DNA from: the human T2T-CHM13v2.0 reference genome, Homo sapiens
DNA length: 64,000 nucleotides
Assembly: GCF_009914755.1 (NCBI RefSeq)
Contig: NC_060937.1
Strand: one strand, 5' to 3'
The notes below the pieces were generated by a model. It did no database searches. It was given only the letters and a program-made list of their open reading frames with translations, and was not told the DNA's origin. This document shows positions 1-64,000 of the stretch, piece after piece. The number at the start of each line of letters is the position of its first letter. Position 1 is the first letter of the stretch. The translations under genes and the position numbers were made by a program.

Positions 1-329
1 CTGAAACCACAGATTATTCTCTTACTGAAAGTCTTTTCAAAAATAAATGTTAAAAATTATATTGCTATAATCTTTTGTTTAAATGTCCATTTTCTTTATT
101 ATAAAAACGGTAGTTTGTAATTATATCACCTGTTAATTTTTGAATGCTTGTTGGTTTTTTATGCTTTTCGTATTTTATTAGTTCCTATTATCATTTAACT
201 TGTAGAAACACGTATTAAAATTATTAATGATGCTTTCATTTTTAGTTAATAATCTGATTAGTTATACATTTGTGTTACAACTTTTGTTTAAGACGTTCTA
301 ATACATGGAAAGTTTTCTTTGTTGGTCCA

Positions 330-1440
330 GTCAAGTCTATCATTCTGGCAGCAGCCAACCTGAAGGAAATGTCAATGATCAAACCTAGGATTATTTGAAC
401 ATCAAAATACATAATTAAGGCCAAGCGTAGTGGCTCATGCCTGTAATCCCAGCACTTTGGGAGGTGAGGCAGGCGGATCATGAGGTCAGGAGATTGAGAC
501 CATGCTAGCTAACATGGTGAAACCCTGTCTCCACTAAAAAAATACAAAAAAAAAATAGCTGTGCGTGGTGGTGGACACCTGTAGTCCCAGCTACTCAGGA
601 GGCTGAGGCAGGAGAATGGCATGAACACAGAAGGCAGAGTTTGCAATGAGCTGAGATGGCGCCCTGCACTCCAGCCTGGGCGACAGAGTGAGACTCTGTC
701 TCAAACAACAACAACAACAACAACAACAAAAATAATTGACAGATTATAATCCATAGTGTAAAGTAAGTATCCATGAGTTCAAACTGACATAAATAAATAA
801 TAAGTAAATGAATAAATGGAGAAAATGTACACCTCTTTCTTAAGTAGAATTTTCAATTAATAAGTGTAGAAAAATAATGGAAAAGAAAAATTACCATTTG
901 GCAAAGAGTACAATAAAAATTCTTCCAGGCAAGGATCATCTGTGTATACTAAAATTGTGAGCAACAGTATGAAAAGAAACAAGATATTTTCAATGTTTCA
1001 AAATACCTCCCCATACAATGTTTACTAATTAAAGGTAGAAATACAGTAAATGTGTAACTGATAAACTGACACACAGCATCATGCACCTCCTAATTAATAT
1101 GATACTCTAAGAGCACAACATAATTTCTGTCATATTATTGCCAAAAATACATAAACTTCATTCTAACCGTGAGAAAACTTAAGACAAAAATTTGAGGGAG
1201 ATTCTACAAAATATCTGGCCAGTACTCTTCAAAAGTTCCAAAGTCATGAAAGACAAAGAAAGGACATTAGTGGGACAATTAGCAAGTATGTCGATGTTAA
1301 TTTCTTTGTTTTGACATTGTATTACTTTTATGTAAAATGTTATTTGGGAAAGCAAATTGAAGGCTATACCCAAATGTATACATTCTTTCTACAACTTGTT
1401 GGTAGCCTAAATATTATTTCAAAATTAATAAGTTAAAACA
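330..1440 (+). mobile_element. Old L1 3' region (L1MC/L1ME-like), interrupted by the Alu at 419
   Basis: Resembles L1MC 3'UTR consensus as recalled (ccatgagttcaaactgacataaataaa; ggccagtactcttcaaaagt). Boundaries approximate. Confidence 0.6.
419..731 (+). mobile_element. Alu (AluY/Sc-like) with (CAA)n tail
   Basis: Dimeric Alu: gcctgtaatcccagcactttgggagg...ggatcatgaggtcaggagattgagacc; (CAA)n tail ~703-731. Confidence 0.95.
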
Positions 1441-2211
1441 ATCTACCAATCAGCTCCCTTGAGTGATCCATGTTATGTATCATTCTTGCAGTAGCATATT
1501 CTCTATAAGGTTACATGGATATCCCTTCACATTATATGATATACATTTTTGGTTTTAGTATTTGGCCAAAAAATCCAATTGATGTGGAATTAATTTTGGT
1601 ATAAGATATAGGATGAGGATATTTATTCTTCAAAATGTTCATTAGTTGCCTCAACACGATTTATTGATTAATCAGTTCTGTATCTGCTTATTCGAACTGC
1701 TATTCTCATCTTATCCTAATTATTGCATCACTGGAATCACTTTTTCATTTTCTCCTGCATTTCATCAGCCTCACTCTTCTTGTGCTAGTTCCATAATGCC
1801 TTTATTGTTATGGATTTATAGTGTTATACTATAAGATAAGTCAAATATCACTTCATGAGATTTTAATATTTTTTCAGAATGATTACTTCAAAATGCACCT
1901 TATTTTATTGTAATACATGAATAAGATTTTATTAGACTTCTAAGTATACTTATTAGAATTGCAGTTAGAACTGTATTATGTTATATTATCGTGGTATCAT
2001 AGCTCTCTAAATATTTATTTACTGATTCATGCACATCTTCAACAAATATTGAGTGAAAGATCCTGTATACTGGCACAGGCAAGTTACTAGAAATTTTATT
2101 TGGGCTCTGGGTGGGAAAAAAGAAGAAAATGCCACTGTCTCTATGTCTCTCTCCATACACTATGTCTCATGAGAGTTTAGGGTGTACTATTTCTAAATTT
2201 AAAGAAATTCA

Positions 2212-2510
<299 letters not shown>

Positions 2511-2762
2511 GAAATACAATAAAGAGTATTTTTAAGAAAATAAATGTTTTGCGATTTTTCTGGGGCACCTGGCAAATCAAATGAAAAACTTTTTTGTAGA
2601 GACGTAATCTGAAACTAGATACACTAAATTCCTATTCACAAAGAAGTTACTCTAAAGATGCTTTCATGGATGACAATTCCAGGCCCTATAAAGACCATCA
2701 AGAGCAAAAAGGACTTCTGATAATAGAAACATAAAATAATTATATTTAAAGTAGGTAAAATT

Positions 2763-5660
<2,898 letters not shown>

Positions 5661-5664
5661 GCTA

Positions 5665-6098
<434 letters not shown>

Positions 6099-6099
6099 T

Positions 6100-6640
6100 T
6101 ATTTGGATTAGTTCTTTCTTGCCTCTCTGAAAGCTAATTGGTAATATCTACTGAAACTACCTGTGCATTTACCCTTTGATGAGGCAATCTCACTTCTGAA
6201 AATTTCCCTTAATAGTATACTTCCAACAACTGGAAATTACATATGCATAAGTATTTGTTATTGCAAATTGCACTATTATTTGTAATTGCAAAAATTTGGA
6301 AATAACCTAAAAGTCCGAACATATAAGTGTTTTTTTTAATAAACTATGGTTTATCTTCACATCTTTATTACACAAATGGTAGCATAGTATATAAATGCAG
6401 TGTAAAAAGGAATGCGGTAAAACTTTATGAACTGATGTGCAGTGATTTCTGGCATGTGTTTCTAAGTTATAAAAACCAAACTGCTTTTATATACTATGCT
6501 ACTATCTAAGTAAGAAAGAAGTGAAAAACATGCTTACATTTGTTATTTTTACAAAAAAATACAGAAGTGAAAAACAGATAATGAAGAAGTTGATTACCTA
6601 CGTCTGCTAATGGTGGAGGGGGATGAGGGAGATTGGCAGA
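6100..6640 (+). mobile_element. L1ME-like 3' fragment
   Basis: cattta ccctttga...gcaatctcacttct...tttgtaattgcaaaaatttggaaataacctaa, an L1 3' pattern. Confidence 0.55.
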
Positions 6641-6654
6641 TATATGAGAAAGAG

Positions 6655-7927
6655 TCTGTAAGGAGCTTAAACAAATCAACAAGCAAAAAAATAGCCCCAT
6701 TAAAGAATGGGCAAAGGACATGATATAGTTTGGATATGTGTCCCTGCCCAAATCTCATATTGAAATTCCCAGTGTTGGGGGTGGAGCCTGGTTGGAGGTG
6801 ATAAGATCATGGGGGTAAATTTCTCATGAATGGTGTAGCATCATCCCCCTTGGTACTGTCCTCATGATAGTGACTGAGTTCTAATGGGATATGGTTGTCT
6901 AAAAATGTGTAGCACCTTCCCCCTCAGTCTCTTTCTCCTGCTTTTGCCAAGTGATGTGCCTGTTTCCCCTTTGCCTTGACTTCCACAATAACTGAAAGGT
7001 TCCTGAAGCCTCCCAAGAAACCAAGCAGATGCCAGCATCAAGCTTCCTGTACAGCCTGCAGAACTTGTAAACCAATGAAATCTCTTTTCCTTATAAATTA
7101 CCTGGCTTCAGGTATTTATTTTATAGCAAGGAGAGAAGAGACTAATACAGGACATGAACAGACACTTCTCAAAAGAAGACATACACATGGCCAACAAGCA
7201 TATGAGAAAGTGCTCAACATCATGAATCATCAGAGAAATGCAAATCAAAACCACAATGAGATACCAACTTATACCAATCAGAATAGCTATTAAAAAGTCA
7301 AAAAATAACAGATGTTGGTGAGGCTGTGGAGAAAAGTGAATGCTTATAGGCTGCCGTGGAGAAAAGGGAATGCTTAATTAGCTCAGCCACTGTGGAAAGC
7401 AGTTCGGAGATTTCTCAAAGAACTTAAAATAGAACTACAATTCAACCCAGCAACCCCATTACTGGATATATCCCCAAAGGAATATAAATCATTCCACCAA
7501 AAAGACACTTGCACTGGCATGTTCATTGCAGCACTTTTCGCAATAGCAAAGACATGGAATCAACCTCCATGCCCATCGATGGTGTGCTAGACAAAGAAAA
7601 TATGGTATATATTTTCCAGTGAATACTACACAGCCATAAAAAAGAATGAGATCATGTCCTTTGCAGCAACATGGATGCAGCTGGAGGCCATTGTCCTAAA
7701 GAAATTAATGCAGAAACAGAAAACAAAATACTGAATATTCTTACTTATAAGTGGGAGCTAAACACTGAGTACACACGAACACAAAGAGGGGAACAATACA
7801 TGCCAGTTGTTACTTGAGGGTTGAGGGTGAAAGGAGGGTGAGGATCAAAAAACCATATGTGCAATTTACCCATGTAACAAACTTGCACATGTATCCTCTG
7901 AACCAAAAATAAATATTGGAAAAAAAG
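6655..7927 (+). mobile_element. L1PB/L1PA16-like ORF2 end and 3'UTR, split by MSTA
   Basis: cagagaaatgcaaatcaaaaccacaatgagatacc; ataagtgggagctaaac; A-rich tail at ~7920. Confidence 0.9.
6721..7149 (+). mobile_element. MSTA MaLR solo LTR
   Basis: tgatatagtttggat...actaataca, 429 bp, perfect 5-bp TSD GGACA. Confidence 0.9.
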
Positions 7928-8696
7928 TGATAATTTTCCGAGCAAAAAATTTTGCAATATTAATTAATTAATCAAACTAAAAGGCAAAACAACAAGAAAA
8001 ACTTATCCAAGTATGCTTTTCCCATGTTAGTGTGGTTATGGTATTCATTTAAAGTTCAGTTGAGTTCATAAGCTTCAGCCTGCTTTCAGTGCTAGGTTGC
8101 TGTTTTATTTTTCTTTTTGTCCTTACTGATTTAATTTTAATTTTTAAATGTGTAGAGCATTGGCATGTCTCCAAATGTTATCTGTATCTATATTGCAAAA
8201 TTACTTGCTCAGAAAAAGTCACTCCTTCATATAGTCCCCCAACCTCTCTTATCATCCTCCACCTTCACAGCTAGCCTAAGTAACCAACTTCTGCAGTATG
8301 AGGATCAACTATATTTTAGGGAGGTCCTATATTTGGACCGTTAGGTCATTTCCACCATTTTACAATTAAAAATAATGATTAAATTTGCAATGAAAAATAC
8401 TTATGCATATGTGTTTTGTTTGTTTGTTTTTGTGTGTTTGCTTGTTTTGTTGTTGTTTTTTTTTAGCTATTGGAGGTATTTCATTAAGGGAAATTTCTAG
8501 AGGTAGGAATGCTCCATCAAAGAGTACATGCACAAATAGTTTCATTAGATATTGCCAATTCCCTTCATAGGGTCTGTACCATTTTGCTTCCTGCCAGCAA
8601 TGTATAAGAGTGCCTGTGTGGTACAGTGGAATATTCTAACACATCTCTCTCTTTTCTCAGTACTTGAGAGAAAAAGCAGATTAAAATTAGGAAGTC

Positions 8697-9076
8697 ATTA
8701 TGAGCTGAGTTGTGTCCCCCCAAAATTCACACATTAAAATTTTAATCCTCAGCATTTCACAATGTAACTATATTTGGATATTGGGTTTTTGAAGACGGAA
8801 TTGAGGTTAAAATGATGGCATTAAAAAGGGCCCTAACTTAATTTGACTAGTGTTCTTACAGAAAGAGAAATTTAGGACGCAAACATAAGGGAAAGACCAC
8901 GGGATGACACAAGGAGAAAATAGCCATCTATAAGTCAATAACAGAGACATCAGAAGCAACCAACTTTACTGACACCTTGACCTTGGACTTCTAGCCTCCA
9001 GAATTGTGAGTACATTTCTGTTGTTTATACCACTCGTTGTGTGGTATATTGTTACAGCTGCCCTAGCAAACACACA
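8697..9076 (+). mobile_element. MLT1B-like MaLR LTR
   Basis: tgtgtccccccaaaattcac...ctgacaccttgaccttggacttctagcctccagaattgtgag. Confidence 0.8.
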
Positions 9077-9149
9077 GAAGGTCACAAAAATTTTAAAAAT
9101 ATGAACAAACAACTTTCTGGGCCAATTATAGAATATTTATCCCAAAATG

Positions 9150-9500
9150 TAGAATATACCTTTCATTTCAGGAGTACATTGACCATTCATAAAAACTGAT
9201 GATATCCTGGGTCATAAAATAAATCTGAACAAATATAAAGATGATAATATACAGAAATTACATTCATTGATAAAAATGTCATTAGTTAGAAATTAATGAT
9301 AATAAGAATTTTTTATATCTCCAAATGTTTGGAATTTTAAAAAATACATTTCTCAATAACCATTGAGTCAAACATAAAATTATGATGAAAAACATAACAT
9401 ATTTCTAACTCAATGTCAATTAAAATACCATATATTAAAACATGTCAGATGTAGACTTACAAGAAAAAATGTAGCCTTAAATGCACATATTGGAAAAAGA
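9150..9500 (+). mobile_element. Old L1 endonuclease-region fragment
   Basis: gaatatacc...ctgggtcataaaataaatctgaacaaat...agccttaaatgcacatatt. Confidence 0.6.
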
Positions 9501-9519
9501 GACTCAACACTTCATCATG

Positions 9520-10740
9520 GACTTGATACTAGAAAGGAAGCATACAGCATATGAAGCCAATGTAATAAATTGACTCTTGGCCCAAGTCTGATACATAGTG
9601 ATTCCACTTTATCTACATAATGCATAATTAGGATAGACACTCTTGGTAGTTGGCAGGATTCCATATTGGTTCCTTAGACTTTGAGATAATAGTTACAATC
9701 ATGAGGAAAGCCAAGTAGTAGCTTCTGAAATATCTTCATATTAGCATGCAGTTGAAAAGAGCATTACCTCTGGGGGTAAAGACGAATAGTAGTGCCACCC
9801 TTAAATATTTAAAAGATGAAGATATTGTGATCTCCATCATATTTTCATTTAACATATCTCCAAAAACAGATGAATCCTGAAGGACGACAATAAACTACCG
9901 TAAATTTAACTAAGAGTAACAGGCAATTACTGTACCAGATGTAGTACCTCTGCAAGAACAGATCACCTTTCAGATGTCTGGTGTATTAATTTGTTCTTGC
10001 ACTCCTATAAAGAAATAACAGAGACTGGGTAATTTATAAAGAAAAGAGGTTTAATTGGCTCTTGGTTCTTCAGGCTGTACAGTAGCATAGTGGCTTCTGC
10101 TTCTGGTGAGGCTTCAGGAAACTTACAATCATGGGAGAAGGCTAAGGAGAAACAGGCACATCTTACATGGCCAGAGCAGGAGCAAGAGAGAAAGAGTGGG
10201 GAGGTGCTACACTCTTTGAAACAGCCGGATCTGGTGATAACTCACTCACTCTCACAAGAACAGGACCAAGGGAATGGTGCTAAACCATTCATGAGAAACC
10301 ACCCTCATGATCCAATCACCTCCCACCAGGCCCCCCAACATTGAACATGAGATTTGGGTGGGTTCACAGATCCAAACCATATCATTTGGTATTGCAGTCA
10401 TTTATTTGAAAATGTGTGTTTGTTTCTATTCTCATCAGGAAGAAGAACAGAAACAGCTTGGACTCATGTGGAAAGGGCAAGAATTTACATTTAGAATTTT
10501 TCTTTTGTCATAATGTAGTATAGAAAGGTTTGAACCATCAGAGAATTGTGTAGAAAATCACACTTGCTCACTATTATTTACAATATTAAGTTAATCAGAA
10601 TTAAGAATAAGACACGTCAAGTACAAGTAAAACAAATGTGCTACAGAGTGGGAAATAAACACTACAAAGTTTCAGAGATTACCACATTTAAAAAAAAGTT
10701 TTAAGACATTCAATGGTCTGCAGCATGCTAGAACATCTCC
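9520..10740 (+). mobile_element. ERVL-class (HERVL/HERV16-like) pro-pol fragment, split by MSTA
   Basis: Matches recalled ERVL pol (cataattaggatagacactcttggtagttggcag; actaccgtaaatttaac; tgtaccagatgtag); no open frame. Confidence 0.65.
9982..10384 (-). mobile_element. MSTA-like MaLR solo LTR
   Basis: tgtattaat...ccaaaccatatca; TSD tctgg/tttgg. Confidence 0.9.
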
Positions 10741-11164
10741 ATGATCCTCCAATCTTTCTTTTCTCGACCCCTGACCAACCTGCTAAACAATTCACTTCTG
10801 TGCATAGCCATGACATGGATGAAGAACATGGAAAGGTCCATATTATTAAATCGAATGATCCTTTTTTCTTATTTTTTAAAAGTTTAATAGTTTTAATTAT
10901 TACATTTAACTCCAGAGTGTATTTAGAGTTATTTTTGTCTAAGGTGTGAGTCAAGGTTAATTTTTTGCCTATGGATGTCCTATCCTTTCAGCTTCATTTA
11001 TTGAAAAGGCTATCTTTAGCTACAATATTATTACTGTAGCTAATAATAACTCCAAAAATGGGGTAGACTGAATTCTATCACTTTATTCTGTGTTTTTCAG
11101 AATTATTTTAGGCATTTTAGTTTCCTCTGCCTTTCTATATAAATTCTAGAATAATATTTTCTAT

Positions 11165-11168
<4 letters not shown>

Positions 11169-11208
<40 letters not shown>
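11169..11208. repeat. (CA)n microsatellite
   Basis: About 20 CA units. Confidence 0.98.
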
Positions 11209-11211
<3 letters not shown>

Positions 11212-11690
11212 TCTTTCTGGTAGTACAAATTAAATCTGTATATAAATTTGTCCATAGAATTTGGGGAAATTTATATTTTTACTATTTTAAGTATTTCAAT
11301 CTATACATCATGTAGCTCTCCATTTATTAAAATCTCTGACTTCTTTAAGCACCATTGCTTAAAGGATGTTTTCAGAATAGAAGTTTTAAATTGATACCTG
11401 TGCATTTTATTTTTATTGAGCAATTGTGCATGTTATTGTACATCTAATGTTGCTACTTATGTATTTACCGTTAGAATACAGAAATGCATTTCATTTCTGT
11501 GTGCTTATCTTGCATCCTGTGAACTTGCTGAACTCACATTACTTCTATGAAGTTTTGGGGGCATATTTTTAATTCATTGAGATTTTCTATGTGGACAATT
11601 AATGTTATCTATAAGTAGAAACAATTTTGTTTTCTTTTTCTTTATGGCACTGGCAAAAACTTCCCAAATCATGATAAGTAAGACTGATGA

Positions 11691-11958
11691 GGCCAGGAAC
11701 AATGGCTCATTCCTGTAATTCCAGCACTTTGGGAGGCCAAGGCAGGAGAATCATGTAAGGCCAGGAGTTCAAGATCAGTCTGGGCAATATAGTGAGATCC
11801 CTATCTCTACAAAAATAAAAAAATACAAGTAAAAATTTGACTGGACATAGTTGTGCAAGCCTTTAGTCCTAGATACTTGGAAGGCTGAGGCAGGAGGATG
11901 GATTGAGCCCAGGAGTTCAGATTACAGTGAGGTGTGATCATACCACCGCAGTTCAGTC
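11691..11958 (+). mobile_element. AluJ, 3' end missing
   Basis: aggccaggagttcaagatcagtctgggcaatatagtgag; ggaggatggattgagcccaggag. Confidence 0.9.
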
Positions 11959-12681
11959 TGATGAGAATCAATATCTTTGCCTTATTTCTGACCTTGGGGG
12001 CAAATCATTTAGTCTTACCATTACATACAAAGTGAATAGTACATTTTTTATGTAGATGCTATTTATCAAGTTGAAAAGATCCCCTCTATTCTCAGTTCAA
12101 TAGGGAATATATTTCAAATATTGTCAAATGCTTTTCTCTGTATCAATTGACACAATCATGTGATGTTTCTTCTTTAGCTTGGTGAGTTACACGGAATGAT
12201 TTTCAAATAACAAATCAACTTGGGATTCCAGGAACAGACACAACTTTGTAATGCTATATAATTCTTTTTACATGTTGCTGAATCCTATTTGCTAATATGT
12301 TGTTAAGACTTGTTTATATTTTTATTTTTAATTATGAGGGATATTGGTCTATAGTTTCGTTGTTGTTAGTCTGCCTTTACCTGGTTTTGGTGTCAGGGTA
12401 ATACTAACTTCATAAAATGAATTAGGAACTCTTCCCTATTATTCTGTTTTCTGGAAGAAATTATTTGGCATTGGTGTTAATACTTATTTAAATGTTTAGA
12501 AAATTCTCCAGTGAAATCATCTTGATTTGGAGATTTCTTGTTTGGGAGTTTTCAAAGGACAACTTCAATTTCATAATTCTAGGGCTATCCAAATTATCTA
12601 TTTCATTTTGAGTGAGTTGTGGCAGTTTGTTTTTTTTTTGAAATATTATTTCATTTCATTTAAGTCATCAAATTTGTGTGT

Positions 12682-12822
12682 AGAGATTGGAGTGATGCAG
12701 CTGCAAGCAAAGGAATGCCAGTGTCTGCAGGAACCAGGGGAGATAGAAACAGGAAAGAGATAATTCTTTCTTATAGATTTTAGGGAAAGCATAACCCAGT
12801 TAACACCTTGATTTCAGACTTC
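12682..12822 (+). mobile_element. MLT1C/D internal LTR fragment
   Basis: agagattggagtgatgcagctgcaagcaaaggaatgcca...aacaccttgatttcagacttc; both LTR termini missing. Confidence 0.7.
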
Positions 12823-13241
12823 AGGAAATCAAGGTGTTATTTCCATGACCAGCAGTTTTGAGCATATATTTTTGTATAAAATTTTTTAGTGTTTGCTTTA
12901 TATATTTCATTGTATATGCATAATTTATAATCTACTGATATTATCATTTTGCCAATTCAAATAAACTATAGAATGCTTACCTCCTTTTGTCCCCTGTTTA
13001 TAATATAATTTTTTAAAATATTCCCTTTACATACATATGGAACCACATCAAACAGTGTTATAATGTTTTGCTTCAATTGTCAAAAACAATTTAGAAAATT
13101 CAAGACAGCAGAAAGTCTATTATATTACTCACATGTTTGCTTACTGTGATATTTCTTTCTTTCTGATGTCTTAAGGTTACTTCTTTCATTGTGTTTTTTT
13201 GTTTAGAAAACTTCCCTGTTATTCTTTTAAGGTTAGTCTGC

Positions 13242-13570
<329 letters not shown>

Positions 13571-15484
13571 TCATCTGAGAATGTCTTAAATTCCCCTGAA
13601 TATTTTCTCAGGATATAGGATTCTGGATTGACAATTCTTTTATTTTGAAACTTGAAAAATGTTGTGCTTCTTCCTTCTGACCTCCTGGTTCCTGATAAGA
13701 AATCCACTACTAATATTATTTTCTCTTTGTATTTCTCTCTCACTGCTTTCAAGATTTTTTCTTTGTCTTTAGTTTTCAGAAATTTCACTATGGTGTGAAT
13801 ATCTTTGAATATCTTTAGGGTTTTTATCTGTTTGGGGTTTCTTGAATCTGCAGCTTTATGTTTCTTGACCAATTTGGAATATTTTCAGCCATTATTATTT
13901 TGAGCACTGTTTCACCCCCAAACTCTTTCTCTTCCCCTTTCCAAATTCTGATGACATAAATATCAAACCTTTGGTTATACTCCCACAGGTCTCTGAATGT
14001 CTGCAGATTCTTATTCAGTCTATTTTCTCTATACAGCTTGAGTTGGGTAATTTTTCTTATTCTACCCGTCAGTTCATAGAATCCTTTACTCTGTCGCCTG
14101 CACTATGCTATTGAGCCCATCCTTAGACATTGTATTTAAGATATTGTAATTTTTGGTTCTAAATTTTTCCATTGGGATCTTTTTCACATCTTCTGTTTTG
14201 TTGCTGAGACTTCCATTTCATTGCTGAGACTTCCATTTCTTTTCTGAGTCTATTTTTTTCATTTGTTTTATGTGTGTTTCTAATTGATCATTCAAGCTTT
14301 TCTTTTCGTGCCTATTTAAAATCTGTGTCAGATAATCCTAACTTCTCTATTACCTCAATGTTGACATCATTGATTATGTTTTTTCCTTTAGGTTGAGATC
14401 ATCTTGGTTCTTTGTATTACAAATGGTTTTCAATTGGAATCTGGCATTGGGATATTGTATATTGAAACTCCAGATCTTATTTAAACCTTCATTTTTAGCT
14501 AAGTTCCTCTGACACTGCTTGGGCAAGGGAAAGAGGAAGGATGTGCCTTGTTACTGCTAGACGGGGCTAGAAATCCAGGTAACCCATTTGGCCTCTATTG
14601 ACACTCAAGCTGTGGAATTTTTTCATAACTGTTGGGCATGGGAAGGAGTTCCAGCTTCTCATTAGTCCTGCACTGATACTGCCCTGGCTGTCCAGGGGGG
14701 ATAATGGTGCCCCAATTGCTGCTCCCCATGTGGCCACCATTGACACTATGCAGGAGGCACCGGGGGCAGGTGGTGAAAGTTCTGACTCTCCAGTATGTCT
14801 TCGCTGACACCATTCTATTGGGGATGAGGATGGCAACTTATTACTTCCATGTGGGAATAAAAGCCCAGCCTCCATACATGGTCTCCATTGACATTGTTGT
14901 GGGAAGAGGTAGGAACCTGGAATGGGGTATGCACTTGCTGAAGATGAAAGTCCCAGGTCTTTAACAGGCCTTTCCTGACACACTCCAGTGAGGAACCCTG
15001 GGTGCCTTGTTACAGCCTGGCAAGTGTGGAAGTTTGCGTTCCTCACCTGGACTTTGCTGTCATGGGTAGGAGAGGAACCAGAGCTGGTGTTTGGATGGAG
15101 TGGAGAGTTTATTGTGTAAAGGTTTTCTATCTTGATCAATTGACTTCTCCTGGTCCTTTGGCCACAAATAGAAGGTTAGGTTGCTTTTTTGTTTGTTTGT
15201 TTGTATCTGCTGGCATTTCTGCATTGCTGGCTTTTTCATCTCTAAATCCGGGATGTATGAAGCAAAAATAAAACCAAGAAACTCATCATCATCCTCGGGT
15301 TTAAGTTTCCTAGGTAGTCTCCTTTCTTCTCTACACCTTTCAGAGTGGTCTTTTTTATGTATATAATACCGCGGTTTTCAGATATACTCAGCAGGAGGAA
15401 TATGGAAAAGCATGTCTAGTTCATCTTCTCAGATGTGGAAGCTTACTATTCTCTGTTAAAATATCTTTTTCCAAAAGTATTCAA

Positions 15485-15806
15485 GGTGCAGTGGCTCATG
15501 CCTATAATCCTGTTGCTTTGAGAGGCTGAGATGGGAGGCTCAGGAATTTGAGATCAGCCTGGACAAGAGAGTGAGACCAGTCTCTACAAAAAAAAAAAAA
15601 AAAAAGAAGAAGAAAGAAAGAAAAGAAAAATTAGCTGGTGTGGTGGAGCATGCCTGTGGTCCTACCTACTTGGGAAGCTGAGGTAAAGGGATCCCTTGAA
15701 CCTTTCAGGTGCAGGATGTGGAAGGTGCAGTGAGCTATAATCACACCACTGCACTCATCCTGGACAACAGAACAAGACCCCATATTAAAAAATTAAAAAT
15801 AAATGA
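15485..15806 (+). mobile_element. AluJ
   Basis: Diverged dimer with expanded middle A tract; 12-bp TSD aaaagtattcaa. Confidence 0.9.
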
Positions 15807-16367
15807 AAAAGTATTCAATAACTTCCTTTATTTGTGGTTATGACTTGAATTTGCAAAGGCTCCACTTTTATAAAACTATGAGTTTGTGATACGTTCAAAA
15901 TAACTGAACTGCAGCTTTTCAACTTCTGGAACTTCAACTTCTTCATTTTTTAGCGAGAAGTAGAGAGAAATATAAATTAAAATTAGTTTCAGTGTGTTGC
16001 ATTACTTCACTTCTGCTTATTATCTTGCTTTGTGGTTTCACATGCCTCTGAACTGCAGAACAGATTAGAAAGAAAGAATAAGCTAATTAAACTTAGGTCT
16101 CAAAAAACTCAAAAAAAAAACTTGAGAATATAGACAAAAATGTGAGGTAAAATTTTGACTAAACTATTAAAAATAGTTTCTGAGAAAATCTATATAAAAT
16201 ATATATATTTAGTTTATATTTACCTTTGTAATTCACTCAGGGGAAAAAAAAAAGTTGGATGTGTTGGCAGTTAAGTCTTACAGATTCCCAAGAACTCAAA
16301 GAACTATAAATAGAACTTTTAAAGAAGTATTTTCTAACCATCTTTACCCAACTATCAAATCAAAGTA

Positions 16368-16580
16368 TTCTTTCTCTCTCTCCCTCTCTCCCTTCCTCTT
16401 CCTATCCCTTCCACTTTCCTTGTCCTTTTATCTCTGTCTTTCCCTGTCTGACTTTTCCTTCCTTCCCTCCTTCCTTCCTTCCTCCCTCCCTCCTTCCCTC
16501 CCTTCCTCTCCTTCTTTTTCTTTACTTTCTTGCCTTTCTTTCCCCTTCATCTCTCTTCCCTTCCTGTCTTCCCTCCTGAC
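16368..16580. repeat. CT-rich polypyrimidine low-complexity tract including (CCTT)n/(CCCT)n
   Basis: About 210 bp, almost purely C/T. Confidence 0.95.
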
Positions 16581-18320
16581 TTTATATCCTTTATTGCTAC
16601 ACATTGTTTAGGGCTATCTTCTGGATATGTGTATATCATACCAAAAAGTATTAGTGACCATCACTTTGTATCTAGAAAAGACATTTTCAGAAATTAAAAA
16701 AATTAGTCTATGAATTAAATGTAATATTAAAGAAAATAATTTTCTTAGCAACCTGGGTTCTGAAATATCCCTATTCACTTCATTTTCTACATGGAAAACA
16801 ATATATGATAGTTAAGTTCTCACTGGATTTTTATTCTGATCCTCTATTTTGGTCTTTTGGGAGTATAGTGAAAAACTGACACAAACATGCATTCTCTAGC
16901 TAAATGTTGCCACCTGAAGAGCTAGGGAATTAAAAAAAATAGAGCTTTATTTGCTTCATTTTTTTCTTAAATGCTTGAAATGTAATGTTTAAAAACATCC
17001 TAACCATGGTATTGTGGCATCGATGCTTGTTCATTTTATACTCTGGTTAATGTGAAACTTTCAATTGAATTGGAATGGTTTTCAAAAATGTTCCAAAAGA
17101 GTGAAGTCTTTCTCCAGCTACATAATATGTAAATTCAACTTTAAGTGTAGACTGTAATACTCACACATAAATATCTGAAATCTTCCAACTGTTTGTGGTG
17201 TTTTACCAATTTGTTTCAAACAGTGCTAGGGATATTAAGCAACACAACACCCTCTGACAACAAAGGTGCTATTAAGGGCTGTTGCATCAATAATGGGTGG
17301 ATGTAAACTCCCTAAATAATCATAGATTGGATATTGTGTAGCAGTTTCAAAAGCACAATTATAGCCCATTGTGTCAGTAATGTGTGCATTTAGGCCTCTT
17401 AATAGTACATGTTGGCAAACTGACTGTGAGATAGTGGAACTAGTTACCAAAGGGTAGATTCTCATTTCCTTGATATATTTTAGAAACGGAAATAGCTATC
17501 TGTTTGAAATTATTTAGGTTCATTCTTACTGGAGTCAGGGGGTTGGAAAACCTTGCCTCCAGTGGGCTCTTCTGGCACTGTCATTAGGAAAAAAATTACT
17601 AAAGTGTTACTCAAGTTTTTCTCAACCTTACTTCAGAGATGCAAAGCTTAATTTAGAATACACACGTGTCACATTTGTCTCAATTCAACTCCAATCCTGA
17701 AATATGAAAAATCTATGCATAGATCTCCTCAACTTACTATGGCCATCTCCTATTTACAAGCCCATCGTTTCTAACAGAAAAAAAAATTAAAAAATAAAGA
17801 TTAAACGTCTCCTGCTTAGCATCTGCAATCCATTCCTGATCCCATCCTGAAAAACCAAACAATCTGCCTTAAAATGCTAACCTGATGCCTATTTCCCAGC
17901 TTTTTTTAACTGGAAAATTTATATTACTATATATAAAACCAAAACTCCCAACTAATTTCCTAAAATGTAACTAAAATACAGTAAAATATTCATATGTATG
18001 AAACAAACTATCATGTTAATATGTTAAATGCTTAAGGCATCATTTCCTGATCACCAATCTATTTTTAACAGTTTCTCTGTGAATTGGCATGTACATTTTT
18101 CATGCCATTACACCAATAGTACATTTTTGATAAAGCATAGCAACAACACACAGCAATAAATTCAATAAAACAAATAAAAATTTATAGTTAAAGTAAGGCA
18201 ATTTCCAAAAACAAACTCTTTCTTATTTCCCCAATACAGTAAAAAGTGAAGCCTGAAGAAGGTTGACAAAAGGAAAGGAAAGAGCATTTATTTCTTATTG
18301 CAAATGGTAATGCATCAGTG

Positions 18321-18891
18321 TGTGTCTGGAATTGGTGGGTTCTTGGTCTCGCTGACTTCAAGAATGAAGCCGCAGACCCTCATGGTGAGTGTCACAACTC
18401 TTAAACATGGTGTGTCCACAGTTTGTTCCTTCTGATGTTTGGACGTGTCCAGAGTTTCTTCTTTCTGGTGGGTTTGTGGTCTCACTGACTTCAGGAGTGA
18501 AGCTGCAGACCTTCGCAATGAGTGTTACATCTCATAAAGGCGGTGTGGACCCAAAGAGTAAGCAGCAGCAAGATTTACTGCAAAGAGAAAGAACAAAGCT
18601 TCTACAGCATGGAAGCAGCCCAAGTGGGTGGCCGCTGAGGGCACAGGTGGCCTGCTTTTATTTTCTTATTTGGCCCCACCCATATCCTGCTGATTGGTCC
18701 ATTTTACAGAGAGCTAATTGGTCCATTTTACAGAGTGCTGATTGGTCCGTTTTACAGAGTGCTGATTGGTGCATTTACAAACCTTTAGCTAGACACAGAG
18801 TGCTGATTGGTGCGTTTACAATCCTTTAGCTAGACAGAAAAGTTCTCCAAGTCCCCACCTAACCCAGAAGCCCAGCAGGCTTCACCTCTCA
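18321..18891 (-). mobile_element. Short LTR12 (LTR12F-like, HERV9) solo LTR
   Basis: Reverse complement begins TGAGAGGTGAAGCC and ends CCAGACACA; tandem gctgattgg (CCAAT) repeats; TSD agtg/agag. Confidence 0.9.
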
Positions 18892-19139
18892 AGAGGAGCT
18901 AGGTAATGGGGGAACAATCTCAGGACAACTTTGAGATTCAGAAGAACAGACAGATTCCTGCATCATTTTAGTGCTGCTCTAGACACTCTTTAACAGGAAG
19001 GAAGAATACAAATTTATGGTTGGTGATTGATGCTGTAAGTTAAAAAAAAGTTATAAAACTGATTTTTGCTTAATTTCGTCTATTTTTAATATGGTGTGTT
19101 AGCAGCATCTAGTCAATTTCAGTTTTTAATTGAAAGAGT

Positions 19140-19510
19140 AGCTGGGTGCAGTGACTCAGTCTGTAATCCCAGCACTTCGAGAGACCAATGCAGGAGGATC
19201 ACTTGAGGCCAAGAGTTCGAGACTAGTCTGGGAAACATAGTGAGACCCTGTCTGTACAAAAAAAAAAGCCAGGTGTAGTGTCACACAATTGTAGCCCCAG
19301 CTACTCAAGAGGCTGAAGCAGGAGGATCACTTGTGCCCAGAAGTTTGAGGCTGCAGTGAGCTTGAGCTATAATCTTTATTTTTATCCTTACACCAGTTTT
19401 TCTTCTGATAAAATACAAATAAAACTTTCCACTGTACTACAGCCTGGATGACAAAGAGAGAGATCCTTTCTCAAAAAATATCTATTTAATTAAATAAAAT
19501 AAAAATAAAT
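19140..19510 (+). mobile_element. AluJ carrying a 58-bp non-Alu insertion
   Basis: ggaggatcacttgaggccaagagttcgagac (AluJ type); right arm interrupted at 19372-19429. Confidence 0.9.
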
Positions 19511-20570
19511 GAAAGAAAAATGTTCATAACTGCATCGGCACATCCTTGTTTTTGACATTTACCCTACTTTTCTAAGCATCTAAGCATAATTGTGATACTT
19601 TACCAATTTTTGGATAGCAAGTTTTCCCACACCTGGTATATTATGTTTTGAACACTTAAATAAAAATCATCCATATGTTAACACTGGCAAAATTCAACCA
19701 AAAAAGAAGGGATCAGATATTCTATGAACTTTAGGTTTTAAAGACGAAGAGGAGGTTAAGTGAGAGCACATTAATGGAGAGACAGTTTGCGGGGCATGTC
19801 TATATTGCAAAGAGAATGAATCTCACCTCTCACACGACTTTCTTTAAAATTCCAAAGGTTTCCCGCATAACAAATTCTTGGGTAAAATATGTTTTCATTT
19901 GTAGCTGGCCCTTCTCCATCAACTAGCATCAAATTTCCCTAACTGATATGCTATAGTGTGTTCACTCTTCTCACAAGACCAATTGCTCATCGCCAATTCT
20001 TACAAGACCAATGATTTTCTGCACATCTCCTCCTAGACAGTGGATGGTCTCCACAATCCTGCACAAACTATTTCCCCGAGTATCTTAAATTTTAGCAATA
20101 AATTACTAGAGTTCATAGTCAGTGCAAAGTCATACTGCTGTTAATACATTTTCCTTTTCTAATTTAGCTATAACTTTTAAACTTCTGACTTATCTACTTT
20201 AGGTGTATATTAGTAATTATGTAAGTCTGTGTTTTAGAAATATTCTTTAAAACATTTGAAAGTTTTATTTGTATTTTATCAGAACAAAAACTGAGGTAAG
20301 GATAAAAATAAAGATAATATTTTAGAAGAACCACTATAAAACAAAAAGGATCTTTTAAAAAATTAACTTTCTTTGTTTTTATATAAACCACAAAGAGAAA
20401 AAATCAGCTAAAAGCCCTGATAACCAAAATACTAATAGAACATTTAGCAGTTTTGAACTAGGTGCTTAAGAAAACTTCTCCATTTCCACCAGAATTCCTA
20501 TTTCTGTATTTGTACATGTAAAATATTTATTGGATTGTCCACATTTATTTATAGACATATGAGTTATAAA

Positions 20571-21010
20571 TGACACCGACTTAATAGTTCCATAGTTTTT
20601 GAATAAACATAGAAATTGACCCTTCTGATCTTAAAGCTTGAAACTTTTATTTCTTTTCTCTGAGTTCCTTCATCAGGAAACAACCTCAGGCCTTTCAAAA
20701 AAGTTTCAAAAAAATGAAACTCATCAGATCACCATATCCAAACAATGAGATGCTGGACCCCACATTCATCATGATTGCTTCTTTGCCCCTCCCTAATTCC
20801 TGTTTTCTTACACATTGTTACATTTCTTTCCTGCTGTATAAACCCCAGTCAGTCAAGAAGATGGATTTGAGACTGAATTCCCATGTCCTTAGCTGCAGCA
20901 CCCTATTAAAGCCTTCTTCCTTGGCAATAACTCTTGTCTCAATGATTGGCTTTCTGTGCAGTGAGCAGCAGCAGCAGGACCTAGACTGAACCCCTGGCAT
21001 TTTGGTAACA
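20571..21010 (+). mobile_element. ERV1 solo LTR, MER66-like
   Basis: TG...ataaacatagaaattgacccttctg...ggacctagactgaacccctggcattttggtaaCA; TATA-like tataaa and attaaa signal. Subfamily name from memory. Confidence 0.7.
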
Positions 21011-21054
21011 CACACACACAGACGCACACAGACACACACACACACACACACACA
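21009..21054. repeat. Imperfect (CA)n starting at the LTR terminal CA
   Basis: Seen directly. Confidence 0.9.
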
Positions 21055-21336
21055 TTCACACCTTTAAAATAAAAATGTATTGCTCCAGAAGCAATGTTAT
21101 TTCCTAAATGTTAGATTATACCTAATTTTTCTGAATGAGTTATTTTGGAAGAGATTCATGTCTTCTTATATAATAGAAGACAAATTGCTGAATAATAGTC
21201 TTATCGAGATAAATATTTTATAAAATTAAAAATTATAATGAGAGCTTTAAGAATTAAAATCTTCACTATATTTTAAATTTTGCTAATGTGCATAGATCAG
21301 TTTACGAGCAGACCAACTAGGGCTGAACATGTAAGG

Positions 21337-21648
21337 TTTTTTTTGTTTGTTTGTTTGTTTGTTTTTTGAGAGGGAGTCTCACTCTGTCATCCAGGCTGGA
21401 GTGCAGTGGTGCGATCTTGGCTCATTACAACCTCCGCCACCCGGGTTCAAGCAATTGTCCTGCCTCAGCCTCCTGAGTAGCTAGGACTACAGGTGCCCGC
21501 CACCACACCTGGCTAATTTTTTGTATTTTTAGTAGAGTTGGGGTTTCACCATGTTTGCCAGGATGGTCTCGATCTCCTGACCTTGTGATCCTCCCGCCTC
21601 CACTTCCCAAAGTGCTGGGATTACAGGAATGAGCCACTGTGCTCAGCC
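21337..21648 (-). mobile_element. AluSc/Sg-like
   Basis: (TTTG)n tail, ggtctcgatctcctgaccttgtgatc, ends cagcc. Confidence 0.95.
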
Positions 21649-21939
21649 ATAAGTTTTTAATAATTCTCCCTGTTGAGAGTGGGCAGATTACACCCCTGAT
21701 AAGAAGTAATGCCAGAGATGACCGTTACAAAAAAAATCTTTAATAAATTACCTAACATCGAACTAGCCATAACCAATGACTAACTAGAGACAATAGTACA
21801 GCAAGGGGGCATCTTCAAACTAATAGAAAACATGAAGTCTCTACTCATGAGGAATGACATCACACAGAGCCAAACAAAGCACATATGAAGAAGCTGATGT
21901 GCATTTAGTAAGATATCCAAAGCAAGGCTGGATCAAATA

Positions 21940-23660
21940 CCATTCATTCGTTTAGCCAATATTGACTATCTATTCTACTTAGTCCACCATGTGGTTTTAG
22001 AAATACCAAAATAAAATAGGCAGTGTGCCCTAAATGCATCAGAATTTTTTACAATACTAAATACATAACAAACAAGTACAACACAACATAATAACTGCTA
22101 TAACAAAGATTATATGCAAGGTACAGAAAAGAAGCTTATGGAAAAGAAAACTTGACCGAGGAAGTCCAGGAGAATTTTACTGAGGAGGGAGCATTAGAAT
22201 GATGTATTACAGGTTAGTGTCGTGCCTGGTGGTAAGTAGTGATGGAGAAGGCATTCTAAACAGAGGAAGTAATTTGTGTAAAGTCTTCAAAGAGTGAGGG
22301 AGTATAGCAACTGCAAGCAACTAAAGTAGTTTGCTTTTTTGAAACTGTAATGTAGAGAAGAAAAATAGCAGGATATGAGGCTGGACAGGGAGCAAAGCCA
22401 GATTACATGAAAGTAGTACTGTTAATGCCTGGGTGAGACAAACAAGCAAAGAAGCAGTGACCATATGCTGGGCTTCCATATAGGAATTCAAGGGAATCTG
22501 TGCTGGAAATCTAGTTGTGAGTACTTTTGATATGGAAGGGGGGCAGGGAAGTGCTAGGAGGAGAAGAGAGGGGTCCCTGGCGAGGGCTCAACCCCTGGGT
22601 CTGTGCCCATGGACCTAGGTGAGGACAGGCATTTCTGTTTTCATGCCCAAATGTAGCAAGACCACCTTGGCCTGCCACGCCCCCATCCTGTGCCTATAAA
22701 AACTCTGAGACCCTAGTGGGGAGAGCACACATGTAACTGGATGTCGAGAAGAGCACAACAATGGAAGCACATGCAAGTGGCTGGACGTCGAGAGGAACAC
22801 AATGGTGAAGAACACACCGATAGGCACCGGTAGACACCACTGGGCCATTGACCAGCAGAACGACGCAAAGTTTGGCTGGGATGGTTGGAGGAAAGCCCTG
22901 CTGCTGGGCCGCCCCACTCAGGGTAAAACTACCTTTCCTCTCCACCTGCTTCTGGCCTCCCCATCCAACTCACTGAGAGCTACCACCACTCAATAAAAAA
23001 CCTTGCACTCATTCTCCAAGCCCATGTGTGATCTGATTTTTCCAGTACACCAAGGCAAGAACGCTGGGATACAGAAAGCCCTCTGTCCTTGCCATCAGGC
23101 AGAGGGTCTAATTGAGCTGATTAACACAAGCCGCCTACAGACAATAAAACTAAAGAGTACTCTGTAACACACACCCACTGGGATTTCAGGAGCTGTAAGC
23201 ATTCACCGCTAGATGCTGCTGTGGGGTCAGAGCCTCACAACCTGCCCGCTGCATGCGCCCCTTAGAGGTTTGAGCAGTGGGGCACTGAAGAATCGAGCCA
23301 CTCCCCCCGTCACACACCCTACAAGGGAGACAAAGGAACTTTTCCATTTCCGCTTTCATCATATCAAGTGGCACTGGAATTCATGGGCAGACTAAATTAC
23401 AAGAGGCAAGTATACAGTTTCTTCTTGGATATCAGTATGAAAGCTAGAATGAGCACTCTGTGCAGATAGGAGGACAATCAAGAATGAACATTTCCCCAGA
23501 CATCCTGGGAGAGGTAAATTTCAAGCACTGAGTAATTAACTGTACTAAAGGCCAGAGAGGACAAATAAAATAAGGACTAAATATATGCATAGGGTTTGGC
23601 AACTAGCAGGTCATTGCTTGTCTTAATGAGAGAAATTCAATGGAGTGCCAATATTGCAGT
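21940..23660 (-). mobile_element. L2 fragment split by an LTR1-group LTR
   Basis: cattcattcg (reverse of L2 3' tail), then purine-rich L2 antisense pattern continuing on both sides of the LTR. Confidence 0.65.
22528..23352 (+). mobile_element. ERV1 solo LTR, LTR1/LTR28/MER52 group
   Basis: tgatatggaaggggggcagggaagtgct...ggaacttttccatttccg; 4-bp TSD CTTT; tataaaa and aataaa present. Confidence 0.8.
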
Positions 23661-23861
23661 AGACACTTAAAAACTCTCTAGCAAAGAGCAATTTAAAAGC
23701 CATGTTTCTCAATTTTTAGAACCATAGATTTGAGAAAGAAAAGGATTTTGTGAATGCTAAAAGCTTGATTGCACATATCAAAGTTTAAAATCCAAAGAAG
23801 TCATGAGTCGTATTGCAGAGAAAACCACGTAATAAAATTATAAGCTTTTCTGTGACCAAAA

Positions 23862-24047
23862 TGAGAAAAGAAAAATAGCTTAGGGAAGTCTGAGTTATGT
23901 GACATCTGCAAAATTTTTCAGGCCAGAGAGATATGAGTATGGGACTTCAGTCATGCCTCCCTACCCCCAAAGCCATTCTCAAGCTTTGGGCTCAAATAAA
24001 CTCTATACTTAGTCATATTTTCTGACTCTCATTGTTTTAGGTTGACA
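23862..24047 (+). mobile_element. Internally deleted MER4-group solo LTR (LTR36-like?)
   Basis: tgagaaaagaaaaatagc...ctcaaataaactct...tttaggttgaca; only 186 bp with both termini. Confidence 0.55.
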
Positions 24048-24752
24048 AAACCAAACGGAGATATGGAACAAAAATGGGAATGGGAGGTGGGTGCTTCACA
24101 AAAAAAAAGAATATGATAAAACAGAATCAATATTAAGAAATTAATGGATGGCCGAGTTTCAATAGAAATTTTGAATGAATTTAGGGGATTCCAGAGACAA
24201 AAAGTCTTTTGCCAGACTTCCCAGTTCAGTTATAGAGAAATAATTTTATTTTGGTATGCATTATTATATGTGTGTGAAAATTAAAAACAAACAAAAAAAT
24301 TTCATCCCAAAAGAAACTTCTTTGACATGTTTCAGAATGGCAATTCAGAGAGCCTGCAGACAAGAATAGTCCTGAAAAGCTGCCTTTTGTCAGAGGCTTG
24401 CATCTGTAGAGAAAATCTGCATTGGTGAAACAAACAGCCAGGCTTTCCCTGAGGTCCCCTCCCTTTTTGTTTAGATCTAGGAAAGATTAACTTAAAATCT
24501 GACCCCTTTGAAAGACTGACAGAGAAGCTTTATCACAGGTTACCATGTATGTCTTCTGAGACCTGCTATCTGTGAGGTTTTATCTGTATAACAAGACTGT
24601 CTTTGCTCCATGCCTTTCTCTCTTCCACTCATAACCTATCTTGCCATGCTGCAAGCCCCCTATTCTTTTTGTAACCTCAAGATGGTATAAAAGCATCAAT
24701 TATCTAGCCTTTTCTTTGGGTTATCATATTTTGTATGACTCCCATATAATGT

Positions 24753-26192
24753 TGAGAGGTGACAGCATGCTGGCAGTCCTCAGAGCCCTCGCTTGCTCTC
24801 GGCACCTCCCCTGCCTGGGCTCCCACTTTGGTGGCATTTAAGGAGCCCTTCAGTCCCCCACTGCACTGTGGGAGCCCCTTTCTGGGCTGGCCAAGGCCGG
24901 AGCCCACTCCCTCAGCTGGCAGGGAGGTGTGGAGGGAGAGACAGGAGCGGGAACCGGGGCTGCGTGCGGCGCTTGCGGGCCAGCTGGAGTTCCGGGTGGG
25001 CGTGGGCTTGTGGGCCCCGCACTCGGAGCAGCCAGCCAGCCCTGCTGGCCCCGGGCAATGGGGGACTTAGCACCCGGGCCAGTGGCTGCAGAGGGTGTAC
25101 TGGGTCCCCCAGCAGTGCTGGCCCACCGGCGCTGCGCTCGATTTCTCGCCGGGCCTTGGCTGCCTTCCCACGGGGCAGGGCTCAGGACCTGCAGCCCGCC
25201 ATGCCTGAGCCTCCCACCCCCTCCGTGGGCTCCTGTGCAGCCCGAGCCTCCCTGACGAGCGCCAGCCCCTGCTCCATGGCGCCCAGTCCCATCGACCACC
25301 CAAGGGCTGAGAAATGCGAGCGCACGGCGCAGGACTGGCAGGCAGCTCCACCTGCAGCCCCGGTGCGGGATCCACTAGGTGAAGCCAGCTGGGCTCCTGA
25401 GTCTGGTGGGGACGTGGAGAGTCTTTATATCTAGCTCAGGGATTGTAAATACACCAATCAGCACCCTGTGTTTAGCTCAAGGTTTGTGCCAATCGACACT
25501 CTGTATCTAGCTGCTCTGGTGAGGACGTGGAGAACCTTTATGTCTAGCTCAAGGATTGTAAATACACCAATCGGCACTCTGTATCTAGCTCAAGGTTTGT
25601 AAACACACCAATCAGCACCCTGTGTTTAGCTCAAGGTTTGTGAGTGCACCAATTGACACTCTGTATCTAGCTGCTCTGGTGGGGCCTTGGAGAACCTGTG
25701 TGTGGAAACTCTGTATCTAACTAATCTGATGGGGAAGTGGAGAACCTTTGTATCTAGCTCAGGGATTGTAAATGCACCAATCAGCGCCCTGAAAAAACAG
25801 GCCACTCGGCTCTACCAATCAGCAGGATGTGGGTGGGGCCAGATAAGAGAATAAAAGCAGGCTGCACGAGCCAGCATTGGCAACCTGCTCGGATCCCCTT
25901 CCACAGTGTGGAAGGTTTGTTCTTTTGCTCTTTGCAATAAATCTTGCTACTGCTCACTGTTTGGGTCCATGCTGCTTTTATGAGCTGTAACACTCACTGC
26001 GAAGGTCTGCAGCTTCACTCCTCAGCCAGCGAGACCACGAACCCACCAGAAGGAAGAAACTCCAAACACATCTGAACATCAGAAGGGACAGACTCCAGAT
26101 GCGCCGCCTTAAGAGCTGTAACACTCACCGCGAGGCTCCGCGGCTTCATTCTTGAAGTCAGTGAGACCAAGAACCCACCAATTCCGGACACA
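24753..26192 (+). mobile_element. LTR12C (HERV9) solo LTR nested in the proviral 5' LTR
   Basis: TGAGAGGTGACAGC...ATTCCGGACACA, 1440 bp, perfect TSD ATGT, CpG-rich U3, tandem CCAAT repeats. Confidence 0.95.
25440..25860 (+). promoter_or_regulatory. LTR12C enhancer/promoter: CCAAT repeats, GC box, GATA, AATAAAA TATA-like box
   Basis: Multiple caccaatc; ccaat 25815, gggtggggcc 25831, agataa 25841, aataaaa 25850. Activity is inferred from the family only. Confidence 0.65.
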
Positions 26193-26311
26193 ATGTGGGC
26201 ATGTTAATAAATTTTGTGTGTCTCTTCTCCTATTAATCTGCCTTTTGTCAGTTCATTTTCAGTGAACCTTCAGAGAATGATGGGCAGGTTTTCCCTTGGC
26301 CCCCACAGTTT

Positions 26312-26329
26312 TGGCACTGTGAGCAGGAT
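26312..26329 (+). other. Retroviral primer-binding site, tRNA-Ser(CGA) type
   Basis: TGGCACTGTGAGCAGGAT, 4 nt after the LTR end; 17/18 to the complement of the tRNA-Ser(CGA) 3' end as recalled (TGGCGCTGTGAGCAGGAT); the mismatch is a CpG transition. Confidence 0.8.
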
Positions 26330-27490
26330 ACCAAAACCACTCTGTTCTTCTGGAAGCCACAGCCCAGGGAACCTAGGATCTGAGAAGTTCACAAAAGGGT
26401 AAGAAATTCTTACTAGTCAGACTCCCAGTCTTTCTCTATAGAATCCAGTGGAGCAAATGATAAAAATCACTCTACTGTTTCCCTTTCAAACTTGAGACTG
26501 ATGGGAGTAAAGCATTTTATAGAGAGTAGTCTTAGGTGTACAAATTCTGGTGTATATTTTGTATGAATATTTACATTGTCTGATCCTTTTCCTCCCAGAA
26601 ATAGTCGTTATTTTCTGCCTTGTCTCTGTGTTACTGTGTTTTGTCATAAAGAGGGTTACCATAGACCCTGAAATAGAAATTGGGTAAGATTCCTTTCTCG
26701 TTTTATTTTATGTTGTTGAGAACTTGGCTTGTGACAAAATGGGAACATTCTCTCTTGGTCTCAGCCTTCTGTGGGGCATGATTTGGGTCACGTCCAGTGG
26801 CCAGTCTGAAAAGAGTAGGAACCCAAGACATGTAAGATATTGAACAGTACACTCTTTATCAAATCTGCCAAACTCTCTAGGGAGTTTGCCTTCATGAGGA
26901 GTCCTATCCATAAGGGGCTTTTGTGATCTCAATCCTTGTTGCCTGGTTAGTCTTGGGGAAGTCCAATCCCAGGAGAGCCTACCCAGTGCCACAGATTAAC
27001 AAGTCAGTGACTGGTGCCCCCCATCACAGATTTGTGGGATACTGGAGGCAGCATACACGCAAACGCCATCTTTAACCTTCTATAGCAACAAAAGTATTTT
27101 GCTATTCTAGCCTATTTCCAGGAGTGAATTTTTCTGGGGATCATGGGAGGATTCATCCTCTGCACCCATTTTAAAGACATTACTTACATCTATGGTAATC
27201 CAAACCTGAAAAGTTATCTCTGGAAGTTTTCATGACAAAGACCTATTGCTTTGAGTCACTTATAGAATAAATAAATTGGCTATATTTAAAAGAAAACTTT
27301 TTAGAGAGCTTTTATCTTAAACAGCTATCTTTTTGTACCTATGAAAAGATATAAAATGAATTTATAGACTTACAACCTTCTTTGGCAAGAATAAAAGAAA
27401 AAAGCAGAAATCAGATTTAAAACAAAAGTAAATTTTTTTTTGCATACACAAACTTCCTACTTTGGATCTTTTGCAGAATCTGCAAAAAGA

Positions 27491-27559
27491 CCTATAGTCT
27501 AGTGGCTTGGAATTTATGTCTGTACTACTGTGGCCTGGGTTAAATTCCTGACCAGGGTA
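27491..27559 (+). pseudogene. Decayed tRNA-Glu-like sequence in the ERV leader
   Basis: gtctagtggcttgga...gtggcctgggttaaattcctgaccaggg resembles tRNA-Glu GGTCTAGTGGTTAGGA...GCGGCCCGGGTTCGATTCCCGGTCAGGG. Confidence 0.6.
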
Positions 27560-28357
27560 AAAGTCCCTTGGAAACATTAATAAAAAAATAGTTTGATATT
27601 TGCATATCTGTACCCATTTATTTTGTAATCCTTTGTACCCCCATAGATAGCTTTTGACTTCCACTTGTCCTGACTATTTTTAAATTTCCTGTGTGTATGG
27701 AACACAGGTTGTCAGGTCTTTGCAGACATTCAACTGAGAAACTGAAACCCTAGAGAACATGCTGGACAGAAATGTAGGATGTGCTCCATTTGTGGCTGGT
27801 GAAATTTTCTTTCTTTGAACTGTTGTTTGGAGTTGTCTGAATCTTGGGAAGGTTGAAGCTTTTACTCCCTCTTTGGAGACCTTGGGATAGCCAAGAAGGG
27901 CTTTTTGGTTTTGTTCTCATGTGTACTTATTTCTTTTTGTTTGGACTTATGTGTTTAGGTATACCTTTGACTTAAAACTTTGGTTTGTATTTTGTGTGGA
28001 ATAACAACTTGTTTTCCATTGTTTTGTTTCCTATCCTTGATTGGAAAGACACACTTCCTGCCACTGCTGCGAACTGACTGGTGAGTGGATGAGGCGAACA
28101 TCTTCCCAGGTCATGAGGGGAAAGGCTGCTGGTAAGACACCATTCCCTAGGTTCCGGTGAAAGGCTGACTGCTCATGGGACAGAGCTTGCTGTGTGTATA
28201 TTTAAAATATTTTTAAGTGAGTTGTACGGTCAAAAGTTGGCTTAACTAAAAGCTGATATTTAGGTCATAATTTTTTAAGGGCCTTTCTGCTTTTTCTCTC
28301 TTGTATCCTGTTTCACCCCTGAAAAAATTTTCAGCTGACTAAAATATATATATATAT

Positions 28358-28720
28358 ATTAAGTTTGGTGGATAATTGTGTAGGACCTAAGGGAAAACTT
28401 ACCCTTTTTTCTCTAAAGATTCACTAAAAATCAATGGACAAGAGGCAGATCAATAGGAGTAAAGTCATACAAAATTGACTAACATGCATGTGTGTTCATG
28501 GCAGTCATACAAAATATGAAAACTCAAAGGGCCAAGTAACAGACACCTTTATATCATGTTGAGGTAACAAAAAGAATCGGGGCTTGGAGCTTGGTAAAAC
28601 AGGTTATGGGAGGGAGGGAAAGAGAAGGGCATGGGGCAAGAATAGCCTTGTTGTATAGATAAAACCTCACAGGTAGCAGCTTTCAGAAAGAATAGATGTT
28701 ATCTCTGATAAAGCTTCTCT
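28358..28720 (-). repeat. Inverted repeat arm 1: near-perfect inverted copy of 29608-29971
   Basis: Aligned by hand: 363 matches, one 1-bp indel, no substitutions; flanked by (TA)n and (CT)n(TA)n. Confidence 0.97.
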
Positions 28721-29607
28721 CTCTCTCTATATATATAAAACATATGTATATAACATATATATATCTAATTATATGATCTGTCCCTCTGTTTGCTTCCTTT
28801 CTTGTTGGCATGATTTTTGCTGACAAAAGGTAAAATTTCATTAGCCTTTTGGAGAGGTTTAAGATCTCTCCAAATTGTCTCCTCTGAGACTTGTTCTCCC
28901 ATTTACTTGTACTCCTCCTTTTCTTGCCACCTTTGATACCACATGAAAAGCTCTAAAGGGGACTTCTGGCAGCCCAGAATCCCCCTGAGGAACACAGAAA
29001 AAAAGGTGCCATACACATCTTTTTGGGGTGGTTCTGTCTTCCCCGTGAAGCCCCAAGAGTCACGGGCAGTGATGTCTCAGGACTAACACTCTACTTCCTT
29101 TTGCATTGAGTTCCCTGACCTCTTTGGCTTTTGGGAATACTGGAGATTGTTTTGTGTTATGAGAGACCACTTGATCTTCGGGTGTATGATGGCTGGTAAG
29201 GCACTAGCAAAAGCTAAAGTTTGGGAGGTGCCTCACAGAGGTTGCAGTGAATGGATATCTTTGCCTGTCTCTTATCTGTAAACATGTAAACATGTAACCC
29301 AAGTCTCTACACAGCTGCCAATCCTACCTTAATAAGCTTTCTAAAAGTAAAGTTTAAAATGGGGGACTAAAGAAAACCAAAAATATTTATCCCAAAATAT
29401 ACTTCTTTGACATCTTTCAAGGTGGCTATTCAGAGGAGCTGCAGACAAGAATAGCCTTGAAAAGCTGCCTTTTGTGGAAGAAACTTGCATCTGTAGAGTA
29501 AATCTGCATTGGTGAAATGAACAGCCACGCTTTCCCTGACGCCGCCACATACTTTATCCAGATCTAGAAAAGACTAACTGAAAATCTGACACTTTTGAAT
29601 GTCTGGC

Positions 29608-29971
29608 AGAGAAGCTTTATCAGAGACTAACATCTATTCTTTCTGAAAGCTGCTACCTGTGAGGTTTTATCTATACAACAAGGCTATTCTTGCCCCATGC
29701 CCTTCTCTTTCCCTCCCTCCCATAACCTGTTTTACCAAGCTCCAAGCCCCGATTCTTTTTGTTACCTCAACATGATATAAAGGTGTCTGTTACTTGGCCC
29801 TTTGAGTTTTCATATTTTGTATGACTGCCATGAACACACATGCATGTTAGTCAATTTTGTATGACTTTACTCCTATTGATCTGCCTCTTGTCCATTGATT
29901 TTTAGTGAATCTTTAGAGAAAAAAGGGTAAGTTTTCCCTTAGGTCCTACACAATTATCCACCAAACTTAAT
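29608..29971 (+). repeat. Inverted repeat arm 2 (3' part of the 3' LTR plus 21 bp of flank)
   Basis: Reverse complement of 28358-28720. Confidence 0.97.
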
Positions 29972-30473
29972 TGCTTTAAAATGAGAAACTGAATACATAA
30001 GTGTATGTAACATATTTTGCAAGTTTAGCTGTGTCTGAGGCAGAAAATGGAGCAATACCTAGAAAGACGACAAAAGGACAATTCATTTATTTTCTTTTTT
30101 TCTCTTTCTCTTTCTCTTCCTCTCTCCCTTTCATTCTGTACTGGAGAGACTTAGCTTGTGTTGAAGTCTGAATGGAAGCCATTTATGGATATGCAAAGAG
30201 GAATGGATAATTGATGAAGCATGGTAACAAAGATTATTTTCATCTGAGTACAAAGATAAAGGTAAGACTGGGTGAAGATTCAGCCATGTTTGAGAATTGA
30301 GTGACAGGCAGTCACAGGCAAGAAGATTCTGGAACAATACAGAAGTAGAGGCAAAAACTATAACTACTCATATCTTTTGCCCCTGTAGACTATAACTATT
30401 ATAACTAATAAAGCCTTTGAGTTTCAAATTACCAAAGCACAGGCCTTTTTTCCTTATTAGGTAAAATTTAGAC

Positions 30474-30767
<294 letters not shown>

Positions 30768-31132
30768 TAGACTGTTTTTAGGGAAATACTGGTTTATTAC
30801 TTTATTATCCTGTGTATAGAAAGCCTGAGAAATTAGAAAATGCCCTCACTGAACAGGCAGAGGTGTAAACCATGAAGCAAGTCGCTAAATTTCCCTGAAT
30901 TTTATTGGAATTCCTCTGAATTTTATTAGAAAAATATGAAAGAGGATAGTCAGTAAAAGCCTGGAAAGAGGCTACTGGCAGACAATAAAACTTAAAGATA
31001 GATAGAGTAAATAAAGCCAGGCTAGGGGTTTTAGGTTTTTGAGGTAGTAGGGTGCAGCAGAGGGGGTAGAGTCAGAATATGGGATGTGATTGAAGATATT
31101 TGATCAGAGAAAGGTTGTGATAAAATGTTATG

Positions 31133-31137
<5 letters not shown>

Positions 31138-31170
<33 letters not shown>
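31138..31170. repeat. (TG)n microsatellite
   Basis: Seen directly. Confidence 0.98.
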
Positions 31171-31173
<3 letters not shown>

Positions 31174-32849
31174 TTTAATAGGACAAAGGCAGTGGTTCTT
31201 TAGCTGATAATGAATTATGTATGGATTATCTGGAGATGGATATAGGTAGGTAACTATTGCAAGAGTCTGAGCAAGAAATTATAATTGCCTAGACTTAGTG
31301 CAGATACCTAATCAAGTAATATTTACAAGGACCTTGATATTGATTACATGGTGCATATAAGATAAGTCAAGTATTTCTTTTACATTTCTTACAGTAAGAT
31401 AAAATAGGTAGTTAAAATATAGTCAGAACATAGAAGAGCAAATTGCAAATTGGACACATTTTTGAAAAAAACAAATCTATGCTTACAATATTATCTTAAG
31501 ATTATTTTAAAATGTCGTGTAGTCTATTAATATACTTAAAAGATATGCATGTATTTTGCAGGTTTTGCTTGTTTTTTTAAGTATTATCAATACACGCAAA
31601 ATCCTATATTTAACTTCATGCAAATATGAGCAGAGAGTTTCTCAACAGGCACCACATAAGGGCTCAGATACACTAAACTAACCTTAAATTTTTCTCTTTT
31701 GTGCATAACTTGGTCCTTTTTGTTATTTCAGATTTTATTTGACTTTATCTTTTATATATTTTATCAAACAATATGTCTGTAATATCATTTCCACAGAGCC
31801 ATTTTATTTTGAAAGTGGCAAAAAGAGGGGCACGTCCATTCTAGTGCTAATATTTTCTTATTAATTACTCTCTTCAAATAAGTTTCACGGGGGTTGATTC
31901 ACTTGAATTTAAAACAGAAAAGAAATACTTCCCAGAAAACATACCACGTCCCTCCCTCCAGCTTGAGTGCTGCTTAGAAAATTGCTAAAGTACTTGGATA
32001 GAATGGAATACACGGTATTATTTCTCAGAAATTTAAAAATAAATTTGACAGTTGAAGTTTTTGTGCCATTATGTTGACCTTTATAATCTAAACATTGGGA
32101 AATAGAACGTGTGATTATGTTTTAATTAGTCTATTGACAATTTACATTACAGAAGAGGACAAAAATGCTTTTAAGATGAGATAATGCAAAGGAGAGGGCT
32201 GACTATTTTGTTTTTAAAATCTTGTACTCTTTGTAACAGCCTAAAGAAATGCATATTTTACTCTCCTAGGTTATCAGGAGAACCACAATTAGAGAATTTT
32301 ACTTTAATGTGTTCACAAATGATTCATAATACCCAGTATAATGAGGAGTTCAAAATAACATTACGCAATCATAACTATACCTCTTATTACATTGACAATC
32401 TTTATTTTACATTATAAAGAAACTCCAGACTTCCATAGTTTTTTTGAATGGCTCTTAGACCTAATGGGGAAAACATGTCCCATTTCTACATGTGCTATAT
32501 ACCTACCAGAGCACCTCAAGTGTATCTTACCAATAAAATTGAAAAGTCAGGTGAAATGGAGATGTTTTTGCTTATTTTGTTTTGTTTTTAATGCTTTGAA
32601 GATGTTTAGTCTACAATTCTATGTTTTCTTTATGAGCATTTAAGTTGAATGGAAATGTAAAACCAAATTAGAGGCTGGTCATTTCATAGGGGTTATATGT
32701 AGGCTGCTACTAACACAAAACCTAGGGAGTTTGCTTTTAATTCCCAGGTGCGTAACAGAAGCAGGAGCTAAAGATATGTCATATATATATATATATACAA
32801 AGACAAATTTCAAAGGAGTAAAAGGCATAATAATAATATTAATCATAAT

Positions 32850-33560
32850 AATATAAGGACCTATGAAGAAAACAAAGGAATTTCTTTTTATCTAAATCAA
32901 GGAAAATACTCCCATTAAGTAGCATTTGGAATACAGAAGCAATGAAAGAGGAAAAAAAAAGGGATAAAATCATTTACAAAGCAAAGTCATCATAAATAAA
33001 GTAAAAAATAAAATTAAAATTAAGCTAAAACATTTGCAATTAATGTCACAAAGGATAATATTCCAAGTATAAAGAGTTTTTAATGCTTGAGAATAAAAGA
33101 ATCACAATCTTAATGAGATACAGATCTGAGAAAGCAATTCAGAGAATTTTAAAGAAAACTACAAATGCCCTTTACATTTATAAAAAGATACATCTCAGTC
33201 AAAAGAAGATACATATAAATTGAAACAAAAACAAGATATTAAATGTAACTTATTATTGGCAAAACTCCAAAGTTTCATAACATACTCTGCTGTGGGTGTG
33301 GGGAATCATGTATGCTTCTATTCTGGCAATATGAAATGATTATGCAAAATGTTGTTTTATAGTGGCATTATTTGTCATAACAAAAATTGGAAACAATCCA
33401 TTAATAGAAACCTGAGTAAGTTATGGAGTATAACCACATATTAAACATGCAGTTGTAAAAAGTAATGAGAAGATTTCTTCTTGTCGTATGGATATATGGT
33501 TAAGTTTTAAAAGTAAGGTATAAAATAGTATGCAAAGAGTTGTATTTACACATATACACA
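32850..33560 (+). mobile_element. Old L1ME-like 3' fragment with internal deletions
   Basis: aagcaattcagag...ggcattatttgtcataacaaaaattggaaacaatcca. Confidence 0.55.
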
Positions 33561-33998
33561 TTTTTAACTGCAAAAATAAACATTACATTAACACTTGCAG
33601 AAAAGCATTTGCTGATAGCCAACACACTTTCTTGATCAAAACTCTCAGCAAACTAGGAATACAAGGTAACTTCCTAAATCTGAAAAAAAGTATCTACAAA
33701 AAACTCAGTGCTAACATCCAACTTAATGGTGGAAGACTGAATATTCTCTTTAAAAGAACAGAAATAAGGAAGTCTAGTCTCATAACTTCCATTCAATATT
33801 GTACTGGAGGTTCTAGTCAGTAAAATAAGGCAAGAAAAAAGAGGTACCAGAATAGAATTAGCAATTTTGTGGGATATAAAATCAAAATACACATTTTTGT
33901 TTTTATACTAGCAGCAAATATTAAAAATTTTAAAATGCCATTTACAAGAGCATCAAAAATATGAAATATAAATAAATATGGCAAATTAGGAAGCCCAG

Positions 33999-34005
33999 TA
34001 CATAC

Positions 34006-34054
<49 letters not shown>
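33999..34054. repeat. Compound (TA)n(CA)n(TA)n microsatellite
   Basis: Seen directly. Confidence 0.95.
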
Positions 34055-34322
34055 AAACATTGCTTAGAGAATTTAAAGAAGACCTAAGTAAATGAAGAAA
34101 TATACCATCTTGATGGGTATAAAGACCAAATATCACCAAGATGTCAATTTAACCGAAATTGATCTACAAATTTGATGCAATCCCAATAAAATCCCAGCAG
34201 GGCTTTTTAAAAATAGAAAGTGACAAACTGATTTTACAATGTCTATACAAATTCAAATGACCTAGAACAGTCTAACCAATATTGAAAAAGAAGAAAACAT
34301 TTGGAAAACAAACACTACTTAA

Positions 34323-34622
<300 letters not shown>

Positions 34623-35102
34623 AACACTACTTAATTTCAAAACTTAACAGTATAGCTACCATAATCAAGACAAAAATCAAGACAGTGTGATACCGGTATA
34701 AAGGCAGATGAGTAGAAAAATAGAATGCAGTAGGGTCCAAGAGAGATTTGCATGTATATCGATAACTAACATATTATTGTCAAAACTCTAACTCTACAGT
34801 ACATATGGGAAAACATGCATTCTTCTACTCTGGTAGTATGAAATGATTATGCAAAATGTTGTTTCATACTGGCATTATTCATCATAACAAAAACTGTTAT
34901 GACATCAACAAAAGAAATGATACCGGAAAATATGCAAGAAAACAACCTTCAACCCGTAATTTGCACTATATACAAAACATTAATTAAAAATGGATAGTAG
35001 ACCTAAATGTAAAATCTAAAATTATAAAACTCCTAGAAGAAAACATAGGAGTAAAAACTCTGTCATCTTGGGTTATGAAATATTTATTTAATATAATAGT
35101 AA

Positions 35103-35417
<315 letters not shown>

Positions 35418-37658
35418 AAAAGACACTTTTAAGAGAGAGAAAAGACTATCCACAAATAGGAAGGATATATTTGCAATGTATATATCTAATAAATTCTTGT
35501 ATCCAAAACGTGAATTATTCTCAAAACACAATAATAAGAAAATCAGCAACACGATAAAAATGGGCTAAGTATTTGAACAAACACTTTCTCAGAAAGATAT
35601 GCAGATAGCAAATAAGCACATGACAATGCTAAAATGCAGTAGTCAAGCACATACCTATTAGAATGTCTAAAAGTTGAGAAAACATAATTTTTCTATACTG
35701 CTGTTGGGAATTTAAAATACTACAATCACTTTGTATAACAGTTTCACAGTTATTGAAAAAATTAAACATACACCTATCATCAAATCTAGCAATTCTACTC
35801 CAATATTTGCCCAAAAGTAATGAAAGCATACATACTTACAAAATTCTGTACATAAATGTTCTTTGCAACTTTATTTGTAATACCCATAAACTGAAAATAA
35901 TTTAAATGTCCATATGCTGATGAATGAATAAAGAAATGTGATTCATCCTTCCTATGGAATACTACTCAGCAATAAGGTGCAGTAAGACATATTAATACAG
36001 ACAGTATTGATCCATCTCAAAATCATTATGCCAAGTATGAGAACTCAAACACAAAAGACATGTACTATAAAATTTCAATTATGTGCAATTCTGTAAAAGG
36101 CAAAACTGTAGAGACAGAAAGCAGATCAGCAGTTGCCTAGTGAATGGGCATAGAATGGAGAAGGAGCTGGTGGCAGGAGTGTGGAGGGGAGAATTATACA
36201 GGCTTAAGGAAATTTGGGGGGATGATGATTATGTTCATTTTCTTGATTGTGGGGATGACTTCATGGGTGTATAGATGTGTTGAAACATCTAATTGTACAC
36301 TTTCAAAATGTGTAGTTTGCCAAATGTTAACATCTTAATAAAGCTGAGAAAATAAAATAACAAGAAAAATGACACAGGAACTCACAAAAACCAGCTTCCA
36401 GTGGCCAGATATCGAACAATCTGATCATTGGAAAGAATAATAGCTACAGTGGATTGACCCATATTGAAATAGAAAAACTCCTAATTTCAAAATGATACTC
36501 ATAAAAGAGATAATGGGAAAAAAAGCAAGAAAAGTTCTTAATATTTATCCTATATTTTTTCTATGCAAACTATTTCAGGATAACCAAATAGATCAATCTG
36601 AGTATTAAAAGTTATTACATATAGAAAGAAAATTTTGAGCTAATAAATGATAAATGTGAAATAACTGTTTCAGACAAAGTTCATTAAGGAACAAAATGTT
36701 AGATAAATGATCTCTGACAATCACTCTGTGACTAACCAATCTGTAACTTCCCAATAAAGTAGAGGGCAAGAAGATTCTAAGAAGATAATTTATAAAAGAA
36801 CTTCTACTGCTCAAAATATTTATTTATGTTCTTTACTGAATAGAGTTGCTTTCAGCTTTCTTACTATTATCTTTGCGTGTGTGTTAGTATTTACTAAATT
36901 GCTATACACATTTCTATCTTATATGCTGTAGAAATATATTTTACATGTCTTTCTAATATATGAAGAAATATTAAGCAAAATTTATAATTCTATTTAAAAT
37001 AGAGTTTTGGAATAGAAGTGATTCTCCAAAAGGTGATCTATTTATTTTTCAAGAAAGTGAAAACTTTAAAATTTAGATGCATAAAAGACACTAAAACTGT
37101 GATTTGTTTTCAGGGAATTAACGAAGCATAGAGCAAATGTAATTAATTATAAAATTCAGTAGGAAATTAGATGAAAATATGACTCGTAATCTAAAAAGTA
37201 AAAGTCTGCTAATTAACACTCAAACTCAGAAGACACCTGAAATGGTTTCTTACAAATATGTCTTTATTGTATACACAATGAAGAAAATCCCATTTTTGTC
37301 AGGTTTGCCCTCATTTCTGGTAAATTATTTATATGTATTCAAATACACCAATTTAAATATTTCTATTTAAAGAGCCTAGGAAAATAATTTTTCATTACAT
37401 AGAATCATAAAAATGAACGAATGTGTTCTTCTGCCTTGTTCGTTTATTTCCCCCATGAAACCTCATTTGATACTGTACTTTAAGTGGAAATGAATATCCC
37501 CAAACTAAGGAAAATAGGTCATTTGCAAGGCTTTTCTTCCAGTTTCATAAAAATCTGCAGTAATGGGCTCTGGTACAAAGGCTTCACAAACCTAGTGGTT
37601 AGAATATTTTTCTTTATTCTTCAAAAATATTTCCTTTTGTTTCATTTTGTGTGAAAAT

Positions 37659-38121
37659 TGTGAAAGGAAAATAAATCTTACGGCCCCCAAATCACTAAGC
37701 TAAAGGGAAAAGCCAAGCTAGGAACCACTTAGGGCAAACCTGCCTCTTGTTCTATACAAAGTTACCCCTCTGCTCACTGAGATAAATGCAGATTTGATTG
37801 CCTCCTTTGGAGAGGCTTATTAAAGAATGCAACCCTTTGTCTCTTATCTACCTATGACCCGGATGCCCTCTCCCTGCTTCGAGTCTTCTGATCTTTGCTT
37901 CGAGTTGTCCCACCTTTCCAGACCAAACCAGTGTTCATCTGACATACGTTGATTGATGTCTCAGGTCTCCCTAAAATGTGTAAAACCAAACCATGCTCTG
38001 ACTGCCCTGGGCACATGTCGTCAGGACCTCCTGAGGCAGTGTCACTGGTGCGCGTCCTCAACCTTGGCAAAATAAACTTTCTAAATTAGCTGAGACCTGT
38101 CTCAGATACTCGGAGTTCATA
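37659..38121 (+). mobile_element. MER4A1-like ERV1 solo LTR
   Basis: tgtgaaaggaaaataaatct...gagacctgtctcagatactcggagttcata; perfect TSD AAAT. Confidence 0.88.
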
Positions 38122-38519
38122 AAATCCAAAGTGTTTTTATATTCTCCTCAGTCGAGTTCAGCAAATAAATATGGAATATCATAAGAATAATGAATACTGT
38201 TTGTCAATTGTTTAATTTGTGACAGGCATATGCACAATATGCTCACCTTACAACAACCTCAGATGGACTTGCCATCTCCAGTTTATAGTGGGTGAGACTA
38301 TACAGAAAGTCTGAGTAGACCCCCCGCCCCTCCAAAATACAAAATTCAACCCCAACAGGGTTAGGAAACACTCTTCAATACAATTTTCAGCCACCACCGG
38401 GCCCTCACTCCTGGGTGGCAAAATTAATGTCTGTTCTTGACAAGACAACAGTGAATAACAATACAGGCTTTGCTCCCTACGCACGTGGAATGAGGGAGCA
38501 GGCAGGTGACATATTATTC

Positions 38520-38655
38520 AAAAATTCCTTATCTCACTTAGGCTCCATTTCCTCTCCTGTTAAATGCAATTAACAAGATAGCAGGGTTACTAGAAGAATA
38601 ACCTTAGACAATGTGTGTGAAACGTCGGGCACAGAGTAGGCACTCATGAAATTTC
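38520..38655 (+). mobile_element. MIR fragment
   Basis: catttcctctcctgttaaatg...tgtgaaacgtcgggcacagagtaggcactca. Confidence 0.65.
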
Positions 38656-39809
38656 TGTTCTCCTCTATTCCATAAGTCTGTAAAAAGGAAGAGATTTAGA
38701 ACAAAGGAAAGAATTCTGAAGGCAAATTAATTTTTAAAAACTTCCAGTGATGTTTATTTATGATGGAATTTCAGTTTAAAGAGTAAAATACTTCACATTC
38801 TCAATAAAAAGTCTAAAAAATCACTAGTACACAAAATTCACTCTTAACAAAATTACTTTAATGACTGGTGGTAAATGTGCTCTTGAATATTGGACGATTT
38901 GAGAGTAGCAAAGTGCTTTATTCTTACAAGGATCATTTGTTCTGTATTTGACAAAAACGAACATTTCATTCTGTTTTACTTTTAAATGGGTATTATTGTC
39001 TTTGATATTTGACACTGTCAATTAAAATGTCACACCAATCAGAAAAGCCCATTCATACTTAATAGGTAGACTGCAGAACAGAATGTACCTTTGACTGATT
39101 TACGGCTTGAAAATCCTACATAAACAATGTTGATATTTCCATTTTTACCAAGTATCAGCATAAGACATTTCACAACTGTTGTTTAAGCAAAACACAACTG
39201 TTCATCGCTATAAAAAACAGTAGCAAGTAACAGAATGTTAGTTTAAAAAAATACTGCCTATTTACTAAAAATGAGTAGTTGTTACAGTAGTATGTTTTAA
39301 CCTTTAACTTGGTAAGCTTTATGTTCATTAACCATCAAAACATACTGTTTGAATTTGAAGTTGTTGGAACTGAGGGCTATGATTTAGAATATTTTTGGGC
39401 AATGTTTACTAGTTGTATTTTTATGAGTGAAACTGATCATTAGCATATGAACCTTGTAAGTATAGATCCTAAATGCTCTTTCTTTGTCAGAGCCTTGATA
39501 GCATCTTCTCCTGAACTTGAATTCTGAATATCTTGATGTTGCTTGTTCTCATTTAAATGTTAATATGGTCAATAAGTTTAATTGCATAACAACTTTCATA
39601 TCAAGCTTATTTCTAATTAAGTACTTCAAAATAAAGAACAAACTTTCTAAACATTTTACAGGTATAATATTGCTTTACAATCATGTGAAGAAATTTCAAA
39701 TACCCAGAGACAACTTCATGAGAAGAAATTGCTCTTATTCTCTCACCTTTAGATTGATGGGTTAGAAATTACACCTCTTTCTCTATGCTAGGACTGCTTT
39801 TTATGAGGG

Positions 39810-39811
<2 letters not shown>

Positions 39812-39854
<43 letters not shown>
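39812..39854. repeat. (TG)n microsatellite
   Basis: About 21 units. Confidence 0.98.
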
Positions 39855-39856
<2 letters not shown>

Positions 39857-42800
39857 GCTGATCAGGTTATCAGGACAGGAATTCAAGAGGAAATACATTA
39901 CCCTTGAGTTCTGGGGAACTTAGACAGATTTATGGAATGTATTTGTGTGCTCAAGCATATCAAGACCTGCATAAAAACCAGTGCATTCCCGAAACTCAAA
40001 ATCATTTAGTAATCTCTCTTACATCCCATCTCTTTATCAAGGAGATCCACCCCACAACCATCACTAAAGCTTCAAAAGCCTATCATTTAAAACAAATCTC
40101 TAGGCAATCCCTTGTTTTTAATATCAGAGGCTTATTACTTGTGCTTTAAATATAGACACTAATATGGAAATTTGGATTTTAAAAACCTTATGTTTATATG
40201 CACATATACAACTGAAGCAAAGGCTATTAAACATCTTTGGCTTTTTAATTGCAATCTCTCTGGGCTTTATGTCTTTTAAAAAAAAATCTGGTAAAGCCAG
40301 CAAACAGTAGTGTCAAACTAAAGGTCAGACTAATACCTGGGAAGGTGCAGCAATGGATTTAATGGGGCAAACTGATGAAACTAAGTCAGCTTAATTCAAA
40401 GCAGCAGGAGCAACAGATGCTGTTGCCTTTGTTTATTTTCCCTTGTTGCCAGATGGAAAAGGAAAAATAAATACTAGAACGGAGAAGAAAGCTGCTGAGT
40501 TGTGTTTCTACTCCATCTTAGCTTGCTGCAAAATTTCAATATGCAAAGTGCTCCAGTGATCTAAGCAAAGTAGTTTGTTTTGGAGTGGACTTTGCATCCC
40601 TGGTAACTATCTCTACCTTAGAAATAGAAGTAGCAATAGGATGGTAATCACCTATATAAAGCTCAGTTGTTTTATCTCATGCAAAATGAGGTAATTATAA
40701 TATATTCAATTTTCTGAAAAGTCTTAAGGCAATTATGAATGTATGCATGCCAAGACTAGACTGTATACTTTTTGAAGGCAAAGATTCTCTCTTGTTATTA
40801 TTATACTTTGAGCAACCTGCATTACACAAGCAGTAGATACTAGTGAGTAAATGGCTAGGATACAACATGGAATCAATTTTGTTTTCCCAATATTATTGAA
40901 GAATTCTTGAGTACTCATTCTATACTTGTCATAAGAGTCCTCTTTTGCACTTCTTTTTGTAATAGTACTGCTGAGGCCATGTAATCTAAAGTGGAGTCCA
41001 TAAATTTTGAATTTAATAATTATTTATCCAGGAGCTGGCATAAGCCAGGAAGGTTTAGGCAATGGAGATACAGTAGTAAACACTAAAACTCATGGAACTT
41101 ATCTTAAAAGCAATGAACACAATAAACAAATGAGATAGTGTTTATGTTAGCTTGGACTCCCTAGGAGATGAAGTCAAAGAGTAATTGCTGACTCTTCAGT
41201 GAGATGTGTAATACTATGGAAGAAGGAGTGAAGGAAAAGTTCAGTGTGTTGGGAGAGAATGGGAGCAAATACATGATGATGTGTTATCCAGGTAGCCACT
41301 GCTTCACTGTCATGATCATTCGTCTAGGAGGGATCATTCTGGAGAGGATTGAGGGAAAACTAGGAGCAGTCATTGGGAGATAGGAAGGGAAATTATCTGC
41401 CTATCTTTAGCTCCCTTACTATTTTCTAGCTTTCATTGGAGAAAGTTCCCCCAAGGGAGTTGTGAGAGTGGTAGAGATGGTTAAATCCCAATTTCAGTAC
41501 TTCTGGAATACCTGGCCCCTTGGAGCAGCTGCTGGGGAAGCCAGATCCCGTGTCTCACGGTATGGAGCTTCTTTGGGGTTTGGTAATTACCATAATCTCT
41601 GTAGGTCATATTGGGAGGACATAGATGTCATTATAAACACTTTATAAATGCAGTATTTGACCCAGCACTGAGCATGTAGCTCAAATCAGTGGGCTAATTC
41701 ATTCCCTGGATATGTTATTCTCACGTAAGAGGGAGAAGTTTCATTTCTGAGGTTACTCAGGGTCAATGATGTAATCTTTGGGTTGCTATTGTGGGCTTTG
41801 AAAAAATATAAATTTTATGAAATTTAGTATAGATCTGGCAATAAATCAAATAAATAGTTATAAATAAAATATAAACACATTATATACCAAATAATGTCTC
41901 TCTGTCTGTCTTGTAGGCATTAACTGAAATAAAACCTTGGGATAAGCACTTAATAGCTTACCTTAGTTTAGTTTTGCACCAAAGCATTCTATAAACTCTA
42001 AATATTCAAATTCTGTTTTAAAAGTATTTCCTTAAATATATGTAAACCACATGCAATATATTAGTGCTGAAAGAAAAATAGAAACTGAGATTTTCATCAT
42101 ACATCAATGCAGACCTAATAAATTAACATACACCAGAAGGTCTCCTTTCTTTTCTATGGCATCTAATTACTCTAAATATATTAGTGCATATATTTGCATA
42201 ATTGTTTCACATATTGCTTAGCACTCTTAAACATCCACTTAAAAGATGTACATATTATTCTGTATCATTTAATTCATTGAAGATTTCAATCCATCCAACA
42301 TGTAATTGAAAATATATACAGTATTTGAGTATGCTTATAGATATATGCATATATATTCAAGCGTTAGAAATGCATTGTGTTTGGTAATTTGAATATGCAA
42401 ATTAGTCTTGATGAACGCTAAGAGGGCTTTCTATCCTGGCCTTGTTTGTTCAGATATTTTAACTCATTCATCTCCCTAAAAATCTCATAGAAGATTTTAT
42501 TGAAACTTCCCTCAAATATATTCCAAAGCTTATATGGTGGCCTACAGGACAGAATCCAACAGGAAGAGAGGCCTACTGTATCGAAAAATTACAAAATCAA
42601 AATTAAAATTTAAGCTTACCTTCAGAAATATAGACAAAAATGAAGGAGTAAAAGGAGAAAGAAATAATAATACATTGTTAATAAGTTACTAACTTCTAAT
42701 CGCAAGTTATTCTGTCATACCAGTTCAATCAACAAATTGGTACAGAAAATAATATCAGACACTTAGGAATGCTAAATATTTGTAAATAAATTCATTTACA

Positions 42801-43041
42801 AAATGAACAAAAAAACAAAAAGTTAGGTTTAATAGTTTAGTATTTTATCAGAGAAAATTGGAGAGATTTGTAGAATTTAACCAACAACAGAAATAATTCA
42901 GAAAATATTAAGAAACATTGTAGATTAAACTATGACAAATTACCTTGATATGCCAAATGTAAGAAAAAGCTAAGTGTATTCAAGACACATATAAGCAACA
43001 ACAAAAAAGATGTACGTATATACATAAAAGGCAACTTTTGA

Positions 43042-45039
43042 GAGTTTGGGCCAAAATCCCAGAAGACACAATCCTGTATGCCATAATGCTGAATGTTGAA
43101 ATCCTGAAAGATAAAAGTCTCTAAAGTCAAAAATCTCAAAAAATATAATCCCAAGAGATCAAAACTGCAAAAATATAATTCTGGAAAAATAATGTTTACA
43201 CATTATTTAAAAGATATTTATTTACATTTTTTAAAGACAGTTTATCTGAAAACATAAAAACATGACAGAAAACTTTATAGGTCACTAGGCAATAGCAATG
43301 TACATATTTTTGCAAGCATAAACACTCAGGTATACTAAGGATGTTTCATGAGTATAACAGTTATGAGTAGACAAACTGTATTCATAAAGAGGTAGGTCAA
43401 AAAGCAAGAGGTATAAACACATATCACTATGGTTGGTAATTATGTGCACCCAGCCTTAAAATTGCGGTCATTTAAATATTCTGATAGATAATCTGAGTCT
43501 TTTGACGAGATTGATCAAAAATCCAGATGTGTCACCATGACATATGCAATCACCCAAAGAACAAAGATCTCAGAAAATTCTGTTTTTCACAAATACAGAT
43601 TCACAAAAAAAGAAATATCTCCCTGTGCTAAGAAATTTCAAACAGTTTTATGTACACACACAATGCTTACACATAAACTCAACATTGTGATAATGCACTT
43701 TTATGGAGTCGAATCTGCCAAAAATGTATGAAGTTAATTAGAAATCTCTAAAAGTCTTGACACAATTTATACCTCCAGTATTGGAAATGCTGCAAAGATA
43801 AAATATATAGCCTAGCAAATTTGCGCCGTGTGTGAATGGGCAGAAGTTGTACACAATTGAATAATTTGGCATGGACGATTTCTTGTATTTTTCACCTACA
43901 TTCTCACTTCTATGATCCTCTAAACACTTGCTGCACTTGTATTTTAGAGAGTGATTGTGGTCTATTTCGTAAGAATATGCTATCCGTTTGAAAGTCTGGT
44001 TATTGCTCAGCTGTTGCAATTAAGTGATTTTCTGCTTTCACAGCACCAGTAATAATTAGCTTTTAAACTTTTATCTTTCACCATTAAGTAGCCTCATACA
44101 CTTAACTTATCACCGCTTTTTTTGTGAGGGGGGCAATTTCATGGTGTTGTAAGGAATATAATAAGAAGGAATTATATTCGGCTTTCCCAGTACCAAATCA
44201 GTATTAGTCAGGGTTTTCCAAAGAACCAATAGGGTATGTATATAGATACATAAGGTGGGAAATTTTTAGGGGAATTAGCTCAGACAATTATGGTGGCTGT
44301 GAAATCCTATGACTGCCATCTGCAAACTGGAGACCCTGGGATATCAGTAGCATGGCTCAGTCCAAGTCCAAAGACCTCAGAGTCAGGAAAGCTGCTGGTG
44401 TAACTGAAAACCTCAGGACCCAGGGGGCCACTGGTATAAATCTTGGAGTCCAACGCTCAATGAGCCTGAAGTTCTGATGTCAAAGGCAGCAAAGGTCTGT
44501 CTCAGCTCTCAGAGAGAGAATTCACTTTCTGTATTATTGTCTTCAGGTCCCTGGCCAATTGGATGATGCCCAACAATACTGAGGGAATACCTTCCCCACT
44601 GAATCCACTCAGACTCACACCCTAATCTACCCTGGAAACATCCACACAGATACACCCCAAATAAAGTTTTACCAGGTTTCTATATATTCCTTAGTCAGTC
44701 AAGTTGACACCTAAAGTCCACAAGTCCACCCCTTGTCAACTTGGCAACTGTATACATCTCCTTAACTGAAACTTAATATCCAAATAAAGACAATAACAAG
44801 GTAATAGTTTTGGCTAACATGATGCAATTATCCTGCATACAACCAAAAACACACTAATTCTTTCCCCAGAATTTAGCTTTAATGATTTCAACATTCAGGA
44901 TTTTAATATTTCAGCATTGTAATTTTTAGGATTTTAAAAACTAGAGATTTTAGACTTCAAGGATTTTGATTTTTTAGGATTTCAACATTATGGATTATGG
45001 CATTAGGAATTGTGTCTTTTGGGATTATGATCAGCACCA
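43042..45039. mobile_element. Ricksha (MULE/MuDR) DNA transposon, about full length
   Basis: Long TIRs (aatcccagaagacacaatcc...tgttgaaatcct / aggatttcaaca...ttgtgtcttttgggatt); ~2 kb; degenerate 9-bp TSD aacttttga/accttttgg; FLYWCH-like remnant YYWCCESRKSLNC on the minus strand at ~44020-44060. Confidence 0.85.
44200..44860 (-). mobile_element. MLT2B LTR plus HERVL 3' internal piece inside Ricksha
   Basis: gtattagtcagggtt...caagttgacacctaaa, then aagtccacccc (reverse PPT) ttgtcaacttg. Confidence 0.8.
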
Positions 45040-45101
45040 ACCTTTTGGAACATGAGTTCCTTAAAAACAGCCAAGTTTGTATAGTACTTAATGTAAGTAT
45101 C

Positions 45102-45467
45102 TGCTATTGATTAAATCTTTGTGTCTTCCCAAAATTCATACGTTAAAACCTAATCCTCAATGTTATCATATTTGGAGATGGAGCCTTTGCAAGTTGATTA
45201 AATCATGGGGGTGGAGCCTTTTTAAGTGGGATTTATTCCCTTATAAAAAGAGAATCCAGATAGATCCCTCATCTTTTCTGCCATATGAGGACACAAGAAG
45301 AAGGCAGCCATCTGTGAACAAGAAAGTGGGACTTCATTAGACACCAAATAGGTTGGCACCTGGATCTTGGACTTCCCAGTCTCCAGACTGTGAGAAATAA
45401 TTTTCTGTTGTTTGTAAGCCACCCATGCTATGATATTTTGGTATAGCAGCCTAAACTGAATAAGACA
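45102..45467 (+). mobile_element. MLT1A0-like MaLR LTR
   Basis: tgctat...cccaaaattcatacgtt...atcttggacttcccagtctccagactgtgag...taagaca. Confidence 0.85.
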
Positions 45468-45709
45468 CCTGTAAAGTAATCAAATAATGTTATATTGAAA
45501 ACATAACAGAGCACGGAAGATCCTACATAAGTTGTTATTCTGAAAACCAGACTCCCCAAATTTTGAACTTTGGGAAATTTATGGCATAAAATTCAACAGC
45601 TATTTTTAAAGTTTGCTATATAATAGATATTATTTTATTTTTTTACTAAGAACAACCATATATAAATATATCCTTTTCCTTGTAAAAAGAACAAGTCTGT
45701 ATATGTGAG

Positions 45710-45812
45710 TGTACACACACACATACACACACATATAAGATACACTTACACACATGTACACACACATATATACACACGCACATATGTACACACAAACATA
45801 TATATATATATA
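45710..45812. repeat. Imperfect (CA)/(TA) repeat
   Basis: Seen directly. Confidence 0.85.
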
Positions 45813-46249
45813 AAATAATTTTAACGTTTTAATTTTGGTAGCCTGTGAAATCTCAGTAATCTATACTGAGTTTTGCTAAAACTCAGACTTAAAAAGAGCA
45901 CAAGAAATTAGTCTGTAGAACTGTATTATTTACACTGATGTCCATGGTGACAAATCTTTATTATCCCAACAGATGGCTCTCCACAATTCCACCACGAGTG
46001 TCTGACTTTTCTAGTCACATCGATCCCTAGCTGTTGAAGTCTTTTGTGTCTTACATTATTTTTATTAACCTACCCTGAATCTAGCCTGTTACGTGTTCTC
46101 CAAAACAACCATACTGTTTTGGTTGCATATGTTCTTTTATTGGAAGTATCTAGGAAAATTTCCCCCCTACATTGTCCTTCCTCTTTTTTTCAATATTTTT
46201 AACCAATGTAATGAATACTGTAGTTCCACGCAGAACCATTTTTAAAAGT

Positions 46250-46636
46250 CTATCACTCTAACCCCAAATTCTGGAAATAGAAACTGGTGGCAGATGATAG
46301 CTCCGCCCCACGTTGAGGATTGTCTTTGGCCACGAGGAACCCCCTTGCTCAGAGGCCACCACAGCCAATGACAGACTGATATAAAGAAACAAAAGGTTAG
46401 CCTCTGTGTTACAAATTGGTACAAATAGGTTTTAAAAAATTATCCCATATCCAGGACTCTGAATAATAACTAAACTTTCAGTCACAATTGCATTAAGGGT
46501 CAACTTCACCTTCTGCCCAGTCCAATGTTCCTCACTTTCTTACAAATATGTTACACAAGACCAATCACTCCTCAGTGAATATTCTTCATGCAACTTCCCA
46601 TCTCAGAAGCCATTTCCAGAAAATCCACTCTAAGAA
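46250..46636 (+). mobile_element. LTR16-like ERVL LTR
   Basis: 3' end catgcaacttcccatctcagaagccatttccagaaaatccactctaaga. Confidence 0.55.
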
Positions 46637-48104
46637 CTTAATGTTCTAATATATATGAAAAGCAGAGAAGGAGCATACTTTGTTACAAGTAAGGATTTTG
46701 CCTTAACCACGACATAGAACTCTAATGAATCAAACTTGATTGCTTTTCCTTATATCAGTGGTAGGTTTAATACTTCGAATTGACCCTAAAGTTGGTAGAC
46801 TCTATTGCTCCATTCGTTTTAAGACCAAACTCAAATCTTATTTCTCTCTACTTTGCGGAATGGAAAAGCCTGTAGTAGGTAGAACAGACCAGTCATTAAG
46901 AGACCTGACCTCGGCTGACTACTCCAAATCTTCATATGGCTAGCATAACAGCCCTTATCACCTCTGAGTTGTTCTTACAATTCCAAGTATATAGAACAAA
47001 ATAATCTTAAAGAAAGACTGATGACACATTCGACCATGTCAGGCGTATTACCCTGCTATTAATGTTTGGACCTCCAGAAATCTAGCCCACTCAATAAATA
47101 TGTTCGGATTGCATGAAAAATCAGCACCACTTCTCTTTGGTAAAGTAAAAGTGGAGAGAAACTATGAAATGTTCCTAGCAACTATTGCTGATTGTAAAGT
47201 CTATTGCCTAGTGATTTACTTATAGGAACTGATATATTTTAGTTAGTATTATTTTGACTATTAAGGTAGATTTTCAGCCAGGCTGTAAGCACCTTTGGAA
47301 AAGGACCATGTCCTTCAACTTTGTTTCTCAGATTCAATAATAGCTGTGACATGCTGTAGGTGTTCAAGACACTGGGTTTTTCTTTAAAACCAAATAAATA
47401 AATAAGACATTTTGATAAAATATGCTTTTACCATGGCAATTGATAATATTTCAGAAAAATCTAAAAATCAATCCATTTGTATGCTACTACTGACCTCCTA
47501 GCTCTGTACAGTTCTATTCATCAACATAGAGTCTAATCGGCTACAGATACAGCTATTTCTCCATTGTGTTTATAAGAATGTTACTTAGAATCTTTATTAA
47601 ATGTACTCTTAAAGTCAAGATAAATTATTACACTTATCTGCATGTACAGGTCCACTATAATTGACCAAGATAATTGTGCGCTACATAGTTTCTTGGAACA
47701 CCATGTAAATGGCACCTGTAAAGTTGTTCAAACAGGCAACCCTCTAAATACTCCCTTGAAATGTATTTGAAAATACATTATGTTATTTTTTCTTTTGTTC
47801 ACAATGAATTCATGAACAATTCATGTTGACTAATAGTGACAAATGATGTCATTTCTAAATACTCTCATTATACATCAAATTTACCAGAATGAATACTTTG
47901 TCTTCTCAAAAATAGAACATGTGCTCATTACCAATATTAAATAATCTTTTGTATTTCCCATATTTCTCAAAGATTATTTACAGTGATTTTATGGTTAAAA
48001 TTACAATATATTTTTAAGCATCGTATAATAGAATTCTTCCACTTCTAGAGATGTAAAAGCATTTAAATGAATTATTTTCTCTTTTGTGACACTTTAAAAC
48101 AGAC

Positions 48105-49027
48105 ATTGTTAGTGTTTGCTTATAGCCTCTCACGTCCTTTTGTCATTTTCATGCATTACTGGCTCTCAATGTGCTTTCAACCCCAAAAGCCAGTTCCTTC
48201 AGTCCTTTACTAGAGTCTTGGCATGAGAGTGCTAGGTCTAGATTTGGGAGTATCTGGAAACGTATCCCTACCCAGGGCAATCACTAACCAAAGCATGATG
48301 GTGCAGTGGAATAAATACTCCCATTTTCTTGTTCCTGGACAGGTAACCCCGAAATGCAGGCTACGATTTCTGCAGAGTTCCTGGGGAATTGTGCCAAATT
48401 ATCTAATATGGAATTTAGCTAGACATTACACTCTTGTTTGGCTTCCCATCTTGTTATGGGTTTAATTGTGTCCCTCAAAAAGGATACATTGAAGTCCTGA
48501 TTCTCAAAACTTTAGAAGAGGACCTTATTTTGAAATAGGGTGTTTACAATGGTAAGCAAACTAAAATGTTGCTACTAGGGTGATCCCTAACAACTGACTG
48601 ATAGCCTTATAAAAAAGAGGAGTTTGGAAACAGACACACATACAGGGAGAATGCCATGTGAAGATGAAGGCAGAGATGGGGTGATGAATCTACAAGTTTA
48701 GAAAAGTCCAAGATTGTCAGCAAATCACCAGAAGCTCGGAGAAATGTCTGGAACAGATTTACCTTCTCAGCCCTCAGAAGAAACCAACCCTGCCAACACG
48801 CAATCTTAGATATCAAATATCCAAAACTGAGACAATACATTTCTGTTGTTTAAGCCACCCATTTTGTGGCACTTTGTTGCAGCAGCCCTAGGAAGTGAAT
48901 ACACTTTGTTTTCTGCAACACGTTTCTATTCCCGCCACTACTCCACCAAGAACGTTTTTTATACAAGAATCATTTTTATACAAATCTCCATCTCAGTATT
49001 TGCTTCTAGGGAACTCGATCTGAGACA
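48105..49027 (+). mobile_element. LTR16-like ERVL LTR split by MLT1C
   Basis: ggaataaatactccc; 3' end caaatctccatctcagtatttgcttctagggaactcgatctgagaca. Confidence 0.65.
48452..48903 (+). mobile_element. MLT1C-like MaLR LTR
   Basis: tgttatgggtttaattgtgtcc...gccatgtgaagatgaaggcagagatgg...gcagccctaggaagtgaataca. Confidence 0.85.
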
Positions 49028-49904
49028 ACTCCAGGCTTGTATCCTTTATTATTGGTGTGTAAAAAAGATTATTAGGAGATAATTGGTGAAGACCAATCCT
49101 CTTACTGAACTAAGCAAAATTATTCAGAAATTGATCATTTAGCTTTGATTCTACCTTCCATGAATATTGCACTTTTCTCTCTAAGATGTGACAGTTACCT
49201 TGTTAACATATATTCTTTTTCTGTTCTAACAACAGAATTTAGCATTTTTCTCAGTAACTTATTTCTGGATTTAACTTATTTCCATTCTTAAAATTTCTTG
49301 GTTTTATTTTGCATTTGTCTTGGTTTTGTGCCCTGCTTTTCATCTTTGGAAAGCCGCTTTAGATTCAAGCTTATTGTAGATTCCCCCAAACTATCCTATA
49401 GGATCCCCTTGCTGTCTCCTACTGTTCTTAAGCACAATAGTTATGCAGAAATGTTTCATAAAAATTATTTCAGAACATTTCAACACTCTTGACACATGCT
49501 TTAGAGTTACCTATGAAAATTGTAGGGTCACATTCACCTTTTTCAGCTTTCATAAGAATAGTCGAGAGTATGTCTTTGAGTCTGCTATGCAACTCTGTCC
49601 TTCTCAATTCTAAATAGACACAACCACTTTAATTGAAAGGTTTCCATCACTCTTACAACCTCAGCCAATTTTCCTTCCCTGTCTGAATGAAATCCAGCAA
49701 TTGCGCATTTGCTTCCTCATGCAAGATGAAATTGTCAGCAAGGTAAATAGCAAATTTATTAGGTGCCATCCTTTTAGCAGAATTAGATTTCAAACAGATG
49801 CTCATACAGTTCAAGTTCTCTATTATTTGCATACAGACGGTTTTTTGTTAAGTTGGAAATCTTTTACAAATTTTTAACCGTAATCTTCATTTTGTTTGTG
49901 TGTG

Positions 49905-50661
49905 TATGTATATATAATATATAATATATTATATATATTATATATTATATATTATAAAATATTATATATTATACAATACATATTATTAATTATACAATAT
50001 ATAATATTATTAATGTTATTAATTAATATAATAATAATATTATTAATTATTAATATTATATAATATAATATATAATATATTATATATTATAAATAATATA
50101 TAATATATTATATATTATAAATAATATATAATATATTATATATTATAAATAATATATAATATATTATATATTATAAATAATATATAATATATTACATATT
50201 ATAAATAATATATAATATATTACATATTATAAATAATATATAATATATTACATATTGTATATAATATATAATATATATTATATATTATATACAATATGTA
50301 ATATATATTATAAATAATATATATAATATATATAATATGTAATATATATTATAAATAATATATATAATATATAATATGTAATATATATTATAAATAATAT
50401 ATATAATATATAATATGTAATATATATTATAAATAATACATATAATATATAATATGTAATATATTATAAATAATATATATAATATATAATATGTAATATA
50501 TGTTATATAATATATAATATGTAATATATGTTATATAATATATAATATGTAATATATGTTATATAATATATAATATGTAATATATATTATATATAATATA
50601 TATTATATTATATATAATATATAAAAAATATAATATATATAATATAATATGTATATTATAT
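49905..50661. repeat. AT-rich compound minisatellite (28-, 39- and 28-bp periods)
   Basis: Nearly pure A/T; periods measured from recurring ataaat and atgtaa anchors. Confidence 0.95.
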
Positions 50662-50901
50662 GAGCCATTCTTTCAAATCATACCTATTTTGTATTTATGT
50701 TGTATTTCCTAACAGCCAGATTTTGGTACAACATGAATCCACAATAATATTAATTCTCTTTATTTTTCTTATTTGTACCCCTGCTCATAGACTCTCTACT
50801 TGGCTTCACAAATCATGCATGTAACAATAAAGCATAAAATTATAAATGTTCTCAATATGTTCCTCCTCTGTTACTCCTTTTCATTGAATAAGTTAGAGAC
50901 A

Positions 50902-51239
50902 TGTATGTTAGTCAGCTTGGACAGCTATAGCAAAATAAGATGGAATGAATGGCTTAAACAACAAAAAATTATTTTCTCACAGTTCTGGAGACCGGAAGTC
51001 CAAGACTGGGGTGTCAGCCTGCTTGGGTTCTGGTGAAGGTTGTTTTCTTGGCTTTCAGACTGCCACCTTCTTGCTGTGTCCTCACATGGAGAGGCTAGAG
51101 AGAGCAAACACTCTGATGTATCTTCTTATAAGGATAATAATCCCACTCTAAACCGAATGATCTCCCAAACACTATCACATTGTGGTTTAGAGCTTCACCA
51201 TATGAATTTTGGGGAAACACAAACATTCAATCAATTACA
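50902..51239 (-). mobile_element. MLT1A-like MaLR LTR
   Basis: ggcttaaacaac...ttctcacagttctggag...cttcttgctgtgtcctcacatgg...aaacattca. Confidence 0.8.
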
Positions 51240-51307
51240 TAGTGCATTTCTCTTCACATTTCTCTGCTCACCAAGTCATATTAATACTTATGCTATTAAT
51301 ATGCTAT

Positions 51308-51490
51308 TGCTATGGTTTGAATATATGTGTCCCCCAAAATTCATAGGAGCCTAAGACCCAATGAGGTGGTATTGAGAAGTGGGGGTCTGTCCTCACAAAT
51401 GGGATTAAGACACTTGTAAAAGGGTTTGAAGAAACTCTCAGTCAATTTTGCCCTTTAGCCTTCCACCATGTGAGGAAGCAGCAACCAGTC
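51308..51490 (+). mobile_element. MSTD/MLT1A-like LTR 5' fragment
   Basis: tgctatggtttgaat...tgtcccccaaaattcat. Confidence 0.65.
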
Positions 51491-53899
51491 TCCTTGCCCA
51501 TTGCTTTGTCATAACTAGAGTACCAGAAAACTGATATCCTCAACTATGAATAAAACAGCCAGCTTCCATTTCTTCATTCTTTCCCAAAGTTTTAGCTATC
51601 AGTCTGGAAAAATAATTAGTCCACAGATACTCTTAAATCTTTCAGTTTGAGTTTTTGTTTTGTTTTGTTTTGTTTTTCCCCCAGGTTTTCAAAGGCAATA
51701 GAGATACATCAAGTTTCTCCCAAACAATTTGCTTATTTCAGGCATGGGGAGCAGCACATTTGGATAGTGTAGAATATTGCCAGCCTGTCAGCCATATCTC
51801 AAGTTTATGTCTCTGAGGTCTTAGATATACCCATAACCATACTTTTTTCCTATTTAATAAAGAAAGACCATCAATTACATTTATATACAGGTTGCGTTTT
51901 TAAAATTATTTCATTATGTTGTCTTACCAATTAGATTGCAAACTCATTTGTATTATATCTAGCTAATCTTTTAAACCATAATAGGTACTTGCTAGATACC
52001 TGATTACTTAACCATACATGCATTTGAAAAACATACATTAATTCAGTGTACTATAAAACAAAGTTTCTGCGTCAATTGTGGTGGTACACATTTGAAATGG
52101 GATCTCTCGTATAAAAAATGAAAGAATGTATTTCATTCACCATGGTTCTTTGCAAAAAGCAATCACTTTATAAAAGTTAACCATTGATATTCATAATAAT
52201 GGTGCTTACCAAAATTAATAATTATTGAATAATAAATTTCTTTCAGCATAATTATTATTACTATTTTGTGATCAGATGTTAAAATTTTGACAATTTAGTA
52301 AAGAGTAACTGCCACTTTGACTCTATATTTATCAGAATCCTTAAAGTGGCTGAGGAAGGGAAGTGATATGCTCCCAGTAGCAGATGAGACAGACTATAAG
52401 GCAGAGATTGAAGGCAGGTAGTTTGTAAAGGACTTCACTTTTAAATGTGGATTTTACTCTAATACAAATGTCAACAATGCAGTGTGAAAGAGGAAATGCT
52501 TGAGGAATTCTGAATTCATAATGAAGCATCATCTTTCAACGAATCCACTGTGGTTAGACACACAAAACACCTGCTCTCTTTATAGATTCTATGCAGTGCC
52601 TGGACTGGCTGAATGTCTTGATTCTGTGGTGCTTAAAGCAGAAAATGTCACTATGATTTCAAAGGGCCTTAATGGTTAGAAATTGCTATAAATGATAAAT
52701 TTCCATGTCACCTTAAAATTTCTTAGCTTTGTTAGTTCAAGCCATGTCCTCAATGTAGTTTAATGCTGCTGTTATTATCATTATTTAATATAGTCAATGT
52801 ATGGACTGAACAAAACATACTTGCAAGTTTAGCATTTTCCAATCAATATTTTAAATTTACTTGATGAAGAAAAAAAGTGTGCTCTTCAATTGTAAGAATT
52901 ATCTCAGTGCTTCCCGAGATCACTTTAATGTAATACATTTATCTGTATGTAAAAATGGTTTCTCTGGTTACCAGAAATAAATTGCAGTATATCACTGGAT
53001 TACTTGACATCAGTTTCTCAAGGTAAGATATGACATCTTGCTGACACAATATGAGTAAAAATTCTCAAAACAATTAGACAACATTATAGGAGGTGAAATA
53101 TAGAAAGGTTTATTTATCATACATATTATGAATCAACATTATATTTTCAGTTTATTTTTACAATAAAGTATATATTATATTTCTTTTTTTGTAAAATTGT
53201 GTTATATTAACATACACAAATAGATTCACATTTGAATGTCTTATAGAGCTCTCAAATATATCAAAAGAAAGAAATAAAGGAACGCCATAAGGTTATATCT
53301 CCCAGGTAAAATTTTCAATACTTGTCTGATAAATATGCATAAACGTGTACATTGCTAAAAATATACATATTGTTCCATATACTTACAAGCTATGTGCTAT
53401 AACTGAGAAGAAAATGTCTTCTTATGAGAATTATTCTGTTAAAATCAGTGGTTTCATTTTCTTCAAATCCAGGTTAAAATACAAAATTATAATTACAAAA
53501 GTACAGATTTAAAAATTACTTTTAATATTACATAATCGAATCATCTATCATCACAAAAATTAAAAAACTTGAAGCTCTGTGTTTTGGAGCTTTATATTTT
53601 ATATCTTGACTCAAGATATCCAAGGTCACAGAGCTAGTTTATGATGGAATCATGCAGTAGCACCAAGCTTTCTATTTATTTCATTTTACTCCAAATAGCA
53701 TATTTTTTTCTTACAGGAAATGCTGTCTCTCTAAGACCTGTGTGTGTTGGCCAAACATGTGTCATTTGCCCATTTAAACATGTATTCCCTAATTTCATGC
53801 AAATATTTGTTCAAAAATTGTGAATATAATAGAACTTCTTAATTTAAGAAATACTCTACCTTGTGTGAGGCACTAATAATGTTGGAAAAAATGAATGTG

Positions 53900-54100
53900 A
53901 TCTTTGTGGTCTTAACGCTTTCTACCTGAAGTAATGACAGCCTGTGCTATGTGGTTTAGTTCATATGACCTTATTTTATTGATGAAGTGAAATAAGTACA
54001 GTTTTTCCCTTTTTATATATAGGGATATACAACCGAAAATGGTTTCAACTTGTCCAAATTCATATAGTTTATAAGTGGTGGACTGAGAATTCATCCTTCC
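53900..54100 (-). mobile_element. MIR fragment
   Basis: aacttgtccaaattcatatagtttataagtggtggactgagaattca. Confidence 0.5.
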
Positions 54101-56439
54101 TACACCTGCCTAGCCTTCCAAGGTTCATTGACATAAGAGTTCTTGATCTTCTTTACCGATAACTTCAGGTCCTTACCAGCTGAAACAGAATAATAGAAAT
54201 ATTATGTATAACCATGTCTTCTACCCAGTTCCTTCTCACTTAATTGAATGTAATTTCAAGCAAAACTACAAGCCCAGGGAGGATGATGCAATTCTTAGCT
54301 GCTTGGTCTGTAGTACTTCTTTATGTCTCCTTCCTGGCTTCAAAGCTAGCACATAAAGATGAAAGGTGGGTTCCTGGATGATCGCAAATTAATAAATTAA
54401 TAAGTGCTATTGAGCTCCATCTTCATGTTGGTCCAGTCCAAAGGATCAGGTTTCTGGCAAGAATCATGTTTAGTAGTTACTTTGATTAGTACTCCAAATA
54501 CGCTTCTCTAAGTATAAAGTTCTGATGGGAAACCCAGATTGCTGTTAGTAGTGATCCTGGTAAGCTACTGCTGCTACTACTTTCTACTTCTATGCTTTCT
54601 ACTACTACCATTAATTTAATAAGAGTAAAGTCCTCTTGCTTCCTGCCAGTATCCCTTTCCAGGAAATTTCCAAAAAAAATGGCTACAAGCCTATGCAAAT
54701 TAAGTGATATTTTTCTGTCTTTTGAATCTTAAATATCAACTAGAATTTGTAACCCCTAATATGTGATCTGAAAGCCTCATTGACTAAAAGGACATTGACA
54801 GTTTCTTGGATTATGACAGGTTGCCATAGCCATTGGAGATCACACCATGACTTGCTTCCCGACCACCTGGATTTTATGTGAAGTCACATGTTCTTAGAAA
54901 AACAGACTTTTAAGACACTCTTCTGCGATCTGACATTTTCAAGGTAAGCCTTAAATGATACAGCCTTATCCTGTGTCTATGCAAAGTTTATCCTCTCTTC
55001 ACCAGCTCTGTGTTAGTGTGCTTACTCTGAAAGGATGGCAAGGTTGGCTTTCAGAGATGTGGTTGGGCACCTTGGTGTCTCTGCTTCCACAGACTCTGTT
55101 CCACTGTTTTGCATTGGTGGTTGTGGCTTTGTCTTCCTCATTCTAACCAATAAGGCATAGCTGTTCAGAATGGCTTAAGGCTAACTGCAGCATGGCTGGT
55201 TTACTTGCAGCTTTGTCTGAATCACATTTTATTTTCCGTTAACTAGATTGAACCACCAACCCACATCATACTACAATTAATGTTTTATTCTTTATTTCAA
55301 GACATTATGCAAAAGTATTCATAAAAAATGATTTTCTGAAATTTAGATACAGTATATTTTTAGATTTATCCTGATCTTTAGCCTTGCTAGGCTGCCAAAG
55401 GGAGAAATTAAAGAAAAAAAAAAACACCTTTATTTTTATCAGGTACACCCAATCAAGACATATTCATTGCCCTGAAAGGAGATTACAAAACTCATTTTCC
55501 ACATTTCATTCTCAGTGACTCCATGCTGGTTTTGAATAGTTGTTACTTTCCATAACAAAATTGGTTCTGAATTTGGTCTGAGATCAACATCACTCAGTAA
55601 TCATTCATTACAAGGAAATTTATTTCTCTTCCCTTTCTCCTCTTATTTCATAAATTATTGTTGCCATTGTTGTTAGTTTAAGAAACATCCTGTAATATAT
55701 AGCTCCTTTTTTTTCTTTTTAAAATTCTAGATATCAATTACAGTGGCCTGACTGTCTCATGGGCAAACTCCTTCCTTGTTTTGGGATGTATTTCATCTGA
55801 GCCAGAATTGCTAAACTTGTTCAGAGCTATTACAATCTTTTCACCCGCTTTAAACCTAAATTTCTCTCAACAACATTCATTCTATCCTTTCTAGTTCATA
55901 GATCACTCACAATGACAAGCAAAGACAAGTAAAATAGAGTTGAGTGTCTTTGCCTTCTCTTTGTCACTTATCAACATTCAATCATTATACCTATCCCTCT
56001 CTTCTTTTCTTGATTACATTTTTAAAGCCCCTACATTTTATTACTTTTTTCTCAAAATATCTTGCAAAACTTTCTGCCTTGAAATTTTCACCCTCTTAGT
56101 ACTTTTTTCTGTGGGCTTGTCCTGTCTCATATTCTACATATTCTATGTTGGCTATTTACCCCTCTTTACCATTTTCCTACATGACCTTTTATCATTGGAA
56201 AATTGTAAATTCTGGTATCTGATTTCCATAAGCACACAAAATGTCATATTTTAAAGTTAAATTGTGAATGCAGAGTTACATTTAGAAAAGATTGTCTGAT
56301 TCTCTAATATAGCCCAGAGTAGCACTGACCCTTCAGGAGGCTCAGTTTTTAGCAGTGAGGGTGGGGGAAAGTAGGGAAGAGAAAAGAGGTGAGGAGGGTG
56401 TGAAACAGAAGTTTTTGGGGTTTTTTTGTTTTGTTTTTC

Positions 56440-56747
<308 letters not shown>

Positions 56748-59159
56748 AGAAGCTTTAAGGAATATGCATTTAATAAAAGCTATAAGGGAGAAATATGAAA
56801 AAAATTTTCAAGCTATGAGATTTACATATATATGTGTATATATATATATATACACATATAAATTCTATATATCCGTCTAGTGAATATCTTGATACATCGA
56901 TCTTTATTAACCAAGAGGAATTATCTTCCCTTTTAAATTGTCCCAGTTACTAGAGTCATTTTTAAATAAAAATATTTTCATTTTCTTGCAATATTAGCTG
57001 CTAGTAAATAAAATATCTTTCGATTACTTTCCTATTACTACCAAATAGCTTCTTTTTTCATGAAAGTAAACATAGGGATAAAAAGTTTTATCCTTCATGT
57101 TGTAGGTTTTGCCTTAGATATTCCATTGTAATGTGTTCTAAAATCATTAGTGAAGATATTTTAGTAGACATTGGAAACTTATTTTCATTTCACCCCATAA
57201 ATATATAACTATAAGTAAATATTTTATGCATGTTATATTTTAACTATGAATATAAATCAATGGATTATAAATAAAATATCTAAGCATATGATGAGACCAT
57301 ATACATAGTTTTGCTTGTATATTTTATGTTTCTTCTCAGTTTACCATCAGTCATGACTGCTGAATACATATTAAGCTAAAGTTTCCTAAGTTTGCTCACA
57401 GGGTGTTTTATTTTTTAAAAGAAAATTTAATATTTAGCAGTCAGTTAAAATATTGATATTTTCTAAAATTGAACCACATTTTGGTTAAAACACTTATTTT
57501 TCAATAAAATACAAATGAATATTTTTGTTAATTCTGAAAGTTGTGTAACCCAAGTTTTTGATTAGAACACTTAAGCATGTTAAAATACACATTGTATTGT
57601 CATGGCTATTGGTTTCCCGCATAGGGAAGAACTCAGTGGCATTTGCCTAGGGTGCATTGCATTGGCCTACCTATCATTAAATTCTAGTTTACAGCTGCAA
57701 ACTGAAGTGCTGCCTGGTTTGGTAAAATTGAAACTGCTTGTTTGAGCCATTTCAATGATTAGCCTACAAGAAATCTATCAGTCCTGAAATAAAAATGTAC
57801 TCAGGCAGTACACTTATTGGAATGCTAGACTCTAGGTTCCTTCAGCAATCATAACTTTCAGGTAGAAAGTTAATCTCTAGAAGTATTTTGTTCTGTTTTT
57901 GTTAGTTTTTAAAACAATTGTTGGAAAGCCATATCCTCTTTCCTGCCTTAAAGATGTTTCCTGGCTACAAGTATAATCCTTTGCAATGGTATTTTTGAGG
58001 GCATGCAAGGAAATATGGAAACTTTATGGACCATTGTCCAGTCTGAATTGGCCATTCACTGTAGGAATATTACAGATTTGATTTCCATTTGAGTGAAAGG
58101 TTGGATTATAGGAGCTCTAAGATCTAAGAGTCCTTATAACTGTGATGTTCTTTAACAGGTGTAAAAAATAAGTGGTCAGTGTATGTGTGGAAATTCAAAG
58201 ATATATAAGAAGCTAAGAGTAGAGATTATTCAATTTAATAATGATCATCATTATGCACCCCATACCAGTTTAGTTGTTGAGGGTGGCTTTGTCAGGAGCC
58301 CAGTTCCCTTCTCAATCAGATTATAGCAGGGGTGAGAAAGAAAGCAGAATTTCTAAAGCCTGTGTTCCCAATAAGCCATACTGCCTCAGCTTTCTTGTTG
58401 GAGAGTCAAGAATCCTAGTGAGTGAAACTGTTTTATTATTTTTTCATTCCAAACTCTTTTACTAGAAACCAAACTTCAGGAAAATATGATTAAACTCAAT
58501 GACTGTGAAGATATCTAACCTAATATGATTCTAAAAATTCTTTCGTATTCCCAAGTTTAAGTCTATGCACCCTGTGGTGGAAAGAATTAAGCTCATTATG
58601 TTGTTTATTCCAGGTAACTATAAAAAATGGAAACTTCTAAATTTCACACCCAACAATTAGCTACTTTTCTATTCTTTACTACTGTGAGTATAATTGGATT
58701 TGAATGAATAGGATAAATATAAGAGCAATCTCTTTATGTGGTGGCAGAGCAGTCAATAACCTGAATCTAACATAAGCATTATAAATATACACTTTGTTAA
58801 AAATAATAAAATTATCAAAGCAAATATAAATAAACCCACATTAAGATCAACATTTCCTAACTTAATCTCTACATCATTGTTTAATATATACTTTTTTATA
58901 ATTGCAACATTATTTAATGCTCATTGAAACATTTTCTGTGCCTTTTCTTTTTGGTACTTTTTAAAAAACTTAGTTCATTACTTACATAATAAGCATTCAA
59001 CACAAGACTATTGGTTGAGGATATTAACAAATATAATAAGTGAAATAGCTGGTACAACTGTAAAATTAAATGTGAACTATATTTTAAATATTTTCAAGCT
59101 ATTTAAGTAAATCAAAGTTTAAAAATTCAACAAATTATATCTCCGAGTACTGTGAGACG

Positions 59160-60675
59160 GTTGTTCTTAACCTCCCTACTGTTTAAAGGAAAAGAGGCCC
59201 CTTTTCCTGCACGAGGCTAATCCTTCTACTCATACTTGAGATTCCATATCCTCTCACCTGTGTCTAAATTATTTCCACCTCTAATATTTTCTTTTTATAA
59301 TGTTTAAAATTGCCTAAGATGCACCATTTTAACTATAATATCAAAAACAAAAGCATTTCCCTTCCCTCATCCTTCTCGCCACAATCTATTTTGTCTAATT
59401 ATTAAACTTTTCATCTAATTCTTCCTTCATAACACCATTGGAACTGATTTATTAAAAGGCACACCTGTCACAGTGTTGCCAAAAGCAAAGAATACATTTC
59501 CATCCTAATCTGACCTAATCTCTCTGTGGTCCTCGAAACTGAAGACCACTCTCATTTATTATGCTATTTTCTTTCACCTGGGTCTTTTGGCTGCCATGAT
59601 ATATTTTTCCTGGGATTTGCCTTTCTTTTTCAGAGTCCTTCTTTGATTATACAGAGTTAGGTTTGTTGGGTTTTGTTTTGTCTAAGATTTATCTATAAGC
59701 TTTTCTTCTTTCCTCCGTTTTTCTTTTCTAACCTGGTCTACTTTAATTTTACACTCCTTTCACTCATGACTTCAATGATCTAGAAACCAATGATTTCTAA
59801 ATCTGCAACTCCAAGCAAACCTCCCACTAGACCCTAGAAATTGTATTTTTGTTCTCTTAATAGATACCTCTATATATGGATGTTACATGGCTTATGCTCC
59901 AAAATGAACTTATAGCCCTATAACATCTATTATTTTCCCTTCTCTCATTCTTTTGCTAATGACAAGTGCTCACCTAAATTTATATTCCTCTCCTCATTCT
60001 TAATCACTTAAAATATGTTTCAGCCTCCCTTGTGCTTAGGTGTAGCCATAGATTTTCAGCAGATTTAATTTGAGAGGAAGTGATGTGTTCTATTTCCACA
60101 CATGGTCCCAGACATTCCCAATGCATGCTCTTTCATTTGAATTTTCTTTTAACTGGTGGGAATCTTGCGACAAACTTGATTGCCATAAATTGAAAGTTTG
60201 GAAATCCCTCTCAGCTTAGGAACCTAAATGACTGTTGAACAGAGCTGCCCCACACAATTACATTTTATGAACAAGGAGTAACCATCTTATTGCACTTAAA
60301 GCCATAGTCATATGGGGGAATTAATTTAATTTAAATATTCTGAAACATAGAGATACTTAAGCCCAAAACTTGGATGTCATTACAAATCTTTGAATTTATG
60401 TGATCTAATCAATCATGTACATATAGGCACACACATATGTGTGCAAACATATAGCTATCTGTTTATCAATTAATCATCTATTTATCCCATTTGCCCCCAT
60501 ATATTTCCACCATTATTTAACTCAAGTCCCCATCTTTTCTTACCTTAACACTTTCAATAGATTCTTAATAAGCCTCCCAGAATGTAGCTTTACCCCTGCT
60601 TACTCCCCATCTCCTTCCAGTCTTTTATTCAAAATAACATTTCTTAAATATGTGCTTAGTTATTTAGCTCACCTA
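59160..60675 (+). mobile_element. L2 fragments with an embedded MLT1J-like LTR (~60020-60330)
   Basis: Pyrimidine-rich L2 pattern; gcctcccttgtgcttaggtgtagcca...gaggaagtgatgtg is MLT1J-like. Confidence 0.5.
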
Positions 60676-60688
60676 CTCAAAATATTTT

Positions 60689-63406
60689 TGAGAAATGCTT
60701 TGTAATCAGTATATTAAGGGGACATTCATACATTTCAAGAATTGCTTGAATTCTGATATTCAGATTTAAGCATGTGAACATATGATGAAACTTTTAAACA
60801 TACAATTGAAGTTATTCATTATAATTTGCTATACTACCAACATTAAATTACAGTTACGTTGGAGCATAAGACAAAAGGTTTAAAGTAAGCCTGTGACATA
60901 CCAAAGGAACACTTTCTTATATTATACATGAAAATTAATTGTACATGTCAAGGTCTTTTTACTTTAACTTCTAAGTTACCCATCTCCGGAAGTTACTACT
61001 TAGGGGCATATTATGGTCCAAAGAGAAAGGATTAAAAATAACTAGGACTGGTCAAGTTATACATATGGGTATATATGCATGTGTGTGTGTGGGTGTGGGT
61101 GTGTGTGCAGAAGAGAAAACAATCCTAGAAGTTCAAGCCCTCAAGTAGCAGCATGTTATGAAAAATTCCTTCTTTAGAAAGGTATCCTTTATATCATTGA
61201 TACCACAGCCTAAATTATATCATGCCATCTTCAAGTAACAGTTGAGGCAACAGAATAAATGCAGAGGAATCACAATGGAACTTATATAATACAAATAACT
61301 ATACAAACCAACACTTCTCTACAAATTACGTTTTTTTTTCTAATTGCTGGTTAAATACAGTTTTAATTTTATAGATTAAGAATGAAAGGTCATACACTGC
61401 AGCCTAGACATATACGTAGCATTTCAGTCCAAGTTTGTTCATGGACACAGATGAAATCAATAACAAGGTTTGGCCTAACAAATGCTAATGGAACTTCTTT
61501 TTAAAGTAGTTTTTACAGATATTAAACTCCATCTTGCACACTGAAGTCATCATACATACAGTGCAGAGTCAGAGATTTTATATTTGCCTTTATTCTTCAT
61601 TTAACTTTTGATATGGGTTGGCTGTGCCTCCACCCAAATCTCAGTTTGAATTGTATCTCCCAGAATTCTCATGTGTTGTGGGAGGGACCCAGGGGGAGGT
61701 AATTGAATCATGGGGGCTGATCTCTCCTGTGCTATTCTCGTGATAGTGAATAAGTCTTATGAGATCTGATGGGTTTATCAGGGGTTTCCGCTTATGCTTC
61801 TTCCTCATTTTTCTCTTGGCACTGCCATGTAAGAAGTGCCTTTTGCCTCCCACCATGATTCTGAGGCCTCTCCAGCCATGTGGAACTGTAAGTCCAATTA
61901 AACCCCTTTTTCTTCCCAGTCTCAGGTATGTCTTTATCAGCAGCTTGAAAACAGTCTAATACAACTTTTAAAACACTACTGTAGTTGACCATTGAAACAA
62001 AAACAATAGCAAGCAGTAAGCATATTACGATTACAGTCTTCCACTCATTCACTGCTGCACATAAAATGCCAACTGTGAGTGTTATTCACTGGCCCCATTA
62101 AGAGGTTTGACACTGAACACCACCTCTAGGATGATGTTTATAATCCTCATATGCTTCTCCATTGTCATGCTGTCATCTTTTCTCATTTGGATCGAAGTCC
62201 ACCAGTTCTATCTGATCCATTTCATCAGTCTCTTCTACTTTCTTCCTCTAAGGTAGGAGTTTTTTCAGCAAGAGAGTTCATCAGCTGAGGGAAAGCCATT
62301 CTCAGGAAAAGTTTACCTTCGATTAGATAATTTGGCAGCTCTTCATATGGGCTACATAAATTGGCATTCCTTCGCTTAGCACACCCAAGATATCTCCATG
62401 CTGACAATCTGACCTGGATGAGAGGTGATGACTACAGTTCAGTCATTAAGAGTGGAAGCTACAAAATGCTTCAACCAGCTATATGTCCATACACATGAAA
62501 AGCTCTCCTCCTCATTGAATAAAAACAGTGTGCTCCTTCTGATCTAACACAATAATAATATCTCCTAGCTCCAATCCTGGTTCTTTGGTCTGCTTCACCA
62601 TGGAACGTTACCTTCTGGCCATCTTTCACGCCTTTGTCAATATGGACTTGTACAATCTTCTTTTTCTCTGTCTTCCTTCCATTGCAGCTTTTATATCTAT
62701 CTTCAGGACTGATTTGTTCTCCATGGCCCTAGCACTCTATGCCCACGGATTAAATTTGCTAAACCATTCCAGGTCCTATCTGATTAATTCTTATTTGCAT
62801 TCCAGTAACTATGCAATTGGGACAGCCCTCTACTATTCCTTTCTTACCACTTCTACCTTCACATTTGTCACAAATCACATTTTTTTTGTTTTATTTGCAG
62901 AGCCAGTTTTCTTGCCACACCTTTATATAAATCTTCTAAGGTTATTGACAGCTGACACACATTTTTACCTTTCCTTTCCCTCTGCATACTTCCTCCTTCT
63001 CCTCCAAAAATCATTCAAAGATGTCCACAGGAGAGCCAGAAGCGCTACCTGCTCCACCCTCTTTAATTACCTGGCTTTCCTCCTTTGACATACAATTTGC
63101 TTTTCTTTGCATCAGAGAGAACTTGACAAGCTGGAGAAATCTGCCTAAATTTATCTCCTTCATTCAGGTTCTTACCAGAGTGGTACTTCAATGCCAGTTT
63201 CCTATAAACCTTTTTCTTATAATATTTTTGAGCAGCATTGAGTTTTACCCCCAAAGCATAACAGAAACTGGGTTCTCTCACCATTTTTTACTGGCAGTAA
63301 GTGGGCTGAGGCTGATGTGGAGGGTGTGCAAAGCAACGCACCTAGTAGCTGTGCTCAGATGCGGCAGCCACGACTCCACCTCTCGCCAAGTGTTCTGGAA
63401 AGTTCC
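60689..63406 (-). pseudogene. DNAJA1: Processed pseudogene of DNAJA1 (HSP40), full length: 5'UTR, decayed CDS 63284-62098, long 3'UTR
   Basis: Translation [17 protein letters not shown]...[24 protein letters not shown] matches the DNAJA1 J-domain; C-terminus HHPRGGVQCQTS*; intronless; frameshifts and stops; HPD mutated to HSG; 13-bp TSD ctcaaaatatttt (60676-88, 63407-19) at a TT/AAAA L1 endonuclease site. The symbol is the parent gene; the pseudogene number is unknown. Confidence 0.96.
61609..61963 (+). mobile_element. THE1A solo LTR in the pseudogene 3'UTR
   Basis: tgatatgg...ttgaattgtatctcccagaatt...ctaataca, 355 bp, perfect TSD ACTTT. Confidence 0.92.
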
Positions 63407-63644
63407 CTCAAAATATTTTAAATATTGTCACATTTTTTGATCCATCTATCTAGCGTGTATTGAGTATTATTACTTATACGTTTATACTTAGATTGACACA
63501 TAAGCACAATCTGTCATTTCAAGAAATGTACATTTTAATGGAAAAAAACCACGTAACTATAAAATAACTGTAAAAACATAGATCCTTCCCTTTTTGTACA
63601 TAACATAAAATCCAAACTTCTTGGCATGGCATGAAAGGACCTAG

Positions 63645-64000
63645 TGAAATTCTAGAAGTTATTAAACAGATGTTTTGGGAGCATTTGGAAGAGAAAGCAA
63701 TGATCGTTAGGAGCCAGCGTGGGCTCACAAAGAATAACTTCTTTTTTGATAGAGTTGCTAGACCGTCAAATTAGGTGAATTTTATAGACAAACTTTGTTG
63801 ATTTCAACAAGCCATGTTTGTCCTTAGTAAAGCTCTTTCACTGATATCCTTAAAAGAAAATGGGAAAATATTAATTGGAAGGCAAAATATTAGAATATTA
63901 ATTGATAATACATGATAATCAAAGGTCTTTGTTTGTTACCAAGTTCTTCCCACCTGATCTTATTGAAATTTTTAACAAGTCTTTGAAGTCATAAAAGGAA
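63645..64000 (+). mobile_element. L3/CR1 RT fragment
   Basis: ttattaaacagatg...gagcatttggaagagaaagc...taggagccagcgtgggctcacaaagaa...ttttgatagagtt. Confidence 0.7.

What the first reader, a model, noticed from the sequence alone, without database searches (positions are those of the whole stretch)
28358..29971. Recent 363-bp near-perfect inverted duplication inside an old provirus; candidate polymorphic inversion
Seen: 28358-28720 is the reverse complement of 29608-29971 with one 1-bp indel and no substitutions (even a CpG is kept), around an 887-bp spacer. The provirus's own two LTRs are clearly diverged, so the copy is far younger or has been homogenised by gene conversion. It starts mid-LTR and runs 21 bp past the LTR end into host flank, so it is not a retroviral integration. 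It sits between (TA)n and (CT)n(TA)n tracts. Inference: template switching (FoSTeS/MMBIR or Pol theta) at a TA repeat created a substrate for recurrent NAHR inversion of the spacer. If transcribed through, it would form a ~360-bp perfect dsRNA stem.
Basis: partly seen in the sequence, partly recalled or inferred. Interest (0 to 1): 0.8.

Follow-up and report, generated by a model that had tools for sequence, protein, structure and literature searches.

The report
Young inverted copy inside old retroelement
A 363-base piece of an ancient retroelement's end plus a little neighbouring DNA was copied backwards into a TA-repeat 0.9 kb away, a real but ordinary kind of repair scar that could allow the DNA between the copies to flip.

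Summary
Window 28358-28720 is the reverse complement of 29608-29971: 344 nt are perfect, the rest differs by one 1-bp indel, and the spacer is 887 bp. All other genomic copies of this LTR family scored are 68-80% identical.

Arm 2 is the native copy. It runs from about nt 248 of the 3' LTR to the LTR end, plus about 20 bp of unique flank.

Arm 1 is the derived copy. In 7 of 11 related elements, the sequences on either side of arm 1 lie 8-58 bp apart, against 421-467 bp here. Arm 1 sits inside a locus-specific TA-rich tract and carries the 1-bp deletion. The spacer has the ancestral orientation.

Best reading: a post-integration, locally templated inverted insertion (template switch or fold-back repair) at a TA microsatellite.

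Its age is open. It is either under about 4-10 My old or older and kept identical by gene conversion. Whether arm 1 or the spacer orientation varies among people could not be tested, because no other human or ape sequence was available.

The repeat fills most of an intron of a predicted lncRNA and would fold into a 363-bp perfect RNA stem.

This is a new member of a known kind, of moderate interest.

The parts
24282..24745 (+). First part of the 5' LTR of the old LTR element, cut off by a later insertion.
   Evidence: About 80% identical to 29368-29831 (374 of 470 columns). Aligns to the LTRs of relatives L029, L030 and L031.
24749..26192 (+). Later GC-rich insertion with internal tandem repeats, which splits the 5' LTR. 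It contains exon 1 (26118-26156) of the predicted lncRNA LOC105370220. I label it LTR12-like from recall only.
   Evidence: The 5' LTR homology stops at 24745 and resumes at 26193. Internal repeats and an inverted 82% relative at 18321-18698 were found. The exon position comes from the hub's annotation. The family label is recalled and was not tested.
26193..26308 (+). Remainder of the 5' LTR.
   Evidence: Window 26193-26471 aligns to L029 1083-1365. L029's LTR, which matches window 29364-29950, ends at 1198.
26309..28343 (+). Internal region of the element, left of the insertion site. It carries exons 2 and 3 of the lncRNA.
   Evidence: Family hits in the own genome and collinear hits in L029-L031. 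No retroviral Pfam domain in 64 stop-free fragments.
28344..28359 (.). (AT)8 microsatellite at the outer junction of arm 1. Its last 2 bases are shared with the copied sequence.
   Evidence: TRF and junction print-out.
28358..28720 (-). Arm 1, the derived inverted copy. It consists of about 20 bp of host flank and the last 340 nt or so of the 3' LTR, in reverse complement, and has a 1-bp deletion between 28701 and 28702.
   Evidence: Relatives are contiguous across this site. The deletion is assigned to arm 1 because the 5' LTR aligns to arm 2 without a gap at that point.
28721..28768 (.). (CT)4 followed by an interrupted TA-rich array at the inner junction of arm 1.
   Evidence: Relatives have a short non-TA sequence here.
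28721..29607 (+). Spacer. It is the 3' end of the internal region plus the first 247 nt or so of the 3' LTR, in ancestral orientation.
   Evidence: Collinear on the + strand with the left flank and with the LTR in relatives.
29608..29971 (+). Arm 2, the source copy in its native context. The 3' LTR occupies 29608 to about 29951, and unique flank runs from about 29952 to 29971.
   Evidence: The LTR alignment runs unbroken across 29607/29608. Family homology ends at about 29950.
28132..30146 (+). Intron 3 of the predicted lncRNA LOC105370220. It holds the whole inverted repeat.
   Evidence: Exon coordinates come from the hub's annotation. The GT at 28132 and the AG at 30145-30146 can be read. 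Predicted RNA fold.

Best explanation
This is a real, post-integration, locally templated inverted insertion, also called a dispersed inverted duplication.

Inferred mechanism:
1. A break or a stalled fork arose in a locus-specific TA-rich microsatellite inside an old LTR element.
2. A free 3' end then copied 363-364 nt from the opposite strand, 0.9-1.6 kb away. The copied stretch was the last 340 nt or so of the element's own 3' LTR plus about 20 bp of unique flank.
3. The end rejoined at the TA tract.

One concrete version of this is as follows. The resected minus-strand tail on the right side of the break folded back on itself. It primed at the AGAG just inside the present arm 2, slipping there to leave the (CT)4 filler. 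It copied out to 29971 and was joined to the other broken end through the AT repeat.

Shown:
- Arm 1 is the derived copy and arm 2 the source.
- The copy includes non-LTR flank.
- The site is TA-rich.
- The spacer has the ancestral orientation.
- The single difference is a deletion in arm 1.

Inferred:
- The repair or replication pathway.
- The age of the event.
- That the element has no function.

Consequences that follow from the structure:
- It is a substrate for arm-to-arm gene conversion and for flipping of the 887-bp spacer.
- When the host intron is transcribed, it forms a perfect 363-bp RNA stem.
For: The arms are identical apart from one 1-bp indel. The next best genomic copies are 68-80% identical (38 non-self hits scored out of 423 candidates), so the source is this locus.

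Arm 2 is continuous with the upstream LTR in the family-collinear way. The last 19-21 bp of arm 2 lie beyond the family homology.

Of 11 relatives compared, 8 carry both the left flank and the spacer. In 7 of those 8 the two lie 8-58 bp apart. In the eighth they lie 395 bp apart because of an Alu-like insert, recognised by eye. The window has 421-467 bp there.

The insertion site is bracketed by (AT)8 and a TA-rich array that the relatives lack.

The junctions show at most 2 bp (AT) of shared sequence on the left, and CTCT followed by (CT)4 on the right. There is no poly(A).

No inverted similarity is left outside the arms. For the outer flanks, 170 of 200 shuffles reach the observed score; for the inner flanks, 18 of 200 do.

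The 1-bp deletion is in arm 1, 19 nt from its inner junction. This fits the error-prone synthesis near switch points described for replicative repair, which I recall and did not look up.

Published work shows that template switching creates perfect inverted repeats in one step and is enriched at AT-rich sites (passages of PMC7954356 and of PMC10710096).
Against: No orthologous or allelic sequence could be examined. The absence of arm 1 from the ancestral state therefore rests on paralogous family members, not on an outgroup.

Three of the 11 relatives gave only the spacer-side match.

The published short-range template-switch events concern short hairpins and microinversions (17-33 nt microinversions in PMC8755829). 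An event of 363 nt over a distance of 0.9-1.6 kb is well above that scale.

The microhomology at the junctions is minimal and is confounded by the simple repeats.

The TA repeats on both sides could also be read as a target-site duplication.
Confidence: 0.75

Rival explanations
1. The inverted duplication is old, predating the human-chimpanzee split or more. Its arms are kept identical by recurrent arm-to-arm gene conversion, as in sex-chromosome palindromes. The formation mechanism could be the same; only the age differs.
For: Closely spaced inverted repeats are known to be homogenised by gene conversion (abstracts of PMC8600007 and PMC8327919 in the listing). Zero substitutions in 363 bp gives only an upper bound on age if no conversion is assumed. 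The TA-rich tract on the inner side is interrupted rather than pure, which could reflect age.
Against: The 1-bp indel has not been homogenised. The arms are short, only 344 nt of perfect identity, so conversion should be far less efficient than in palindromes of kilobase to megabase size. The outer (AT)8 is still perfect. None of this is decisive.
Confidence: 0.2
2. A staggered-break inversion duplicated one breakpoint segment in inverted orientation at the two ends of the inverted spacer. The spacer later flipped back by recombination between the arms.
For: The final arrangement would be indistinguishable from the present one. The arms are a possible recombination substrate.
Against: This needs two events where one suffices. 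The spacer is in the ancestral orientation and is collinear with both flanks. The model does not explain the TA-repeat context or the (CT)4 filler.
Confidence: 0.03
3. Arm 1 is a retrocopy of a short antisense transcript that started in the flank and ran into the 3' LTR. L1 machinery inserted it at an AT-rich target.
For: TA-rich sites are good L1 endonuclease targets (recalled). TA repeats on both sides could be a target-site duplication.
Against: There is no poly(A) or A-rich tail at either end of arm 1 in either orientation. There is no clean target-site duplication outside the simple repeat.
Confidence: 0.03
4. Arm 1 is not a germline feature of human populations. It is either an assembly error or a change private to the sequenced cell line.
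For: Only one haplotype could be examined. None of the inversion or structural-variant tables that I could read mentions the site.
Against: The whole structure is 1.6 kb of otherwise unique sequence, far shorter than the long reads used for such assemblies (established knowledge, not tested here). The junctions look like a biological repair product at a microsatellite.
Confidence: 0.04

Closest known systems
Template-switch mutations in primate genomes (Loytynoja and Goldman 2017, recalled; Walker et al. 2021, PMC7954356; Monttinen et al. 2023, PMC10710096)
   Same: A nearby sequence is copied in reverse complement in one step. This gives a perfect inverted repeat and a hairpin-forming transcript. 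Events are enriched at AT-rich DNA (passages).
   Different: The passages I read deal with short hairpins and microinversions (17-33 nt microinversions in PMC8755829). Here 363 nt were copied from 0.9-1.6 kb away and inserted, rather than replacing local sequence.
Microhomology-mediated break-induced replication / FoSTeS (Hastings et al. 2009, PMC2621351; seen in the listing only)
   Same: A 3' end switches to a nearby template with little or no homology. Inverted segments and errors close to the junctions result.
   Different: These models are usually invoked for rearrangements of kilobases to megabases at disease loci. Here there was a single short excursion, with return to the original place and no loss of flanking sequence detected.
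Snap-back, synthesis-dependent microhomology end joining (PMC5728401, PMC2943611; abstracts seen)
   Same: A resected 3' tail folds back on its own strand, primes synthesis, and the new DNA is used to bridge the break. Inverted templated insertions result.
   Different: By my recollection, the templated insertions reported there are far shorter than the 363 nt copied here.
Polymorphic human inversions mediated by inverted repeats (Aguado et al. 2014, PMC3961182; Moreira-Pinhal et al. 2026, PMC13629690)
   Same: Highly identical inverted repeats flank a short unique segment. The published candidate set includes repeats of 140 bp to 190 kb and inversions of 197 bp to 4.4 Mb, so this locus falls within that range.
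   Different: No second orientation has been observed here. The chr13 inversions listed in the tables I could read lie elsewhere.
Sex-chromosome palindromes kept identical by gene conversion (PMC8600007, PMC8327919; abstracts seen)
   Same: Near-identical inverted arms surround a spacer.
   Different: By my recollection, the arms of those palindromes are orders of magnitude longer than the 363 bp here and carry genes. This one lies in an autosomal gene desert.

Membership tests
Locally templated inverted insertion (template switch / MMBIR / fold-back repair) | The inserted segment is the reverse complement of a nearby sequence that is itself kept intact in its native context. | tested here: met
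   (99.7% identity, inverted, 887 bp apart). Arm 2 is continuous with the rest of the LTR.
Locally templated inverted insertion (template switch / MMBIR / fold-back repair) | The segment is absent from the ancestral state of the recipient site. | tested here: inconclusive
   The feature is met indirectly. In 7 of 11 paralogous relatives the site is contiguous, with 8-58 bp between the flanking matches. No orthologue or other allele was available for a direct test.
Locally templated inverted insertion (template switch / MMBIR / fold-back repair) | Short microhomology or filler at the junctions, and no retrotransposition hallmarks. | tested here: inconclusive
   There are 2 bp (AT) of shared sequence at the outer junction and CTCT plus (CT)4 at the inner junction, with no poly(A). 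The simple repeats make the microhomology ambiguous.
Inverted-repeat-mediated (NAHR) polymorphic inversion | High-identity inverted repeats flank the segment, of a length seen in validated cases. | tested here: met
   344 nt of perfect identity. The published range of repeat lengths is 140 bp to 190 kb.
Inverted-repeat-mediated (NAHR) polymorphic inversion | Both orientations of the segment are observed among individuals. | not testable with these tools
   Only one human haplotype is held, and it has the ancestral orientation. The readable inversion tables show nothing at about GRCh38 58.7 Mb, but they cover few genomes.
Retroviral integration or solo LTR | A complete LTR with its own ends, bounded by a target-site duplication and containing no host flank. 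| tested here: not met
   Arm 1 starts about 248 nt into the LTR and includes 19-21 bp beyond the LTR end.
Endogenous retrovirus provirus (the host element) | Two LTRs in direct orientation around an internal region with gag/pol/env remnants. | tested here: inconclusive
   The LTR-internal-LTR layout is shared with relatives. No retroviral Pfam domain was found in any of 64 window fragments. None of 104 fragments from three relatives matched any Pfam family.
Palindrome maintained by gene conversion | Arm-to-arm identity is higher than the age of the duplication allows. | not testable with these tools
   This needs the age from orthologues, and none are available.
L1-mediated retrocopy | A poly(A) tail and a target-site duplication. 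| tested here: not met
   There is no A-rich tail at either end. The TA repeats on both sides are ambiguous.
Known RNA family (miRNA or other, Rfam) | A match at or above the family's gathering score. | tested here: not met
   There was one sub-threshold match outside the repeat: 16.1 bits against a gathering score of 50, at 27091-27174.

The most novel reading that the evidence does not exclude
The insertion is a young, human-lineage and possibly still segregating event that created two things at once. The first is a toggling 887-bp micro-inversion. The second is a perfect 363-bp intronic RNA hairpin in an LTR-promoted lncRNA. This hairpin is much longer and more perfect than the usual inverted-Alu duplexes. 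It would therefore be a strong natural substrate for ADAR editing, for Dicer, or for innate dsRNA sensors wherever the lncRNA is expressed.
Probability: 0.1. Interest if true: 0.55.

Novelty: new member of a known kind. Interest (0 to 1): 0.35.

Why it matters
The locus is a clean, sequence-resolved example of a templated inverted insertion of intermediate size. Such events lie between the well-studied short template-switch mutations and the large rearrangements of genomic disorders. The polarity of the event (which copy is the source) and the nature of its target site (a TA microsatellite) can both be read directly from paralogous copies of the host element.

If arm 1 or the spacer orientation varies among people, the site would be one of the smallest inverted-repeat-mediated inversion candidates. 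It would also be a natural test of how short a perfect repeat can drive flipping and gene conversion. If the host lncRNA is expressed, the intron would give an unusually long perfect double-stranded RNA.

On present evidence none of this is shown. The feature is most likely a neutral repair scar in a gene desert.

Tried and rejected

Population and outgroup state. No human or ape sequence other than the window's own genome is held, so presence or absence of arm 1 and the spacer orientation could not be tested. Looking for the locus in print also led nowhere:
- Porubsky 2022, Ebert 2021 and Audano 2019 are not held.
- Table S1 of Moreira-Pinhal 2026 was not opened, because the tool text says no supplements are held for papers added after Aug 2026. 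The main text has no chr13 entry.
- Giner-Delgado 2019: 0 occurrences of 'chr13' in the 12 of 18 supplementary files searched.
- Aguado 2014 lists chr13 inversions only at hg18 63.19 and 79.29 Mb.
- Chaisson 2019, Supplementary Data 9, lists chr13 inversions at 18.2, 37.3, 52.2, 63.7 and 85.7 Mb (the first 30 of 210 'chr13' occurrences were seen).
- The Logsdon 2025 spreadsheet has no variant id starting chr13-579 or chr13-587. Its chr13-58 ids shown lie at 58.0 Mb.
- The tables of PMC12229492 gave no chr13 row for the six number prefixes 5870-5875 (first two places per term shown), and the sheets shown list inversions together with the genes they overlap.

The approximate GRCh38 position of 58.7 Mb was derived from a SNP placed in the lncRNA at hg19 59,315,119, plus recalled offsets between assemblies.

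Class of the host element. Reading the internal region through its stop codons was not accepted. Stop-free fragments gave no retroviral domain, so the class stays undetermined.

Rfam gave nothing.

Rejected readings:
- Chance.
- A retroviral integration.
- A copy from another family member. The best of these is 80% identical over 140 bp, and long matches reach at most 78%.
- An old decayed palindrome with a converted core. No residual inverted similarity remains outside the arms.

Full report
**1. The observation**

A repeat search of 26000-32500 returns a single inverted pair: 28358-28701 against 29628-29971, 344 nt and 100% complementary. Gapped BLAST of the region against the window extends it to 28358-28720 against 29971-29608. 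That alignment has 364 columns, one gap and no substitution. The spacer is therefore 28721-29607, 887 bp.

The gap is one base missing from arm 1 between 28701 and 28702. Each arm holds one CpG. Among the 25 longest of 75 inverted pairs in the whole 64-kb window, this is the only one above 90% identity. The others are old interspersed repeats and an AT-only minisatellite.

**2. What the arms are made of**

I searched the window's own genome with arm 1. The two arms come back at 100%. The 38 other scored matches, out of 423 first-look candidates, are 68-80% identical, and long matches reach at most 78%. The arm therefore belongs to an old dispersed family, and arm 1 can only have been copied from this locus.

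Within the window, 24282-24745 aligns to 29368-29831 at 374 of 470 columns, about 80%.

LTR-bounded relatives fetched from the genome fix the layout:
- The full LTR corresponds to window 29364-29950, about 590 bp.
- The 5' LTR of the window's element is 24282-24745 plus 26193-26308. It is split by a later GC-rich insertion at 24749-26192.
- The internal region runs from about 26309 to about 29360.

Arm 2 thus begins about 248 nt into the 3' LTR and runs to its end. Family homology to arm 1 starts at query position 18 or later in 34 of the 38 non-self hits, and never before position 7. The outer 19-21 bp of each arm are therefore unique flank. An LTR fragment that begins mid-LTR and carries host flank cannot be an integration product.

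I could not confirm the retroviral class of the element. None of 64 stop-free fragments of the window's internal region hit a retroviral Pfam family; the only hits were two sub-threshold chance matches. None of 104 fragments from three relatives matched any family at E 0.001 or better. 'Provirus' is therefore used here in the structural sense only.

**3. Which arm is the copy**

The LTR alignment crosses the spacer-arm 2 boundary (29607/29608) without a break, both against the window's own 5' LTR and against relatives. Arm 2 is therefore in its native context.

For arm 1, I compared window 28100-29400 with 11 related elements:
- Eight carry both the sequence left of arm 1 (about 28200-28345) and the sequence right of it (from about 28766).
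- In seven of these the two matches lie 8-58 bp apart.
- In the eighth they lie 395 bp apart. The extra DNA there is an unrelated insert that I recognise as an Alu (the label is recalled).
- Three relatives gave only the right-hand match.

In the window the same interval measures 421-467 bp. The relatives show a short, non-repetitive sequence at the site. The window instead has (AT)8, then arm 1, then (CT)4, then an interrupted TA-rich array.

Arm 1 is thus an insertion into a TA-rich tract that is peculiar to this locus. All three blocks (left flank, spacer, LTR) are collinear on the + strand with the relatives, so the spacer in this haplotype has the ancestral orientation.

The window's 5' LTR aligns to arm 2 without a gap at the position of the indel. 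The 1-bp difference is therefore a deletion in arm 1, 19 nt from its inner junction.

**4. Junctions and boundaries**

At the outer junction, the last two bases of (AT)8 are also the first two of the copied sequence. At the inner junction the copy ends in CTCT and is followed by (CT)4, which the source lacks. There is no A-rich tail at either end.

Outside the arms no inverted similarity remains. For 300 bp of outer flank, 170 of 200 shuffles reach the observed local score. For 300 bp of inner flank, 18 of 200 do. The repeat has sharp edges.

**5. How it most likely arose (inferred)**

Several features fit a templated repair or replication error better than any mobile-element process:
- a recipient site inside a TA microsatellite;
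- a source 0.9-1.6 kb away on the opposite strand;
- minimal microhomology;
- a short slippage-like filler;
- a single-base error near a junction.

One concrete path runs as follows. A break occurs in the TA tract and the ends are resected. The minus-strand 3' tail of the right-hand end folds back on itself and primes at the AGAG just inside arm 2, with slippage there. It copies 363-364 nt out to 29971, and the new end is captured by the AT repeat on the other side.

A fork-based switch (FoSTeS/MMBIR) would give the same product, and the sequence cannot tell the two apart.

Published work supports the general class:
- Template switching creates perfect inverted repeats in a single event and is enriched at AT-rich DNA (passages of PMC7954356; PMC10710096).
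- Snap-back synthesis at breaks is documented (abstracts of PMC5728401 and PMC2943611).
- Break-repair models have been proposed for microinversions flanked by inverted repeats (passages of PMC8755829).

Those events are mostly much shorter, so this one sits at an intermediate scale.

**6. Age**

I assume roughly 0.5 to 1 x 10^-9 substitutions per site per year (recalled rates) and two arms of 363 bp. Zero substitutions then gives a 95% upper bound of about 4-10 million years, provided no gene conversion has acted.

Gene conversion between closely spaced inverted arms is well known for large palindromes (abstracts) and cannot be excluded here, so the event could be older. The surviving 1-bp indel and the short arms argue mildly against efficient homogenisation.

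By a rough prior argument (inference only), a derived insertion with no substitutions is at least as likely to be still segregating as to be an old fixed difference. I could not test this.

**7. Inversion hypothesis**

The arms fall within the range of repeats that flank validated or candidate human inversions: repeats of 140 bp to 190 kb and inversions of 197 bp to 4.4 Mb (PMC13629690, sections read). The proposal is therefore reasonable.

No evidence for a second orientation was found, and the search was weak:
- The key catalogues are not held.
- The candidate table of PMC13629690 was not opened.
- The tables I could read list no chr13 inversion near GRCh38 58.7 Mb. Some of them contain only selected variants or list inversions together with the genes they overlap.

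Supplements that I could not see may well hold the answer.

**8. Transcription context**

By the hub's annotation, the whole repeat lies in intron 3 (28132-30146) of the predicted lncRNA LOC105370220. The GT and AG at the intron borders can be read.

An RNA of 28358-29971 is predicted to fold at -924.3 kcal/mol, against -389.5 +/- 12.9 for 10 shuffles. All 363 positions of arm 1 pair with arm 2. No Rfam family matches. Whether the lncRNA is expressed, and whether the stem is edited or diced, is unknown.

**9. Verdict**

The mechanism is a plausible inference. Recency and inversion polymorphism remain open.

The feature belongs to a known mutational class and shows no sign of function. It is a tidy, testable example rather than a surprise.

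Noticed in passing
window 24749-26192: A GC-rich element of about 1.44 kb with internal tandem repeats splits the 5' LTR of the older element. Exon 1 of the predicted lncRNA (26118-26156) starts about 75 bp before the element's end, with a GT donor at 26157. The lncRNA therefore looks promoted by this inserted element. From recall it resembles an LTR12-type solo LTR. An inverted relative, 82% identical, lies at 18321-18887.
   Followed up: partly
window 49900-50660: An almost pure A/T minisatellite of about 750 bp built of TATA-type units. It is strongly self-complementary, giving many imperfect inverted pairs of 70-88%. It is a second AT-rich tract, prone to forming structure, in the same gene desert.
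   Followed up: no
LOC105370220 (window 26118 onward): A bronchiolitis GWAS reported a suggestive signal at rs9591920 (hg19 chr13:59,315,119) inside this lncRNA locus (passages of PMC5282585). There is no known link to the inverted repeat. I used it only to place the window on older assemblies.
   Followed up: no
L019 (G000:C1:93241206-93244698), about 1993-2389: A relative of the host element carries an Alu-like insert followed by a GT/TA-rich microsatellite at the position homologous to the arm 1 insertion site. This spot of the element has therefore been hit independently at least twice.
   Followed up: no
window 26197-29258 and loci L029-L031: No retroviral protein domain is detectable in this LTR-bounded family. 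None of 64 fragments from the window hit a retroviral family, and none of 104 fragments from three relatives matched any Pfam family. The family is either too decayed or non-autonomous, and its class was not determined.
   Followed up: partly
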